Positions 1 through 64,000 of a stretch of 64,000 nt of DNA are shown piece by piece; within the stretch, counting starts at the first letter, position 1, and each line of letters starts with the position of its first letter. The notes under the pieces were generated by a model that was not told where the DNA came from, searched no databases, and saw only the letters and a list, made by a program, of their open reading frames with translations. Made by a program: the position numbers and the translations under genes. This DNA comes from Oscillospiraceae bacterium (GTDB taxonomy: Bacteria > Bacillota > Clostridia > Oscillospirales > Oscillospiraceae). The stretch is taken from contig SVMC01000001.1 in the NCBI GenBank assembly GCA_015067585.1, forward strand, positions 33,876 through 97,875. The letters run 5' to 3'.

Positions 1-729
1 GTGGAGGAGACCACCAGCCTTTCCACCATCAACCGCATCGGTCAGCGCCGCTATCTGACGGTAAGCGCCCAGCTGGAAGAGGGTTATAATGTCACCCTGC
101 TGACCGAGCAGGCCGAGACCGCCATGAAGAACGCAGAGCTGGGCGACGGCGTCAGCTACGCCTTCACCGGCGAGAACGAGATGATCATGGAGGCCATGGA
201 GCAGCTCATGCTCATGCTGCTGCTGGGCATCCTGTTGGTGTACCTTATCATGGTAGCCCAGTTCCAGTCCCTGAAGTCCCCCTTCATCGTCATGTTCACC
301 ATTCCTCTGGCCTTCACCGGCGGCTTCCTTGCCCTGCTGCTCTGCGGCATGGAGCTGAGCGTCATTTCCATGATCGGCTTTGTTATGCTGGTGGGCATCA
401 TCGTCAACAACGGTATCGTACTGGTGGATTACATCAATCAGCTTCGTCTGGAAGGTGTGGACCGTCGGGAAGCCATCGTGGAAGCGGGCGTCACCAGAAT
501 GCGCCCCATCCTGATGACCACCCTCACCACCATCCTGGGTCAGCTGGTTATGGCACTGAGTGGCGATATGGGCGCGGTTATGATGCGTCCCATCGTCGTG
601 GTCAGCATCGGCGGCTTGCTGTATGCCACCCTGATGACCCTCTTCGTGGTTCCCTGCATCTACGATATGCTCAATAAAAAAGACCTCCGCAAGATCAGCG
701 AAGAAGATCTGGAGATCCTGAATATCTGA
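1..729 (+). CDS. RND-family (AcrB/AcrD/AcrF-type) efflux permease, C-terminal part; the 5' end lies outside the window
   Basis: The ORF is open from base 1. The translated C-terminal TM bundle (LVGIIVNNGIVLVDYINQLR, MRPILMTTLTTILG) is typical of HAE1 RND pumps. The stop is at 727-729. Confidence 0.85.
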   Translation: MEETTSLSTINRIGQRRYLTVSAQLEEGYNVTLLTEQAETAMKNAELGDGVSYAFTGENEMIMEAMEQLMLMLLLGILLVYLIMVAQFQSLKSPFIVMFTIPLAFTGGFLALLLCGMELSVISMIGFVMLVGIIVNNGIVLVDYINQLRLEGVDRREAIVEAGVTRMRPILMTTLTTILGQLVMALSGDMGAVMMRPIVVVSIGGLLYATLMTLFVVPCIYDMLNKKDLRKISEEDLEILNI

Positions 730-735
730 TTGCCC

Positions 736-762
736 GGGCGCGCCGCAAAAACCGGCGCGCCC
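736..762 (+). terminator. GC-rich hairpin after the RND gene (gggcgcgccg / cggcgcgccc)
   Basis: Perfect 10-bp inverted repeat with a 7-nt loop, read directly. No clear U-tract follows. Confidence 0.45.
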
Positions 763-868
763 CTGTACTTACAAAGGAAATCGCTGCGCATCCGGACGGG
801 AAAGCCTGCAGAGCAGCGCAAGCGAACGCATAAAATGGATTTGTGTTCGCTTTAGTTTGAACAAAAGC

Positions 869-898
869 TTGAATCTGAGGGGCCTTCTGTGGTATACT
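869..898 (+). promoter_or_regulatory. Sigma-A-like promoter: TTGAAT, 18-nt spacer, TGgTATACT (extended -10)
   Basis: Hexamers read directly. They lie about 20 nt upstream of the AGGAGG RBS at 905-910. Confidence 0.5.
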
Positions 899-918
899 CA
901 GAAAAAGGAGGAATTCCG

Positions 919-1323
919 GTGGCTGAGAAAGCTCCATCCACGCAATTTTCTTTCATCGAACATGAGCGGGATATCCGGCATTTTTTGAAGCACACAAACG
1001 GCCTGCACGACGGATATCTGATCGGCGTCCAATACACCCACTCCGGGCATAGTCCGGGAAATCCCGGCATTACAGATTTGCTTCATAACACGCTCACACT
1101 GCAGATCCTTGTGACCAGTCTGTGTGATGCGGTGGTGGAGCTGGTATTTCAGGGGATCGCGGAATGGCGGATCAAGGATGACCAATGGGACATGACCGAT
1201 GCAGCCCTCAGTTTTACAAAGGATGGCGCCATCCTTTGGGCAGATGATGTTTCTTTGCTTCACGACAGGTCCTTAGACCGTTCCTATGTTGTGGCGCAAA
1301 GCATGAAATGGCGCATGAAATAG
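919..1323 (+). CDS. Hypothetical protein (about 134 aa); GTG start preferred over the track start at 889
   Basis: AGGAGG lies 8 nt upstream of the in-frame GTG at 919. No family was recognised. Confidence 0.5.
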   Translation: MAEKAPSTQFSFIEHERDIRHFLKHTNGLHDGYLIGVQYTHSGHSPGNPGITDLLHNTLTLQILVTSLCDAVVELVFQGIAEWRIKDDQWDMTDAALSFTKDGAILWADDVSLLHDRSLDRSYVVAQSMKWRMK

Positions 1324-1353
1324 CAAAATTTTTCCGAAACAGGAGAATACAAT

Positions 1354-2529
1354 ATGAACAACTTTACATTTTACTCCCCCACCTTCTTTGCCTTCGGCAA
1401 GGATACGGAGCATGATGCGGGCTGCTATGTCAAGCGCTTCGGCGGCACCCGTGTGCTGATCCACTACGGTGGAGGCAGCGTGATCCGCTCCGGACTTCTG
1501 GACCGGGTGAAGGCTTCCCTGGACCGGGAAGGTATCCCCTATGTCCTGCTGGGCGGCGTCAAGCCCAACCCCAGAAGCGGCCTGGTGTATGAAGGCATCG
1601 AGCTTTGCAAGAAAGAGGGTGTGGACTTCATTCTGGCCGTTGGTGGCGGCAGTACCATCGACTCTGCCAAGGCCATTGCCGCCGGCGTGGTATACGAGGG
1701 CGACTTCTGGGACTTCTACTGCGGCAAGCGGATCGAAAAGGCCCTGCCCATCGGCACCATTCTGACCATTGCCGCCGCAGGCAGCGAAGGCAGCCCCGAC
1801 ACCGTCATCACCAATGAGAATGGTATGTTCAAGCGTGGTGCCACCGGTGATGCTGTCCGTCCCAAGTTCAGCATCCTGAACCCCGCTCTGACCCAGACAC
1901 TCAGCCCCTATCAGACCGCCTGCGGCATCACCGATATCATAGCCCATCTGTATGAGCGCTATCTCACCAACACCCCCGAGGTGGAGGTCACCGACCGTCT
2001 CATCGAGGCGCTGCTGCTGACCATGGTGCATGAAGGCCCCCGGGTCATTGCCGATCCCAACAACTACGAAGCCCGCGCCAACATCATGTGGGCAGGCATG
2101 ATGGCCCACAACAATTCCTGCGGCGTCGGCCGCAGTCAGGACTGGACCAGCCACGATGTGGAGCATGAGCTTTCTGCCCTGTATGATTGCGCCCACGGCG
2201 CCGGTCTGGCGGTCACTCTGCCCGCCATGTTCACCTATGTGATGGAGCATGATGTGATGCGCTTCGCGCAGGTCGCGGTACGGGTCTGGGGCTGCCAGAT
2301 GGACTTCGCCCACCCCGAGGTCACCGCAAAGGCCGGCATCGAGGCCCTGAAGAAGTTCCTGGTCTCCATCGGCATGCCCGTGAGCTTCTCCCAGCTGGGC
2401 GCAAAGGAAGAGGATATCCCCAAGCTGGTGGATGTGCTGTGCAACGGCAATGGCAGACCCGGCTATATCGAAGGCTTTACCAAGCTGAACGAAGCGGACT
2501 GCACCAGAATCTATCAGCTCATGGTGTGA
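1354..2529 (+). CDS. Iron-containing (group III) alcohol dehydrogenase, butanol dehydrogenase/YqhD-like
   Basis: 391 aa. N-terminus MNNFTFYSPT..FGKD, a GGGS(T/V)ID glycine motif and conserved His clusters (HxxxH) are typical of the Fe-ADH family. Confidence 0.9.
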   Translation: MNNFTFYSPTFFAFGKDTEHDAGCYVKRFGGTRVLIHYGGGSVIRSGLLDRVKASLDREGIPYVLLGGVKPNPRSGLVYEGIELCKKEGVDFILAVGGGSTIDSAKAIAAGVVYEGDFWDFYCGKRIEKALPIGTILTIAAAGSEGSPDTVITNENGMFKRGATGDAVRPKFSILNPALTQTLSPYQTACGITDIIAHLYERYLTNTPEVEVTDRLIEALLLTMVHEGPRVIADPNNYEARANIMWAGMMAHNNSCGVGRSQDWTSHDVEHELSALYDCAHGAGLAVTLPAMFTYVMEHDVMRFAQVAVRVWGCQMDFAHPEVTAKAGIEALKKFLVSIGMPVSFSQLGAKEEDIPKLVDVLCNGNGRPGYIEGFTKLNEADCTRIYQLMV

Positions 2530-2553
2530 TCTGAATAAAACGGAGGGATCCAT

Positions 2554-3429
2554 ATGAGAAAGCTGTCTATTCTAAGAACCAAAAGCTTTGTGGCCTCCGC
2601 CATGAAAATGACGGTCTATATTGAAGATCAGGAATACGGCGATGTGGTGATCAACGGTGTTCCCTGCCAAAAGCTGGGCGTGCTGCCCAATGGCGAGGCG
2701 GGAGAATTCTACATCAGCACCATTGCGGCGAAGGTCTTCGTCATTGCGGACAAGCTGAGCAAGAGCTACTGCTATGACTACTACTGTCTGCCCGAGGGCG
2801 AGGAGGACATTTACCTCAGCGGTAAGAATAAGTTCAATCCCATGGCGGGCAACCCCTTCCGCTTTGACGGCGTGGAGGACCCCGAGGTACTGGAAAGCCG
2901 GAAGCAGGCGGACAAAAAGGGCCTGATCGTGATGGTTGCCGCTGTGGCGGCGGGTATCTTGCTGGGTCTTGGCATTTTCCTTCTGGCCACCGGTCTTGGC
3001 GGGGGCAAGCAGGAGTTTACCGCTGATGGGCTTAGTATCACCCTGACGAAGGACTATCAGGAGATTCCCGGTACAGGCTTCACCCTGTGCTGTGAAGGCC
3101 CGGAGGCAGCCATGTTCGCCCTGAAGGAGGAATTCTCCCTGATGGCGGGCCTTGAAAACTACAGCGTAGAGCAATATGCGGAAACCGTGCAGCAGAATAA
3201 CCCCCTGGCAGCCGGCGCAACACTGCAGACCGAGGGAGACCTCAATTGGTTTGAGTATTCTTATCAGAATCCCGGCGAAGAAGAACCCTATCATTTCCGG
3301 GTCTATGTATTTAAGAGTGACGATGCCTTCTGGATGGTGCAGTTCGCTGCCCCGGAGGCACAGGCAGAAGAAAATGCCGGTCAGTTCACAAAATGGGCAA
3401 ACACCGTCAGCTTCACTGACGATAATTAA
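2554..3429 (+). CDS. Hypothetical single-pass membrane protein
   Basis: GGAGGG RBS. One central hydrophobic segment (LIVMVAAVAAGILLGLGIFLLATGL). The C-terminal domain loosely resembles those of the next two lipoproteins. Confidence 0.6.
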   Translation: MRKLSILRTKSFVASAMKMTVYIEDQEYGDVVINGVPCQKLGVLPNGEAGEFYISTIAAKVFVIADKLSKSYCYDYYCLPEGEEDIYLSGKNKFNPMAGNPFRFDGVEDPEVLESRKQADKKGLIVMVAAVAAGILLGLGIFLLATGLGGGKQEFTADGLSITLTKDYQEIPGTGFTLCCEGPEAAMFALKEEFSLMAGLENYSVEQYAETVQQNNPLAAGATLQTEGDLNWFEYSYQNPGEEEPYHFRVYVFKSDDAFWMVQFAAPEAQAEENAGQFTKWANTVSFTDDN

Positions 3430-3441
3430 GGAGGAACGATT

Positions 3442-4113
3442 ATGAATTACCGTAGATTTTTTGCCATTCTTCTCGCTGCAGCAATGCTGCTGGCCCTGTT
3501 CACCGGCTGCGGCAAGAAGAACGAAGAGAGCGCAGCAAGCAATCAGCCTGTACAGTATCCCGGTGAGATCGCAGCCGAGAATGAAACGGATTATATCGGC
3601 ACTGTTGCTGAAAATACTTATACCAACCCCTATTTCGGCATTAGCTGTGAAGCCCCCGAAGGCTGGTCCTTCTATGACGAAGAGACCATTCTGGCAACCA
3701 TGGGCTATGCCACTGACAAGCTGGGCAGCGATATGGGCGACGGCTTCCTGGAACTGCTGGAAACCAGCGGCACCGCCTGCGTCATGGTCATGGCCGGTCC
3801 CGAAGGCGAAAGTGCCAATGTTGTTGTGCAGCAGACCCAGCCTGCCATGCTGGGCATCGATGATGACGCTCTGTACCCCATGCTGGTTCCCTCTCTGGAA
3901 AGCCAGTACGAGCAGATGGGCCTTGAGACAGAAGTCAGCATCGGTACCGCCACTTTCCTCGGCGAAGCGCGTGATGCCATCTGCACCACTTACGCCAGCA
4001 CAGGCATGATCCAGAAGCAGATCTACATCATCAATGACCTGTATTCCGGCATTGTCACCGCTTCCGCCTATGACGAAGCCACTGTCGATGCCATTATGGC
4101 CATGTTCCATTGA
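3442..4113 (+). CDS. Putative lipoprotein (lipobox LFTGC)
   Basis: AAGGAGG RBS. Signal peptide ends in LFTG-C. Shares the motif EGWSFYDEET with the downstream paralog. Confidence 0.7.
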   Translation: MNYRRFFAILLAAAMLLALFTGCGKKNEESAASNQPVQYPGEIAAENETDYIGTVAENTYTNPYFGISCEAPEGWSFYDEETILATMGYATDKLGSDMGDGFLELLETSGTACVMVMAGPEGESANVVVQQTQPAMLGIDDDALYPMLVPSLESQYEQMGLETEVSIGTATFLGEARDAICTTYASTGMIQKQIYIINDLYSGIVTASAYDEATVDAIMAMFH

Positions 4114-4129
4114 GCCGGGAGTTTGACCT

Positions 4130-4789
4130 ATGCAGAAAAAAAGACAGATATCCGTTATTCTGATCGTTGTGATGCTTCTTGGCCTGCTGGCAGGCTGCGG
4201 TAAGGATGCGGAAAATACCCCCAAAGACAGCCCTGTCAACGAAGCGGCAGAAACTGCCGGAACAGTTGCTTCTGCGCCGGAAGCAGACAGCGAAGCAGAT
4301 ACGGATGAATCCGCTGCGGAGGAAGCTGTGCCCGATATCCTCGCGGAAACCGAAACCTATTATAACGAAGAATTCGGCTTCGGTTTCGCCGTTGAAGGCT
4401 GGTCCTTCTATGATGAGGAGACTCTGAAGGCGCAGACGGACGCCAACTATGTCATGGCAGCGGCAAACAACGCCGGCGAGACGGTAAGCGTTGCCATTCA
4501 GGACACCCCTGCGGAGTACAAAGGCCTCACTGAGGAGGAACTCTACTTCCTGCTTCTGATGACTGAGCAGCCCAAACTGCAGGAGATCGGCATGCCTGAT
4601 ACAAGCATCGAAGTCGATACCACGGAATTCCTCGGAAGTGAATGTTCCGCACTGCATTCCATTCTGGGCTCCGTCAGTGTGGAACAGAAGCGGATCTATC
4701 TGGTGCAGGACGAGCAGACCTGTGTCATTACGGTTACCTCTGCCAACGAAGAGGCTGTTGATGTCATTATGGGTCTGTTCCATCACTGA
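4130..4789 (+). CDS. Putative lipoprotein, paralog of 3442..4113 (lipobox LLAGC)
   Basis: Signal peptide plus LAG-C. Shares EGWSFYDEETL and a C-terminal EA(T)VD.IM..FH block with the upstream gene. Confidence 0.7.
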   Translation: MQKKRQISVILIVVMLLGLLAGCGKDAENTPKDSPVNEAAETAGTVASAPEADSEADTDESAAEEAVPDILAETETYYNEEFGFGFAVEGWSFYDEETLKAQTDANYVMAAANNAGETVSVAIQDTPAEYKGLTEEELYFLLLMTEQPKLQEIGMPDTSIEVDTTEFLGSECSALHSILGSVSVEQKRIYLVQDEQTCVITVTSANEEAVDVIMGLFHH

Positions 4790-4816
4790 GCATTTCGCAG
4801 TCATTTCATAAACAGA

Positions 4817-4852
4817 ACCCCCGGGCGGCCGTTCGATCGGTCACCCGGGGGT
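4817..4852. terminator. Hairpin between convergent genes (acccccggg ... cccgggggt)
   Basis: 9-bp GC stem with an 18-nt loop, read directly, between the stop at 4789 (+) and the stop at 4891 (-). Confidence 0.45.
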
Positions 4853-4890
4853 GTTTGCGATGGATGGGATTTTGTGGATCACGGTGCCTT

Positions 4891-6264
4891 TTATGCTGCG
4901 ATCATGTCAAGGAACCGCATGATAAGGCTCGCAGTCTGTGCGCGGGTGGCAGATTGCCGGGGACAGAGATACACCGCTTCGTCCCGGGGAATGCCGTTGA
5001 TCAGGTCGGTCTCGGTGGCCCAGCACAGGGCTTCCCTGGCATAGGAACCGACTTCCTCCCCGTCCGGGAAGGCTTCCAGTGTGCCCTCGGATGCAGCCGC
5101 CCCGCTGCAGCGGTACAAAATGGTGGCAAGCTGTTCCCGGGTGAGCACATCTCCGGGCAGGAAGCGGCCGTCTCCCACACCGTTCACGATGCCATTGTCT
5201 GCAGCCCATTCTACTGCTTTGGAGTACCATTGACCTTCCGGGACATCGGAAAAAGCGCCGGAGTGTTCCACTGCAGGGCTGCCGGCCGCACGGTAGAGGA
5301 TGGTGACAAGCTGCGCCCGGGTCATATTGCCCTGAGGCAGGAACAGATCTTCCCGCACACCCTTCATAAGACCCCGCGCCACGCAGTAGTCAATGCCGGG
5401 ATGCGCCCAATTTCGCCAATCAGGGGTATCGGAAAAGCCGTGGCAGGGACAGGTTTCGTCGCCGTCACAGGGCTTTGGCTTGCCGTTTGGTTCTACCACG
5501 GGAAGCTCCCCAAACCAGTAATTCTCATCGATCTCACCTTTGATGCCGTCGATGATGCCGGTGCTGGAAAACTGCCACATGCCATACGCCCGGTCATATT
5601 CGGGGAATTCATCCGACCATACTGCGATCCAGCGATCCCAGGCGTCGTACTCCGGGGCGTTCAGCCGGTCTATCCACCAGTTGTAGAAGGTGTAGACGCC
5701 GGCGGTATAGCCCGCTTCTTCGATGGCTTCGCAGAAAACGGTGACATGGCGCAGAATTTGCTCGTCGCTGAGGGTGGCTACGGTACCCATGTCCTCAAGA
5801 TCGAGATAAATGGGAAGGGTGGGGTTGTGTCCCTCCAAAAGCCGCAGTACATGCTGGGCTTCACTGAGGGCGTTTTCCTCACTGAGCGCATAGGAGTAAA
5901 GGTAGACTCCGTAGGGAATGCCCAGACGCTCACAGGCATCGGCATTGCGGTGCCAGTATTCATCATCCTGAGAGGTCCGGTTCTGACCGTAGCCGCAGCG
6001 GATGATGGCAAAGTCGATCTGATCTGCTGCCGTATCCCAGTCGATCATGCCCTGCCAACAGCTTACATCAATTCCGTACTTCGCTCCCTCCGGGCGCTCT
6101 TCCGGGGCAGCCTTGCCGTTGCCCTTCGGCATATCCTGCAGGGGCATATTTTCACCGGCCACGCCCCGTCCTGTGACCGGATCATCGCCGGCAACCACAG
6201 GCAATGCCAGCAATATTGCCAGGACCAAAACTACAGCCAACAGCCGCAGACTTCTTCTGATCAT
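4891..6264 (-). CDS. GH25 muramidase (lysozyme) with C-terminal SLH domains
   Basis: Signal peptide. The GH25 start motif is GIDVSCWQG.IDW....QIDFAIIRCGYG. The C-terminus carries repeated SLH-like F(S/P)D(V/T)......A(V/L).W....G(I/L)(V/M).G blocks. Confidence 0.85.
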   Translation of the reverse strand: MIRRSLRLLAVVLVLAILLALPVVAGDDPVTGRGVAGENMPLQDMPKGNGKAAPEERPEGAKYGIDVSCWQGMIDWDTAADQIDFAIIRCGYGQNRTSQDDEYWHRNADACERLGIPYGVYLYSYALSEENALSEAQHVLRLLEGHNPTLPIYLDLEDMGTVATLSDEQILRHVTVFCEAIEEAGYTAGVYTFYNWWIDRLNAPEYDAWDRWIAVWSDEFPEYDRAYGMWQFSSTGIIDGIKGEIDENYWFGELPVVEPNGKPKPCDGDETCPCHGFSDTPDWRNWAHPGIDYCVARGLMKGVREDLFLPQGNMTRAQLVTILYRAAGSPAVEHSGAFSDVPEGQWYSKAVEWAADNGIVNGVGDGRFLPGDVLTREQLATILYRCSGAAASEGTLEAFPDGEEVGSYAREALCWATETDLINGIPRDEAVYLCPRQSATRAQTASLIMRFLDMIAA

Positions 6265-6473
6265 AATATCCCTCTTTGTTTATGTATTATGCATACAGCA
6301 TATCATATATACCTTAGGCATAAATTATACAACATTTGTCAAGTTTTGGCTATATCTTTGTCTGTTTTTGCAACGATTCCTTTCTGCGTAAAACGGGGAT
6401 TCCGGTTGCAAAGCCGATGAAGCTATGCTATACTGATATTGTATGTATCTTTTTTGGAAGGCAGGCTGTTTTT

Positions 6474-7577
6474 ATGACGGAACGCATCACGCAAAAAACT
6501 CTGGCAGAATTTGAGGCTTTCAATCAGAGCCATCCCAAGGGCAATTTTGCCCAAAGCTCCTATTGGGCAAAGCAGAAGCCCATGTGGCACTGGGAGGCTG
6601 TGGCCTGCCGCGGGGAAGACGGCAAGATCAAGGGCACACTGTCCATGCTGATCCGAAAGGCTGTCTCTGCCCTTCCTTATTCTATTATGTACTGCTGCCG
6701 CGGCCCCGTGTGCGATCTGGACGATCACGACACCATCCGGGAGCTGGTGGAGGCCGCCAAGGAACTGGCCCGGGAGCATCACTGCTATGTGATCAAGATC
6801 GACCCGGATGTTCCCTCCTCCAACACGGAATTTTCGGATTACCTCCATTCCCTCGGCTTCAAGAGCAAGGAGGGCGGCGCGGCCTTTGAGGCCCTGCAGC
6901 CCCGCTATGTATTCCGCCTGAATCTTGAGGGGAAGACCGATGAGGAGCTTTTGGCCTCCTTCCATCAGAAGACCCGCTATAATATCCGTCTGGCGGCCCG
7001 CAAGGGTGTGGAAGTACGCATCTGCGGCAAGGAAATGATCCCCGCCTTTTCTGAACTGATGCTGGTCACCGGCGTCCGGGACGGCTTCGTCACCCGCCAG
7101 CCGGAATACTTTGCTAATATGCTGGACAACCTTGGCGAGCACTGCCGCCTGTATATGGCCTTCCATGAAGGCCAGCCCATCGCCGGAACCCTTGCCATCT
7201 GGTACGGCGACAAGGTGTGGTATCTCTACGGCGCCAGCTCCAACGAGCACCGCAACCTGATGCCCAACTATCTCCTGCAGTGGGAGATGATCCAGTGGGC
7301 CACGGAGAAAGGCTGCCGGATGTACGATTTCCGGGGCGTGCCCGGCCTTGTGCCGGAGGATCACCCCCTCTACGGCCTCGTGAAGTTCAAGCGGGGCTTC
7401 AATGGCGATTACACCGAATTCGTGGGCGAGATGGACATGGTCCTGAAGCCCTTCATCAACTGGGGCGCCACCGTAGGCTTCGATGCCCTGCGCTGGGTGC
7501 GTATGCGCCTGTATCTGCTGCGCCACCGGGATAAGAGGACCGATCATGTGAAGGGAACGCCCTCGAATCCCCAGTAA
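6474..7577 (+). CDS. FemAB-family peptidoglycan interpeptide-bridge aminoacyltransferase
   Basis: About 367 aa from the ATG at 6474 (the track ORF starts upstream at 6336). Typical FemAB N-terminus (F..F....P.GNF.QS..WA..K) and C-terminus (G...FK.GF.G). Confidence 0.8.
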   Translation: MTERITQKTLAEFEAFNQSHPKGNFAQSSYWAKQKPMWHWEAVACRGEDGKIKGTLSMLIRKAVSALPYSIMYCCRGPVCDLDDHDTIRELVEAAKELAREHHCYVIKIDPDVPSSNTEFSDYLHSLGFKSKEGGAAFEALQPRYVFRLNLEGKTDEELLASFHQKTRYNIRLAARKGVEVRICGKEMIPAFSELMLVTGVRDGFVTRQPEYFANMLDNLGEHCRLYMAFHEGQPIAGTLAIWYGDKVWYLYGASSNEHRNLMPNYLLQWEMIQWATEKGCRMYDFRGVPGLVPEDHPLYGLVKFKRGFNGDYTEFVGEMDMVLKPFINWGATVGFDALRWVRMRLYLLRHRDKRTDHVKGTPSNPQ

Positions 7578-7606
7578 AATTGCCCTTTGGGCAGGAGGTT
7601 TGCCGA

Positions 7607-8698
7607 ATGAAAGCCTATATTGTAGAAAAAGCATTGCTGACAGATAATATCGAAAAGCTCATCCGGCAGGCCGGGGACACCCCCATCTGGGCGGTGCTGA
7701 AGGGCAACGGCTACGGCCTTGGCTGCGTGCCCATGGCCCGCATCCTGTCCTCCTGCGGGGTGGAGCGCTTCTGCGTCACCGAGGTGAAGGAGGCAGTCAT
7801 GCTCCGGGAGGCCGGCTTTGCCGACAATCCCATCCTCATGCTGCGCCAGACCCAGGACCCGGAAGAGATCAACCTGATGCTGGACATGAACATCATCTTC
7901 ACCGTGGGTTCTTTAGACTGCGCCATGGTGCTGGGGGGCATTGCGGCCCAGCGTTCCGCTATGGCGGAGGTGCATCTCAAGATCGATACCGGCATGGGCC
8001 GCTACGGCTTCCTGCCCGAGCAGGTGGATCAGGCCATCCGGGTCTATGAATATCAGAAAAATATCGTGGTGGGCGGCATTTATACCCACTTCCATTCCGC
8101 TTTTGGCAATGACCACGCCACCCGGGAGCAGTTCCTGCGCTTCCGGCAGGTGGTGAAGGAGATCCAGGATGCGGGCTATGAGACGGGAACCGTCCACTGC
8201 TGCAATTCCTCCGCCTTCCTGCGGTATCCCGAGATGTACTGCGACGGTGTGCGCCTTGGCTCTGCCCTTTTGGGCCGCGTTGCTGTGCCCAACCGTCTGG
8301 CGCTGCGGCGCATCGGCTATGTGGAGGCGGATGTAGAGGAGATCCGCTGGCTGCCCGCCGGTGCCACCACCGGCTACACCGCCGCATGGAAGGCCAAGCG
8401 CCCCACTCAGGTGGCCATCCTCAGCGTGGGCTGGTTCCACGGCCTTGGTACGGAAAACGGCCACGACCTGTTCCGCGCCCGGGATTGCATCCGGGGCATC
8501 CTTCATTACTGCCGCATTCTGCTCACGGGAAAGAACCTCACCGTCCAGATCGGCGAGCACAGCTGCAAGGTTCTGGGCCGTGTAGGTATGCTCCACTGCG
8601 CCGTGGATGTCACCGGAACGGATATTAAGGTAGGCGACCACGCCATTGTGAACATTAACCCCTTGGTACAGAAGGGTATGAAGATCCTCTACCGGTGA
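7607..8698 (+). CDS. alr: Alanine racemase-family PLP enzyme
   Basis: AGGAGG lies 8 nt upstream of the ATG at 7607. The PLP-lysine motif AVLKGNGYGLG resembles the VKANAYGHG consensus. It lies 30 nt after the FemAB stop. Confidence 0.8.
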   Translation: MKAYIVEKALLTDNIEKLIRQAGDTPIWAVLKGNGYGLGCVPMARILSSCGVERFCVTEVKEAVMLREAGFADNPILMLRQTQDPEEINLMLDMNIIFTVGSLDCAMVLGGIAAQRSAMAEVHLKIDTGMGRYGFLPEQVDQAIRVYEYQKNIVVGGIYTHFHSAFGNDHATREQFLRFRQVVKEIQDAGYETGTVHCCNSSAFLRYPEMYCDGVRLGSALLGRVAVPNRLALRRIGYVEADVEEIRWLPAGATTGYTAAWKAKRPTQVAILSVGWFHGLGTENGHDLFRARDCIRGILHYCRILLTGKNLTVQIGEHSCKVLGRVGMLHCAVDVTGTDIKVGDHAIVNINPLVQKGMKILYR

Positions 8699-8707
8699 GC
8701 CGGCAGG

Positions 8708-8735
8708 GTCAATCAGGGGACGGTTCCCTGTTGAC
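8708..8735. repeat. REP-like palindromic unit (gtcaatcaggggacggttccctgttgac)
   Basis: One of seven units of the same roughly 29-bp palindrome in this window. It lies 10 nt after the alr stop. Confidence 0.9.
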
Positions 8736-8758
8736 ATACCGCAGAGAAAGGAAACACT

Positions 8759-9277
8759 ATGGAAAAGATTCGGGGGTTCTACCCTGTTTGGAAATGGTTT
8801 TTGCAGGAGCGGCTGCTGGATGAGGCGTCCCAGCGGGGGCTGCAGCTGAAAAAGGCCGGTTTATTTTCTGTGAGCTATGAATTCGACGATACGAAAGCCT
8901 GTCGTCACCGTATCATTGCCTGCGAGGCAGCCAAGGGCAGCGCCAGCCGGCTGCAGTTTGAGCTTGCGTGGCAGCGGGAAGGCTGGGAAAAGATATGCCG
9001 CAGGGGCAAGCTGCTGTATTACCGCAGTCCCGCGGAGAAAAACTGCGATGAGCCGAAGGAAAATGACCTTCTGATGGTGCTGCGCCGCAGCATCCATCGC
9101 TGGGAGGTGCTGCGGCTGTGGCTTTTGGTGCTGTCTGCCCTGTGCATCATTGCAGGCTACGCCATTGATCTGTTCTGGATCGTGCGGCTGAGTGTGATCC
9201 CCCTTGCCATTGCCCTGCTGCTGACCCTAATGATCGACCGGCTGCAGAAGGCCAAGGCACACTGTCCGGATGCATAA
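8759..9277 (+). CDS. DUF2812-like membrane protein (tentative)
   Basis: 172 aa. The N-terminal soluble part with W.L.E.L...S..G..L and two C-terminal TM segments resembles DUF2812 architecture. Confidence 0.5.
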   Translation: MEKIRGFYPVWKWFLQERLLDEASQRGLQLKKAGLFSVSYEFDDTKACRHRIIACEAAKGSASRLQFELAWQREGWEKICRRGKLLYYRSPAEKNCDEPKENDLLMVLRRSIHRWEVLRLWLLVLSALCIIAGYAIDLFWIVRLSVIPLAIALLLTLMIDRLQKAKAHCPDA

Positions 9278-9285
9278 GCATAAAC

Positions 9286-9323
9286 AAAAATGGCAGATCC
9301 CGAATCTGGGATCTGCCATTTTG
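9286..9323. terminator. Bidirectional intrinsic terminator (aaaaa tggcagatccc ... gggatctgcca tttt)
   Basis: 11-bp perfect stem flanked by an A-tract and a T-tract, between convergent genes. Confidence 0.8.
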
Positions 9324-9333
9324 CTTGAATAAA

Positions 9334-10587
9334 TTATACGCCTTCGTACAGGGGGTACTTTTCGCACAGGGCGGAAACGGCGGCGAGGATGTCCTTCTGG
9401 CTGGCTTCGTAGTCGAAGACGGTGCGGCAGATGAGGCCGCCCAGGATCTTGATGTCCTCTTCCTTGAGGCCACGGGTGGTGACAGCGGGAGTGCCAACGC
9501 GGATGCCGGAGGTTTCGCGGGGGCTGCGGGTGTCGCCGGGCACCATGTTCTTGTTGACGGTGATGCGGACGCTGTCCAGACGCTCTTCCAGCTCACGGCC
9601 GCTGATGGCCTGATTTCTCAGGTCGAGGAGGAGCAGATGGTTGTCGGTGCCGCCGGAGACCAGATCGACACCGCCGGAGAGCAGGCTTTCGCCCAGAACC
9701 TTGGCATTGCGGACCACCTGTGCCTGATATTCGGCAAATTCGGGCTTGAGAGCTTCGCCCAGCGCAACGGCCTTGGCTGCGATGATGTGCATGAGGGGGC
9801 CGCCCTGGGAGCCGGGGAATACGGCGCTGTTGACCTTCTTGGCGATGGCTGCATCGTTGGAGAGGATGATGCCGCCGCGGGGACCGCGGAGGGTCTTGTG
9901 GGTGGTGGTGGCTACCACATCGGCATAGGGCATGGGGGACATATGCTGGCCGCCTGCCACGAGGCCTGCGATATGGGCCATATCCACAAACAGGTAAGCG
10001 CCCACTTCATCGGCGATCTCACGGAAGATCTTGAAGTCGATGGCACGGGGATAAGCGGAAGCGCCTGCAATGATCATCTTGGGATGATTTTCCAGTGCCT
10101 GTCTGCGGACATCTTCATAGTCGATCATGCCGGTCTGCTCGTTGACGCGGTAGGATACGATATTATAGAGCTTGCCGGAGAAGGAAACGGGGCTGCCGTG
10201 GGTCAGGTGGCCGCCGTTGGCAAGGTCCATACCCAGAACGGTGTCGCCGGGCTTGCACAGAGCCATGTAGACGGCGCAGTTGGCCTGAGAGCCGCTGTGG
10301 GCCTGGACATTGGCAAAGTTTGCGCCAAAGAGGGCCTTAGCACGCTCGATGCAGATGTTCTCCGCAATGTCAACATGTTCGCAGCCGCCGTAGTAACGGC
10401 GTCCGGGATAACCTTCGGCATATTTATTGGTCAGGACAGAACTCATGGCAGCCATGACCGCGGGGCTGACCAGATTTTCGGATGCGATCAGCTCTAAATT
10501 ATTGCGCTGACGCATGAGTTCAAGATTGATGACCTCTGCGATATCGGGGTCCTGTGCAGCAACGAGACGGATGGCTTCTTCTACCAT
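9334..10587 (-). CDS. glyA: Serine hydroxymethyltransferase
   Basis: 417 aa. Carries [26 protein letters not shown] and [11 protein letters not shown] motifs. Confidence 0.97.
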
Positions 10588-10765
10588 GATTTATTCTCCT
10601 TTATTGCAATAGTTGTCTACATCTTACCATGTTCCGCGATTGGGTGCAATGCCCAATGTTTGACAAAAAATTCGGTATTTTTGCCCAATTCTTTGCCGTT
10701 TCGGGCAGGGGATATTTTGTGGGGCAGGTGCATAGGATTTGGTACGGAATAATCAACAGACCTCA

Positions 10766-10816
10766 CCGTAGGGACAGCCGTCCCCGGCTGTCCGGTAGGG
10801 GTTACGAATTCGCCGG
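10766..10816 (+). repeat. Composite GC-rich intergenic repeat (ccgtagggacagccgtccccggctgtccgg ... cgaattcgccgg)
   Basis: Near-identical to the reverse complement of 63576..63630. Contains the hairpin ggacagccg/cggctgtcc. Confidence 0.85.
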
Positions 10817-10875
10817 AACCTGCATAAAATCGCGGCATTTTCTGCCGGGCGTGCAATGCAAAGGGGGGTAATACT

Positions 10876-11151
10876 ATGGGAAACCGGATTGCGGACTTGC
10901 GGTGCAAGGAAGTGGTGAACATATGCGATGGGGCGCGGCTTGGCTTTGTGTGCGATGTGGAGGTGGAGCTGAACTGCGGGAAGGTGACGGCGCTGCTGGT
11001 GCCGGGGCCGTGCCGTTTTTTGGGCCTGTTCTGGCGGGAATGCGACTATCTCATTCCCTGGAGCTGCATCCGGCGCATCGGGGAGGACATCATTTTGGTG
11101 GATGTGGTGCTGGACAGCGCCAAAACTCCAAGACCCCGCCGCTGGCCGTAA
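10876..11151 (+). CDS. YlmC/YmxH-family (PRC-barrel) sporulation protein
   Basis: 91 aa. Carries L..KEV.N..DG..LG.V.D.E.....G.V.A..VP. Confidence 0.8.
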
Positions 11152-11190
11152 AAATTTTTAAAAAAGTTTGCAAAACAGCGATAAAACCTC

Positions 11191-11219
11191 TTGCAAAATG
11201 GGAAAACTTGCGTTATAAT
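11191..11219 (+). promoter_or_regulatory. Sigma-A promoter of rpsB-tsf: TTGCAA, 17-nt spacer, TATAAT
   Basis: Hexamers read directly. A structured leader of about 125 nt precedes the rpsB ATG. Confidence 0.65.
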
Positions 11220-11348
11220 GTACTGCGCTGTGCTATGCACAGACATTCTAAACCACACACCCGAGGATCTTTCCGCTGCGGTGCCGCGAAGCGGTTGGCG
11301 GAGGAAATGACACGGGTGGAGGTAAAAACAAAAAAGGAGATTTTAAAA

Positions 11349-12074
11349 ATGGCAGTTGTATCTATGAAGCAGTTGCTGGAAGCCGGCGTGCACTTCGGTC
11401 ACCAGACCCGCCGCTGGAACCCCAAGATGGCCCAGTACATCTACACGGAGAGAAATGGTATCTATATCATTGACCTGCAGAAGACCGTGAAGAAGCTGGA
11501 AGAAGCTTATTCCTTCATCCGTGAGCTGGCAGCCAACGGCGAGTCCGTTCTGTTCGTCGGCACCAAGAAGCAGGCCCAGGACGCCATCAAGGAAGAGTCC
11601 GAAAAGGTCGGCCAGTTCTATGTCAACGCAAGATGGCTCGGCGGCATGCTGACCAACTTCAAGACCATGCGCACCCGTATCGACCGTCTGGCTCAGCTGA
11701 GAAAGATGGAAGCTGACGGCACCTTCGCTATGCTCCCCAAGAAGGAAGTCATCAAGCATCAGGGCGAGATCGCCAAGCTGGAAAAGTACCTCGGCGGCGT
11801 TAAGGAAATGAAGAGACTTCCCGGCGCTCTGTTCGTTGTCGACCCCCGCAAGGAAAGAAATGCCATCGCTGAAGCTCGCAAGCTGCACATCCCCATCGTC
11901 GCCATCGTTGACACCAACTGCGATCCCGACGAAGTTGACTATGTCATCCCCGGCAACGATGACGCCATCCGCGCCATCCGCCTGATCGCCGCCACCATGG
12001 CCAACGCTGTCACCGAAGGCCGTCAGGGCGAAGTCCTCACCGAGGCTGCTCCCGCCGCTCCCGCTGCGGAATAA
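11349..12074 (+). CDS. rpsB: 30S ribosomal protein S2
   Basis: [36 protein letters not shown]. The track ORF 10902..12074 is an upstream in-frame extension. Confidence 0.97.
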
Positions 12075-12131
12075 TTGATAACCCGTGCCCCAAGGGCACT
12101 TCCAAAAGATCATAATTAGGAGGATATTACC

Positions 12132-13049
12132 ATGGCATTTACTGCTGCTGATGTTAAGAAACTGCGTGAAATGACCAATGTCGGCATGATGGACTGCAAG
12201 AAGGCTCTTGTGGAAAACGACGGCGACATGGACAAGGCTGTTGAATGGCTCCGCGAAAAGGGCCTGGCCAAGGCTGCCAAGAAGGCTACCCGCATCGCTG
12301 CCGAAGGCATGGCTTACGCCACTGTCGAAAACGGTGTTGGTGTTGTTGTTGAAGTCAACATCGAAACCGACTTCGCTTCCAAGACCCCCGTATTCGTTGA
12401 TTTCGTTAAGGAAATCGCCAAGGTCGTCGTGGACAACGCTCCCGCTGACCTGGAAGCTCTCAAGGCTTGCAAGTATCCCGAATCCGAGCTGACCGTTGCT
12501 GAAATGATCCCCGAGAAGGTTATGGTCATCGGCGAAAACCTGCAGGTCCGCCGCTTCGCCCGCTTCAACGAAAACACCTCCGTGTCCTATGTACACGCAG
12601 GCGGCAAGATCGGCGTTCTGGTCAACCTGAAGGTCTCCGAAGGCATCGACGCTACCGTCGTTGGTAAGGACGTTGCCATGCAGATCGCTGCTCTGAACCC
12701 CAGATTCTGGGACAAGAGCGATGTCTCCGAAGCCGTTCTCGACGAAGAGAAGAAGATCCTCGTTGCTCAGATGGACAACGATCCCAAGATGGCTTCCAAG
12801 CCCCAGCAGGTCAAGGAAAAGATCGCTGCTGGCAAGATCAACAAGTTCTACGAAGAAAACTGCCTCCTGCAGCAGGCCTTTGTTAAGGACGGCTCCATGA
12901 GCGTTGCGCAGTATATCGCTTCCAGCGCCAAGGCTCTGGGCGGCACCATCGAATTCGTCGACGCAGTTCGCTTTGAAAAGGGCGAAGGCATCGAAAAGAA
13001 GCAGGAAGACTTCGCTGCCGAAGTCGCTGCACAGATGGCCGGCAAGTAA
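12132..13049 (+). CDS. tsf: Translation elongation factor Ts
   Basis: MAFTAADVKKLREMTNVGMMDCKKAL.ENDGDMDKAVEWLREKG. Confidence 0.97.
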   Translation: MAFTAADVKKLREMTNVGMMDCKKALVENDGDMDKAVEWLREKGLAKAAKKATRIAAEGMAYATVENGVGVVVEVNIETDFASKTPVFVDFVKEIAKVVVDNAPADLEALKACKYPESELTVAEMIPEKVMVIGENLQVRRFARFNENTSVSYVHAGGKIGVLVNLKVSEGIDATVVGKDVAMQIAALNPRFWDKSDVSEAVLDEEKKILVAQMDNDPKMASKPQQVKEKIAAGKINKFYEENCLLQQAFVKDGSMSVAQYIASSAKALGGTIEFVDAVRFEKGEGIEKKQEDFAAEVAAQMAGK

Positions 13050-13062
13050 TTTATCTACAGCT

Positions 13063-13101
13063 ACAGCACGACCGTGGGAAACCGCAGTCGTGCTGTTTTT
13101 T
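13063..13101 (+). terminator. Intrinsic terminator after tsf
   Basis: acagcacgac / gtcgtgctgt stem followed by ttttt. Confidence 0.85.
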
Positions 13102-13254
13102 GCATGGACATTGGAGCACAGTAACTACGGTTCTGCTTTTTGAAAAAATGTAATGTTCTCCTGTTGCATATTTGGCTGCAAGCTGATAAAATAATCAAGT
13201 TGGGCATTTTGAGGCCCGGTGGAATTCCAAAACATAGAAAGAGGAAATGAGAAA

Positions 13255-14445
13255 ATGAAAAAATTTCTGTCCAGCCTTCCTGTGAAGCTGCTGATCGGCA
13301 TTATCATCGGCATCGTTGTGGGTCTTGTGGTAAATGAATCCGTGATGACCGTCATCGTCCCCATCAAGAACATTCTTGGTCAGGTCATCAACTTTGTGGT
13401 TCCCCTGATCGTCATCGGCTTTATTGCTCCTTCCATCACCAAGCTTGGCAACAATGCCTCCAAGCTCCTTGGTGTTGCTCTGCTGATCGCCTATGCTTCC
13501 TCTGTTCTGGCAGCCCTTATGTCCACGGCGGCAGGCTATGCCATCATCCCCATGATGAATACCGCAAAGGAAGCAGCAGAGCTCAAGACCCTGCCCGCTG
13601 ATGTATTCGCCCTGTCCATTCCCCAGATCATGAGCGTCATGTCCGCTCTGGCCTTCTCCGTCCTCATCGGCCTCGCCGCCGTGTGGACCAAGGCAAAGAC
13701 CATCACCAAGATCCTGGACGAATTCAAGGACATCGTTCTGATGATCGTCTCCAAGGTGGTCATTCCCATCCTGCCCTTCTTCATTGCCTGCACCTTCTGC
13801 TGCCTGGCCTATGAGGGCACCATCACCAAGCAGCTTCCCGTCTTCCTCATGGCGGTCGTGATCGTTCTGGTGGGTCACTTCATCTGGATGGCCGTGCTTT
13901 ATCTGATCGCCGGCGCTTATACCAAGACCAACCCCATCGAAGTGGTCAAGCACTACGGCCCCGCCTACATCACTGCGGTGGGCACCATGTCCTCTGCTGC
14001 CACTCTGGCTGTGGCTCTGCGCTGCGCCCATAAGTCCAAGACCCTCCGTGAGGATATGGTGGACTTCGGCGTTCCCCTCTTTGCCAACATCCATCTGTGC
14101 GGCAGCGTCCTGACCGAGACCTTCTTTGTCATGATCGTTTCCGTCATCCTCTATGGCAAGCTGCCCAGCGTCGGCACCATGGTGCTGTTCTGTGTCCTGC
14201 TGGCCGTCTTTGCCATCGGCGCTCCCGGCGTTCCCGGCGGCACCGTTATGGCCTCCCTGGGTATCGTCACCAGCGTTCTGGGCTTCGGCAACGAAGGTAC
14301 CGCCCTGCTCCTTGCCATCTTTGCCATTCAGGACTCCTTCGGCACCGCCTGCAACGTCACCGGCGACGGCGCCCTCACCCTGATCCTCACCGGCTTCTGC
14401 AAGAAGCACAACATCGAAAAGCAGAACCTGTCTATCGACCTGTAA
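13255..14445 (+). CDS. Dicarboxylate/amino acid:cation symporter (DAACS) family transporter, SstT-like
   Basis: Polytopic. The C-terminal region has GAPGVPGG and NVTGDG-like motifs. The ATG at 13255 with a GAAAGAGGAAA RBS is preferred over the GTG at 13219. Confidence 0.85.
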   Translation: MKKFLSSLPVKLLIGIIIGIVVGLVVNESVMTVIVPIKNILGQVINFVVPLIVIGFIAPSITKLGNNASKLLGVALLIAYASSVLAALMSTAAGYAIIPMMNTAKEAAELKTLPADVFALSIPQIMSVMSALAFSVLIGLAAVWTKAKTITKILDEFKDIVLMIVSKVVIPILPFFIACTFCCLAYEGTITKQLPVFLMAVVIVLVGHFIWMAVLYLIAGAYTKTNPIEVVKHYGPAYITAVGTMSSAATLAVALRCAHKSKTLREDMVDFGVPLFANIHLCGSVLTETFFVMIVSVILYGKLPSVGTMVLFCVLLAVFAIGAPGVPGGTVMASLGIVTSVLGFGNEGTALLLAIFAIQDSFGTACNVTGDGALTLILTGFCKKHNIEKQNLSIDL

Positions 14446-14459
14446 TTGAGACAAATAGT

Positions 14460-14491
14460 CACCCCTGTCCGCCGGACAGGGGTGCTTTTTT
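14460..14491 (+). terminator. Intrinsic terminator
   Basis: cacccctgtcc / ggacaggggtg stem followed by ctttttt. Confidence 0.85.
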
Positions 14492-14492
14492 G

Positions 14493-14573
14493 GAAAAATG
14501 CCGCAAACAGGCAGCATAAAGTCCAGAAAAATGTCGCAAGAGGTCGCCGAAAACCTCGGAAAAATGTCACCAA
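14493..14573 (+). promoter_or_regulatory. Three direct repeats GAAAAATG(C/T)C(G/A)C at exact 33-bp phasing, abutting a TTGACA box (14578-14583)
   Basis: Repeat starts are at 14493, 14526 and 14559, read directly. They sit upstream of the 14658 gene. Confidence 0.5.
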
Positions 14574-14657
14574 GCATTTGACAAAGGGCGGGCATCGTGT
14601 TACGGTAGATTTAACAGAATCCAACGGAAGGAATTGCGGAAGGAATAGGAGAACACC

Positions 14658-15437
14658 ATGGTTTTTAATAATGAGATCAACCGGCTGAAGCTTTGGTGCG
14701 GAAATCGGGCGGAGGAGTATCTGCCGACGCAGGGAAGCTATGGCGGCATTGCTTCAGTGGGTTACCATTTGATGTATGACCTGATATTTAAGCTCTCAAC
14801 CTTGATGGATCGTCCGTTTGAGAGCAAGGCTGCCTTTCGGGAAGCGATTTTGGGGATGCTGGACATCCATTATGAACCATGCATTCTGGAGCCGCAGAAC
14901 AATACGGCGCGGCATATGATTGAGAAAACAAACCGTGGGTTTTGCGCGTATCTGGATGAGGTGCTTTCAGAGCCGGGTATATCTGGCCCTGTGGAAATCC
15001 CCTACCGCCGCGTGATCGTTGGCGATGAGGCAAAGGGGCTGATCGAAAAATTCCGGACGGTGTGGGGATATGTGAATACATGCTGTTGGTTCCCGCTGAT
15101 GGGAAATGAGCCGGAAGAGATCAAGGATAAGTTTTATATCATGTACGATTATCTCGAACCCTATCATAAGGAACTGGAAAAACTGCTTGGCTTACCCCAG
15201 ACCCACATTTACTCCTACGGAGAAACGGTATTTTACCCAGAGCATTGCGAAGAAGTGGTGGAAATGGTCGAATACGGAGGCTGCGAAAGCATCTATACGG
15301 ACAAGGACTTTTCCTGGGCCGTCTATTTTTCCCATGAAGATACCGTCGCATTTGCAGGTTCCATCGTTCCAAAGGTGAAGGAGCTTCTGTGGGCAGAGCA
15401 AGAGCACTGGGACAAGTTTGAGTGGGGCATTGACTGA
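14658..15437 (+). CDS. Hypothetical protein (259 aa), no recognised family
   Basis: GGAG-type RBS (aggaataggagaacacc ATG). Terminators flank it on both sides. It looks less GC-rich than its neighbours. Confidence 0.6.
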   Translation: MVFNNEINRLKLWCGNRAEEYLPTQGSYGGIASVGYHLMYDLIFKLSTLMDRPFESKAAFREAILGMLDIHYEPCILEPQNNTARHMIEKTNRGFCAYLDEVLSEPGISGPVEIPYRRVIVGDEAKGLIEKFRTVWGYVNTCCWFPLMGNEPEEIKDKFYIMYDYLEPYHKELEKLLGLPQTHIYSYGETVFYPEHCEEVVEMVEYGGCESIYTDKDFSWAVYFSHEDTVAFAGSIVPKVKELLWAEQEHWDKFEWGID

Positions 15438-15448
15438 TTGCGCAGAGG

Positions 15449-15496
15449 CAAACGAAAGCCTGGCTTGAAATCATTTCAAGTCAGGCTTTCGTTTGG
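15449..15496. terminator. Long bidirectional hairpin between convergent genes
   Basis: caaacgaaagcctggcttgaaa / tttcaagtcaggctttcgtttg, with one mismatch. Confidence 0.7.
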
Positions 15497-15516
15497 TGTC
15501 TTATGAAAAAATATTA

Positions 15517-16791
15517 TTACGCCTTCGGTGTATTCAGGGTTCTGGCGCTGGTGCGGCCTTCGGGACGGATCTCGCCCACCTTCATGAGGGAACGCCTGGT
15601 CAGTGCGGGGCCAACCAGTTCGTAGATCAGCACTGCGAACAGCACCACATTCCGGGTCAGGTCGCCGCCGGGCAGGGTAGCGGCGGTGATGGCCATGCCC
15701 AGTGCCACGCCTGCCTGGGGAAGCAGGGTGATGCCCAGATTCCGGGTGATGGGCTTGGACTGACGGGTGATACGGCAGCTCAGATCGGAACCGTAGTATT
15801 TGCCCAGAGAACGGGCGATGATATAGATCACGCCGACGATTAGGGTCATGGGCTGGGACAGCACATTCAGATCCAGTTCCGCACCGGAAATGACGAAAAA
15901 CAGCACATTCAGCGGCATGGTCCAGCCATCGATACGGGACATGAGTTCTTCCGAGGTGTCGCAGATGTTGCAGAAGATGGTGCCGGTCATCATGCAGGAG
16001 AGCAGCAGAGAGAAGCCGCAGTGCACCGGGCCGACATGGAATTTCAGGGTGGACAGGCCAACGGTCAGCAGGACAAAGCCCACGGAGATGGTCAGACGCT
16101 TACTGCGGGAGTGGAACATATGCTCCACCGCGTTCAGAAGCCAGCCCATGATACTGCCCAGTGCCAGAGACAGCACAATTTCAACAATGGGTTCCACCAC
16201 CACAGCCAGCACACTGGCCTGACCCTCGGACAGGGCTGTGGCAATGCCGAAGGAGGCAGAGAACAGCACAAGGCCCACCGCGTCATCAATGGCCACCACC
16301 AGCATCAGGAGTCGGGTCAGAGGACCGTCGGCCTTATACTGTCGAACCACCATCAGAGTTGCCGCCGGGGCAGTGGCGGAGGCAATGGCGCCCAGCACGA
16401 TGGCACAGGGCAGGGACAGCACATTGGGGAAGCAGAAATGCAGGGCGATCAGCACGATGTCCACCAGAACGGTGGTGAATACCGCCTGGAAAATGCCGAT
16501 GGTGATGGCCTTGGCACCGGTGGCCTTCAGCTGGCTGAGGCGGAACTCGTTGCCGATGGTGAAGGCGATGAAGCCCAGGGCGGTTTGGGTGATGATGCTG
16601 AGGGTCTCCACCTGATGGAGGGAGTTGAAACCAAAACCCGGCAGCTGCAGTGCGCCGAGGCAGAAGGGGCCAAGCAGCAGACCCGCCACCAGATAGGCGG
16701 TGACCGCAGGCAGGTTGACGAGCTTTGTAAGTCTGGAAAGCAAAAGCCCTCCCACCATGGCGAGGGCGAGACAGATCAGATAGGTTGCCAT
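15517..16791 (-). CDS. Cation:proton antiporter (CPA family, Na+/H+ exchanger-type)
   Basis: 424 aa and polytopic. The N-terminus L.R......LP.V.AYL.AGLLLGP is typical of Na_H_Exchanger proteins. Confidence 0.85.
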   Translation of the reverse strand: MATYLICLALAMVGGLLLSRLTKLVNLPAVTAYLVAGLLLGPFCLGALQLPGFGFNSLHQVETLSIITQTALGFIAFTIGNEFRLSQLKATGAKAITIGIFQAVFTTVLVDIVLIALHFCFPNVLSLPCAIVLGAIASATAPAATLMVVRQYKADGPLTRLLMLVVAIDDAVGLVLFSASFGIATALSEGQASVLAVVVEPIVEIVLSLALGSIMGWLLNAVEHMFHSRSKRLTISVGFVLLTVGLSTLKFHVGPVHCGFSLLLSCMMTGTIFCNICDTSEELMSRIDGWTMPLNVLFFVISGAELDLNVLSQPMTLIVGVIYIIARSLGKYYGSDLSCRITRQSKPITRNLGITLLPQAGVALGMAITAATLPGGDLTRNVVLFAVLIYELVGPALTRRSLMKVGEIRPEGRTSARTLNTPKA

Positions 16792-17051
16792 TGCAGTGAT
16801 TCCTTCTCTTCGTTAAAATAATCGGCGGAGTGGGCCAAAAGACACATTCTGCACCGATTTCGGCCTGTATCATAGCACTTTCGCCGCCTTACCGCAAGAG
16901 CAATACCCGCCAAAGAATGGCCTTTTTTCCCGGATTCTTTGGTGAAATTTGAGCCTTACCAAATACAGCTTTGTCCGGGATACGCAAAGAAACAGAAAAA
17001 CGGAATCCACTGCCGCACTGCGGAACAAAGGATATATAAAATGATTAAAAT

Positions 17052-17096
17052 AATACGAAAACGGGTCTTCGCTTTGGGATGCAAGCGAAGACCCGT
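17052..17096 (-). terminator. Intrinsic terminator downstream of the phosphatase gene
   Basis: acgggtcttcgctt / aagcgaagacccgt stem, with a U-rich tract on the minus strand. Confidence 0.75.
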
Positions 17097-17120
17097 AATA
17101 TTTTTGTGCGCTTTGCAGGC

Positions 17121-18542
17121 TTATTGCTCCAGAAGGATGGCGCGAATGGAGGCGATCTCCTCCTCGCTCACGCCGACATCAGTGGTCAGGAAGCTTACGA
17201 TTTTTTCCTGCAGCGTATCTCCCTCATAGGGCTGCAGACCGTCGATGACGGCCTCCATGTACACAGCGTCCACAAGGTCCGGATGGGAGAAGGCGGAGCG
17301 GCGGTATTCCAGCAGCATATCCTCCTCTGACAGATTCAGTACACCCTGCAGCAGGAAGATGATGGTTCCGGTGCGATCTCTGCCCCAGGTGCAGTGCATA
17401 TACATGGGGTAATGCTCCGGTTCTGCCAGATCGCGGAAGATCTCACGAAGCGCCGGCTGGTAGGAGGTGTTGAAGATCTGGCCGTATTGGGGCGCGTCAT
17501 AAAAACGATGGTCCACATCCCGGCCCAGCCGGGATTGATAATCCCCGCTGTAAACAGAGGGGCTGCGCAGGTCAAAATCGTATACAAAGCCAAAGGTGCT
17601 TTGCACGGCGGAGATATCATCGTCGGGAAGCAGATAGGATTCTTTGGTCAGGCCATCCAGCTCAGTACCACGGATCAGAAGATCCTGCCTTATGGTGTGG
17701 CCATCCTGCGTCACATAGCCGCCGATGTCCCGGGTGTTTTCCGTTCCCGGGATGGAAAGGAAGCGGGTAGAGGGGGCGGTTTGGAAGGTGCCGGGATAGT
17801 CGGTCCCGTTGGCGGTTACTTTATAATAATAGCTTGTGCCGGGTTTTAGGTTGTCCACAAGGATCTGGCCGGTGCCTTCCTCCAGAATGTATTCCTTTGC
17901 GCCGGTCAGCTCCGGTGTTTCGCTCAGAAGCAAAATGCCGTCTGTACCTTCAAGCGCGTATGCAAAGGCAAAGGGGCGATAGGGATCGCCTGCCCCCACG
18001 GCTGCTGCAATCGAACCTTCGTGATCGTAAAGCTCCTTGGCGGCATCGGAGCAAAGAAGAACTTCCTCTTCAAAATCGGGAAGAACGACCTGTACTGTCT
18101 GGGAACCTTCCTGTGCGGCGGGTTCTTCCCGGACGGGGGGCTGCTCATCAATGCGGCTTTCGAGGTAGTATACCACCAGAATCAAAAGAATGCAGGCAAG
18201 CACTGCTCCAATGATCCTGAGGATGCCCTTTTTTGAAATGCGGGTCCTGACCCGAGGACTTTTCTTACCTTTTCTGGTTTTCTTCAGTTTGCGCTTTTTC
18301 GGGCGGATGAAAGAACCTTTGACCAGTTTGTAGTCATCACCAAAGGTATAGGTGCCCCGCTCCAGAATGCCGTTGCCCATTTCGCTGTGGACAATGTGCT
18401 GTCCCTTGACTGCGTGCCCGCCGGAACTGATATAATAGATATCGCCGTCGATCTCGACGGCGCCGGCATGTACCCGGTGCCCGTCTTTGTAGTAGATCAG
18501 GCTGTCATTTTCAAAGAAAAGGCCGTTTTTCATTGGATGCAT
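17121..18542 (-). CDS. Membrane-anchored protein-tyrosine phosphatase-like protein (Y_phosphatase3-type, CX5R motif) with N-terminal wall-binding-like repeats
   Basis: The active-site signature is HCTWGRDRTG. One TM segment follows a K/R-rich stretch. The start is ambiguous: TTG at 18548, ATG at 18542 or ATG at 18533. Confidence 0.75.
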   Translation of the reverse strand: MHPMKNGLFFENDSLIYYKDGHRVHAGAVEIDGDIYYISSGGHAVKGQHIVHSEMGNGILERGTYTFGDDYKLVKGSFIRPKKRKLKKTRKGKKSPRVRTRISKKGILRIIGAVLACILLILVVYYLESRIDEQPPVREEPAAQEGSQTVQVVLPDFEEEVLLCSDAAKELYDHEGSIAAAVGAGDPYRPFAFAYALEGTDGILLLSETPELTGAKEYILEEGTGQILVDNLKPGTSYYYKVTANGTDYPGTFQTAPSTRFLSIPGTENTRDIGGYVTQDGHTIRQDLLIRGTELDGLTKESYLLPDDDISAVQSTFGFVYDFDLRSPSVYSGDYQSRLGRDVDHRFYDAPQYGQIFNTSYQPALREIFRDLAEPEHYPMYMHCTWGRDRTGTIIFLLQGVLNLSEEDMLLEYRRSAFSHPDLVDAVYMEAVIDGLQPYEGDTLQEKIVSFLTTDVGVSEEEIASIRAILLEQ

Positions 18543-18608
18543 CTCCAAGTCTCCATAAAGTAAATATAATTATAGCATAATTGATTGGAGACAGCAATGA
18601 AAACAAAG

Positions 18609-19361
18609 CTATTTCTCTGATATTTTGTTAAATTCTGAAAGATAGCCTGCGGTAATTACGCCGGAGGGCAGGGCGATCACTGCCACGCCCAGCACGGAGG
18701 AGAGCATGGTGATCAGCTTGCCAACGGCGGTCACGGGATAGAAGTCACCGTAGCCGATGGTTGTGAGGGAGATGGTTGCCCAGTAAAGGGCATCGAGGAA
18801 GGTAGGGAAGGTAGCAGACTCCACATTATACATGATCAACGCAGCTACGAATACATAGCCCACTGCCATAATGCCCACCGCTGCCAGCACACTGCGCTGC
18901 TCCTTCAGAACCCGGGCGATGATCTCAAAGTTTTTAGAATAGCGGAAGACTTTGAAAATACGCAGCACCCGGAAACCACGGAACAGGCGCAGAAGTCTGA
19001 GAATATCAAAGGCCTGAAGCAGCGGGATCAGGCGGATCAAACCAAGGGCATTGGCGATCAGCAGCACGGCGGGCAGCATGGACAAAAGATCAACGATTGC
19101 GATGGGGGTGAAGGGATAGAGGAGGAACGAGGCGGCGGCCTTCTTCAGCTTCAGATCCGCAGTGATCAGCCGCAGGAAATAGTCTGAAAGGAAGATCAGC
19201 GCTGTCACACAGTCGATCCAGAGCAGCAACGGCGTCACCGTTCTTACGGTCAGGGGGATGAGGCTCACAAGAATTGTGCAGAGCATCCCAATGTCATAAG
19301 CCCGGCTGAGCCTGCTGCCGTTCTTCCCCGGCTCAATGATTTCATAGATCCACTTTCTCAT
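18609..19361 (-). CDS. Voltage-gated-type potassium channel (6TM, TTIGYGD filter)
   Basis: Selectivity filter TTIGYGDFYP. S4-like segment LRLLRLFRGFRVLRIFKVFR. Confidence 0.85.
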   Translation of the reverse strand: MRKWIYEIIEPGKNGSRLSRAYDIGMLCTILVSLIPLTVRTVTPLLLWIDCVTALIFLSDYFLRLITADLKLKKAAASFLLYPFTPIAIVDLLSMLPAVLLIANALGLIRLIPLLQAFDILRLLRLFRGFRVLRIFKVFRYSKNFEIIARVLKEQRSVLAAVGIMAVGYVFVAALIMYNVESATFPTFLDALYWATISLTTIGYGDFYPVTAVGKLITMLSSVLGVAVIALPSGVITAGYLSEFNKISEK

Positions 19362-19486
19362 AATACACCAACTCGCAGATTATTTTTCATCATCATAGCG
19401 AAAAATGAAGAAAAAAGCAATGTCTTACCGCCCAAAATCTCTGTCTAAAACCAAAAGCCGAACTTGGGGTTCGGCTAAATGTATAT

Positions 19487-19732
19487 TCAATCAAATTCCA
19501 GAAATTTGTGGGGAGGGATTTCCAAAGCCTTGCTGATGCGGAACAGGGTTTCCAGAGAAATGGACTTATCAATGTTTACAGCTTCGATCTGACCGATGAA
19601 GGAGGTCCCAACCCCCATGATCTCCGCAAGCTGCTCTTGGGTCAGGCCCTTTACCTTCCGGTAATAGGCAACCTTCAGGCCGACCATCTTGTAATAAGCT
19701 CTGAATTCATCCCGCATAACAATCACCTCCAT
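19487..19732 (-). CDS. XRE-family helix-turn-helix transcriptional regulator
   Basis: 81 aa. HTH_3 pattern LTQEQLAEIMGV..SFI.QIE. An intrinsic terminator lies downstream (agccgaac/gttcggct plus a U-tract). Confidence 0.8.
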   Translation of the reverse strand: MEVIVMRDEFRAYYKMVGLKVAYYRKVKGLTQEQLAEIMGVGTSFIGQIEAVNIDKSISLETLFRISKALEIPPHKFLEFD

Positions 19733-19832
19733 GTCGGTTATTATTATATGTTCTTGCGTTGGGAATTTGTATTTGATATAATTGACATATAAATATAATA
19801 AATAATAATAATTGGCGGGAGGAACAGCTGGA

Positions 19833-20078
19833 ATGCAAAAGAAAAAAGAGCTTTTGGAGATAGCGGATCAGCTTTATACACTGGGCCTTCAGGTAGAGCG
19901 TGAACGCGCACATTTGAAATCCCTGGTATTGGCAGGTGTGCCATACGAATCAGAGGAAATGCTCAGAGCACTAATAACCTTCCAAACATTAGAAAAAAGC
20001 TGGAAGCAATTAGAAGCAGACTATCTTTCCCTGCGTCAGGAAATTGAAAGAAAATCGCATCCGCAAACGGAAGAATGA
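19833..20078 (+). CDS. Small hypothetical coiled-coil protein, divergent from the XRE gene
   Basis: About 81 aa from the ATG at 19833 (the track start is 19812). The intergenic region is AT-rich with promoter-like boxes. No family was recognised. Confidence 0.4.
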   Translation: MQKKKELLEIADQLYTLGLQVERERAHLKSLVLAGVPYESEEMLRALITFQTLEKSWKQLEADYLSLRQEIERKSHPQTEE

Positions 20079-20223
20079 TACAAACACTTGCAAATAAACA
20101 AGAAATTTCCTTGCACTATAGGAAAAAATACCTCGTGGGAAAAGAAATGCTTGTGCTTTTGCCTCAGATGGGTTACAATATAAAATACGAAGTCTTTGGC
20201 TGATTCCAAAAGGAGGTTATCTT

Positions 20224-20577
20224 ATGATTCGTCACGACACGGAAAAGGGCGGCGTATCCGTCAACAGCAATGTGTATACCAACATCGCCGGCATTGCCGC
20301 CACCAACTGCTTCGGCGTGAAGGGCATGGCTGTGCGCTCCATGACGGACGGTCTGGTCCATCTGCTGCGCCGGGAGGCCATGAGCAAGGGCGTGCTGGTC
20401 ACATTCCACGACGATCATTCCATTTCCATCGACCTGCATATTGTGGTTGACCACGGCGTCAATGTGGCTGCCGTCTGCGAGTCCATCATCGCCGAGGTGC
20501 GTTATGTGGTGCAGCAGCAGACCAGCACGGAAGTCCGCATGGTCAATGTATTTGTGGATTCCATTACGACAGATTAA
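20224..20577 (+). CDS. Asp23/Gls24-family alkaline shock protein (YloU-like)
   Basis: 117 aa. GGAGG RBS. Carries V...IAGIAA....GV.GM and I.V...G.N. Confidence 0.85.
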   Translation: MIRHDTEKGGVSVNSNVYTNIAGIAATNCFGVKGMAVRSMTDGLVHLLRREAMSKGVLVTFHDDHSISIDLHIVVDHGVNVAAVCESIIAEVRYVVQQQTSTEVRMVNVFVDSITTD

Positions 20578-20580
20578 AGG

Positions 20581-22233
20581 GTGTATCCCGACGGAGGTGT
20601 GTTTCAATTGGCACATATCATTGATGGCGCAATGTTTCGCCGTATGGTCATCAGCGCTGCTGCCGCTATCGAGATTCATAAGGAAAAAGTTAACGAACTG
20701 AATGTATTCCCGGTTCCCGATGGAGACACCGGTACCAATATGAGCATGACGCTGAACGCAGCCGCTGCCGACCTTCGCAAGGCAGAGGATCCCGATCTGG
20801 GTAAGGCTGCTTCCATCACCGCTTCTGCCCTGCTTCGGGGCGCCAGAGGCAATTCCGGCGTTATCCTGTCCCTGCTGTTCCGCGGCATGTCCAAGGTGCT
20901 GAAGCCTCTTACCGAGTGCGACGGTGTCGCTCTGGGCAAGGCGCTGAACGAAGGCGTGGAAGCCGCCTACAAGGCAGTTATGAAGCCCGCCGAGGGCACC
21001 ATCCTCACCGTTTCCCGTCTGGCTGCCGCAGCCGCAGCGGAAGCAGCGGAGGAAGACAACGATTTTGAAGCGACCCTGCAGGCCGCCATTACCGCAGGCA
21101 AGGAGGCCCTTGCCAACACCGTCAACCAGAACCCGGTGCTGAAGAAGGCCGGCGTGGTGGACGCAGGCGGTATGGGCTGGATGCTGATTCTTGAGGGCAT
21201 GATGGCCGCCCTTCGGGGCGAGGACTTTGCGCCTCCCACGGAAGGCACCGTGGTGAAGGAAAGCGCGGATTTCGCCGCCTTCGACACCGAGGATATCACC
21301 TTCGGCTACTGCACCGAGTTCATCGTCTCCCGGGATAACGATCTGCAGCCCGCTGCCCTCCGGGAATTCCTGGACGGCATGGGCGACAGCCTTGTGCTGG
21401 TGGACGATGATGAGATCATCAAGGTCCATGTGCATACCAACAACCCCGGCACCGTGCTGGAGGAGGCCCTGAAATACGGCGCCCTGGTCACGGTAAAGAT
21501 CGAAAATATGCGCCTGCAGCACACCGAGAAGGTAATGGACGAGAAGGACCTCACCCCCAAGGAAGCTGCTCCCGAGAAGAAGTACGGCATCGTCAGCGTC
21601 TGCGCAGGCGACGGCCTTGCGGAAGTGTTCCGGGATCTTGGCTGCGACGGCATCATCTCCGGCGGTCAGACCATGAACCCCTCTACTGAGGATATCCTGA
21701 AGAAGATCCAGCAGACCCCTGCCGAGATCGTCTTCGTGCTGCCCAACAATAAGAACATCATCATGGCTGCCGAGCAGACCATTCCCCTCACGGAGAAAAA
21801 GGTCATCGTCATCCCCTCCAAGACCGTACCCCAGGGCATCACCGCCCTGCTGAGCTTCGATCCCGAGGGCGAGGAAGAGGAACTTACCGCCGCCATGACC
21901 GAGGCTCTTGGCAATGTGGACACCATGCAGATCACCTATGCCGCCCGCAATTCCGATTTTGACGGCTATGATATCCACGAGGGTGACTATCTGGCCCTGG
22001 CAGGCAGCAGCCTGTTCGGCACCGATCAGGACCTCAACGCCCTGCTCACCGCGCTTGCCCAGAAGGTAGCTGAGGATGGCAGAGAATTCATCACCATCTA
22101 CTATGGCGAGGACACCACCGAGGAGCAGGCCGCGAAGGCACAGGAGATCTTCTCCGAATGCTGCCCCGAGGCGGACATCAATCTGATCCGCGGCGGCCAG
22201 CCGGTCTACTATTTCATGATCTCCGCAGAATGA
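20581..22233 (+). CDS. DAK2 domain fusion protein YloV
   Basis: Carries the VFPVPDGDTGTNM motif. It follows asp23 as in the conserved yloU-yloV pair. The true start may be the TTG at 20608, behind a GGAGG. Confidence 0.88.
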   Translation: MYPDGGVFQLAHIIDGAMFRRMVISAAAAIEIHKEKVNELNVFPVPDGDTGTNMSMTLNAAAADLRKAEDPDLGKAASITASALLRGARGNSGVILSLLFRGMSKVLKPLTECDGVALGKALNEGVEAAYKAVMKPAEGTILTVSRLAAAAAAEAAEEDNDFEATLQAAITAGKEALANTVNQNPVLKKAGVVDAGGMGWMLILEGMMAALRGEDFAPPTEGTVVKESADFAAFDTEDITFGYCTEFIVSRDNDLQPAALREFLDGMGDSLVLVDDDEIIKVHVHTNNPGTVLEEALKYGALVTVKIENMRLQHTEKVMDEKDLTPKEAAPEKKYGIVSVCAGDGLAEVFRDLGCDGIISGGQTMNPSTEDILKKIQQTPAEIVFVLPNNKNIIMAAEQTIPLTEKKVIVIPSKTVPQGITALLSFDPEGEEEELTAAMTEALGNVDTMQITYAARNSDFDGYDIHEGDYLALAGSSLFGTDQDLNALLTALAQKVAEDGREFITIYYGEDTTEEQAAKAQEIFSECCPEADINLIRGGQPVYYFMISAE

Positions 22234-22388
22234 TTTGACATAGCAACACGCCGCCCGGGATTTCCCGGGCGGCGTCAGTATGTCAAAAGTCTTTTCGACG
22301 GAAAGACAAAGGCGGTTTCTTTCCTCTCACAATTTCCGAAATAAAACGAAGGACAGGAGCACCGGTCATCATGCGCCTGTCCTTGTTT

Positions 22389-24134
22389 TTAGCGCAGCTG
22401 TGTGCGGCACAGGTCTGCGTAGATGCCGTTTTCTTGCAGCAGGTCTTCGTGGGTGCCGGATTCCGCCACCCGTCCCTCCTGCATGACTAAAATGCGGTCA
22501 GCACTGCGGATGGTGGATAGGCGGTGGGCAATGGTGAGGGTGGTGCGGCCCTGAGAGAGGGTGCGGAGGGCCGAATGGATCTTCGCCTCGGTGACGGCGT
22601 CCAGCGCGGAGGTGGCTTCGTCCAGAATCAGAATGGCCGGGTCCTTCAGGAACATCCGGGCGATGGAGATGCGCTGCTTCTGTCCGCCGGACAGGCGCAC
22701 GCCCCGCTCGCCAACCTCAGTGTTGAAGCCATTGGGCATCTGCATGATGTCCTCATAAATTTCTGCTTTTTTGGCGGCATCCACCACTTCCTCAAAAGTG
22801 GCATCGGGTCTGCCGTAGCGGATGTTGTCCAGCACCGTTGCCGCAAAGAGGAATACATCCTGCTGCACGATGCCGATGCTGCGGCGAAGGGAGTCCTGGG
22901 TCACCTGCCGCACATCCCTGCCGTCAATGGTGATGGCGCCGGAATTTACATCGTAGAATCGCAGAATGAGTTGACATAATGTTGTTTTTCCGCCGCCGGA
23001 CAGGCCAACGATGGCGATGTTCTGCCCCGGCAGGGCATGGAAGCTGAGATCCTTCAGCACATCTGCCTCTTTGGTATAGGAGAAATTCACATGGGACACG
23101 GCAATATTCCCCTGCACATGGGAAAGCTCCACAGCATCCGGCGCATCCCGCACCGCAGGCTCCAGCCGCATCACTTCCACAAAGCGCTTGAGGCCCGCAA
23201 AGCCGCCGGCGAACATCTCGGACATGGTGCTGAGCTTTCGCACCGGATTGATGAACGCGGTGATAAAAAGCTGGAAGGTGACAAGGTCCACCAGGTCCAT
23301 TTTACCCCGCATGATGAGGAATCCGCCCGCACCGATCACTGCCACGGACAGCACCGAGGCAAGGCACTCCATGGCGGTCATAAACCGGCCCATGGCTACA
23401 TAGTATTCTCCCTTCGCCCGGACAAAGCGGCGGTTACCCTCTTTGAATTTTTCAGATTCCACCGCCTCATTGGCAAAGGCTTTGGCGGTGCGGATACCGG
23501 AAAGGGAGGACTCGATGCCGGCATTGATGTCGGCGGTTTTGCCCTTCAGCTCCGCGGAGGCCCGCTCCATCCGTCCCCGCTCCAGCATCAGGATCAGCAG
23601 GAACAGGGGCAGCACGATGGCCACCACCAGCGCAAGCTGCCACGCAATGCAGAACATGGCGATGAGAGCGCCGCCGATGGTGACGGCGCAGATGAGCAGA
23701 TTCTCCGGCCCGTGGTGGGCCAGCTCCGTAATGTCGAACAGGTCGGAGGTCAGGCGGCTCATAAGCTGACCGGTGCGGCTTTGATCGAAGAAGTCAAAGC
23801 TCAGCCGCTGCATCTGATGGAACAGGTCGGAGCGAATGTCCGCCTCCACCCGGATGCCGAACACATGGCCCCAATAGGTGACCACATAGTAAAGACCCGC
23901 CCGCAGGAGGAAGGCAGCGATCACGATGGCAATGACGATGAAAAACGCCCGATACTCCTGCCGGGGCAGCAGTTCCTGCAGCACCGTCCGGGACACCAGC
24001 GGAAAGGCCAGATCCACCGCCGAAACCAGCAGGGCGCAGAACATATCCAATAAAAACAATCCCCAATGGGGCTTAAAATAGGAAAGGAAAATGCGAAGCA
24101 CCGAATGCTCCTTAAAATAGGCAGTATTCTTCAT
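22389..24134 (-). CDS. ABC exporter, fused permease/ATPase (MsbA/multidrug type)
   Basis: Six-TM N-terminal domain, Walker A GLSGGGKTT, signature LSGGQKQRISIAR and Walker B ILILDEATSALD. The ATG at 24134 with a GGGGGA RBS is preferred over 24317. Confidence 0.9.
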   Translation of the reverse strand: MKNTAYFKEHSVLRIFLSYFKPHWGLFLLDMFCALLVSAVDLAFPLVSRTVLQELLPRQEYRAFFIVIAIVIAAFLLRAGLYYVVTYWGHVFGIRVEADIRSDLFHQMQRLSFDFFDQSRTGQLMSRLTSDLFDITELAHHGPENLLICAVTIGGALIAMFCIAWQLALVVAIVLPLFLLILMLERGRMERASAELKGKTADINAGIESSLSGIRTAKAFANEAVESEKFKEGNRRFVRAKGEYYVAMGRFMTAMECLASVLSVAVIGAGGFLIMRGKMDLVDLVTFQLFITAFINPVRKLSTMSEMFAGGFAGLKRFVEVMRLEPAVRDAPDAVELSHVQGNIAVSHVNFSYTKEADVLKDLSFHALPGQNIAIVGLSGGGKTTLCQLILRFYDVNSGAITIDGRDVRQVTQDSLRRSIGIVQQDVFLFAATVLDNIRYGRPDATFEEVVDAAKKAEIYEDIMQMPNGFNTEVGERGVRLSGGQKQRISIARMFLKDPAILILDEATSALDAVTEAKIHSALRTLSQGRTTLTIAHRLSTIRSADRILVMQEGRVAESGTHEDLLQENGIYADLCRTQLR

Positions 24135-24210
24135 AATTCCCCCGTATTCCAAATCATTGTTAGAATTATTATAAGAGTGGTGGATGAAAAATGCAAGCCT
24201 TGCAAGTCGA

Positions 24211-25119
24211 TCAGGAGGCGGTTCCCCGATCGGCAAAGCGTTTGCTTTTCCTGTAAGCACCGGGACTTTGGCAGAACAATTCCCGGAATTTTCGACAGAA
24301 ATAACCGACATTCTCAAAACCGGTTTCCTCCGCGATCCGGGTCACACTCTTATCCGTGGTGCGAAGGAGCCTTGCGGCACAGTTCAGGCGGTACTGGATG
24401 AGATAGGCAATGGGAGATTGCTGGATACCGTCCCGGAAGATCTGCAGGGCACTGCTTTTGCTGATATACACCGAATCTGCAATTTCTTTCAGAGTAATCG
24501 TTTCTGTGTAATGGTCATGAATGTACTGAAGCATAAGCTGAAGCCTTGCCTGTGTGCTTCCGGGCCAGGATTTTTCATGGCGGTCCGTATGCTGCGCCAA
24601 AGTATCCCAGAGCGCCAACAGCCGCCGCAGGACTTGAAGCTCGTTGGGCCTTCCTGCCTCATGCATAGAGAATACAGCTTCCATCTCACAAAGGATCTGT
24701 GCCTGCCACGGTGTATCAAAGGAGAACAGGATGCATGGCATTGCGTTTTCTATCACAGGGCGCACATAGTCCCGGTAGATCAGGCTATCCTCCGGTGCCA
24801 GCAAGCAGGGAGAGAATACGAAATTCGGCATCAAAGCACTGCCGTTGGCAGAAAATCGATGCACGACCCGGCTGTTGATAAATACACCGCTGCCTGCCGG
24901 GATCGTCATCTGACAGCCCCCTGCACTCAGGGTAACAGAACCGCTTCTGACATATGCGAATTCCAATTCATCATGCCAATGCCAACCGATGGAATGCGCT
25001 TCGAAATCCCACACATTTTCCAGATAGTATTGAAAGGGATATTCGGCCTTTCCGTGTACGGCGGTTTCTCTCAGGTATTCATCCGTGGTGATTTTTAAGT
25101 CCGGGGAGTTTGCCTGCAT
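24211..25119 (-). CDS. AraC-family transcriptional regulator (cupin plus HTH)
   Basis: N-terminal cupin (HWHDELEF.YV..G). The C-terminus has AraC HTH helices (IA...GF.N..YF.R.F). Confidence 0.88.
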   Translation of the reverse strand: MQANSPDLKITTDEYLRETAVHGKAEYPFQYYLENVWDFEAHSIGWHWHDELEFAYVRSGSVTLSAGGCQMTIPAGSGVFINSRVVHRFSANGSALMPNFVFSPCLLAPEDSLIYRDYVRPVIENAMPCILFSFDTPWQAQILCEMEAVFSMHEAGRPNELQVLRRLLALWDTLAQHTDRHEKSWPGSTQARLQLMLQYIHDHYTETITLKEIADSVYISKSSALQIFRDGIQQSPIAYLIQYRLNCAARLLRTTDKSVTRIAEETGFENVGYFCRKFRELFCQSPGAYRKSKRFADRGTAS

Positions 25120-25237
25120 AGTGCCTCTCCTTTCTGTATTTTGGGATATTGTACCATAATATGCGGATATCGTCCAGTGACTTGCGATTGTATTTGGGAT
25201 ATAATTTTATAAACACATATAAAGGAGCATTTCCGTC

Positions 25238-26428
25238 ATGCACAAGAACTACCGCAGGACATTGATTGCCTGCTATATGGGCTTCATCACCCAGGCCATT
25301 ACCTCCAATTTTGTAACCCTGCTGTTCCTTACCTTTTATTCCGACTACCATATTTCTCTGGGCCGTATCGCCCTGATCCCTTCCACCTTCTTCATTACCC
25401 AGCTCATTGTGGATGCCCTGTGCGCCCGCTATGTGGACAGGATCGGCTACCGCAGAGCCATTCTGGTCTCTCAGATCGCGGCGGGTGCCGGACTTGCGGG
25501 TCTGGCCTTCCTGCCGGAGTTGTTCCCGGATCCCTTTGTGGGTATCTTGCTGTGCGTGGTCATCTATGCCATCGGCAGCGGCCTCATTGAGGTGCTGTGC
25601 AGCCCCATCGTGGAAGCCTGCCCGTTGGACAATAAAGCTTCCGTCATGAGCCTGCTCCATTCCTTCTATTGCTGGGGCTCTGTGGCGGTGATCGTGGTGT
25701 CCACGGCGTTCTTTGCCCTCTTCGGTACGGAAAACTGGAAGTGGCTGGCCTGCTTCTGGGCATTGATCCCCCTTGTAAACATTGCCAATTTCGCCGTCTG
25801 CCCCATCAATCATCTGGTGGAGGAGGGCAAAGGTATGTCCATCCGGGATCTTTTCAAAACGCCATTGTTCTGGCTGGCGGTGCTGCTGATGGTCTGCTCC
25901 GGCGCTTCCGAGCTTGCCATGGCCCAGTGGGCTTCCGCCTTTGTGGAATCCGCCCTCGGCCTTTCCAAAACCATGGGCGATCTGGCAGGCCCCTGTATGT
26001 TTGCCATCACCATGGGCATCAGCCGCGTGATCTACAGCAAGTGGGGCGAAAAGGTGGACCTGAGCGGCTATATGCTGGGTTCCGGTGTTCTGTGCTTCGC
26101 CTGCTATCTGCTGGCCTCCATGAGCGCCAACCCCGTGTGGGGTCTGGTGGGCTGCATCGCCTGCGGCTTCTCCGTGGGCATCATGTGGCCCGGCACCATC
26201 AGCATCTCCTCTGCCAAAATGCCTCTGGGCGGCACGGCGCTGTTTGCCCTGCTGGCCATGTCCGGTGACTTAGGCGGTGCCTTTGGCCCCACCCTTGTGG
26301 GCTATGCGACCCAGCTTGCGGGGGATGACCTGCGGGTGGGTCTACGCACCGGCTGCATCTTCCCCATTTTATTGATCGTGGGTCTCCTCCTCATGAAGCG
26401 GGTGTCCCGCAAAAAGAGCACCGTATAA
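25238..26428 (+). CDS. MFS transporter
   Basis: 396 aa with about 12 hydrophobic segments. It is divergent from the AraC gene. Confidence 0.85.
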   Translation: MHKNYRRTLIACYMGFITQAITSNFVTLLFLTFYSDYHISLGRIALIPSTFFITQLIVDALCARYVDRIGYRRAILVSQIAAGAGLAGLAFLPELFPDPFVGILLCVVIYAIGSGLIEVLCSPIVEACPLDNKASVMSLLHSFYCWGSVAVIVVSTAFFALFGTENWKWLACFWALIPLVNIANFAVCPINHLVEEGKGMSIRDLFKTPLFWLAVLLMVCSGASELAMAQWASAFVESALGLSKTMGDLAGPCMFAITMGISRVIYSKWGEKVDLSGYMLGSGVLCFACYLLASMSANPVWGLVGCIACGFSVGIMWPGTISISSAKMPLGGTALFALLAMSGDLGGAFGPTLVGYATQLAGDDLRVGLRTGCIFPILLIVGLLLMKRVSRKKSTV

Positions 26429-26433
26429 ATCAA

Positions 26434-26458
26434 AGACCGGGGTGACCCCGGTCTTTTT
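26434..26458 (+). terminator. Intrinsic terminator after the MFS gene
   Basis: agaccgggg / ccccggtct stem followed by tttt. Confidence 0.8.
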
Positions 26459-26557
26459 GCGTAAAATTGCGCAGAAAATGGTTCGATTATATCGAGATTA
26501 CCGGCGAATTCGAAGCCTTTTTCGGGCGGCGGATGATATCCGGCTGCCTTTGCGAAG

Positions 26558-26604
26558 AAACAAAAAACGGCCCTGCGTCTTGAGTTTCAAGACGCAGAGC
26601 CGTT
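26558..26604 (-). terminator. Intrinsic terminator after xpt
   Basis: 18-bp stem (aacggccctgcgtcttga / tcaagacgcagagccgtt, one mismatch) plus a U-tract on the minus strand. Confidence 0.85.
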
Positions 26605-26612
26605 TGATCTTA

Positions 26613-27191
26613 TCAAGTGCCGTCGCGGAAGGTGATGGTGCCGCCCTCGGTGCTTTCGATGATGGCGAGGGAGTGGATGTTCTGGCCTGCCTCGCGCAGA
26701 CGGTCGCCGCCGTGCTGGAAGCCTTTTTCTACCGCAATGCCGATGCCCTCAAGGGTGGCGCCTGCCTTGGCAACGATATCGCACAGGCCGCGCATGGCTT
26801 CGCCGTTGGCCATAAAGTCATCTACGATCAGGACACGGTCGGTGGATTTGATCCAGTCCTGGGACACCAGCAGGGTGACCTTCTTCTTATATGTATAGGA
26901 ATAAATATCGCTCTGGTAGAGGCCGCCTTCGATGTTGTCGCTTTTGGCCTTCTTGGCGAATACCATGGGAACGCCGTACTTGCCGGCGCAGGCCATAGCA
27001 AGGGCGATGCCGCTAGCTTCCGCAGTGAGCACCATGGTGACCTTGCTGATGTCAAAATACTTCTTGAACTCCTCGGCGATCTCGTCCATCAGGACAGTAT
27101 CCACCCGATGGTTCAGGAAGCCGTCGACCTTGATGATATTGCCGGGCAGAATTCTGCCTTCGCTGCGGATGCGTTCTTTCAGTTTTTCCAT
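26613..27191 (-). CDS. xpt: Xanthine phosphoribosyltransferase
   Basis: 192 aa. Carries MEKLKERI...G.IL.GNI.KVD.FLNH..D and the PRPP motif VLIVDDF.A.G.A. AAGGAG RBS. The track ORF extends spuriously to 27506. Confidence 0.93.
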   Translation of the reverse strand: MEKLKERIRSEGRILPGNIIKVDGFLNHRVDTVLMDEIAEEFKKYFDISKVTMVLTAEASGIALAMACAGKYGVPMVFAKKAKSDNIEGGLYQSDIYSYTYKKKVTLLVSQDWIKSTDRVLIVDDFMANGEAMRGLCDIVAKAGATLEGIGIAVEKGFQHGGDRLREAGQNIHSLAIIESTEGGTITFRDGT

Positions 27192-27392
27192 AACGATTCT
27201 CCTTTTTCTTTTGCTTATATTTTGTGGGAAAACGGGCAAAAATACAAGTGGGCAGTATTCCGAAGTTTTCCCCGGAAGTGCGTCGGTTTTTGTCAGATTG
27301 CACAAAGCTTGTCCCGGATTTGTCACAGAAATTGATTTCCAATGAAAAGAAGCTGAGACAAAAAGTTTTTTCCAAAAGTGGAAAAGTTTTTG

Positions 27393-27420
27393 TTGACAAA
27401 TGGCCGGAAATGTGTATAAT
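27393..27420 (+). promoter_or_regulatory. Sigma-A promoter of tRNA-Gln: TTGACA, 16-nt spacer, TATAAT, with an A/T-rich UP-like region upstream
   Basis: Consensus hexamers read directly, 22 nt upstream of the tRNA 5' end. Confidence 0.75.
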
Positions 27421-27441
27421 AATATTTGCTCAACGAAGCAT

Positions 27442-27515
27442 AGCGGGTTTGTGTAATGGTAGCACAGCGGACTCTGACTCCGTATGTGAGGGTTCAAATC
27501 CTTCACCCGCTGCCA
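27442..27515 (+). tRNA. tRNA-Gln (anticodon CTG), CCA encoded
   Basis: Folded by hand. Acceptor agcgggt/acccgct, D stem gtgt/gcac, anticodon stem gcgga/tccgt with loop ct-CTG-ac, T arm gaggg-ttcaaat-ccttc, discriminator G, CCA. Confidence 0.9.
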
Positions 27516-27517
27516 TG

Positions 27518-27557
27518 AAAAAAGTCACTTTTGTCTACTGACAAGAGTGACTTTTTT
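27518..27557 (+). terminator. Intrinsic terminator after tRNA-Gln
   Basis: aaaaagtcact...agtgacttttt stem with an inner ttgtc/gacaa pairing and a U-tract. Confidence 0.8.
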
Positions 27558-27561
27558 CAAT

Positions 27562-27727
27562 GATATCCGTTCCTGGCGGAACGGGTGATATATCTTCGAT
27601 ATGATATCCACCTGCGGTGGATGATATATGCCTTCGGCATATGGAGGAACGGATATTATATCATATTTGCAACGCAAATATATCATACGGCAAAGCCGTA
27701 TATCATATCGCGCAAGCGATATATCAT
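27562..27727. repeat. Array of 7 unique short hairpins separated by (G)ATATCAT-type constant motifs
   Basis: Hairpins lie at 27567-84, 27590-602, 27606-22, 27626-42, 27663-81, 27685-701 and 27705-22. ATATCAT occurs at 27658, 27680, 27700 and 27721. Confidence 0.85.
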
Positions 27728-27877
27728 TGAGTAATGCAACAAATTATGTTACCTCACGATGTTCATCCCCACTACTTTCTCCCAAAAATTTTTTCCAATT
27801 TCCCTCCCTTTGTTCATGACTAATTCATAATTATCCTGTATTGTGGCATTATATTTAAAACAAAGGAGGCGTAACCT

Positions 27878-28504
27878 ATGAAAAAAACCATCGTACTGTG
27901 CATTCTGACTGCCCTTCTCTTCACCGGCTGCGCCCGAATGCCGGTTCAGCCTGAGCCTGCCGCCCCTGAGGTGGTCGACCCGACCGTTACCGGGACCACC
28001 AACGAGACGATGCCGGCCGCTGAAACTGCTTCTGCAGCACAGCCCGGCGGCGGGATCACGGAGGAGGAAGCAAAAGATATCGCCATCTCCCATGCAGGCC
28101 TCACGCAGGATCAGGTCACCTTCGTCAAGAGCCATCTGGATCCGGAGGACGGCCGCAAGGTCTATGATGTGGAATTCTACACCCAAGACTTCAAAGAATA
28201 CGATTATGAGATCAACGCCGAGACCGGCGAGATCGTAGAATTCGATTCTGACGCGGAATTCTATGCACCCCCGGCGGACAGCGGCGCTGTCGGCGGCATC
28301 ACAGAGGACAGTGCAAAGGCCCTCGCCCTCGAAAGAGTACCGGGCGCGACCCTTTCCGACATCCGGGAATTCAAAGCGGACCACGACGACGGACGGCTGG
28401 AATATGAAGGCACCATCGTCTTCGACAAGACAGAATACGAATTCGAGATCGATGCCGCCACCGGCGAATTTCTGAGCTGGGAAGCGGAGTCCGTATTTGA
28501 TTGA
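27878..28504 (+). CDS. PepSY-domain lipoprotein (two PepSY repeats)
   Basis: Lipobox LFTGC. Repeated I(T/S)EE.AK..AL......(V/L).......D(D/G)....YE(V/G)....... EYE.EI.A.TGE. Confidence 0.8.
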   Translation: MKKTIVLCILTALLFTGCARMPVQPEPAAPEVVDPTVTGTTNETMPAAETASAAQPGGGITEEEAKDIAISHAGLTQDQVTFVKSHLDPEDGRKVYDVEFYTQDFKEYDYEINAETGEIVEFDSDAEFYAPPADSGAVGGITEDSAKALALERVPGATLSDIREFKADHDDGRLEYEGTIVFDKTEYEFEIDAATGEFLSWEAESVFD

Positions 28505-28525
28505 TACAAAAGCATAATGTCAAGC

Positions 28526-28553
28526 GGCGTGACCTGCGGGTCACGCCGTTTTT
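28526..28553 (+). terminator. Intrinsic terminator after the PepSY gene
   Basis: ggcgtgacc / ggtcacgcc stem followed by gttttt. Confidence 0.85.
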
Positions 28554-28664
28554 GTCTTTCTGTCAACCGAAGAGGCATCAGAATTGACCGAACAGACAAA
28601 AAACAACATTTCCCCATATTTATCTGCTATGATGAGGACAGAAATGAGTATGGAGGACAACAGA

Positions 28665-29393
28665 ATGTATGCAATTGAGACAATGGGCCTTACCAAGCGG
28701 TACAAGGAACTGACCGCCGTAGCCGATCTCCGTTTGAAGATCCCGCAGGGGGAACTCTTTGCCCTGTTGGGGGTGAACGGCGCGGGCAAGACCACCACCG
28801 TCAAAATGCTCTCCTGCCTGACAGACCCCACCGCCGGGGATGCCAGGGTAGGCGGCTTCAGCATTACAAAGGAAGCGGGTGAGGTAAAGCGGCGCATCGG
28901 CGTTTCCCCGCAGGAGACTGCGGTGGCGCCCAATCTTTCCGTCCGGGAAAATTTAGAACTGATCTGCGGGATCCACGGCTTTTCCAAGGAAAAAACGCAA
29001 AATAAGATTTGCGAGCTTACCGAAAAATTCTCTCTGGAGGATGTCCTGCGCAGAAAAGCGGGAAAGCTGTCCGGCGGCTGGCAGCGGCGGGTCAGCATCG
29101 CCATGGCCCTCATCAGCGAGCCGCAGATCCTGTTTTTGGATGAGCCCACCCTCGGTCTGGATGTGATCGCAAGGCATGAGCTTTGGGATACGATCCGTGC
29201 CCTGAAGGGCAGGGTGACCGTCATTCTGACCACCCATTATATGGAAGAAGCCGCCGCCCTGTCTGACCGCGTCGGCATTATGAAACGCGGCCGCCTGCTT
29301 GCGGTGGGAACGGTGGAGGAACTGAAGGAAATGGCGGGAACGGACAGCTTTGAAGCCGCCTTTGTATCCATTGTAAAGGAGGATGCGGTATGA
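28665..29393 (+). CDS. ABC transporter ATP-binding protein (ABC-2 type)
   Basis: Walker A GVNGAGKTT, signature LSGGWQRR and Walker B LFLDEPT.GLD. GGAGG lies 8 nt upstream of the ATG at 28665. Confidence 0.9.
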   Translation: MYAIETMGLTKRYKELTAVADLRLKIPQGELFALLGVNGAGKTTTVKMLSCLTDPTAGDARVGGFSITKEAGEVKRRIGVSPQETAVAPNLSVRENLELICGIHGFSKEKTQNKICELTEKFSLEDVLRRKAGKLSGGWQRRVSIAMALISEPQILFLDEPTLGLDVIARHELWDTIRALKGRVTVILTTHYMEEAAALSDRVGIMKRGRLLAVGTVEELKEMAGTDSFEAAFVSIVKEDAV

Positions 29394-30121
29394 GAATGCT
29401 TCCCTTTGCCAAACGCTGTGGCAGGGAGATCCTGCGCGATCCCATCAATCTTGGCTTCGGTCTGGGATTCCCGCTGGTTTTATTGCTGCTTCTCAGCGCG
29501 CTGCAGGCCAATATTCCTGTGAGCCTCTTTGCCATCGACACCCTGACCCCGGGCATCACCGTATTCGGTCTTTCCTTCATGACCCTGTTTTCCGCGACTT
29601 TGGTCGCAAGGGATCGGGAAAGCGCCTTCCTTCAAAGGCTGTATACCACGCCGCTGACGGGTCTTGACTTCATTCTGGGCTATATGCTCCCGCTTCTTCC
29701 CATTGCCATCGGGCAGACGGTGGTCTGCTATCTGGCTGCCATCCCTTTGGGCTTGACGGTTAGCCCCAATATTGTGTATGCTATTCTTGGCAACATCCCC
29801 ATGGCGATCTTCCATATTGCGCTGGGCCTTTTGTGCGGCAGTGTACTGGGGGTAAAGCAGGTGGGCGGCATTTGCGGCGCCCTGCTCACCAACCTTTCCG
29901 CATGGCTTTCCGGCGTATGGTTTGATTTACAGCTTGTGGGGGGATTCTTTGAAAGAATTGCCAATGCCCTGCCCTTTGTCCACGCGGTGGAGATGGAAAA
30001 GGCGCTGTTGGCCGGGAACATTGGAGCGGCAATGCCCCACCTTCTGCCCGTTGCACTCTATAGCGGGGCAGCATTGGCAGCGGCGGTGCTTTGCTTCCTC
30101 TGGCAAATGAAAAAACAGTAA
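29390..30121 (+). CDS. ABC-2 type transporter permease
   Basis: 243 aa with six hydrophobic segments. It overlaps the ATPase stop by 4 nt. Confidence 0.85.
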   Translation: MRMLPFAKRCGREILRDPINLGFGLGFPLVLLLLLSALQANIPVSLFAIDTLTPGITVFGLSFMTLFSATLVARDRESAFLQRLYTTPLTGLDFILGYMLPLLPIAIGQTVVCYLAAIPLGLTVSPNIVYAILGNIPMAIFHIALGLLCGSVLGVKQVGGICGALLTNLSAWLSGVWFDLQLVGGFFERIANALPFVHAVEMEKALLAGNIGAAMPHLLPVALYSGAALAAAVLCFLWQMKKQ

Positions 30122-30133
30122 GGATTTGAGGCC

Positions 30134-30577
30134 ATGAAGTATAAACTGGTGATCGACAAAAACGCGGAAGAAGAGATCATAGCCATCGTTCACGCTCCCT
30201 CCACCCTGACGCAGCAGATCGAAAATCTTGTGTGCAGTTTCTCCGGGTCGGACAGCGTCATGGGTTCCCGGGAGGATGAGCTGCGGAAGCTGGCCTTCGA
30301 TGAGATCGAGTGCATCACCGTTCTGGACAGAAAGGTGATCGCCATTGACAGGGAAGGGAAGCACTACCGTGTTCAGGATCGGCTTCGTGATTTGGAGTCG
30401 GTGCTGCCCTCCTATTTTATCCGCATCAATAAATCTACCCTGGCCAATGAGCACTGCATCGTGCGCTTTGTTGCGGTATTCAGCGGTGGTGTGGACGCGG
30501 TGTTCCGGTGCGGACACCGGGACTATGTTTCCCGCCGATGCTTTGCGGAAATCAAAAGGAGGTATGAAGGGGTATGA
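30134..30577 (+). CDS. LytTR-family DNA-binding protein
   Basis: 147 aa. LytTR-like F.R.(N/H)KS.(L/I).N. Confidence 0.75.
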   Translation: MKYKLVIDKNAEEEIIAIVHAPSTLTQQIENLVCSFSGSDSVMGSREDELRKLAFDEIECITVLDRKVIAIDREGKHYRVQDRLRDLESVLPSYFIRINKSTLANEHCIVRFVAVFSGGVDAVFRCGHRDYVSRRCFAEIKRRYEGV

Positions 30578-31008
30578 AAAGGTTTGGTTTGGAATTCCTT
30601 CGTCGGGGCATCATGGCCTGCGGCCTTGGCCCCATCGTTTTGGCGGTGCTCTATCTGATCCTGCGGGAATGTGCCGGACTGGAGACCCTCACCGTTTCCG
30701 AGGTCTGCATCGGCATCCTCTCCCTCACCGCGCTGGCCTTCGTCGCCGGCGGCATGAATGCCATCTATCAAATAGAAAAGCTGCCCCTGATGGTGGCCAT
30801 CTCGATCCACGGTGCAGTATTATATGTCAGCTATCTGGCCACCTATCTCCTCAACGACTGGCTGGATTGGGACATCCTCCCGATCCTGGTCTTTTCCGGA
30901 ATATTTGTGGTTGGCTACCTTGCCATCTGGGCCATCATCTACTCCATCATCAAGCGCAATACCGGGAAGCTCAACAAGCTCCTGCAGGAAAAACAGCAGT
31001 ATCTATAA
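30574..31008 (+). CDS. DUF3021-family membrane protein (usual partner of the LytTR regulator)
   Basis: 144 aa with four TM segments. It overlaps the LytTR stop by 4 nt. Confidence 0.7.
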   Translation: MKRFGLEFLRRGIMACGLGPIVLAVLYLILRECAGLETLTVSEVCIGILSLTALAFVAGGMNAIYQIEKLPLMVAISIHGAVLYVSYLATYLLNDWLDWDILPILVFSGIFVVGYLAIWAIIYSIIKRNTGKLNKLLQEKQQYL

Positions 31009-31010
31009 GG

Positions 31011-31051
31011 AACAGAGACAGTTCATCCCCCATGAACTGTCTCTGTTTTTT
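31011..31051 (+). terminator. Intrinsic terminator
   Basis: aacagagacagttcat / atgaactgtctctgtt stem followed by ttttt. Confidence 0.88.
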
Positions 31052-31288
31052 GATGCGCAAAACGGACCCGCATTCACAGAAGCAAGTGCCCTGAAATCTT
31101 TCAAACCGCGAACATATCGTTTTAGACATAACAAGATAGTAGGGGTGGTTTTCGATCTGTGCGATGGGTTCCGATGCGTCCGTAGGGGACGGGGCTCCCG
31201 TCCCATAGAAATCGATTCGACATAGGAGCTTCTTGGGACGGGAAAACCCGTTCCCTGCAGCGAAATCCTGAGAATTTTGCCAAAGGAC

Positions 31289-31316
31289 TTGACATAGAGA
31301 GATTATGTGCTATACT
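31289..31316 (+). promoter_or_regulatory. Sigma-A promoter of the PadR operon: TTGACA, 16-nt spacer, TGcTATACT
   Basis: Hexamers and the extended -10 were read directly. Confidence 0.7.
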
Positions 31317-31337
31317 GTATTTAGTAATACTAAATAC
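31317..31337. promoter_or_regulatory. Perfect 10-1-10 inverted repeat GTATTTAGTA-A-TACTAAATAC at the predicted transcription start (putative PadR operator)
   Basis: The palindrome was read directly. It lies immediately downstream of the -10 box and 23 nt upstream of the PadR GTG start. Confidence 0.65.
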
Positions 31338-31359
31338 ATAGCGGTACGGAGGTGATTTT

Positions 31360-31698
31360 GTGGAAGATCGCTTATTACAGCAACTGAAAAAGGGTGTGCT
31401 TGAAATGCTGGTATTGGAGATCATCTGCCAGAAAAGCACCTATGGGTATGAGCTGATGGCGGCGCTGAAGTCCCGGTCCGCAGCGCTCTTTACCCTGAAG
31501 GAGGGAACGCTGTACCCCATTTTATACCGTCTTGAGGATGAGGGGTTGATTGTATCGGCCTGGTCCCAGGGGATCGGAAAGGCTGCCCCAAAGAAAATGT
31601 ACACTGCCACAGAGGCGGGGCATCAGGAGCGCCTGCGGCGATATCAGGTATGGAAGACATTTTCCGGCACGGTAGACCGGTTTTTTGAGGAGGGCTGA
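31360..31698 (+). CDS. PadR-family transcriptional regulator
   Basis: Carries LKKGVLEMLVL..I......YGYEL and L.EGTLYPIL.RLE..GLI. GTG start 7 nt after GGAGG. Confidence 0.88.
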   Translation: MEDRLLQQLKKGVLEMLVLEIICQKSTYGYELMAALKSRSAALFTLKEGTLYPILYRLEDEGLIVSAWSQGIGKAAPKKMYTATEAGHQERLRRYQVWKTFSGTVDRFFEEG

Positions 31699-31702
31699 AA
31701 AG

Positions 31703-32191
31703 ATGAACAAAGCAGAAAAAAGAATGAAGCATTATACAAACGCAGTAGAGCGCAGGCTGAATCTGCCACGGGATGTGCGTTCCCGGGTGATGCATGATTT
31801 TTGCAGCTCCATTGAGGGCCGCCGGGAAGCCGGACTGTCTGACGGAGAGATCTATGCCGAGCTTGGCTCGCCCAAAAAGGTCGCGGCTGAGCTGAATGAG
31901 CAGATGAAGGACTATGCTTATGTAAAGAGTCCCTGGCGCTGGCTTTTCCTCGGCTTGAGCATCCTTTGCGGCTGCTACCTTACAGTTGAGGGCGCGGCAG
32001 GCATCTTTGCCTATTTCCTGACGCAAAGCACAGCGGCAAGCGTAGGCATCATCGGCGGCGCCGATGGACCCACAGCAATATTTGTCACAGCATCACCCTT
32101 GAGCCTTGCAGGAAGAGCTGCCCTTACCCTGATCGTACTTCTGTTGGGAATTTTAGGTTTCTACCGCCTGAGCCGGTGCAAAAGAAGATAA
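31703..32191 (+). CDS. DUF1700-like membrane protein (usual PadR partner)
   Basis: The N-terminus Y...V...L.LP...R......(D/E)......E....G.S..EI...LG.P..VA.E is followed by TM segments. Confidence 0.7.
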   Translation: MNKAEKRMKHYTNAVERRLNLPRDVRSRVMHDFCSSIEGRREAGLSDGEIYAELGSPKKVAAELNEQMKDYAYVKSPWRWLFLGLSILCGCYLTVEGAAGIFAYFLTQSTAASVGIIGGADGPTAIFVTASPLSLAGRAALTLIVLLLGILGFYRLSRCKRR

Positions 32192-32495
32192 TGGGGAGAC
32201 AGTGGATTCGATCGGGTTGCTTGCCTCTCAGAAAGGAGATTTTGTATGTTTATGTTTAAGTGACTAATGCATTTGTTGCAACCTTCTTCCGATAAAATAG
32301 AAGAGAAACTGTTGGGGGTTACTAATTGCATATTTGTATGCAATTTTCATAGTATTTCACACCATGGATAGAGGGGACTTTCCGGCGCAGGAGAGATATT
32401 TTGTGTTATCTTGTCCTTATTGTTTTATTTGTCAAAATACACAAAAATATTTTTTTATTTTCATTGCTTCTTACTGTAGCATTATACCAGAATTC

Positions 32496-32504
32496 TGATA
32501 TAAT
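32496..32504 (+). promoter_or_regulatory. Extended -10 promoter element TGATATAAT
   Basis: Read directly. No good -35 box. It lies in an AT-rich tract upstream of the repeat RNA region. Confidence 0.5.
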
Positions 32505-32510
32505 AAAGAT

Positions 32511-32658
32511 GCGGAGGTTCCGCAATGATATAGATTAAAACTCTGTGTCACCGTCATCCTAAGACTTGTAGGGCGCAAGTCACTAATAAAGAATGCCCAC
32601 TGAGTTGATCTTCCCGTAGAGCGCGGGAAGGGTAAACAAAAAAATGCTCACCGAGAAG
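32511..32658 (+). ncRNA. Putative type III antitoxin-like RNA: three units of about 50 nt (hairpin, A-rich linker, YCACYG box)
   Basis: Unit hairpins are at 32511-23 (gcgga/tccgc), 32563-81 (gacttg-tagggcg-caagtc) and 32610-30 (cttcccg-tagagcg-cgggaag). The shared box is aatgcccactgag (32592) / aatgctcaccgag (32643). No ORF is present. Confidence 0.4.
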
Positions 32659-32691
32659 ACGGCCTGCTTACACGCATGGCCGTTTTTCTTT
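32659..32691 (+). terminator. Intrinsic terminator between the repeat RNA and the toxin-like ORF
   Basis: acggcc...ggccgt stem (plus tgc/gca) followed by ttttcttt, 20 nt before the GTG start. Confidence 0.7.
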
Positions 32692-32710
32692 GGCTAAGAG
32701 GTGTCGAATC

Positions 32711-33139
32711 GTGCTGAACATTGTATTCTTAACAAAGAAATTCTTCTCAGACTATGCTGGCTGTGATGAAATAAGAACAAAAGAAAAGCGGCCCTATGTC
32801 TGTATATATGTTGTGGTCGATGGTGTGTTGTGGGCGATTCCTCTGCGTTCTCATATCAGCCACGAATATGTTATCTGGACGGATAAAGAAAACGGATGTG
32901 GCATTGATTTTTCAAAGGCGGTTGCAATTAGTAAGCCAGATGAATACATATCAAGTCAGAAACCCTATATCCGACCAAATGAATTTGCTGTATTGAAAAA
33001 GATAAACAAGTACACCATTGTTCAGAAAATGAAGCAATATATGAAAGCATATCTGAATGCAAAGAATCATCCGGAAATTGCACGAAATAAGCAATTATTA
33101 GAATTCTCTACACTTCAGTATTTCGAAGAATACTTGTAA
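32711..33139 (+). CDS. ToxN/AbiQ-like (type III TA endoribonuclease toxin-like) protein, about 142 aa
   Basis: RBS AAGAGGTG plus a GTG at 32711 (track start 32690). The core KRPYVCIYVVVDGVLWAIPLRSHIS resembles the RP(Y/F)(I/V)G(I/V)......Y(F/L)APL(S/T)S motif of ToxN/AbiQ. The gene is AT-rich. Confidence 0.55.
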   Translation: MLNIVFLTKKFFSDYAGCDEIRTKEKRPYVCIYVVVDGVLWAIPLRSHISHEYVIWTDKENGCGIDFSKAVAISKPDEYISSQKPYIRPNEFAVLKKINKYTIVQKMKQYMKAYLNAKNHPEIARNKQLLEFSTLQYFEEYL

Positions 33140-33233
33140 CACCATAGGGTGGCTCGCTTTTTCTATGCACTTTCGTCGATAGGAATTGCTTTCGTGACGA
33201 ATTCTCTTCTGTTCGTTGATGTCTTACCAGAGA

Positions 33234-33272
33234 GAATTCCTGAGCTGGGAAGCGGAATCCATTTTTGATTGA
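33234..33272 (+). pseudogene. 3'-terminal remnant of a PepSY-protein paralog (EFLSWEAESIFD-stop)
   Basis: 35/39 nt identical to the 3' end of the intact PepSY gene (28466..28504), including the stop codon. No upstream coding sequence remains. Confidence 0.7.
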
Positions 33273-33287
33273 CAGTAACGATAACGA

Positions 33288-33315
33288 ACCCCCGGACGGC
33301 TTGCCGTCCGGGGGT
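33288..33315. terminator. Bidirectional GC hairpin (acccccggacgg / ccgtccgggggt)
   Basis: 12-bp perfect stem with a 4-nt loop, between the remnant and the convergent HD gene. Confidence 0.7.
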
Positions 33316-33323
33316 AACTATGT

Positions 33324-33905
33324 TTATAGGGTTTCCAGTTCGTCCAGATTTCTGGCGAAGGCGGGAAGGCAGCGCTCCATGAACCAGTCCAGTTCGGGGC
33401 GGTGCATGTCCTCCAGGGCTTTTCTCGTCTGGCGGCAGGCGGCTTCGAATTCGGTGTTGCCTGCTTTCAGCTCCTCGATGCATTTGATGTGGGCGCTGAG
33501 CTTGTCCGCGGCTTTGACGATGGGCAGCACACTTTCGTCCGATTCCATCAGGGGCGCTTCCAAGCCCTGCCGCAGCTCCGGGGGCAGCATGGTAAGCAGC
33601 CGCTCACAGCTCACCCGCTCCACCTGCTTATAGGCATGGCGGATCTCAGGATTATAGTATTTGATGGGGGTGGGCAGATCGCCGGTGAGGATCTCGCCGG
33701 CATCGTGGAACAGGGCCGCTGTGGCGCAGCGCTCCGGGTCTGCCTCCAGACCCAGCACATCCCGGCGGATCAGCGCTAAGGCATGGGCCAGCACCGCCAC
33801 CATATGGCTGTGCTCCTGAATGTTCTCGGAAAATGTATTTCTCATCAGGCTCCAGCGGGTGATGTAGCGCATCCGCGAGAGCATGGCATAAAACGGATAA
33901 TCCAT
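33324..33905 (-). CDS. HD-domain 5'-deoxynucleotidase, YfbR-like
   Basis: Carries L.R..RW.......ENI.EHS..VA..AH and LFHD..E..TGD.PTP. Confidence 0.85.
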   Translation of the reverse strand: MDYPFYAMLSRMRYITRWSLMRNTFSENIQEHSHMVAVLAHALALIRRDVLGLEADPERCATAALFHDAGEILTGDLPTPIKYYNPEIRHAYKQVERVSCERLLTMLPPELRQGLEAPLMESDESVLPIVKAADKLSAHIKCIEELKAGNTEFEAACRQTRKALEDMHRPELDWFMERCLPAFARNLDELETL

Positions 33906-34032
33906 GGCATTCCCTCCTCATGGCTTTTAGTATAGCGCATCGGGAGAGGAAATGGAAGGATTATTTCGATAGAACGCGAAAAAGCGAAAACGGCAGGGGG
34001 ATAGAGCATGGCTCTTCCCCCTGCGTTATATA

Positions 34033-34701
34033 CTATTGAAAAGAGGGCGGTGTGACTTCCTTTCCGGAGAATCCGGCGTTGGCGGGACTCGGCTCGGACA
34101 TGCTGAAATACATCTTCGCCGCCTTGGTGGTGCCGAAATCCCGGTTGGAGCCGGTATTCTGCACCTTGTTGAAGGCTTCGCGGAACATGGCGTTGTGGGC
34201 TTCTTCCCGATTCAGCAGGAAGTCAATGGTCTGTCGTACTTTTTTGTCACTGATCTGGCGGTAAAGATACTCGTACACCACCTTGGCCCGCTGTTCTGAT
34301 GCGATGTTGGACAGAAGATCCGCGCACAAATCTCCGGTGACGGATACATAATCTCCTGTCCAGGAGTAGCCGGAGGCATTGATAAGCCCGGGATTCAGGC
34401 CTGTCAGCACATGGGACTGGATTTGACCGGCGGGCACCTGCGCCGATTCCACATCATGGCCATTGAGAAGGCTGATGGTCTGGGCTACCATCTCCATGTG
34501 GCTCAGTTCTTCGGCTGCAATATCCAGAAACAGATCCTTGATTTCCGGATCCTTCACCCGAAAGCTCTGGGACATATACTGCATGGCGGCCTTCAGTTCT
34601 CCGTTGGCACCTCCAAGCTGCTCCTGCAGCAGTGCTGCATACTGGGGATTGACCTTCTCTATCCCCACCGGGTGGAACAATTGCTTTTCGTGTTTGAACA
34701 T
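34033..34701 (-). CDS. Manganese catalase-family protein (CotJC-like)
   Basis: MFKHEKQLFHPV....P.YA.LLQEQLGG..GELKAAMQY..QSF and EE.SH.EMV. The ATG at 34701 with a GAGG RBS is preferred over 34806. Confidence 0.88.
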   Translation of the reverse strand: MFKHEKQLFHPVGIEKVNPQYAALLQEQLGGANGELKAAMQYMSQSFRVKDPEIKDLFLDIAAEELSHMEMVAQTISLLNGHDVESAQVPAGQIQSHVLTGLNPGLINASGYSWTGDYVSVTGDLCADLLSNIASEQRAKVVYEYLYRQISDKKVRQTIDFLLNREEAHNAMFREAFNKVQNTGSNRDFGTTKAAKMYFSMSEPSPANAGFSGKEVTPPSFQ

Positions 34702-34765
34702 GGCAATTACCTCGCTTTCTGATAGGATTTCGTGCTTCTCAAAGTGAAATGCTACGAAATCCGGC

Positions 34766-34791
34766 GCATACTGTTTACAGGAACAGTATGC
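34766..34791. promoter_or_regulatory. Perfect inverted repeat GCATACTGTT-N6-AACAGTATGC in the catalase upstream region
   Basis: Read directly. A second 9-bp hairpin lies at 34725-34762, between it and the start codon. Confidence 0.4.
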
Positions 34792-34908
34792 GGTTAGTTT
34801 TTCCAAAAATGCACGCAGTATACACAGAAAGGAGGCAAAGGTTCCGGATCTGCAGTTGCGCAGAGGAAAAGCTGCCTCCGAATCCGTTCAGAGGCAGCTT
34901 TTGGCAGC

Positions 34909-36867
34909 TTATTTTCCCCGCAGCTCGATGATCTGATCCCGCAGGGCGGCGGCGTATTCGTATTCCATCATGCGGGCGGCCTTCTTCATCTGCTTTTCCA
35001 GCTTGGCGATGGCCTCCTCCCGCTCCCGTTTGGTCATCTTCACATTGCCCTTTTTTAGCATCTTGGTGGTGTCCTGGGTGATCTCAATGAGGTCACGAAC
35101 ATCCTTCTTGATGGTCTTGGGCACGATGCCGTGGCGGGCGTTGTAATCTTGCTGGATCTCCCGGCGGCGGTTGGTTTCGCAAATTGCGGCATTCATGGCA
35201 GCCGTGATATGGTCGGCATACATCACGACCCGACCTTCTGCGTTTCTGGCGGCACGACCGATGGTCTGAATAAGGGAGGTCTCGCTGCGAAGGAAGCCCT
35301 CCTTGTCCGCGTCTAAAATGGCCACAAGGCTCACCTCGGGAAGGTCGAGACCCTCACGCAGCAGGTTGATGCCCACCAAAACATCGAATTTTGCCATACG
35401 AAGATCACGGATAATTTCCATGCGCTCCATGGCACCCACATCCGAGTGCATATAGCGCACCCTGATGCCGGATTTCAGCAGATAATCCGTGAGATCCTCC
35501 GCCATTTTCTTGGTGAGGGTGGTGACCAGCACCCGTTCCTGCTTTGCGGTGACCCGATGGATCTCTTCGATGAGATCGTCGATCTGCCCCTCGATGGGGC
35601 GGACAAAAATTTCCGGATCCAGCAGGCCCGTGGGACGTATGACCTGCTCCGCGATCTGGCCCGCCCGCTCCCGCTCAAAGGGTGCGGGGGTGGCAGAGAT
35701 ATAGACGCGCTGGCCGATCTTTTCTTCAAACTCCGTGAAGGTCAGGGGACGGTTGTCAAAGGCGGAGGGCAGGCGGAAGCCGTACTCCACCAAGCTCTCT
35801 TTTCTGGAGCGGTCGCCATTGTACATGGCCCGCACCTGGGGCAGGGTCACATGGCTCTCGTCGATCATCAGGAGGAAATCCTCCGGGAAATAGTCGATGA
35901 GGGTCATGGGGGGCGTTCCCGGCGCTCTGCCGGAAATGACCCGGGAATAGTTCTCAATGCCGGTGCAGAAGCCGATCTCCTGCATCATTTCCATGTCATA
36001 GCGGGTGCGCTGGGCAATGCGCTGAGCCTCCAGCAGCTTTCCCCGCTCCTCAAAATACTTCACCCGCTCTTCCATTTCCCGACCGATCTCTCCGATGGCC
36101 CGCTCCATTTTCTCCCGGGTGGTGACATAGTGGCTGGCGGGATAGATGGCCACATGGTTGATGACCCGCTCGGGAAGACCGGTGACGGCATTGATCTCGC
36201 TGATGCGGTCGATCTCATCCCCAAAGAATTCAATGCGGATGGCCCGGCCTGTCCAATAGGCGGGGTAGACCTCCACGGTATCGCCCCGCACACGGAAGGT
36301 GTTTCGGGCGAAATTCAGGTCATTTCGCTCATAGCGGATCTCCGTTAATTTACGAAGCAGGGCCTCAATGGGCCGGGTCTGGCCGATTCTCAGAGAAATG
36401 ACCATGTTCTGATAGTCGATGGGGTCGCCCAAACCGTAGATGCAGGAGACGGATGCCACCACGATCACATCCCGCCGCTCAAACAGGGCAGAGGTGGCGC
36501 TGTGGCGCAGACGGTCGATCTCTTCGTTTACGGAGCTGTCCTTCTCAATATAGGTGTCGGTGTGGGCGATGTATGCCTCCGGCTGATAATAATCGTAGTA
36601 GGAAATAAAGTATTCCACTGCGTTTTCCGGGAAAAATTCCCGAAATTCCGTACAAAGCTGGGCAGCAAGCGTTTTATTGTGGGCCAGAACCAGCGTAGGC
36701 CGGTTCATGCGGGCGATGACATTTGCCATGGTGAAGGTCTTGCCGGAGCCGGTGACGCCCAAAAGGACCTGCTCAGACAGGCCCATTTCCAGACCTTGCA
36801 CCAATTTCTCAATGGCCTGGGGCTGATCGCCGGTGGGCTGAAAAGCGGAATGCAGCCGAAAATCCAT
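34909..36867 (-). CDS. uvrB: Excinuclease ABC subunit B
   Basis: 652 aa. Carries GDQP.AI..L..G, Walker A GVTGSGKT and the C-terminal UVR domain YE.AA.LRD.I..L. Confidence 0.97.
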
Positions 36868-36870
36868 GGT

Positions 36871-37410
36871 TCAATCCTCCCAACGCAGTTTTTTGCACAG
36901 GCGGCTGCCGAAGGAGCAGCCAAGCAGGGCACAAATCATGCCCACCAAGATACCACCAAGCACATCCGTGGGGAAGTGGACATAGAGGTAGAGGCGGGAA
37001 AAGGCGATGATGGAAGCCAGAATCAGCGCCGGAATGGCGAGTTTGCTGCGCCGCAGCGCCACTACTCCCGCCGCGGCAAAGGAAACCGCCGTATGGCCGG
37101 AGGGGAAGGAGGCGTCATGGGGCGCTTTGATCAAAAGCGCCACCTCCCGAAGCTCGTAGGGACGAATCCTGCCCACGAGGGGTTTTAGAATCATGTTGCA
37201 CAGCAGAAGATCAAAGATCAGCGCCAGCGCCATACACACACCAAGGGGGCGGGTCTTTCGGATGCAAAGCAGGATCAGCGCCAGCACGATCCAGACAATG
37301 CCCGTGTCACCCAAGTGCGTGACGGCAGAAAAGAAATTGTCTAAAAAAGGAGTTCGCAGGGACGCAATGGCATCCAATACCGAAAGATCCCACTGGGTTA
37401 TCATATCCAT
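36871..37410 (-). CDS. PAP2-family phosphatase (undecaprenyl-diphosphatase-like)
   Basis: Carries motifs KPLVGRIRP, PSGHT and SRLYLYVHFPTDV. Confidence 0.85.
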   Translation of the reverse strand: MDMITQWDLSVLDAIASLRTPFLDNFFSAVTHLGDTGIVWIVLALILLCIRKTRPLGVCMALALIFDLLLCNMILKPLVGRIRPYELREVALLIKAPHDASFPSGHTAVSFAAAGVVALRRSKLAIPALILASIIAFSRLYLYVHFPTDVLGGILVGMICALLGCSFGSRLCKKLRWED

Positions 37411-37422
37411 AATTGCGCTCCT

Positions 37423-39180
37423 TTACTTACCCGGCAGGCGCAGGCGGTCGGGGAGCTTGGGATCGGGGGAAACGAAGCCGGTGTGATAGCGATCGTAGAT
37501 CACCATGCCGGGCTTTGCGCCGTTTGGCTTCTTCACATGGCGCACCTGTGCGCAGTCCACCGGCACACCCTGTCCGTCTCTGGCCTGAGAATAGTAAGCA
37601 GCCAGCTCCATGGCCTCGGTGATGGTGGAATCCGGCGGAGTTTGCCCGTCACAGAGGATGATGACATGGCTGCCGGGGATCTTCTGGGCATGGAGCCAGA
37701 GGTCGTTCTTTGCCGCGGTGCGAAGGGTCAGCTCATCGTTCTGGCGGTTGTTGCGTCCCACCAGGATGGGGAAGCCGTCAGAGCTTAAAAAGGCCATGGG
37801 GCGGGCAGGAGGCAGCTTCATGCGCTTTTTGCCGCCCCGGTCATGGAGATAGCCGCCGGAGAGCAGCTCCTCCCGGATCTCCAAAATATCCCGCTCCGAT
37901 TCGGCCCTTCCAAGGGCATCCAGCACACTGAGGAAGTATTCCAGTTCCTGTTCACCTTTGGAGATCTGCTCGGTGAGGTATTTTTCCGCGTTTTTTGCCT
38001 TGGCATAGTCCTTGTAGAACTTTGCCGCGTTCTGCTGCGGAGAAAGGGCGGGGTTCAGGGAAATGTCGATGGTCTTCATATCGGGATCGTAGAAATCCAC
38101 TGCGCTCAGGCGCACCTGTCCCCGCTCCATCTGATAGAGATTGGCGGTGACGATGTCCCCAAGCTGGCGAAGCCGCTCACGGTCATAGGTGGCGGTGAGC
38201 TCCTTGCGCTGGTTTTCCAGCTTGCGGCGGGTGCGATCCCGCAGCTTTGCCACCGTGTGAACAATGGTCTGGGCCTTTTGCCGCAGCCGATCCGACGAAT
38301 CCCGGGCAGCATAATAATCATCCAGCAATGTGGAGAAATCCTCCCGGAATTCCCGCTGCACTGCACCCTCATACTGCTGGATGGGGATGCAGGAAAAGTC
38401 GAAATTTCTGCCGTCCGCACGGCGCAGGAGGGTTGGTGTCCAAGGTCCTGCGCAGAAATGCCGCAGCTCCTCCACCAATCGCACCGCCAAAGCATCGGCA
38501 GTTTCGGGGATGGGTGCCTCCGTCAGGCCGGCGCAGCGATGGCTCAGCTCCCGGCAGAGAAGGGGAGACAGGCCGAAAAATTCATCCAGCAAAAAGCGAT
38601 CCAAGGTGGTGCTTCCGGCTTTTACAAACATCCGGTGGGCAAGCCGCGCTTCGTCTGCCTCTTCAGGGCTGCACTTGTCCTGCCGAGGCGGCAGCTCATA
38701 GCGAAGACCCGGCAGCACAGGACGGCGCTCTGACATGGTGAGGTCCACCCTTCGCAGGCAATCCAGCACTCTGCCGTCGTCTCCCACTAAGATCAGATTG
38801 GAGGTGCGGCCCATCAGCTCGGCAACCAGCTGCTTTTCCGTGCGCTGGCCCAGCTCATCCATGCAGGAAAAGCGCAGGGAGACGCAGCGCTCCATGGGAG
38901 CCTGCTGCAGCTCTAAAAGCTTTGCGCCCAAAAGGTGCTTTCTCAGCAGCATACAGAACATGGGCGGCTGCTGGGGATTTTCAGACGCCATCCGGGTCAG
39001 ATGAATGCGGGGATAGCTGGGATTGGCGCAGATGAGCAGGCGGGAATTGCCCTCCCGACTGCGGAAATGAAGGATCACGCTGTCCCGGGTGGGCTGGTGG
39101 ATCTTATCAACGCGGGAATCGACGAGCTTTTGGGTCAGCTCTCCCGTCACCGCTTTCAAAAACAGGGCATCAAATGGCAT
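37423..39180 (-). CDS. rqcH: NFACT-family ribosome quality control protein RqcH (FbpA-like)
   Basis: MPFDALFLKAV..EL and the C-terminal NFACT-R region (WLHA....GSHV). The ATG at 39180 is preferred over the 39327 extension. Confidence 0.88.
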   Translation of the reverse strand: MPFDALFLKAVTGELTQKLVDSRVDKIHQPTRDSVILHFRSREGNSRLLICANPSYPRIHLTRMASENPQQPPMFCMLLRKHLLGAKLLELQQAPMERCVSLRFSCMDELGQRTEKQLVAELMGRTSNLILVGDDGRVLDCLRRVDLTMSERRPVLPGLRYELPPRQDKCSPEEADEARLAHRMFVKAGSTTLDRFLLDEFFGLSPLLCRELSHRCAGLTEAPIPETADALAVRLVEELRHFCAGPWTPTLLRRADGRNFDFSCIPIQQYEGAVQREFREDFSTLLDDYYAARDSSDRLRQKAQTIVHTVAKLRDRTRRKLENQRKELTATYDRERLRQLGDIVTANLYQMERGQVRLSAVDFYDPDMKTIDISLNPALSPQQNAAKFYKDYAKAKNAEKYLTEQISKGEQELEYFLSVLDALGRAESERDILEIREELLSGGYLHDRGGKKRMKLPPARPMAFLSSDGFPILVGRNNRQNDELTLRTAAKNDLWLHAQKIPGSHVIILCDGQTPPDSTITEAMELAAYYSQARDGQGVPVDCAQVRHVKKPNGAKPGMVIYDRYHTGFVSPDPKLPDRLRLPGK

Positions 39181-39583
39181 TCCGGGCCTCCATTCCAAGG
39201 GCAAAGAGCTCATTGATGCGCTCGATCTGCCCGCTGAGATGTAAATAGCCAAACAGCGCCTCCAATCCCGTGGCCTTGGCATACTGCCCCCGGGTGGCAT
39301 TCTGGGGCACACCGTGGACATGGGCATTGCGGCCCCGACGGTAGACCGCCTGCTCCTCCTCCGTCAGGTGGGGAGCGATGGCGTCCACAAAGGCGGCCTG
39401 GGCCGGTGCGGAGACATAGCTGACCGTGGCCCGGTGGAGATTTCCGGAGCGGGCCAGACCGGATCTGCACAGATAGGTACGGATCAGCAGCTCAAACACC
39501 GCGTCCCCCATATGGGCAAGACCCAGGGCGGACATGGCGCAAAGTTCGGTTTTCGTCATGGACGGATGAAAATAATCCTGCAA
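39170..39583 (-). CDS. mrnC: Mini-ribonuclease III
   Basis: 137 aa. Carries LAH.GDAV.EL..R and G.N......A....Y..ATG.EAL.GYL. It overlaps the rqcH start by 11 nt. Confidence 0.88.
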   Translation of the reverse strand: MQDYFHPSMTKTELCAMSALGLAHMGDAVFELLIRTYLCRSGLARSGNLHRATVSYVSAPAQAAFVDAIAPHLTEEEQAVYRRGRNAHVHGVPQNATRGQYAKATGLEALFGYLHLSGQIERINELFALGMEARNAI

Positions 39584-39707
39584 AATAATTCCTCCGTTGT
39601 GGGTTTTTCCTCATGATATCATAAATCCCAAAAAAAGAAAAGCGATAAAACCTTACCTTGACGGGATTCTCTCCATATGGTATGCTTTTCACGGAAGGTG
39701 ATAAACG

Positions 39708-40760
39708 ATGCGAAAACTGATCTGTATGATTTTAGCAATATTGATGCTGTTGAGTCTGACCGCCTGCAGGGACAAGCGGGACCCTGATGTGCCTGTCTTC
39801 ACCTATGTGGAGGAAGGGACCACTCCTTCCAAGGTCATCCGGCAGGAGGATCGCTGGTATGCCATTACCAACACCTATGGTCTGGCGGATTTCTGCTTTG
39901 CGGTGGGGGACAGCTATGACACCATGGAAACCGTTTATCAATCCCCTAACGGCGGTTATCTGCGAAATCTCACTGCGGAAGGGCAGTGGTGCGCCTTCTT
40001 TGAAAAGGGTACGCAGAGTCTTCGCTATGCCCTCTATAATGCGGAGGATGGCTCCATCACTGATATGTATCTGACAGACGAGATCTCCAACCAGAACGGC
40101 AGCATGGTATTTATCAACGGATGCGTTTATTTTGGCGTTATCGACCATGAGAACAGCAGCGGTATGCTCAAATGCTACGACATTGCCGCCGGCACACTGG
40201 AGGATTTCTTTCCCCTGCCCTATGCGGAGATCGATACGGTGCAGGCTCTGAGCCGGGATGGGGACGATGTGCTGGTGACGGTAAAATCCGCAGAGGATCA
40301 GCGCAGCCAGATTTATCGACTCTCCACCATTGACCGTACCCTTCGGATCGTGGAGCTTCCCTTTGCCGTGCATACGGTCTACAGCGCAAGCTATGATCCC
40401 ACCCTGAATGCCTACATCCTCTACTACGAAGATGGCACCGCCCATTCTGAGGACATTGGCATCTACCGTCAGGACGAAGCTGCCCTGCGTTCTGTCTACA
40501 CCTTTGAAGACGGCTGCTATGCCTACTTTGACACCGTGGAATGCCGAGACGGCAGGATCTACTGGTGCCTGCAGGACAATGCCACAGGCAGCTTTGCCGA
40601 CAAATATGATCTTATGGTCTACGACTGCGAAGCCGAAGTGATGACGAAGTATCCTCAGGGGATCTCCTTCACCCTGAATGAGGACGGTTTTCACTATCTG
40701 ACGCTCGCATCGTCAGAACGCCCGACGATCGAACTGTATGAGCGTCCTTACAAAAAATAA
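39708..40760 (+). CDS. Hypothetical lipoprotein (lipobox LSLTAC)
   Basis: A signal peptide and Cys are followed by 330 aa rich in Y/D/G beta-type repeats. No family was recognised. Confidence 0.65.
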   Translation: MRKLICMILAILMLLSLTACRDKRDPDVPVFTYVEEGTTPSKVIRQEDRWYAITNTYGLADFCFAVGDSYDTMETVYQSPNGGYLRNLTAEGQWCAFFEKGTQSLRYALYNAEDGSITDMYLTDEISNQNGSMVFINGCVYFGVIDHENSSGMLKCYDIAAGTLEDFFPLPYAEIDTVQALSRDGDDVLVTVKSAEDQRSQIYRLSTIDRTLRIVELPFAVHTVYSASYDPTLNAYILYYEDGTAHSEDIGIYRQDEAALRSVYTFEDGCYAYFDTVECRDGRIYWCLQDNATGSFADKYDLMVYDCEAEVMTKYPQGISFTLNEDGFHYLTLASSERPTIELYERPYKK

Positions 40761-40767
40761 AAGCAAA

Positions 40768-40799
40768 AGGCGGGTCTGCTCCCCGGAGCAGACCCGCCT
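40768..40799. terminator. Bidirectional terminator hairpin (aggcgggtctgctc / gagcagacccgcct)
   Basis: Read directly between convergent genes. Confidence 0.75.
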
Positions 40800-40801
40800 G
40801 T

Positions 40802-43800
40802 TTATGCGATGGGTTGATTTACCGTGATGATTGCGCTGTCGTTTAAGCCTGCCGCGCTGATGCGCAGGTAGCCTCCGCTGCCGACGACATTGTTGTATTC
40901 GTCGGTGATCCGGAAGGATGTCACATAACCGGTGGCAGGGTCTGTGGTGAAGCTGTCCCACAAATAGGCTTCGTTAGCCAAATTACTGCCAATGGAATTG
41001 AATTTCTGACTTCTCTGCTTTGTAAATGACGCATCATACACCGTAAGATAGGTGTATTCATTCAGGCTGCCGGTTGCTGTCAGACTTGCAGCAACATTCT
41101 TCAGATACACGATATCCCCCTTCTTTACGGGGATAAAGCCTGTGACACCAACACCCTCTGCGGAAGCCTCCGCACCGGAGCTGTTCAGTCTGGTATTGTC
41201 CTTCCAGCCCTGTCCACCGTTATAAGGCGTGCCGTCAGAGGCGATGGAAATCGGAATCTGATTTGTCCAGGACGCAGGCGCAGACCCTATGGCGGTGATA
41301 ATGATGGCGCCGGTGACAGCGGGAATACGGATGACACCATTGGCGTAAACCGAAGCCGTCACATCCACCCCGCCCATCACTACGGTTACACTGTCGATGG
41401 TGCTTCCCGTGGGTGTGAGGGTGGCCGTGTATCCCTGCCCGCCTGTTGCCATGGCGGAGGTATTGCTGCTTGTCACATTGGTCAGGTTATTTATGACGGC
41501 GTAGGTCTCCAGTACGGTTTGATCCAGATAGTTCAGCGTCCGGTCATAGCCTGCGCCGTAGCATACCGCCGTGATTTTGTGGGCAGAAAGATCTATGCAG
41601 TACACCACAAAGGAGGTATCCTTCCCGCTGTCACGGGTCTTTGTGTAGGCGGTGCTTTCTCCCCAGCTTCCGGTATACTGGTTTTCCCGTCCGAGGCAGG
41701 CGTTCGGGGTAGACATACGGTATACGGCGGTTTTTGTTGCACTGTTGGAGTTGCCCAGGAACATCCGGTCCATCAGCAGATTGTGGATATGTCCATGGAC
41801 ATTGCCGATGAGCGCGGCCTTGTTCTTTCCTGCGAAATTGCAGGATACCCCATTGCCGGACCAGCTTCCCCCCGTCTGGTAGGCGTGGACGATGTAAGCC
41901 AGGCTGTATTCGCTGTTTGACTCCCAGTAATCCAGCGGATGGTGGGTGAGGATCAGGATTTGCCAGTCCTCTGCGTCTTCCCGGCTGCTGAGATCCAGAA
42001 CTTCGATCAGCCACTGAAGCTGCGTCGCCGTCATGGAGATACTGCTGGAGGGCTTGTTGGTGGAGGTATCCATAGGATTGTTTTCGTTGGTATTGGGGCA
42101 GATGACTCTCAGCTTATGGTCGCTGAAATCCCGGTAGTAATAGCCCCCCGACCGGCTGCCCCAGACGACATCGTTGCTGTAGAACTGGATCATTCTGCGG
42201 GTCATGGGGATATCCTCTGCGTAATAGTCATGGTTGCCCTGCTGCCGCAAATTCGGTGCGAAGCGCAGCTCGTTCAGCACACCGTTGACTGCCTTGAAAT
42301 CGCCGAGGGCGTTGTCCATACCGGTGGAAGGGTAACCGTCCGTATAATCCCCCAGCACAGCCACCGCATCCAGCTTCACACGGCTGTCGATGTATCGGAT
42401 GGCCTGGCAGGCATGGCGGATGCCCTCCGTGTAGCTCCCTTCGCCATAGTGCAGGTCGGAAATGGCGGCGAAGGTGAAGGTGTTTTCCCCCTGTGCTGCC
42501 AGCACCCGGTCAATGACAGCCTCTGCCTCTTCCGCCACATATGAGGGTACTTCATCCTGCGCCGCACCGGCAGCGCCGTCAGGACTAAAGGTGGCAAATT
42601 TTACATTATTTGTATCCAGCAGTTCAATCTGTCCTTCTTGGTTCACGGTTAAGTATGTGAGAGGGAATTGGTCACCGCGATCAAAAGAAATAACATCAAA
42701 ATGTACGGACGCGGGATTGAGCCAAGCTACCTTACCTGCGCCATCGCTTAAAAGAATATGTCCGTGGTAATTTGCGCTCGGCACAAGAACGGTTTTCTGT
42801 ACACTTGAGAAGCTGCCAAGTTCCGACCACACGAAGCGGACGCCTGCTTCCCGTCCTGTGCAGCTGATTTCAAACATTTCATATGCATTGCCCAGGACCA
42901 CTTCTGTTATAGCTTTGATGGCGGAAACCGAGTAGGATTTACCCTCATAAATCACGGTCGCCGCAGCCTGCAGCTCCGCCAGATCCATGGCGGCGGCCTC
43001 CGCAAAGGGAATGCCGGTTTTTTCAGCATCCAGATCAATCACGAAGTGCTGCTGCCCTCTTAGCTTTGGCAGATATTTTGCCGGAAGGGGGGTTATGATC
43101 TCCTTCGGGCCGGAAATACAGAGGGTTACGGAGGCAGCACCGTCAAGGGGGAGTGCAATGGCATAAAAGCCTGCGTCTGCTGCCTGTTCAGTGCTGGCGA
43201 CCGCCAGTAAAAACGGCTCGCCGGTATTATCACCTCCCAGTGCTGCGGCATTTCCCAGAACCTGAACCACCACATCTCCGTCTTCCAGTTCTGCACAGGT
43301 GCAGGTGTAGGGAACGCCGTTCCAGTTGACCGTGTATTGCCATCCGGTGACAACGGAAAGGGTATCCGTTACCATAAAGCCCCCCACCTCCTCCAGGAAG
43401 GGCAGGGAAGCCTCAGGCAGCAAGGTGACTTGCTCTGTTCTGCTGTAATGTGTTCGATTCTGAATGTATCCCGGTTCCCCTTCTGCGGCATTCCAGTCGG
43501 GCGGTGTGCCGTCGACGGAATCCTTGGCCAGCTTCGCATAGAATTCCTCCTCGCTCCCGGTATAGCCGCCTTCCAGTGCATACTGATAGGCGCTTTTGCC
43601 GGCTTCACCCGGCTCACCCCGGGAAGCGACAGGCAGTGCGGTGAGTATGGCAGCGCCTCTTTGTGGTACGAGGCAGTAAAAATGATGGGAAACCCCTTCC
43701 GACAGGAAGGCTGTACCCGAAAACTCGGCAGAAGCACCTGTATTCAGCCGCGTCAGGAGCAGGAGCGTACCGAAGACTTCCATTGCCACCGGTTGACCCT

Positions 43801-44359
43801 CACGGCTGGCTGTCTCGATCTGATCGAAGCTATGATCCAATGAGACGATGAGATTCCCGTCAGCATCGGGCATCGTATCCACGACCCGCACCAGCCGGAG
43901 TGTCATTCCCTCTAACTGAGCAAGCCACTTCTGGAGTCTTGCCCAGATGGGTGCCTCCGGCGGCACAGCATCAAGGCCGGATAGTGCGGCCCCCGGCTCT
44001 ACGCGGCCAAGGCTGCACCACACCGTGGGCAGGGTGACTTCTTCTCCATCCGTACCGAACAGGCCCACCATGAGGTTCTTTCCCGCTGTTGTGAGCACTT
44101 GCTGGGGTACGGTGCAGCCGTTTTCCACCCAATCCTCCTCCGGCACATCAATACTGACGGCTCCGTTGGAGAACACGGCGGTCTTCTTTAGTCCCTTCCA
44201 ATCTTCGGAGAAGGTAAAGACCACCCGAATCACTCCGGTCATGCCGCTGCTCATTAGCTCCCGCTCTCCTGTCAGCTGCAGCCGTGCCTTCCGGGCATAC
44301 AGCTCCATGACAAAGGGAACGGCCCCTTCTGCGGTCTGCCCTGCGAGTTGTTCTGTCAT
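40802..44359 (-). CDS. Large (1185 aa) protein: phage tail-fibre-like N-terminal region, calcineurin-like metallophosphoesterase core, Ig-like and lectin-like C-terminal domains
   Basis: RBS GGGAGG plus the ATG at 44359. Carries GEPGEAGKSAYQYALEGGYTGSEEEFYAKL (a tail-fibre signature). Phosphoesterase motifs are SDLHYG, LGDYTDG, GNHDYY, THHP and GHIHN. No signal peptide. Confidence 0.7.
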   Translation of the reverse strand: MTEQLAGQTAEGAVPFVMELYARKARLQLTGERELMSSGMTGVIRVVFTFSEDWKGLKKTAVFSNGAVSIDVPEEDWVENGCTVPQQVLTTAGKNLMVGLFGTDGEEVTLPTVWCSLGRVEPGAALSGLDAVPPEAPIWARLQKWLAQLEGMTLRLVRVVDTMPDADGNLIVSLDHSFDQIETASREGQPVAMEVFGTLLLLTRLNTGASAEFSGTAFLSEGVSHHFYCLVPQRGAAILTALPVASRGEPGEAGKSAYQYALEGGYTGSEEEFYAKLAKDSVDGTPPDWNAAEGEPGYIQNRTHYSRTEQVTLLPEASLPFLEEVGGFMVTDTLSVVTGWQYTVNWNGVPYTCTCAELEDGDVVVQVLGNAAALGGDNTGEPFLLAVASTEQAADAGFYAIALPLDGAASVTLCISGPKEIITPLPAKYLPKLRGQQHFVIDLDAEKTGIPFAEAAAMDLAELQAAATVIYEGKSYSVSAIKAITEVVLGNAYEMFEISCTGREAGVRFVWSELGSFSSVQKTVLVPSANYHGHILLSDGAGKVAWLNPASVHFDVISFDRGDQFPLTYLTVNQEGQIELLDTNNVKFATFSPDGAAGAAQDEVPSYVAEEAEAVIDRVLAAQGENTFTFAAISDLHYGEGSYTEGIRHACQAIRYIDSRVKLDAVAVLGDYTDGYPSTGMDNALGDFKAVNGVLNELRFAPNLRQQGNHDYYAEDIPMTRRMIQFYSNDVVWGSRSGGYYYRDFSDHKLRVICPNTNENNPMDTSTNKPSSSISMTATQLQWLIEVLDLSSREDAEDWQILILTHHPLDYWESNSEYSLAYIVHAYQTGGSWSGNGVSCNFAGKNKAALIGNVHGHIHNLLMDRMFLGNSNSATKTAVYRMSTPNACLGRENQYTGSWGESTAYTKTRDSGKDTSFVVYCIDLSAHKITAVCYGAGYDRTLNYLDQTVLETYAVINNLTNVTSSNTSAMATGGQGYTATLTPTGSTIDSVTVVMGGVDVTASVYANGVIRIPAVTGAIIITAIGSAPASWTNQIPISIASDGTPYNGGQGWKDNTRLNSSGAEASAEGVGVTGFIPVKKGDIVYLKNVAASLTATGSLNEYTYLTVYDASFTKQRSQKFNSIGSNLANEAYLWDSFTTDPATGYVTSFRITDEYNNVVGSGGYLRISAAGLNDSAIITVNQPIA

Positions 44360-44446
44360 GTTGATTCCTCCCATATTAAAAATTCTCTTCATAAATATGG
44401 GAAAAACCCGGAAAACAGGCATATAAAAGGGCAACACCACCGAAAA

Positions 44447-44505
44447 GTCAATCGGGGGACGGTCCCCCGATCGGCTTGCCGATCAGGGAACCGTCCCCTG
44501 ATTGG
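44447..44505. repeat. REP-like inverted doublet (two units facing each other around cggcttgccg)
   Basis: gtcaatcgggggacggtcccccgatcggc + ttgccgatcagggaaccgtcccctgattgg. It overlaps the 3' end of the deacetylase gene. Confidence 0.9.
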
Positions 44506-45196
44506 GCGCGTGAGCACCGGAGAACTGGCTGAACACATCCCCCGGCTGCATGGTGCAGTCGGCCAGCTCCGCCAATTCCGACACCGTCACGAAGGTAAAG
44601 CCCTGTTCACGGAGACGGTCGATGATCTGCGCCGCTGCCTCCACGGAGTAGGCATACATATCGTGCATCAGGATGATGTCGCCGTTTTTTGCCTGATCGC
44701 AGACCCTCTGTGCCATATCCTCCGCTTCGCCCCCCTGCCAGTCTAGCGAGTCCGCCGACCAAAGGATCACAGTAAGACCCGCCTCCCGGGCGGTCTCTCT
44801 GACGCTCTCGTTCCATGCCCCGCAGGGCGGGCGGAGAAGAACCGGCTGGGTGCCGCCGAATTCCCGGATCTGATCGGCGGTCCCCTGCAGCTCCTTTTGC
44901 AGTTCTTCACGGCACAGCACATCAAAGCAGGTGTGGCTGTAGCCATGCACCCCAAGCTCGTGTCCCGCTTCCCTGAGTTTCCCCACCAGCTCGGGGTATG
45001 TTTCCATCCGGTAGCCGCACAGAAAAAAGGTGGCCTTTACCTCCCTTTCCTGCAGCATTTCCAAAAGCGCTTCGGTATTATTGCCGCTGGGGCCATCATC
45101 AAAGGTCAGGGCCACATATTTGGCGGGCGCCGCGCAAACCGTGCCGGTGAGCACAAGCATCGTGAGCAGCGCAAGGATCAGCCGTTTCATATCCAC
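44483..45196 (-). CDS. Polysaccharide deacetylase (NodB homology domain), secreted
   Basis: Signal peptide. Carries ALTFDDGP, GHELG.H..SH and LLRPP.G. The last 7 codons (PNQGTVP) lie inside the REP unit. Confidence 0.88.
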   Translation of the reverse strand: MDMKRLILALLTMLVLTGTVCAAPAKYVALTFDDGPSGNNTEALLEMLQEREVKATFFLCGYRMETYPELVGKLREAGHELGVHGYSHTCFDVLCREELQKELQGTADQIREFGGTQPVLLRPPCGAWNESVRETAREAGLTVILWSADSLDWQGGEAEDMAQRVCDQAKNGDIILMHDMYAYSVEAAAQIIDRLREQGFTFVTVSELAELADCTMQPGDVFSQFSGAHAPNQGTVP

Positions 45197-45291
45197 ATCC
45201 CCTGTCGTTTTTTCACATAGTATGCCCCGCTTTCATTGACGAATTCCAAAAAAAGCGGTATGATGAGAAAAACACGAAAGGATGCTCTGCC

Positions 45292-46101
45292 ATGCCAATG
45301 CCCATCTGTCCCATTTGCGCCAAACCCCTCACCACCCAACGGCCTGCCTGGCATTGCGAGGCCGGACACAGCTTCGATGTAGCGAAGCAGGGTTATGTCA
45401 ACCTGCTTCCGGTGCAGCGCAAGCGCTCTCTCCATCCCGGCGATACCCGGGAGCAGGTTCATGCCCGCAGGCGCTTTCTCTCCGCCGGGTTCTATGCCCC
45501 CATTGCGGAAAGCGTTGCGCAGCTGCTGAAGGGCAAAGCCGCACGGGTGCTGGACATCGGCTGCGGCGAGGGTTATTATCTCCGCCAGCTTGGCTCGGCC
45601 TTCCCGGAGATGACCCGCTGGGGTATGGACATTTCCACGGACGCGGTGCGTCTGGCAGCAGGAGCGGACAAGGGGGCGTCCTACTTCGTGGGCACCGCCG
45701 CTCATCTGCCCTTTGAAGACGGCAGCTTCGATGCCATCACCTCCCTCTTTGCCCTGACAGTGCCGGAGGAATTCCGGCGGCTTTTATCACCGGGCGGCTG
45801 GTATCTGCAGGCGCTGACGGAGGACGACCATCTGCAAAGCCTGAAGGCCCTCATCTATCCCGAGCTGACCCACCGGGAAAAGCAGCTCTCCCCGGAGCTG
45901 CCCGGCTTCACCCTGATAACCCAGCGGGATTTGAAATTCAGCATTATGTTAACCGAAAACCAGCAGATCCAGGATCTTTTAGCCATGACTCCCCACTACT
46001 GGCGCATCACCAAGGAAGGCGCTCAGCGAGCCGATAGAGCCACCACCCTCCGCGACACCGCCCACATTCGCCTGAACCTCTACCGGGCACAGGTGGAGTG
46101 A
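45292..46101 (+). CDS. rlmA: 23S rRNA (guanine-N1)-methyltransferase RlmA-like (zinc ribbon plus SAM methyltransferase)
   Basis: C.IC...L......W.C...HSFD.AK.GY.NLL and the SAM motif VLD.GCGEGYY. Confidence 0.8.
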   Translation: MPMPICPICAKPLTTQRPAWHCEAGHSFDVAKQGYVNLLPVQRKRSLHPGDTREQVHARRRFLSAGFYAPIAESVAQLLKGKAARVLDIGCGEGYYLRQLGSAFPEMTRWGMDISTDAVRLAAGADKGASYFVGTAAHLPFEDGSFDAITSLFALTVPEEFRRLLSPGGWYLQALTEDDHLQSLKALIYPELTHREKQLSPELPGFTLITQRDLKFSIMLTENQQIQDLLAMTPHYWRITKEGAQRADRATTLRDTAHIRLNLYRAQVE

Positions 46102-46219
46102 TGCCGACGCATTTTTTCGCTGTTTTATGGTCGGAGCATTGATTTTTTCGGAATATTTGCTAAAATAGTTCTCTGGATGTAAAACAAGCAGTCCGATTCC
46201 GGCGGAAAGGAGGTTCTAT

Positions 46220-47284
46220 ATGCACAATCTAAAAAAAGCACTGATCGCTTCTATCGCCTTTCTGCTGGTAACCGCGGTCATGAGCATCGGCCTGATGGAA
46301 TTCTATTTTCGTTCAGAGGAGGATTTTTATCAGGATGGCTCGGAGCGGGCCGCCTACGCCGGGTCGCTGGATTATCTGATCTGCGGCGCCTCCCATGCCT
46401 ATCGGGGTATGAACCCGGAGAAGATCGATGCCCTGCTGGGTACCAGCGGCTACAACATCTCCGGCGGCCTGATGACCATGGGCGGCCGATACGAGATGCT
46501 TCGCATCGAGATTGAACGAAACCCGGTCAAAACCGTGGTTCTGGAGCTTTCCTACGCAACAATGACCCGCAACCGCGTGGAGGAAGGGCCAGAAGGAGAT
46601 CTGTATGTTTTAGGGCGAATGGACCGCTTTTGGGACAGATTTTGTTACTTTTTCCGGGGGTTTCGTATTTCAGAGCTTCCGGAGGTCTACGAAAGATTCC
46701 TCACAGAGGGCATTGATGCTCTGGGCAAAGCCCTGAACGGGGAGCTTCGCAGGAGCGATACCCAGCGGTTCCGGGGATACATCCCCACCGGTCCCCGGAC
46801 GATCGAGCTTGAGACGAATTATGAGGAACGATTCCACAGCAAAACGCCGGAAAAGGAATTTGACCCCTATAATCTGAAGTATTTAGAGCGGATCCTGACA
46901 TACTGTGAGGAACGGGATATTGAGGTGGTGTTCGTTACAATGCCCCTGACGAAGACCTTCCTTTCCACCTATGCGGAGTTGGATTATTTTTACGACTGGT
47001 ATCGGGAATTGGCCCAGGCGCATGGCTGCCGCTACTATGACTTCAACCTTCTCAAGGAAAAGGACGAAATGTTTCCGGATCCTGTGGCGTTTTACGATGT
47101 GCTCCACCTGAACGATGAGGGAGCGGAGACCTTGAGCAACTTGTTTGCGGAGCTGGAGCTGCGCACAGCAGCCGGAGAGGATGTAAGCGGTTTGTTCTAC
47201 AGCTCCTATCTTGAAATGGAGTCGGCACCGGGCTTTCTGGAGCCGTGGCCCGAAGACCTCGCCGAAGATTCTACGGGCACATGA
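46220..47284 (+). CDS. Membrane-anchored SGNH/DltD-like protein (tentative)
   Basis: N-terminal TM segment. A possible block I (LICGASH) and block V (D.LHLNDEGA). The function is uncertain. Confidence 0.55.
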   Translation: MHNLKKALIASIAFLLVTAVMSIGLMEFYFRSEEDFYQDGSERAAYAGSLDYLICGASHAYRGMNPEKIDALLGTSGYNISGGLMTMGGRYEMLRIEIERNPVKTVVLELSYATMTRNRVEEGPEGDLYVLGRMDRFWDRFCYFFRGFRISELPEVYERFLTEGIDALGKALNGELRRSDTQRFRGYIPTGPRTIELETNYEERFHSKTPEKEFDPYNLKYLERILTYCEERDIEVVFVTMPLTKTFLSTYAELDYFYDWYRELAQAHGCRYYDFNLLKEKDEMFPDPVAFYDVLHLNDEGAETLSNLFAELELRTAAGEDVSGLFYSSYLEMESAPGFLEPWPEDLAEDSTGT

Positions 47285-47291
47285 ACATATG

Positions 47292-47339
47292 AAGCAAGGC
47301 GTTGTCTCACGAAGCTTTCGATGAGACAACGCCTTGCTT
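47292..47339. terminator. Perfect 18-bp-arm hairpin between convergent genes
   Basis: aagcaaggcgttgtctca / tgagacaacgccttgctt with a 12-nt loop. Confidence 0.75.
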
Positions 47340-47409
47340 GTTCTTCACTGAGTTCATCGCCAAACAGGATAGAGAGGTAATCCCGGCGGCCGTAGGGGAA
47401 ATTACAACC

Positions 47410-47682
47410 TTAGTCATCGTACCGCGCTCCCAGTTCGGCGAAAACATCTTCCGCATCGAGATAGCCCTGCTCTTCACCGGAGCGGCGGCCCCGTTCCAGC
47501 TCCGTCAGCAGCTTCTGGCGGGCAAGCAGCTCTTCATAGCGGCGGTACTCTTCCATATCCAGCACAGCATATCTGCCATGCCCGTTCTTCGTCAAAAACA
47601 CAGGCTGACCCACGGCAACATCCCGCAGTACCTCACCGTAGTTGCGAAGATCCGAAACAGGCTTGATGTTTGGCATGATCAA
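47410..47682 (-). CDS. Phd/YefM-family type II antitoxin (no cognate toxin ORF downstream)
   Basis: 90 aa. Carries I.P.SDLRN....L......PV.LTKNG.....VL..EEY. Confidence 0.75.
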   Translation of the reverse strand: MIMPNIKPVSDLRNYGEVLRDVAVGQPVFLTKNGHGRYAVLDMEEYRRYEELLARQKLLTELERGRRSGEEQGYLDAEDVFAELGARYDD

Positions 47683-47772
47683 CGCCTCCCTTCCAACTAC
47701 AGTATACGCATATTCTTCGAAAAAATTAACGACAAATTTTACGAAAAATGCTGCAAGATACCGTTTGATCTG

Positions 47773-48990
47773 TCACTCTGCCTTGCTGTTCAGAAGAATT
47801 TGCGCAAGCTGGGCGCGGGAGGTGGTGCCTTGGGGATCGAGGAGATTGCCGGGTTTGCCCTGGATGAGGCCGGTGCGGACGGCCCAGGCGAAGGCTTCCT
47901 CCGCCCAGGGACTGATCTGATCCGCGTCGGAGAAACCGGCCAGAACATCAAGACTTGCCTTGGGACTGCCCTCGGCGCGCCAGAACATGGTCACAAGCTG
48001 CTCCCGGGTCACGGGATCGTTGGGGCCGAAGAGCTTGTGGCCGCTGCTGTCGCCATAACCTTTAATGATTCCATATCCAGCACCCCAAATCGCCGCATCA
48101 TGATACCATCCCTGTTCAAGATCGAAGAAGACCTGCATTGGCGGCCAATCAGCAATCGACGGAGAACCCGCCATACGGTACAGCACCGTGATGGCCATGG
48201 CCCGGGAAACATCCTCCTGCGGGGCAAAGCGGTCATCCGCAACGCCCTTCATCAAGCCGCGCTCAAAAGAATAGCGGACGCTGTTATGGAACCAGTCTTC
48301 TTCCGTCACATCCGCAAAGGGGTTGTTCCAGCGGTATTCGGACAGGGTAACGGCCTCAAAGCGGAACAGATCAAAATACGCCTCATCCCATAAGGCACCA
48401 TACAGGTTGCCGACACCCTGAAGCATTACCGTATAATCCATCCACTCAAAATACGCGGTGGGCGCAAACTGCTCCGGTTCATTGGTTTCCTTGTTCAGAT
48501 ACGCTCCACCATTGCAATAGTATACCGGTGTTTCTGTACCATTTAAGCTTACGGATGCAATCGCATACTGCACCTGCTCATATTCAAGGGACAACTCCCG
48601 GTTGATCTCTGCCATTTTTTCATCCAATGACGGCTTGGGATCGTCCTCTGCACCGGGCAGCTCGATGTAGACCAGGAATTTATCGCCGCCGTTTTGGAAG
48701 ATGTACTGCACATTGTCTTCTCCGATGGGCACCAGAATTTCCTGGAGGGAATACCCTTCGGAAGTCGGCTGCACCACCGGGATCTGATCGGATTCCCGCA
48801 CCACTCCAAGGAAGGGCCACCAGCTTCCCCAAACTTCGGGGAATTCTGTGTCCGCCGTCTGGCTCCAATAGATCAATTCATCCGCACTATGGGCGAAATA
48901 ATAGATTGGCGGCGCTACCGCCAGCGCAGGAACAGCGCCTGCGATCAGCAGACTCAGCACCAAGCACAAAGAAATCAATTTCTTTAACAT
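47773..48990 (-). CDS. Secreted SLH-domain protein (unknown N-terminal domain plus 3 SLH repeats)
   Basis: GGAGG RBS plus the ATG at 48990. Signal peptide ending ALA. SLH blocks run from FADVTEEDWF onward. Confidence 0.85.
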   Translation of the reverse strand: MLKKLISLCLVLSLLIAGAVPALAVAPPIYYFAHSADELIYWSQTADTEFPEVWGSWWPFLGVVRESDQIPVVQPTSEGYSLQEILVPIGEDNVQYIFQNGGDKFLVYIELPGAEDDPKPSLDEKMAEINRELSLEYEQVQYAIASVSLNGTETPVYYCNGGAYLNKETNEPEQFAPTAYFEWMDYTVMLQGVGNLYGALWDEAYFDLFRFEAVTLSEYRWNNPFADVTEEDWFHNSVRYSFERGLMKGVADDRFAPQEDVSRAMAITVLYRMAGSPSIADWPPMQVFFDLEQGWYHDAAIWGAGYGIIKGYGDSSGHKLFGPNDPVTREQLVTMFWRAEGSPKASLDVLAGFSDADQISPWAEEAFAWAVRTGLIQGKPGNLLDPQGTTSRAQLAQILLNSKAE

Positions 48991-49264
48991 GACAAACCTC
49001 CCCATCACATGATAATTCCGGGACAGCGTCCCACTGCACATTGCTTCTACCTATATAACGATTTAGAAAGGCAAAATGTTGTATGCTGCAAAAATTTTTT
49101 CGAGCGGCTATACTTTAATAATACCACAGAAATAGAATTCGTCAATCATGTAGTATTCTACAAAATCGTTCTGTTATTTTGTAAAATTCACACAAGATGC
49201 GAATTTTAAGGCCGGGAAGCTGCACTTCCCGGCCTTTGCTTAAAACGATTTTATTGTAGATAGG

Positions 49265-49828
49265 TTAAACATTCTTCTCGATTTTGTCCAGAGTTTCCTG
49301 CAAGACCGCCTCCCGCAGTTCTTTCAGGTAGGGGTCATCCCGGCAGTCCTCCCAGCCGTAGGTTTTCTGCAGGTCGTACTCCAGGGGAAGCCATGTGCTG
49401 ATGGGGGATTCGTTGTGCTGGATGAGGGCCTCCAGACGGTCTAAGGCTTTGTAGAGCTTTGCCTCCGGGGTTTCTCTTGCCTCCATTTCATTGCAAAGGG
49501 CCGCCATGCGCTGGGAAAGGGAAGGGGGCAATGTGGCGATCCAGCCGCGGTAGGCTTCCGCTTCTTTTCGGCTGTCTTCTTCGGTTTTTTCAAACACCGG
49601 CTTGTCTCCGGTGAAGGCTTCGCCAAGATCGTGGATGAGGCACAGCTCGATGACCTTGCCCATGTCCACATGGGGGAATTCTTCCCGCAGGAGCATGGCC
49701 ATCAGCGCCAGCCGCCAGCTATGCTCCGCCACACTTTCCCGACGCCCGGTGGAGGTGTCGGCGTGGCGGGTATTGTTCTTCAATCTTTCGCAAAGATGCA
49801 GGATTTCAAGGAATCGTTCCGGTTTCAT
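49265..49828 (-). CDS. HD-domain phosphohydrolase (second YfbR-like paralog)
   Basis: Carries ESVAEHSWRLAL and LIHDLGEA.TGD. Confidence 0.8.
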   Translation of the reverse strand: MKPERFLEILHLCERLKNNTRHADTSTGRRESVAEHSWRLALMAMLLREEFPHVDMGKVIELCLIHDLGEAFTGDKPVFEKTEEDSRKEAEAYRGWIATLPPSLSQRMAALCNEMEARETPEAKLYKALDRLEALIQHNESPISTWLPLEYDLQKTYGWEDCRDDPYLKELREAVLQETLDKIEKNV

Positions 49829-49836
49829 GGCATACC

Positions 49837-50778
49837 TCAGAATAAAAGCATCATGATCAGGGGCACTGCGGGTACACTCAGCACCGTGGACAGGAACACC
49901 CCGGAGGAGGCCACATCCACAGGCCCGTCAAACTTTGCGCAGAACAGGCTGGAGGTGGCGGCAACGGGCATGGCTGCCATGATGACGCAGATGCCAAGGA
50001 TCAGCCGGTTGGTCACAAAGGGAGAGAGCAGACCGTAGGCCGCCAGAGGCAGCAGAAGCTGCTTTCCCAAGGAAAGCACATACAGCCGCCAGTTGGAGAA
50101 TACTTTGCGGAATGGCACCATGGCAAGGCTGACCCCGGTGACCAGCATACAAAGGGGACTGGTGATGCCGTTCACCATGCCCAGCACCTCCGTCAGGAGC
50201 TTGCCTGCCGCCGTGGCGGTGATGGCCTCCCGCAGGGAGAAGAGATAAATGGCATAGGAGATCAAGCAGGAGAGGATCACCGGCTGCAGCAGGGTTCGCA
50301 GGGGCGATCTGCCGTCCCGGGGGTCTTTGGAAATCTGTCGGATGCCGTAGGTATAGGCAAAAAACTGGAAAAACAGGTTGAAAATTGCGGCATAGAACAC
50401 CGCTCCCTGCCCGAACACCGCCCGCACCACGGGAAATCCCATGAAGCCGATGTTGGAAAACACGGTCATGAAGCGGTAGATGCCCACATGATCCGCAGGC
50501 ACCCGCAGTAATTTCGGCACAAAATGGGCTAGGCCCATCAGCACCAGATAGAAAGCCAATGCGATGCCCGTCAGGAGCAGCAGCTCTGAAATCTTCAGAG
50601 AAGCCTCGCCGCTGAGGACACTGTAAAGAATGGTGCAGGGATTTGTGATGTACAAAACAAGGTTTGCCAGATGGCGATTGGATTCTGCCGTCAGAATCCG
50701 GGCCTTCGCCGCGGCAAAACCGATGGCGATGATGGAAAACAGCACCATCATCTGGGAAAAGATCTGTGAGGTATCCAA
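49837..50778 (-). CDS. AEC-family (auxin efflux carrier) transporter
   Basis: 313 aa and polytopic. TTG start behind an AGGAGG RBS. Confidence 0.8.
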   Translation of the reverse strand: MDTSQIFSQMMVLFSIIAIGFAAAKARILTAESNRHLANLVLYITNPCTILYSVLSGEASLKISELLLLTGIALAFYLVLMGLAHFVPKLLRVPADHVGIYRFMTVFSNIGFMGFPVVRAVFGQGAVFYAAIFNLFFQFFAYTYGIRQISKDPRDGRSPLRTLLQPVILSCLISYAIYLFSLREAITATAAGKLLTEVLGMVNGITSPLCMLVTGVSLAMVPFRKVFSNWRLYVLSLGKQLLLPLAAYGLLSPFVTNRLILGICVIMAAMPVAATSSLFCAKFDGPVDVASSGVFLSTVLSVPAVPLIMMLLF

Positions 50779-50807
50779 GGTTTCCTCCTGTGTTGCTTCA
50801 GCGATCC

Positions 50808-50836
50808 GTCAATCGGGGGACGGTTCCCCGATTGAC
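50808..50836. repeat. REP-like palindromic unit (gtcaatcgggggacggttccccgattgac)
   Basis: Lies between the stop at 50852 and the TTG start at 50778 of co-directional genes. Confidence 0.9.
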
Positions 50837-50851
50837 TCGTTTATACGGATT

Positions 50852-51307
50852 TTATTCCTCCACCAGAGGAGGAAGGGTTTCGATTTCTTCGGGGGTCAGG
50901 CCGGTGACGGTTTGGTATTGTTCGATGGTCTGCTGGGCGGTGGCGATGGCATCCTTCATGGAGTCATTCAGGGCATTGGCCTGATCCAGCTCGCTTTGCG
51001 TCTCCTGCATGGCAGTCTCCAGAGAGTTGATGCGGGAGGTCTGGGCTGCCATGCGGTCGCTTTGCTGCTGCATGATATACCACTGCCCCGCAAGCAGGAT
51101 CGTGGCGGCAATGGTCAGCACCATGAAAAGAGCGAGACAGCGCCGAATCCGCGTGTGCTTTTTGCGGAGTTTTTTGAGCTGCTCCTTCTGCACCTCTTCC
51201 TGCAGCGGCTCGATCTTTGCCTGCACCGGCTTATCCTTCTCCGCAAGGCACTCGGGGCACAATAAGATCTGATCCGGCACCGTTCTGCCGCATCTGAGAC
51301 AATTCAT
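50852..51307 (-). CDS. Zinc-ribbon / single-TM / coiled-coil hypothetical protein
   Basis: MNCLRCG......LCPEC, then a K/R-rich stretch, a TM segment and a Q/E-rich helix. Confidence 0.65.
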   Translation of the reverse strand: MNCLRCGRTVPDQILLCPECLAEKDKPVQAKIEPLQEEVQKEQLKKLRKKHTRIRRCLALFMVLTIAATILLAGQWYIMQQQSDRMAAQTSRINSLETAMQETQSELDQANALNDSMKDAIATAQQTIEQYQTVTGLTPEEIETLPPLVEE

Positions 51308-51310
51308 CCG

Positions 51311-51961
51311 TCATTCCTCCTCGTTCAGAAGCTTCATCAGTGCCTCAGCATCCGGCGCGATCTTTTCCGCACCGGCATGGCGCAAAGTCTCCTCCGATCG
51401 GAAGCCCCAGCTCACGCAGATGCAGGGAAGCTCCGCGTTTTTTGCTGTGGCGATGTCCACCTCACTGTCGCCAATATACACCGCGTCTGTGGTGCCCAGC
51501 AGCTCCATGGCCTGCAGCACGGAATCCGGGGCGGGCTTTCGCCGCACGCCCTCCCGCTCACCGATGGCCACATCGATGAGGTCACCAAAATGGAGCAGGC
51601 ACAGAGATTTTACTGCACTGTCCAGCTTATTGGAAACCACCGCCATTTTGATCCCCTGATGCTTTAACTGCAGCAGGGCGGGGATGACCCCCGGGTAGGG
51701 CGAGGTGGTATCGTTGCTGTGGAGGGCATAGTGGGCACGGAAATCGGCAAACAGCCGGTCAAACTCCACATCTTCCCGGCCCTCCGGCATGGCACGGCGC
51801 ATGAGATTCTCCACACCGTTGCCCACAAAGCGGCGCACCTCGTCTATACTGCGGGTGGGGCAGCCGTTTTTCGTTAGTGCCGCGTTCACACTGGCGGCAA
51901 GATCTCCGAGGGTATCCAAAAGGGTACCGTCCAGATCCCAGATGATGGCGTTGTATTTCAT
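51311..51961 (-). CDS. HAD-superfamily hydrolase (phosphoglycolate phosphatase-like)
   Basis: DLDGTLLDT motif I and the GDS..D motif. Confidence 0.85.
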   Translation of the reverse strand: MKYNAIIWDLDGTLLDTLGDLAASVNAALTKNGCPTRSIDEVRRFVGNGVENLMRRAMPEGREDVEFDRLFADFRAHYALHSNDTTSPYPGVIPALLQLKHQGIKMAVVSNKLDSAVKSLCLLHFGDLIDVAIGEREGVRRKPAPDSVLQAMELLGTTDAVYIGDSEVDIATAKNAELPCICVSWGFRSEETLRHAGAEKIAPDAEALMKLLNEEE

Positions 51962-51964
51962 GCT

Positions 51965-53146
51965 TTACCCCTTCTGCCGCCGTGCCAGCAGCTCCCGCTC
52001 CAGCTCGTCAGGGCTGAGGCCGTCGCTGCGGAGCATCTGCCGCATGACTTCAATATCCGCGGAGATATCCAGCACATCGGTGTGGAACAGCTTATCCAGC
52101 TGCCGCTCATAGCTCTCAATGAGCTGATCCAGCATCCCGCCGATCTCAAGCTTTGCCTTGCGGATGTTCTCCGTCTCCACCCCTTGTGCCTCCAAATGGG
52201 CATAGGTCTCTAAAATTTTCAAGGTCTGGGGCAGATAATAGTCCATAAAGGTGCGCAGCTCACCCTCCCGCTCCGGGTGCTTCTCTAAATAGCGGAAGAT
52301 CTCTCCCGTCAGCAGGCGAATGCGGTCGATCTTCTCGGAAATGACAGGGTCATCGATCAGGTCATTATCTGCCTGAATGCGCTGCAGGATCTGCTCTGCA
52401 CGGCTTTCCGGCTGCTTGGGCGCTTCCGGTGCCTTCTCCGGTGCAGGGGTGGGAATGAAGTCCGTGAACATCAGCCTGCCATGCTTGCGGTCTACCCATG
52501 CCCGGTCCCATACCTCCAATTCCACCATCTTCTGCAGGTCAGCCAGCACCTGACGGTAGGGCCTTCCGGTTCGGTCAGCAAGCTCATGGATGGAGAAATA
52601 CAGCCCATTGGGGGTGATGATGTCCGCATATTCCAAAAGCCGCTTGGACTGGCGGCTGCGCAGCCAGCCATACACCGTCAGATAAATGCCCACTGCGAAA
52701 AGCCCCATAGGGAAGAAGCAATCCCGCAGGAAATCCGCAATTCCCATCACATAGGGCAGCTTATCCGCAAGGGAGATCAGACCAATGCCGCCGAGGATCA
52801 AGCCAAGCGTAAACATTCCCTTGCCAAAGCGCAGCTTTGCCGGCTTTTTCTTCTTTTTGTGGGGCTTCGGCGGCTGCTGCACCGGGACGGCCCACTGGGC
52901 GGCCCGTGCTTTCGTCTGTTCGGTCTGTTTGCGGAGTTTTTCCACCAGATCCTGGTTCTGAACCTCCTGCCAGGGCTCCTGTTTTCCGGAGGGCTGTCCC
53001 ATACCAATGGCGGGGAGCATCTCCTTCCCTTTCAAAATGGCCAGCACCAGACCAGCGGGCCACGCGATCAGAAACGCGCCCACAATGATGAAGGTCCAGA
53101 TGGTGTCAGAGCGGTCCTTGCGCTTTTTGTATTCCCGGTAGTCCAT
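51965..53146 (-). CDS. XpaC-like (5-bromo-4-chloroindolyl phosphate hydrolysis family) membrane protein
   Basis: TM segments followed by a C-terminal helical region F.DYYLP.TLK.LE.YA.LE. Confidence 0.6.
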   Translation of the reverse strand: MDYREYKKRKDRSDTIWTFIIVGAFLIAWPAGLVLAILKGKEMLPAIGMGQPSGKQEPWQEVQNQDLVEKLRKQTEQTKARAAQWAVPVQQPPKPHKKKKKPAKLRFGKGMFTLGLILGGIGLISLADKLPYVMGIADFLRDCFFPMGLFAVGIYLTVYGWLRSRQSKRLLEYADIITPNGLYFSIHELADRTGRPYRQVLADLQKMVELEVWDRAWVDRKHGRLMFTDFIPTPAPEKAPEAPKQPESRAEQILQRIQADNDLIDDPVISEKIDRIRLLTGEIFRYLEKHPEREGELRTFMDYYLPQTLKILETYAHLEAQGVETENIRKAKLEIGGMLDQLIESYERQLDKLFHTDVLDISADIEVMRQMLRSDGLSPDELERELLARRQKG

Positions 53147-53160
53147 GGTGCAGCCTCCTT

Positions 53161-53706
53161 TCAGGGGATGATTTTCTTGGGCTTCAGATAGCGCTCCTCC
53201 TCAGAGAAGACGCATCCGCAGTATTTTTGCATATAAAAGCCAAGCGCCCGGGCTTTTTCCTGTCCCTCCCGGAAGTAGGGGCGAAAATCCCGATAGAGGA
53301 AGGAAACACCGTGGGCCATTGCTGCCCGCTCGGCGCATTGGCGCATCAGCTCATGGTTCTGATAGGGGGAGATGAAGAGGGAGGAGGTAAAGGAGTCGAA
53401 GCCTTTTTCCGCAGCCTCCGCCGCGGCGGTCTCAAAGCGCATGGTATAGCAGGTGACGCAGCGGCCGGGGATATCCTCCGCCACCGCCCGCACAAAGGGG
53501 CGAAGGCCATAGTCATTGCGCTCAATGAGGGACATACCGATGGTTTCGGCATACTCCCGCAGGCAGTTGCGGCGGCTGCGGTATTCTGTGAAGGGGTGGA
53601 TGTTGGGGTTGTACCAGTAGCCCACCGGCTCAATGCCTTCTGCCCGCAGGGTTTCGATGCACATATTCGAGCAGGGTGCGCAGCAGATATGCAAAAGGGT
53701 ATGCAT
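53161..53706 (-). CDS. queH: Epoxyqueuosine reductase QueH (DUF208)
   Basis: LLHICCAPCS, Y.YNPNIHP..EY, C..CY..R and Q.YCGC. The ATG at 53706 is preferred. Confidence 0.88.
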   Translation of the reverse strand: MHTLLHICCAPCSNMCIETLRAEGIEPVGYWYNPNIHPFTEYRSRRNCLREYAETIGMSLIERNDYGLRPFVRAVAEDIPGRCVTCYTMRFETAAAEAAEKGFDSFTSSLFISPYQNHELMRQCAERAAMAHGVSFLYRDFRPYFREGQEKARALGFYMQKYCGCVFSEEERYLKPKKIIP

Positions 53707-53789
53707 AGAAGCACCTCCTCCAAATCGTTTATAATATATTTTACCACACATTCCTCAGGGTTACAAGGGAGTTGCTCCACAATTGATAA

Positions 53790-53824
53790 GGAGCCGCGGC
53801 AAAGCAGAAACTTGCCGCGGCTCC
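53790..53824. terminator. Perfect 13-bp hairpin after ygfK (ggagccgcggcaa / ttgccgcggctcc)
   Basis: Read directly, 19 nt downstream of the ygfK stop. Confidence 0.7.
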
Positions 53825-53842
53825 TATGAAAAAGATTTCAGT

Positions 53843-56788
53843 TTATTCTGCCATCAGATAGGCATATTTGTCACGGATCGTCAGGATCAGAGCCTCGATG
53901 CCGGGGATCAGGTCGTTGGGCTTGGAAAGATCATACTTATTGACCCCGTCAAGGCGTACCAGCACCTGATTCTGATCGAGGAAGAGCACACCGGGATTCT
54001 TGGAATCCTGGAAACCTTCTCCATCCTGGAAGAGGGTGAATTTATCGTGGCAGGGTTCGGAATCATAGGGACAGAAGGGGGTGCAGTTGCCGCATTCGTT
54101 GCACATCCGGTCCACATGGAGGATCTGGCGGCTGCCGTCTGCCATGGTGATGACCACATTGGCACGGTTGGGGCAGACACTCACGCAGTTTTCGCACACA
54201 TGGCTGCACTGCAGGCAGCGCTCACCCTCACAGCCGCCCGCCATGGACAAAATGCCCTTCTTCGCCACGGCTTCATGGGCGGTGACGGCAGCAGCTTCGG
54301 GAATATCATAGACATAGGGTTCGCCAATGACGATTTCGGCAAATTTCGCCGCGTCCGCAATGCCCTCCACCACGGTGGCGGGGCCACGGCAGGCATCGCC
54401 TGCGGAATAAACCCCATCCAGATTGGTCTGGAAGGCAGGTCTGCCTCTGCGGTCCACTTTGATGCCATTGGAAGTCAGCAATTCTTCGTCCACCTGTTCG
54501 CCTACCGCGGAGATCACAAGGTCACAGGGGATGGTGAAGGTCTCACCGGTGCCCACAGGGCGTCTGCGACCGGAGGCATCCGGCTCGCCAAGGGTCATTT
54601 TTTCGCAGGTGAGAACACCCTCTGCCTGAGAGAGGGGAGCAGCCAACTCCACAAAGTTCACACCGTCTGCCAGTGCCAGCTCCAGCTCCTGAGGATCGGC
54701 GGGCATATATTTCTTCGTGCGGCGGTAGAGGATGGAGGCGGATTTCGCGCCGCCCCGGATGGCCACCCGGGCAGCATCCATGGCGGTGTTGCCCGCGCCG
54801 ACTACGACAACATGACCTTCCGCCTTGGCTGTTCCTGCCTTCATCTCCTTCATCCAGCCGATGACCCCCGCCACATTGCCGGGAATGTCCAGTTTTCCCG
54901 GCTTCCATGCGCCGGTGGCGATGAGGATATGGGTATAACCCATGGCCTTCAGTTCCTCCACCGAGGGGGCGGGTGCGCCGCAGCGCACTTCCACGCCATA
55001 GCGCTGCATCAGAGCGATATCCCGGTCGATGGCATCATGGGAGATACGGAATTCTGGGATGACATAGCGGACGATGCCGCCAAGCTGCGCTTCCCGCTCA
55101 AAGATGGTGGTCTCAATGCCGGCTCTTCCAAGGAAATAGCCTGCGGCAATGCCGGTGGGGCCGCCGCCGATGATGGCGGCCTTCTTGCCGGGTACCGGCT
55201 GGGGCTTGACGATGTCTGCCAGCACGGCGGCATAGCCATGCTCTGCTGCCAGCAGCTTGGTGTCCCGGATGCGGACGGATTCATCATAGAAGGTACGGGA
55301 GCAGCGAAGCTGGCAGCGATGGGCGCAGATGGTGCCGGTGATGAAGGGCAGCGCATTTCGCTCACAGATGAGCTTCAAAGCCGGAGCATACAGACCCTTG
55401 CGGCAAAGCTCCATGTACTCCGGGATATCCTGATCGATGGGACAGCCGCCACGGCAGGGTGCGATGCTGCAGTTCAGCAGAGGAACGGTTTCCCCATTCT
55501 TCCGGCTGGGCAGAGGCTTGATGGGTTTGACATGGTGGAAATCCTTACGGCAGGCCAAAGCCATATCGGCAATCGCCTCCGTATCCGTGCCGGAGAAGCG
55601 GACAAAGGGCAGCTTTTCCAGCGTTTCCGCCATCTGGGTCAGGCGGTTATAGCCGCCGGGTTTGAGAATGGTGGTTGCCACGGTGATGGGCCAGATGCCC
55701 GCCGCGAACAGGCCCTCGCAGTTGAAGGCATCCGCGCCGCCGGCATAGGACAGGCGCATTTTCCCGCCGAATTCACGGGAAATCCTGCGGCACATCTCAA
55801 TGGTCAGGGGGAAGAGGCTGCGGCCGGACATATACATCTCGTCCCCGGGCAGCTCGCCCCGAGTGGTGTCCACCGGGAAGGTGTTGGACAGCTTCAGGCC
55901 GAATTCCACCCCATGCTCCGCCGCCAAAGCCTGCAGCCGATGGAACATGGGAACGGCATCGGCATACTGCAGATCTTCCCTGAAGTGATGATCGTCAAAT
56001 ACGATGTAGTCATAGCCCATGGAGTCGAGGATGGAGCGGGCGGTCTCATAACCCAGAATGGTGGGATTGCACTTGACGAAGGTGTGCAAACCTTTTTCTT
56101 TAATCAGATAAGAGGCGATACGCTCGATCTCCTGTGGGGGACAGCCGTGGAGGGTGGACACGGTGACGGAGCGGGAGACCTTGGGACTGATGCTCCGGAT
56201 GAAGTCCTTTTCCTCCGGGAACAGCTCTTCCAGAACAGCTAAGCACTGGGGGAAGATTTCGGTCTTGGCGGCATCCTTCATGCCCTCAATATAAGTGTCG
56301 ATCTTTTCGCCCCGAATGCCCTCTAAGTCATAGCCTACGGATAGATTGATCACGAAGCCGTCGGGATCGCCGAAGCCGTAGACCTTGGCCAAGATCTTCA
56401 TGGCGCACCAGGCTTTGATGTATTCCTCCATGGCCTGGGGGACGGTCAGCTCCGTGGACCATTCCTGATTGTAGCCTTCGTCATCGGCTAAAATGCAGGG
56501 GCGGGGGATGCAGGCGGCCAGCTCTTCGCCGTCCATCTTCTGCACCGTCTTCACCTCGAAGAAGCGGGCACCCGCCACATAGGCGGCGATGATGTTCTGG
56601 GCAAGCTGGGAATTGGGTCCGGCTGCGGGGCCGATGGGTGTCTCGATGCGTTCCCCAAAAATAGGCAGCGTTTTGCCCTTGGCCGAATACTGGCTGTGGA
56701 TGCCAAAAATTTCGCCGGTGTTGGCATATTCACGGATCACCCACTGCATCAGCGGGCGGAATCCGATGGGATACATTTTTTCAGACAT
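53843..56788 (-). CDS. ygfK: YgfK-type putative selenate reductase/oxidoreductase subunit (DPD-like TIM barrel, FAD/NAD(P) domain, 4Fe-4S)
   Basis: 981 aa. The N-terminus resembles YgfK. Carries the dinucleotide motif IIGGGP.G and C-terminal CxxCxxCxxxCP ferredoxin motifs. Confidence 0.8.
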   Translation of the reverse strand: MSEKMYPIGFRPLMQWVIREYANTGEIFGIHSQYSAKGKTLPIFGERIETPIGPAAGPNSQLAQNIIAAYVAGARFFEVKTVQKMDGEELAACIPRPCILADDEGYNQEWSTELTVPQAMEEYIKAWCAMKILAKVYGFGDPDGFVINLSVGYDLEGIRGEKIDTYIEGMKDAAKTEIFPQCLAVLEELFPEEKDFIRSISPKVSRSVTVSTLHGCPPQEIERIASYLIKEKGLHTFVKCNPTILGYETARSILDSMGYDYIVFDDHHFREDLQYADAVPMFHRLQALAAEHGVEFGLKLSNTFPVDTTRGELPGDEMYMSGRSLFPLTIEMCRRISREFGGKMRLSYAGGADAFNCEGLFAAGIWPITVATTILKPGGYNRLTQMAETLEKLPFVRFSGTDTEAIADMALACRKDFHHVKPIKPLPSRKNGETVPLLNCSIAPCRGGCPIDQDIPEYMELCRKGLYAPALKLICERNALPFITGTICAHRCQLRCSRTFYDESVRIRDTKLLAAEHGYAAVLADIVKPQPVPGKKAAIIGGGPTGIAAGYFLGRAGIETTIFEREAQLGGIVRYVIPEFRISHDAIDRDIALMQRYGVEVRCGAPAPSVEELKAMGYTHILIATGAWKPGKLDIPGNVAGVIGWMKEMKAGTAKAEGHVVVVGAGNTAMDAARVAIRGGAKSASILYRRTKKYMPADPQELELALADGVNFVELAAPLSQAEGVLTCEKMTLGEPDASGRRRPVGTGETFTIPCDLVISAVGEQVDEELLTSNGIKVDRRGRPAFQTNLDGVYSAGDACRGPATVVEGIADAAKFAEIVIGEPYVYDIPEAAAVTAHEAVAKKGILSMAGGCEGERCLQCSHVCENCVSVCPNRANVVITMADGSRQILHVDRMCNECGNCTPFCPYDSEPCHDKFTLFQDGEGFQDSKNPGVLFLDQNQVLVRLDGVNKYDLSKPNDLIPGIEALILTIRDKYAYLMAE

Positions 56789-56813
56789 GATTCTTCCTCC
56801 TCAAGTTGTGGCG

Positions 56814-56873
56814 GTCAATCAGGGGACGGTTCCCTGATCGACTTGTCGATCGGGGAACCGTCCCCCGATTGAC
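56814..56873. repeat. REP-like inverted doublet between ssnA and ygfK
   Basis: gtcaatcaggggacggttccctgatcgac tt gtcgatcggggaaccgtcccccgattgac. Confidence 0.9.
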
Positions 56874-56881
56874 ATTCCCCC

Positions 56882-58222
56882 TCAATACTCACAGCCGTTC
56901 AGGCTGCCCCAGAGTTTTTTGGAGGCCTCTAAGATATGGGCGTTTTCCGCTTCCTCGTCGATGCCGATGAGCTCGCGGTCTTTCATCAGCACCTTGCCGG
57001 CTGCCACGGTGGTCTGGCACTGGCGGCCGGTCATGCCGAAGAGCATATGGCCGTCGATGTTGTCCGCGCCGAAGGGGGTGAAGGGCTTGTAATCCATGAC
57101 GATCACATCGGCGGATGCGCCGGGCTCCAGCACGCCAAGGCGGGTGGGGAAATATTTTTCGCCGATCTTCGCGTTGTTGCGGAACAGCATATCCGTCACC
57201 TCGCACCAGCCCACATTGGGCAGGCAAGCATTCTGCCGCTGGGCGCACAGGGCGACTTTGATGGACTCCAGCATATCGTTGGTGTAGGCATCGGTGCCGA
57301 GACCAAGGAGGATGCCCGCCTTGTAGAGCTGCAGCACCGGGCAGGTGCCCACGGCATTGCCCATGTTGGACTCAGGGTTATTCACCACCATGGTGCCGGT
57401 GTTGGCAATGATCTCGATCTCCGCGGAATTGACATGGATGCAGTGGCCCAAAATGGTTTTTTCGCCCAAGATCCCGTGATCCTGTAGCCGCTGCACCGGG
57501 CGGCGGCCGTAGTTCTGCAGGCTGTCGTACACATCATTCATGCCCTCGGACACATGGATATGATAGCCTGTACGGCCGTTATTCGCCGCCACCATGCGCT
57601 CAAAGGTCTTATCGGAGATGGTGAACAGGGCATGACCGCCGAACATGGCAGCGAGCATGGGATCTTTTTCTTTTTCGCAATAACTGATAAAATCCGCGTT
57701 CTCCTGAATGGCCTGCAGGCACTTCTCCTCTCCATCCCGGTCAGAGACCTCGTAGCACAGGCAGCTTCGCACGCCAAACTTCTTCGCAGAGGCGGCGATC
57801 TCCATCAAGGAGCCGGGGATCTCGCCGTAGGAGGCATGATGGTCAAAGATGGTGGTGACGCCCTGCTTGATGCAGTCGATGTAGAGGGCATCGGCGCTGG
57901 CACGGGTGCCGTCCAGCATCAGCTTGCGGTCGATGGCCCACCACTGACCGTCCAATACCTCATAGAAATTAGTGGCATTATAACCCTTAATACTCAGACC
58001 ACGGGCCAGAGCGGAATAGATATGGGTATGGGCATTGATGAGGGCGGGCATGATGACGCCGCCTTTGGCATCAATGAACTCCGCACCCGGATATTTTTCC
58101 TTCAGGTCCCTGGTGGTGCCCACCTCCAAAATGCGGTCACCATCCCAGACAACGCCGCCATCGGGCAAATAAGGTGTCTGGCTGCTGCGGGTGATGAGTC
58201 TGCCGTTTGCGAGCAAATACAT
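56882..58222 (-). CDS. ssnA: SsnA-type amidohydrolase (putative aminohydrolase of purine catabolism clusters)
   Basis: 446 aa. Carries G(G/K)..MP.LINAHTH.YS.LARG and metal-binding His/Asp of the amidohydrolase fold. Confidence 0.82.
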   Translation of the reverse strand: MYLLANGRLITRSSQTPYLPDGGVVWDGDRILEVGTTRDLKEKYPGAEFIDAKGGVIMPALINAHTHIYSALARGLSIKGYNATNFYEVLDGQWWAIDRKLMLDGTRASADALYIDCIKQGVTTIFDHHASYGEIPGSLMEIAASAKKFGVRSCLCYEVSDRDGEEKCLQAIQENADFISYCEKEKDPMLAAMFGGHALFTISDKTFERMVAANNGRTGYHIHVSEGMNDVYDSLQNYGRRPVQRLQDHGILGEKTILGHCIHVNSAEIEIIANTGTMVVNNPESNMGNAVGTCPVLQLYKAGILLGLGTDAYTNDMLESIKVALCAQRQNACLPNVGWCEVTDMLFRNNAKIGEKYFPTRLGVLEPGASADVIVMDYKPFTPFGADNIDGHMLFGMTGRQCQTTVAAGKVLMKDRELIGIDEEAENAHILEASKKLWGSLNGCEY

Positions 58223-58236
58223 GAAAATCCCTCCTT

Positions 58237-58281
58237 AAAAAACACAAAAGGAGCCATTTTGACCATGATCAAAATAACTCC
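58237..58281 (-). terminator. Intrinsic terminator inside the ssnA 5' leader (attenuator)
   Basis: The minus-strand RNA ggaguuauuuugauc/ggucaaaauggcucc pairs fully with G-U wobbles, whereas the plus strand would give C-A mismatches. It is followed by uuuuguguuuuuu and then the RBS. Confidence 0.65.
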
Positions 58282-58362
58282 ACTCAAGTAACTCCTGAGT
58301 GATAGTTGGAAGCCCGTGTGCGAAACACTTCGTTACAGCTATCAATCTTCAATTCTATGCAT

Positions 58363-58391
58363 ATTATAATCGGAAAAGACCGCTATTTCAA
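58363..58391 (-). promoter_or_regulatory. Sigma-A promoter of ssnA-ygfK: TTGAAA, 17-nt spacer, TATAAT
   Basis: Hexamers read on the minus strand. The leader to the ATG at 58222 is about 135 nt. Confidence 0.65.
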
Positions 58392-58440
58392 GAGCAAACG
58401 CCGCGGTCATTTGCAACAAAAATGTATTTCCTCTTTTGTG

Positions 58441-58581
58441 AGAAATGCGGAGGCCTCCGCATTTCTGCCTGCAGGGAAATGTTCCCGGAGTCCTTTCGCG
58501 TTCAATCAGAGGGCATTATGGCGGAAGCAAGCTTGCTTCCGCCATAATGTAAAGGCGTCGCTGCATTTTGCAACGACGCCT
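58441..58581. repeat. Cluster of strong palindromes: a 26-bp perfect one, a 36-bp perfect one (centre AAGCTT) and an 8-bp-stem hairpin
   Basis: 58441-58466 agaaatgcggagg/cctccgcatttct. 58514-58549 cattatggcggaagcaag/cttgcttccgccataatg. 58553-58581 aggcgtcg...cgacgcct. Confidence 0.85.
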
Positions 58582-58617
58582 GATATTTTGCAAAGTGTGT
58601 CGTAAACGGCCGGAAGA

Positions 58618-58851
58618 TTAGTCTGCTACATAGGGCAGCAGAGCGATCTGGCGGGCGCGCTTGATGGCGACGGTCAGCTGGCGCTGATGGGCAGCGCAGG
58701 TACCGGTGGTACGGCGGGGCAGGATCTTGCCGCGCTCGGACAGGTAGCGGCGGAGCTTAGCCGTATCCTTGTAATCGATGTGAGCGATCTTATCGACACA
58801 GAAGCTGCAAACCTTCTTGCGCTTATGCGGACGAGCTCTATCGTTAGCCAT
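58618..58851 (-). CDS. rpsR: 30S ribosomal protein S18
   Basis: C.FC........IDYKD...L.R(Y/F).[37 protein letters not shown]. Confidence 0.96.
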
Positions 58852-58892
58852 GAATAGTTCCTCCTTCATTTAAATTTTGTGAAAAAGCTCTT

Positions 58893-59399
58893 TTAGAACG
58901 GAAGGTGTCCGTCATCGTCCTCCAGCATAGCGAAATCGCTGACGGCAGAGGGTGCTGCCGGTGCGCTGTAGCCGCCGTAGGGGGCTGCGGGCGCATAAGA
59001 CTGCTGGGGAGCGGCATAGGACTGCTGGGGGGCACCGTAAGCGGCAGCGTAGCCGGAATCGGTGCTTTGAGAATCGCGCTTGGAATCGCCGAAATAAACA
59101 TTGTCGGCCACGACTTCTGCGCTTCTTCTCTTGTTGCCTTCCTTGTCGGTCCAGTTGCGGATCTGGAGACGACCGGAAACCACTGCCATGCGGCCCTTGG
59201 AGAAATACTTGCTGACGAACTCAGCGGTACTGCGCCATGCCACGATGTCAATGAAATCCGTTTCTCTCTCGCCGGATTCGCGGTTACCAAAATCGCGATC
59301 CACAGCCAGGGAGAAGGTTGCGACCGCCAGACCTGTGCCGGTGCGGCGCAGCTCGGGGTCTCTGGTAAGACGGCCCATGAGAACGATATGGTTCAGCAT
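58893..59399 (-). CDS. ssb: Single-stranded DNA-binding protein
   Basis: MLNHIVLMGRLTRDPELR.T..G..V..F.LAV.R and the acidic tail DDDGHLPF. Confidence 0.96.
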   Translation of the reverse strand: MLNHIVLMGRLTRDPELRRTGTGLAVATFSLAVDRDFGNRESGERETDFIDIVAWRSTAEFVSKYFSKGRMAVVSGRLQIRNWTDKEGNKRRSAEVVADNVYFGDSKRDSQSTDSGYAAAYGAPQQSYAAPQQSYAPAAPYGGYSAPAAPSAVSDFAMLEDDDGHLPF

Positions 59400-59408
59400 A
59401 TTGCCTCC

Positions 59409-59705
59409 TTACTCCTCAATAGCGATGATGAGAGAGCGCATGATGCCTTCAGTGATCTTGAACACGCGGTCCAGCTCAGCGGGGAGCTCGGGCTTGCATT
59501 CGCAGGTCATCAGGACATAGTAGCCTTCTGCCATGTCGTTGATGGGGTATGCAAGTCTGCGCTTGCCCCATTCGTCAACACTGGTCAGAGTGCCTTCCGC
59601 CTCGATCATTGCCTTGAACTTTTCCACGAGAGCAACTCTCTGCTCTTCCTCGATGGTAGCATCGATGATATAGAGGACTTCGTACTTTGCGGAAATCTTT
59701 GCCAT
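59409..59705 (-). CDS. rpsF: 30S ribosomal protein S6
   Basis: YE.LYI.......E........F...I...G.......WG.R.LAYPI. Confidence 0.95.
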   Translation of the reverse strand: MAKISAKYEVLYIIDATIEEEQRVALVEKFKAMIEAEGTLTSVDEWGKRRLAYPINDMAEGYYVLMTCECKPELPAELDRVFKITEGIMRSLIIAIEE

Positions 59706-59890
59706 GGTTCTTTGCACCTCCTTATGGACTTCAGGCCGCCGTCTTGCGGCGGCAAGGATTTATCTGCCTGCGCAGACCAGATTATATTAAAGCATTTTCT
59801 TCCATTTGTCAATATAAATTTGAAGTATTTTGCATTTTTAATGCGGCACCAAGGCGGAAGGCGGCGCATTTTGCGGCGCAGCACCTTGTG

Positions 59891-59952
59891 AAAAAACAGA
59901 ACCCCATAGTGCAACCCAAAAACCTGACATTTTGGGAAACTGCACTATGGGG
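59891..59952 (-). terminator. Intrinsic terminator after the proline-rich ORF
   Basis: ccccatagtgca / tgcactatgggg outer stem with an inner cccaaaa/ttttggg pairing and a U-tract (uucuguuuuuu) on the minus strand. Confidence 0.8.
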
Positions 59953-60025
59953 CATACATTACTGACGGTCCGGGGGTGGTCTGCGCTTGTGCGGAAGGTA
60001 TCTCAGGACTTGCGCACCACCCCCG

Positions 60026-60592
60026 TCAGCGTATCCGGGCAAGCTGACGGGAACGGGCCTGGGACTCCCGGGCAAGCTGCCGGGCAGGCTGTGTGCAGGC
60101 TTCAGGAAGCCGCTCCAGTGCGCGGCGAAGGGCTGCTTCCCGTTCCTGCTGTACCTGCAGGGAGATGACTGCAGGGGCAGTGTATGTTCCTGCAATGCCG
60201 CAGCGGCTTCGCAGTGTACTTTCCCCCCGGCGGCATTGGGCTGCCATCTGACGGAAGCCCGGAGAGCGGAAACGCATGGCCAATGCGTCATATCCGGCCG
60301 CAAGCTCCAGAAGCTGTGTCGCCGCAGAAGGTTGGGCTGGGGGCGGCGGAGGCGGCGGAGGTGGCGTCCATCCGCCCTGTCCCGGGGGATTGGGTCTGCC
60401 GCCCTGGCCCGGCGGCTGCCGGGTAGGCGGTGCGGGAGGCTTGTTGTCATCGGGATTCCGTGGCGGTGTGGGAGGTACCCCGCCCCGTCCGGCGGGAGGC
60501 GGCGCGGGCCATGCGCCGGGTGCAAAGACATCCCGCCCCGGCATGACCCTGGCCCATACCGAGCGCACCGCCCGGCGGTCATATGGATTCAT
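60026..60592 (-). CDS. Proline-rich hypothetical protein (188 aa, contains a run of 9 consecutive Pro)
   Basis: Of three overlapping frames, it alone has a strong RBS (AAGGAGGG, 6 nt before the ATG at 60592), and it is followed by a terminator. Confidence 0.55.
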   Translation of the reverse strand: MNPYDRRAVRSVWARVMPGRDVFAPGAWPAPPPAGRGGVPPTPPRNPDDNKPPAPPTRQPPGQGGRPNPPGQGGWTPPPPPPPPPAQPSAATQLLELAAGYDALAMRFRSPGFRQMAAQCRRGESTLRSRCGIAGTYTAPAVISLQVQQEREAALRRALERLPEACTQPARQLARESQARSRQLARIR

Positions 60593-60857
60593 AGCATTCC
60601 CTCCTTATCATGCTACCATCCTATGCCGGCATTCTGCTGTTGGTGCGGCCTTTTCCGTGATCCGCAGGCTGTCTTCGGTCAGATGCTCAAAAATTGCGGT
60701 CTGCACAGTTTTTTTGAGCATTTCCGAAAAAAATCATACCAATTCCATTAAGTATGTGTTATAATAGCATCATCACAAAGGAAATTATGCCCACAGGGCG
60801 AATTTCCCTGTATTTGCCCGCCTTTTTGGGCGGAGCACATATATCAACTGCAAAGGA

Positions 60858-61718
60858 ATGGATCATATGAAGAACATCACCAACCAAGAGCTGGCCCTTT
60901 GGGCGGCACGCGGCAGGCTTCTGGCGGTGGACGCAGTTCATGAAGCAGCCAGCGGCCATCCCGGCGGCTCCCTTTCGTGCATGGATGCACTCATCACCCT
61001 CTACTTCGCGGAAATGAACATCGACCCCGCCGACCCCAAGAAGGCAGACCGTGACCGTCTGGTCATGTCCAAGGGTCACTGCGCTCCCGCCCTGTACTCC
61101 GCTCTGGCACTGCGCGGCTACTTCCCCGTGGAAGACATGAAGCTCCTCCGCTCCATCAAGGCTCACTACTCCGGCCATCCCGACATGGTCAATGTTCCCG
61201 GTGTTGATATGTCCACCGGTTCTCTGTCCCAGGGTATGTCCGCAGCCGTTGGTATGGCTCTGGCGCTCAAGCATCAGGGCACTGACTGCCGCGTATACAC
61301 CATCTGCGGTGACGGCGAAATGGCAGAAGGCCAGATCTGGGAAGCTTCCATGGCAGCAGCCAAGTTCAAGCTGGACAACCTGTGCGTATTTGTAGACGTC
61401 AACGGTCTGCAGATCGACGGCGCCACCAAGGACGTTATGCCCTCCGAACCCCTGGATGCCAAGTTCGCAGCATTCAACTGGAATGTCATCAAGGTGGACG
61501 GCCATAACTTCGAAGAGATCCGCGCAGCACTGGCTCAGGCCCGTGAATGCAAGGGTATGCCCACTGTCATCCTGATGAAGACCGTCAAGGGCAAGGGCGT
61601 CAGCTTCATGGAAAACAATGCCGGCTGGCACGGCAAGGCTCCCAACGATGAGCAGCTTGCTGCCGCAAAGGCTGAGCTGGAACCCATCATTGCAGCACTT
61701 GAGAAGGAGGTAGGCTAA
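60858..61718 (+). CDS. Transketolase, N-terminal (TPP-binding) subunit
   Basis: GHPGGSLS, GHC.PALY and GDGE..EGQ.WEA motifs. 286 aa, the split form. Confidence 0.93.
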   Translation: MDHMKNITNQELALWAARGRLLAVDAVHEAASGHPGGSLSCMDALITLYFAEMNIDPADPKKADRDRLVMSKGHCAPALYSALALRGYFPVEDMKLLRSIKAHYSGHPDMVNVPGVDMSTGSLSQGMSAAVGMALALKHQGTDCRVYTICGDGEMAEGQIWEASMAAAKFKLDNLCVFVDVNGLQIDGATKDVMPSEPLDAKFAAFNWNVIKVDGHNFEEIRAALAQARECKGMPTVILMKTVKGKGVSFMENNAGWHGKAPNDEQLAAAKAELEPIIAALEKEVG

Positions 61719-61719
61719 T

Positions 61720-62667
61720 ATGGCAGGCAAGATCGCAACCAGAAGCGCCTACGGCAAGGCTCTCGCAGAGCTGGGCGCAAAGTATCCCAATGTGGTCGTG
61801 CTGGACTCCGACCTGTCCAACGCCACCATGAGTAAGTTCTTCGCAGCGGAATATCCCGAGCGTTTCTTCAACGTGGGTATCGCTGAGTGCAACATGGTCG
61901 GCGTCGCCGCCGGTATGGCAGCCGCCGGTCTCAAGCCCTTCACCAATACCTTCGCCATGTTCGCTGCCGGCCGTGCTTACGAGCAGGTCCGCAACTCCGT
62001 GGCATATCCCGGTCTGGGCGTGGTGTGCGTCGGCACCCACGGCGGCGTTTCCGTCGGTGAAGACGGCGCCACCCATCAGTGCATCGAGGATCTGGCCCTG
62101 ATGCGTGCCATCCCCGGCATGACCGTCATCCACCCCTGCGACGGCCACGAGACCGCCCTGGCAGTGGAAGCTCTGATCAACTATGACGGCCCCGCTTACC
62201 TGCGTCTGTCCCGTCCCAACACCGAAGTTTTCACCGATGAGATGGAAGGCTACAGCTTCGAGATCGGCAAGGGCGTCACCATGCGTGACGGCGCCGATGT
62301 CACTCTGGTCGCCACCGGCCTCATGGTGGGCATCGCAATGGACGCTGCCAAGATGCTGGAAGCAGAAGGCATTTCTGCCCGCGTCATCAACATCCATACC
62401 ATCAAGCCTCTGGACTGCGAACTGATCTGCAAGGCAGCCAAGGAAACCGGCGCTATCGTGACCTGCGAAGAGCACAACATCGTCGGCGGCCTGGGCGGCG
62501 CAGTTTCTGAGTGCGTGTCCGGCTGCTGCCCCGTTCCCGTTGTCCGCGTTGGTGTAGAAGACCAGTTCGGCCGCAGCGGCAAGGCAGACGAGTGCATGGC
62601 ATACTTCGGCCTCACTGCAGAGAACATCTGCGCCAAGGCAAAGGCAGCCATCGCCCTGAAAAAGTAA
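61720..62667 (+). CDS. Transketolase, C-terminal (pyrimidine-binding) subunit
   Basis: R.AYG.AL..LG, GIAE.NMVG.AAG.A and G.THQ..ED.A.MR. Confidence 0.93.
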   Translation: MAGKIATRSAYGKALAELGAKYPNVVVLDSDLSNATMSKFFAAEYPERFFNVGIAECNMVGVAAGMAAAGLKPFTNTFAMFAAGRAYEQVRNSVAYPGLGVVCVGTHGGVSVGEDGATHQCIEDLALMRAIPGMTVIHPCDGHETALAVEALINYDGPAYLRLSRPNTEVFTDEMEGYSFEIGKGVTMRDGADVTLVATGLMVGIAMDAAKMLEAEGISARVINIHTIKPLDCELICKAAKETGAIVTCEEHNIVGGLGGAVSECVSGCCPVPVVRVGVEDQFGRSGKADECMAYFGLTAENICAKAKAAIALKK

Positions 62668-62718
62668 AAAATAAGCGGCCGGGCAGTGAAAGCTGCCCGG
62701 CCGTTGCAAGGAGACATT

Positions 62719-63417
62719 ATGAAGCAAGCACTGCTTGAGGGTTTGAACCCCCTTGGCATCTCCCTCACGGAAGCACAGACCGACAATTTCTGCCGCTACG
62801 GCACTCTCTTAGTGGAGAAAAACGCGGTGATGAACCTCACCGCCATCACAGAGCCGAAGGATGTGGCCCTGCTCCACTTTGCCGACTGCCTTGCCCTGAC
62901 AAAGATCCGGGATTTTAAGGGAAAACGGGTCATCGATGTGGGCTGCGGCGCAGGCTTTCCCGGCGTTCCCCTGAAAATTGGGGAGCCTTCCATGGAGCTG
63001 ACCCTGCTGGATGCCACCGCCAAGCGGATGAACTGGCTGGAGCAGGAGCTGCTGCCGGAGCTGGGCTTGTCTGCAAAGTGTCTGACGGGCCGTGCGGAGG
63101 AGCTGATCGAAGGCCGCCGGGAGGGGTATGACATTGCCGTTTCCCGTGCCGTGGCAAGGCTCAATATGCTCTGCGAGCTGTGCCTGCCCTTCGTCAAGGT
63201 GGGGGGCTTCTTCCTCGCCATGAAGGGCGCCGCCGCCTCGGATGAGGCCGAGGAAGCCAAGGCTGCCATCCGTCTTTTAGGCGGCAAGCTGCGGGAAATC
63301 GCGGAATACCCCATTGGGGATGCGATGCACAGGGTGGTAGTGATCGAAAAGGTCCGTCCCACCCCGCCCAAATATCCCCGCCGCTTTGCCAAGATCAAGC
63401 AGCAGCCTCTTGTCTGA
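62719..63417 (+). CDS. rsmG: 16S rRNA (guanine527-N7)-methyltransferase
   Basis: N.TAI......(L/W).H..D(S/C)L and DVG.GAGFPG.PLKI. AAGGAG lies 5 nt before the ATG at 62719. Confidence 0.9.
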   Translation: MKQALLEGLNPLGISLTEAQTDNFCRYGTLLVEKNAVMNLTAITEPKDVALLHFADCLALTKIRDFKGKRVIDVGCGAGFPGVPLKIGEPSMELTLLDATAKRMNWLEQELLPELGLSAKCLTGRAEELIEGRREGYDIAVSRAVARLNMLCELCLPFVKVGGFFLAMKGAAASDEAEEAKAAIRLLGGKLREIAEYPIGDAMHRVVVIEKVRPTPPKYPRRFAKIKQQPLV

Positions 63418-63418
63418 C

Positions 63419-63543
63419 AGGGCAAGCTGCGCTTGCCCTCTCGATTTCGCTCCCTGACAGGAGCGAAATCATATCGAATTGCACAGCAATATATCGAATT
63501 CGCGAAGCGAATATATCGAGCTTCCCAAAGGGAAGCATATCGA
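63419..63543. repeat. Second hairpin array: 5 unique hairpins alternating with the constant ATATCGA motif
   Basis: Hairpins lie at 63419-39, 63443-70, 63478-90, 63498-512 and 63520-36. ATATCGA occurs at 63471, 63491, 63513 and 63537. Confidence 0.85.
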
Positions 63544-63575
63544 CAATAGCTGAAACGGCTTTGTTTTTATCGAAA

Positions 63576-63630
63576 CTACCGGCGAATTCGCCGCCTTTAT
63601 GCGGACAGCCGAGGACGGCTGTCCCTACGG
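63576..63630 (-). repeat. Composite GC-rich repeat, inverted copy of 10766..10816
   Basis: The reverse complement ccgtagggacagccgtcctcggctgtccg...ggcgaattcgccggtag matches the 10766 copy over both end blocks. Confidence 0.85.
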
Positions 63631-63666
63631 TGGAAGTTGGAGGTCTTTGCAGGACCGATATTTTAT

Positions 63667-63735
63667 CGTAGGGACAGGCCTCCGGACTGTCCGGCAGGAA
63701 AAGTTCCTTTTTCATTAAAACTACCGGCGAATTCG
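63667..63735 (+). repeat. Third, rearranged copy of the composite repeat (cgtagggacaggcctccggactgtccgg ... ctaccggcgaattcg)
   Basis: It shares the GTAGGGACAG..CTGTCCGG hairpin block and the ACCGGCGAATTCG block. The latter also occurs at 26499-26512. Confidence 0.75.
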
Positions 63736-63736
63736 T

Positions 63737-63765
63737 GTCAATCGGGGAACCGTCCCCTGATTGAC
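63737..63765. repeat. REP-like palindromic unit (gtcaatcggggaaccgtcccctgattgac)
   Basis: Lies 33 nt upstream of the rpiB ATG. Confidence 0.9.
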
Positions 63766-63797
63766 CTCGCTTTCATCAACCTTTTGGAGGAAATATT

Positions 63798-64000
63798 ATG
63801 AAGATTTCTCTTGCCTGTGACCATGGCGCGCTGACCCTGAAGCAGAAGGTGCGTCAGCATCTGGAAGCCCAGGGCCATACCGTGGTGGACTTCGGCACCA
63901 ACACCCCCGACAGCTGCGACTATGCCGACTTCGGCATCCCCGCTGCAAAGGCCGTGGCCTCCGGCGAATGCGACAGAGGCATCGTGCTCTGCACCACCGG
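63798..64000 (+). CDS. rpiB: Ribose-5-phosphate isomerase B, N-terminal part (the 3' end lies outside the window)
   Basis: MKISLACDHGALTLKQKV...L...GH.V.DFG and C..G.G. GGAGG RBS. Confidence 0.9.
   Translation, partial: MKISLACDHGALTLKQKVRQHLEAQGHTVVDFGTNTPDSCDYADFGIPAAKAVASGECDRGIVLCTT

Follow-up and report, generated by a model that had tools for sequence, protein, structure and literature searches.

In the 64-kb stretch of DNA analysed here (64,000 nucleotides from an Oscillospiraceae bacterium; hereafter the window), the rsmG gene (62719-63417; TIGR00138) is followed by a cluster of hairpins, which ends 255 nt before the start of rpiB at 63798. The first hairpin, hp0, has a 9-bp stem (AGGGCAAGC-tgc-GCTTGCCCT; 63419-63439, + strand) and lies two bases past the rsmG stop codon. 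It is succeeded by the degenerate heptamer TCGATtT (63441-63447, + strand) and by an 11-bp hairpin, GATTTCGCTCC-ctgaca-GGAGCGAAATC (63443-63470, + strand), in which 63443-63453 pairs with 63460-63470. The 11-bp hairpin abuts an array of four ATATCGA heptamers starting on the + strand at 63471, 63491, 63513 and 63537. The heptamers are separated by three flush hairpins of the same strand: ATTGC-aca-GCAAT (hpE, 63478-63490), ATTCGC-gaa-GCGAAT (hpF, 63498-63512, containing GCGAAGC exactly) and GCTTCCC-aaa-GGGAAGC (hpG, 63520-63536). Behind the last heptamer, the segment 63544-63570 (+ strand) consists of CAAT and a weak terminator-like hairpin with a T-run, AGCT-gaaac-GGCT (63548-63560). The first-pass annotation had placed the four heptamers at exactly these positions, and had described the three hairpins between them as well as 9-bp and 11-bp hairpins in front of them; all of these features are present, and so is a lone TATATCGAG that it had noticed beside ACCGGCGAATTCG (26488-26512).

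ATATCGA occurs eight times on the two strands of the window, compared with 4.9 expected occurrences. From the window rate, a Poisson estimate puts the probability of four same-strand copies within 73 nt at about 3e-8. Tandem Repeats Finder (TRF) called the array at 63462-63543 with a period of 20-23. The region folds markedly better than its shuffled versions, both as RNA (z = -7.7) and as DNA (z = -8.4 and -9.4 for the two strands).

A two-armed element of gut Clostridia

We scanned 185,579 species genomes (one per species) with the pattern ATATCGA-N11-19-ATATCGA-N11-19-ATATCGA, and found at least 120 loci. Approximately 85 loci among the matches listed were gut Clostridia MAGs with flush hairpins, and among the matches listed the ATATCGA array type was almost confined to such MAGs. 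The approximately 85 loci belong to Oscillospiraceae, Acutalibacteraceae, Faecousia and Christensenellales and come from ruminant, horse and human samples; nearly all of their inter-linker segments are flush hairpins with at least four Watson-Crick pairs. Matches in Bacillus, Vibrio, Bacteroidota, cyanobacteria and others were rejected as microsatellites or coding repeats. A check for phage association identified true hairpin arrays in 4 of 119 pattern matches on viral contigs. In what follows, loci carry three-digit numbers (e.g. L003), and linkers within an element a single digit (L1 to L8).

The TCGATAT-type hairpin-ladder element was defined here from about 40 loci. It is a dyad-symmetric structure of about 200-250 nt, composed of hp0, linkers L1-L4 (TCGATAT) with hairpins hpA-hpD, a centre, and linkers L5-L8 (ATATCGA) with hairpins hpE-hpG; L8 is usually followed by CAAA. 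The canonical order is four minus-type linkers, then four plus-type linkers, and most full elements have a hairpin just 5′ of L1, like hp0. Two indicators of polarity, the tandem G.A in hpE and the ATATC-ATATCGA at the centre, agreed in all 12 elements that have both. Where arrays are adjacent, their linkers are complementary in 26 of 29 cases. A permuted order was seen in L071, L084, L088 and L095, and hybrid loci, which combine arrays with non-complementary linkers, in L016, L032, L064 and L121. When a single linker deviates, there is no clear sign of compensation in the opposite arm: about five such variants are G.U-compatible and about five are mismatches. Copies inside one genome or MAG are moderately similar, not near-identical. 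We aligned 29 right arms, in which MAFFT misaligns the variable hairpins, and a covariance model based on them would score mainly the identical linkers. The window segment from 63471 to 63543 (+ strand), with linkers L5-L8, has the same architecture as these 29 arms, and its CAAT takes the place of the family consensus CAAA. The hairpins, described in the first-pass annotation as unique, turned out to be position-specific homologues that are conserved across species with compensatory changes.

The heptamer exists in several flavours, each with four plus four linkers and complementary arms: GTGATAT/ATATCAC (flanks of Weinberg's seed sequences, L028), TGATAT/ATATCA (the window at 27.6 kb), GCTAAAT/ATTTAGC (L054, L094) and GCGATAT/ATATCGC (a second copy in L054).

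The two arms are connected by a long-range helix. The sequence formed by GATAT and the 5′ arm of hpA is complementary to the centre plus ATATC, 85-94 nt downstream, and the resulting 12-bp helix, which joins the first linker to the centre, is 96% paired in 21 distinct sequences. Double compensatory changes were found in 10 of its 12 pairs, and none of 500 shuffles was as good. The sequences of this covariation test included the window helix at 63443-63470. A compensatory change is exemplified by GAGAT/ATCTC replacing GATAT/ATATC, with L8 unchanged. The local stem of hpA also covaries, hence hpA and the long-range helix are alternative pairings. Pairing of neighbouring linkers through UCGA:UCGA, as proposed by RNAalifold, was rejected as a general feature because other flavours do not have the palindromic core.

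A complete sister element is located at 27558-27729 (+ strand), directly after tRNA-Gln and the tRNA-Gln terminator. It consists of four TGATAT linkers with hairpins, a centre, and four ATATCA linkers with hairpins; its centre, GGAACGGATATT, is complementary to GATATCCGTTCC. The Rfam model Gut-1 (RF01706) matches this element twice, in inverted orientation: at 27558-27632 (+ strand, 64.1 bits) and at 27653-27729 (- strand, 52.6 bits). Gut-1 was described as a three-hairpin motif of human-gut metagenomes only, with no function assigned (Weinberg et al. 2010, PMC2864571). It was rated 'certainly RNA' by the same authors (PMC2864571), and is classified as an sRNA in Rfam. We found no follow-up literature on Gut-1 or RF01706 after the 2010 paper.

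The array at 63.4 kb shares the Gut-1 layout of three flush hairpins separated and flanked by four constant linkers of 6-7 nt, as well as the occurrence in gut Clostridia and metagenomes. Its match to the model (63466-63545, minus strand) scored 22.1 bits, with an E-value of 0.088 when 700 nt were searched, below the gathering threshold of 50 bits, because the linker on the minus strand is UCGAUAU rather than UGA(A/U)AU (Gut-1 consensus (G)UGAAAU or UGAUAU). Of 18 loci carrying a full TCGATAT element, not one was detected by the model at the gathering threshold. The same two-armed element is found in the sequences flanking Weinberg's own Gut-1 seeds. Since there are several linker flavours, all of them two-armed, the Rfam model is a model of one arm in the (G)TGA(A/T)AT flavour; the second arm, the long-range helix and the 5′ hairpin lie outside it. 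Thus the Gut-1 arm is already known, whereas the TCGATAT flavour and the extended two-armed architecture are new. Gut-1 has been in Rfam since 2010 as an orphan RNA of the human gut only. What is catalogued there is a single arm of a two-armed element with linker flavours missed by the model, and the element is abundant in MAGs of Oscillospiraceae, Acutalibacteraceae and Christensenellales from animal as well as human guts.

The arrays at 27.6 kb and 63.4 kb were thus correctly suspected, in the first-pass annotation, of belonging to one family rather than arising by chance, and this family is common in related gut Clostridia; the shared generating mechanism that was proposed along with this was not demonstrated. 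Nor are the two arrays self-standing units: that at 27.6 kb is a complete two-armed element, and that at 63.4 kb a truncated one.

Truncation and turnover in the rsmG-rpiB spacer

Judged by its sequence, the copy after rsmG is truncated: it appears to be a right arm preceded by the long-range helix, which has collapsed to the 11-bp hairpin. Read on the + strand, it comprises hp0, TCGATtT-CGCTCC-ctgaca-GGAGCG-AAATC, L5-L8 with three hairpins, and CAAT. The 11-bp hairpin, which abuts L5, corresponds to the family helix [L1 tail + X]:[X′′ + centre]. Instead of a left arm with four TCGATAT linkers and hpA-hpD there is a single degenerate linker, TCGATTT, in the place of L1 (consensus TCGATAT), and the units of the left arm that belong between X′ and X′′ are absent. 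The homologous place is TCGATAT in L003, which keeps two left linkers, and TTGATAT in L135. The anatomy suggests that the left arm was lost as if by deletion between a pair of 7-nt direct repeats, of which X′ forms the 3′ arm of hpA and X′′ the centre. Such a deletion would leave the helix as a hairpin closed by a 6-nt loop.

The rsmG-rpiB spacer was compared among strains with at least 93% identical RsmG. Its length lay between 151 and 487 nt, and the array was present in some strains and absent from others. Two strains (L126 and L127; 380 nt) do not differ from the window anywhere in the spacer. Two others (L128, L129) were identical to the window until the first ATATCGA, where both contigs end. 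The L003 contig covers two hairpins of the left arm, the centre and the beginning of the right arm, and stops inside the array. L135 (303 nt) has only hp0 and a TTGATAT-CGCTCCC remnant, L001 and L002 (151 nt) have hp0 and heptamer tandem repeats (GATGAAA...), L130-132 (487 nt) contain heptamer repeats and GTAG/CTAC-type palindromes and no array, and L136 (222 nt) lacks both hp0 and the array. Hairpin hp0 is thus retained in the array-less sister strains L001 and L135. The spacer differs so greatly among the strains that we consider it a hotspot of repeat turnover in which the array is not conserved. The first-pass annotation had called for this comparison of close strains, leaving it open whether the stems would be conserved or hypervariable. 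It was the units that differed, in presence, absence and number; the stems were conserved, as in ATTGC-aca-GCAAT of the window and ATTGC-gaa-GCAAT of L003, and not hypervariable. In L004, where RsmG is 77% identical, the gap between rsmG and rpiB is 18 nt, which suggests that the two genes form an operon.

Metagenome and MAG contigs often end at or inside arrays also at many other loci (for example L056, L082, L089, L090, L093, L106, L108 and L113). L128 and L129, from two independent samples, both stop precisely where the window-type array has its first ATATCGA. These breaks suggest that multi-copy repeats, or variation within the population, disrupt the assembly.

Folded DNA and RNA as possible forms of the element

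The stems of the family are built almost entirely from Watson-Crick pairs. In the module orientation we counted 1425 Watson-Crick, 13 G.T and 7 A.C pairs, which is a weak strand bias; in the sense orientation the non-Watson-Crick pairs split 10 to 10, with no bias for G.U over A.C. The loop preferences are mirrored between the arms, the favoured loops being on opposite strands. Among 193 distinct hairpins, read on the strand with the ATATCGA linker, triloops were GNA in 48 cases and TNC in none, tetraloops were GNNA in 51 cases and TNNC in one, GNRA and GNYA were equally frequent (25 and 26), and the closing pair was C-G in 92 of 99. The motif cGN(N)Ag was present in 138 of 281 segments, compared with 4 on the other strand. 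The loops in the window (cACAg, cGAAg and cAAAg) fit the cGN(N)Ag-or-purine type with a C-G closing pair. The loops of the family conform to cGNAg/cGNNAg, the rule for extraordinarily stable DNA mini-hairpins; a Tm of 76.5 °C was reported for d(GCGNAGC)/d(GCGNNAGC), as opposed to 39 °C for r(GCGAAAGC) (PMC13037366). They look tuned for DNA hairpins rather than for RNA.

The elements are biased to gene 3′ ends. By crude ORF calls they lie between convergent and divergent gene pairs in a ratio of 10 to 1, frequently 20-60 nt past a stop codon. The upstream gene is co-oriented with the element in 23 cases versus 10, and five copies adjacent to a tRNA are all in the orientation of the tRNA. Clustering of the flanking ORFs of the approximately 85 loci by blastp revealed essentially no conserved neighbours. 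The orientation of single arrays correlated neither with local GC skew (27 versus 21) nor with the gene-strand majority (23 versus 22). No RAYT or transposase was seen linked to the elements, and a Pfam search of ten small ORFs of the 64-kb window found no HUH/Y1 transposase. In one subfamily, including its tandem copies, TTGnnn-17-TATAAT stands immediately in front of the 5′ hairpin and L8 is followed by a small terminator; the TATAAT, 7 nt before hp0, is conserved in L017, L037, L054, L082 and L089. Several elements directly precede an RBS and ATG. When 32 full elements were scanned in both orientations, promoters were found in 5 sense versus 7 antisense cases and terminators in 9 versus 10. 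The scan thus showed no sense bias, so the promoter evidence comes from a single subfamily.

Among known repeats the closest resemblance is to REP/BIME/REPIN sequences (PMC2817692), which are likewise dispersed extragenic or intercistronic hairpin repeats at gene 3′ ends, have inverted composite halves and vary between strains. The array, being intercistronic between rsmG and rpiB, has their typical location, and ladder arrays share spacers with GTAG/CTAC-type palindromes. However, a REP has a conserved palindrome and variable flanks, whereas the ladder has a constant 7-nt linker and differing palindromes. The array does not have the conserved REP palindrome with its GTAG-type 5′ motif, and the GTAG/CTAC palindromes near it belong to another family. 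Ladder units within an arm are in direct orientation, whereas REP units alternate; REPINs are RAYT-associated and, when active, have near-identical copies; ladder copies are not near-identical, and no RAYT was seen linked to them. Comparison with MITEs, which have terminal inverted repeats, a target-site duplication and many near-identical copies, showed inverted arms, no edge duplication, and per-MAG copies of the moderate similarity described above. Natural DNA mini-hairpins (G4/ssiA primase sites, N4 vRNAP promoters; PMC13037366) obey the same cGNAg/cGNNAg rule, with any N, but occur singly in single-strand origins or promoters of phages and plasmids, in contrast to the chromosomal ladder with 3-4 hairpins and two inverted arms. 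A CRISPR, too, alternates constant and variable segments regularly, but its repeats measure about 23 nt or more, its spacers are unique and not palindromic, and it comes with cas genes or a leader. In the array only 7 nt are constant, and 12-20-nt palindromes take the variable positions, in 3-4 units; the variable parts of the ladder are conserved between species, and no cas genes were seen. CRISPR, integron attC, type III antitoxin arrays and iterons were rejected on anatomy. A Rho-independent terminator, defined by a GC-rich hairpin with a direct U-run, was also rejected: no array hairpin is followed directly by a U-run, and the weak site at 63548-63560 is the only one of this kind.

The Watson-Crick stems, the mirrored loops, the placement and the turnover make folded DNA the best single reading, with RNA as a strong rival. 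We therefore interpret the array after rsmG, with a probability of about 0.5, as a REP/BIME-like folded-DNA repeat co-transcribed with rsmG, that is, a truncated, strain-variable, dispersed intergenic repeat. The functional form would be single-stranded or extruded folded DNA, and the element would be a structural or selfish repeat at gene ends rather than a classical trans-acting sRNA. Because it is situated within what looks like an rsmG-rpiB operon in relatives, the array is probably co-transcribed. Downstream of rsmG, the transcript would gain five stable hairpins and, behind them, the weak terminator-like site. By analogy with intercistronic REPs, these hairpins could protect the rsmG part of the transcript against 3′ exonucleases or dampen read-through into rpiB. 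Since sister strains lack the array, it is unlikely to be essential, and the copy after rsmG is a decayed, probably non-essential member of the family. Several observations count against the folded-DNA interpretation. The promoter-bearing subfamily and the elements adjacent to an RBS point to an RNA role in at least some cases. The copies are not near-identical, unlike those of active REPINs and MITEs, and have no linked RAYT. The absence of an orientation bias, the apparently uncompensated single-linker variants and the few loci with non-complementary linkers likewise speak against it.

A structured non-coding RNA of the Gut-1 class as first proposed, transcribed on the + strand, is a serious possibility, though we hold it to be somewhat short of probable. 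At this locus it would be an rsmG 3′ UTR or an intercistronic RNA, and elsewhere it would have its own promoter; it could fold as a ladder of four-way junctions or as a bistable switch between hpA and the long helix, and could act as a scaffold, decoy, cis-regulator or 3′-end stabiliser. Its class assignment by Rfam and Weinberg, the TATAAT boxes before hp0 in five loci with small terminators after L8, the co-oriented upstream genes and the orientation of the tRNA-adjacent copies argue for such an RNA. In addition, the ladder, in which L1:L8 to L4:L5 pair and the side hairpins give rise to four-way junctions, is the minimum-free-energy fold of a full element in RNAfold (z = -3.9), and the covariation of both the long-range helix and local hpA is switch-like. 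On the other hand, G.U makes up 0.9% of the pairs and A.C is about as frequent, any single transcript would have UNC/UNNC loops in half of its hairpins, GNYA is as common as GNRA, and triloops dominate. The lack of sense bias in the scan of 32 elements and the varying presence of the array among near-identical strains at the rsmG locus are also at odds with an RNA.

Two further explanations would make the array a by-product of other processes. The identical 7-nt direct repeats flanking each hairpin, the near-perfect palindromes, the TRF period of 20-23 nt and the pure heptamer tandem repeats in the same spacer of sister strains could be accounted for by scars from repeated insertion and excision of a small transposon, with the heptamer as a 7-bp target-site duplication and the palindromes as terminal-inverted-repeat footprints, or by drifted tandem duplications of a linker-plus-hairpin unit. 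We regard this as very improbable: across many species the 4+4 architecture, the position-specific homology, the covarying helix and the strand-specific loop rule are conserved, and neither random scars nor drift would give such conservation. A chance cluster, or ordinary terminator hairpins of rsmG, would agree with the location directly past the stop codon and with the one weak terminator-like site after the array, but this explanation has next to no credibility in view of the clustering far beyond chance, the array hairpins without U-runs, and the same architecture at approximately 85 loci in other genomes among the matches listed.

For the family as a whole we tentatively suggest, with less conviction than the interpretation of the rsmG copy as folded DNA, that Gut-1-type elements are not RNAs and make up a previously unrecognised class of dyad-symmetric DNA 'mini-hairpin ladders'. 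In such a ladder, extraordinarily stable cGN(N)Ag DNA hairpins on opposite strands would form two arms zipped together by an element-specific 7-nt 'address' linker, and the element would function in, or spread through, single-stranded DNA with the help of an enzyme or process of gut Clostridia. The mirrored loop rule and the lack of G.U pairs make the choice between RNA and folded DNA directly testable. If the element acts as DNA, it represents a novel type of repeat in bacterial genomes that turns the REP layout around, with constant flanks and variable palindromes, and that would bear on genome stability, MAG assembly breaks and mRNA 3′-end biology in dominant gut anaerobes. If it acts as RNA, the element is a large RNA with multiple junctions and, apparently, a conformational switch.

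Neighbouring repeats and other features

A second repeat family, a REP-like palindrome of the form (T)ATATCGA-AACTACCGGCGAATTCG ... CCTTT-TGCGGACAGCC-gagga-GGCTGTCC-CTAC, is present in the window at 10700-10850 (-), 26488-26560 (+), 63565-63632 (+) and 63713-63737 (+), and also in L130-L136. It ends in CTAC, the reverse complement of GTAG, and its block often opens with ATATCGA, the same heptamer as the array linker. The sequence CGGCGAATTCG occurs nine times in the window with at most one mismatch (1.7 expected). The number and orientation of the second-family repeats differ among the sister strains.

Hairpin-free tandem repeats of heptamers (GATGAAA ... GTTGACA) were observed in the rsmG-rpiB spacer of sister strains, at 2955-3010 in L001 and just past the rsmG stop codon in L130-L134. 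Runs of the CATTCCG/CATTCCA and TTTCAAC type were found beside hairpin arrays in Christensenellales MAGs and in one Weinberg Gut-1 seed, and the loci with pure heptamer tandem repeats include L018, L064, L121, L023 and L087. The pure heptamer repeats may be related to the array linkers.

Two loci contain unusual arrangements of the ladder element. L054 (2080-2560, - strand) has a tandem pair of elements, both with TATAAT and an hp0 hairpin in front; the second copy, whose linkers have drifted to GCGATAT/ATATCGC, has tandem G.A in all three right-arm hairpins, and the GCTAAAT/ATTTAGC-flavour element lies about 1 kb from the pair. In the full element of L010 (4767-5051), about 150 nt of inserted GC-rich sequence separate L4 from the centre.

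Elsewhere in the window, two RNAs scored above the Rfam threshold: an ssnA RNA (RF03031; 58301-58348, - strand, 61 bits) and a 6A RNA (RF02925; 32606-32656, + strand, 58 bits). The region 59930-60770 has a GC content of about 0.60 and long overlapping ORFs in several frames. The product of one minus-strand ORF is rich in proline and glycine and includes PPPPPPPPP; this is probably a gene for a low-complexity protein. Upstream of rsmG, at 60858-62667, the N-terminal and C-terminal halves of transketolase are encoded by separate, adjacent genes; the same split is found in all sister loci and looks ordinary.
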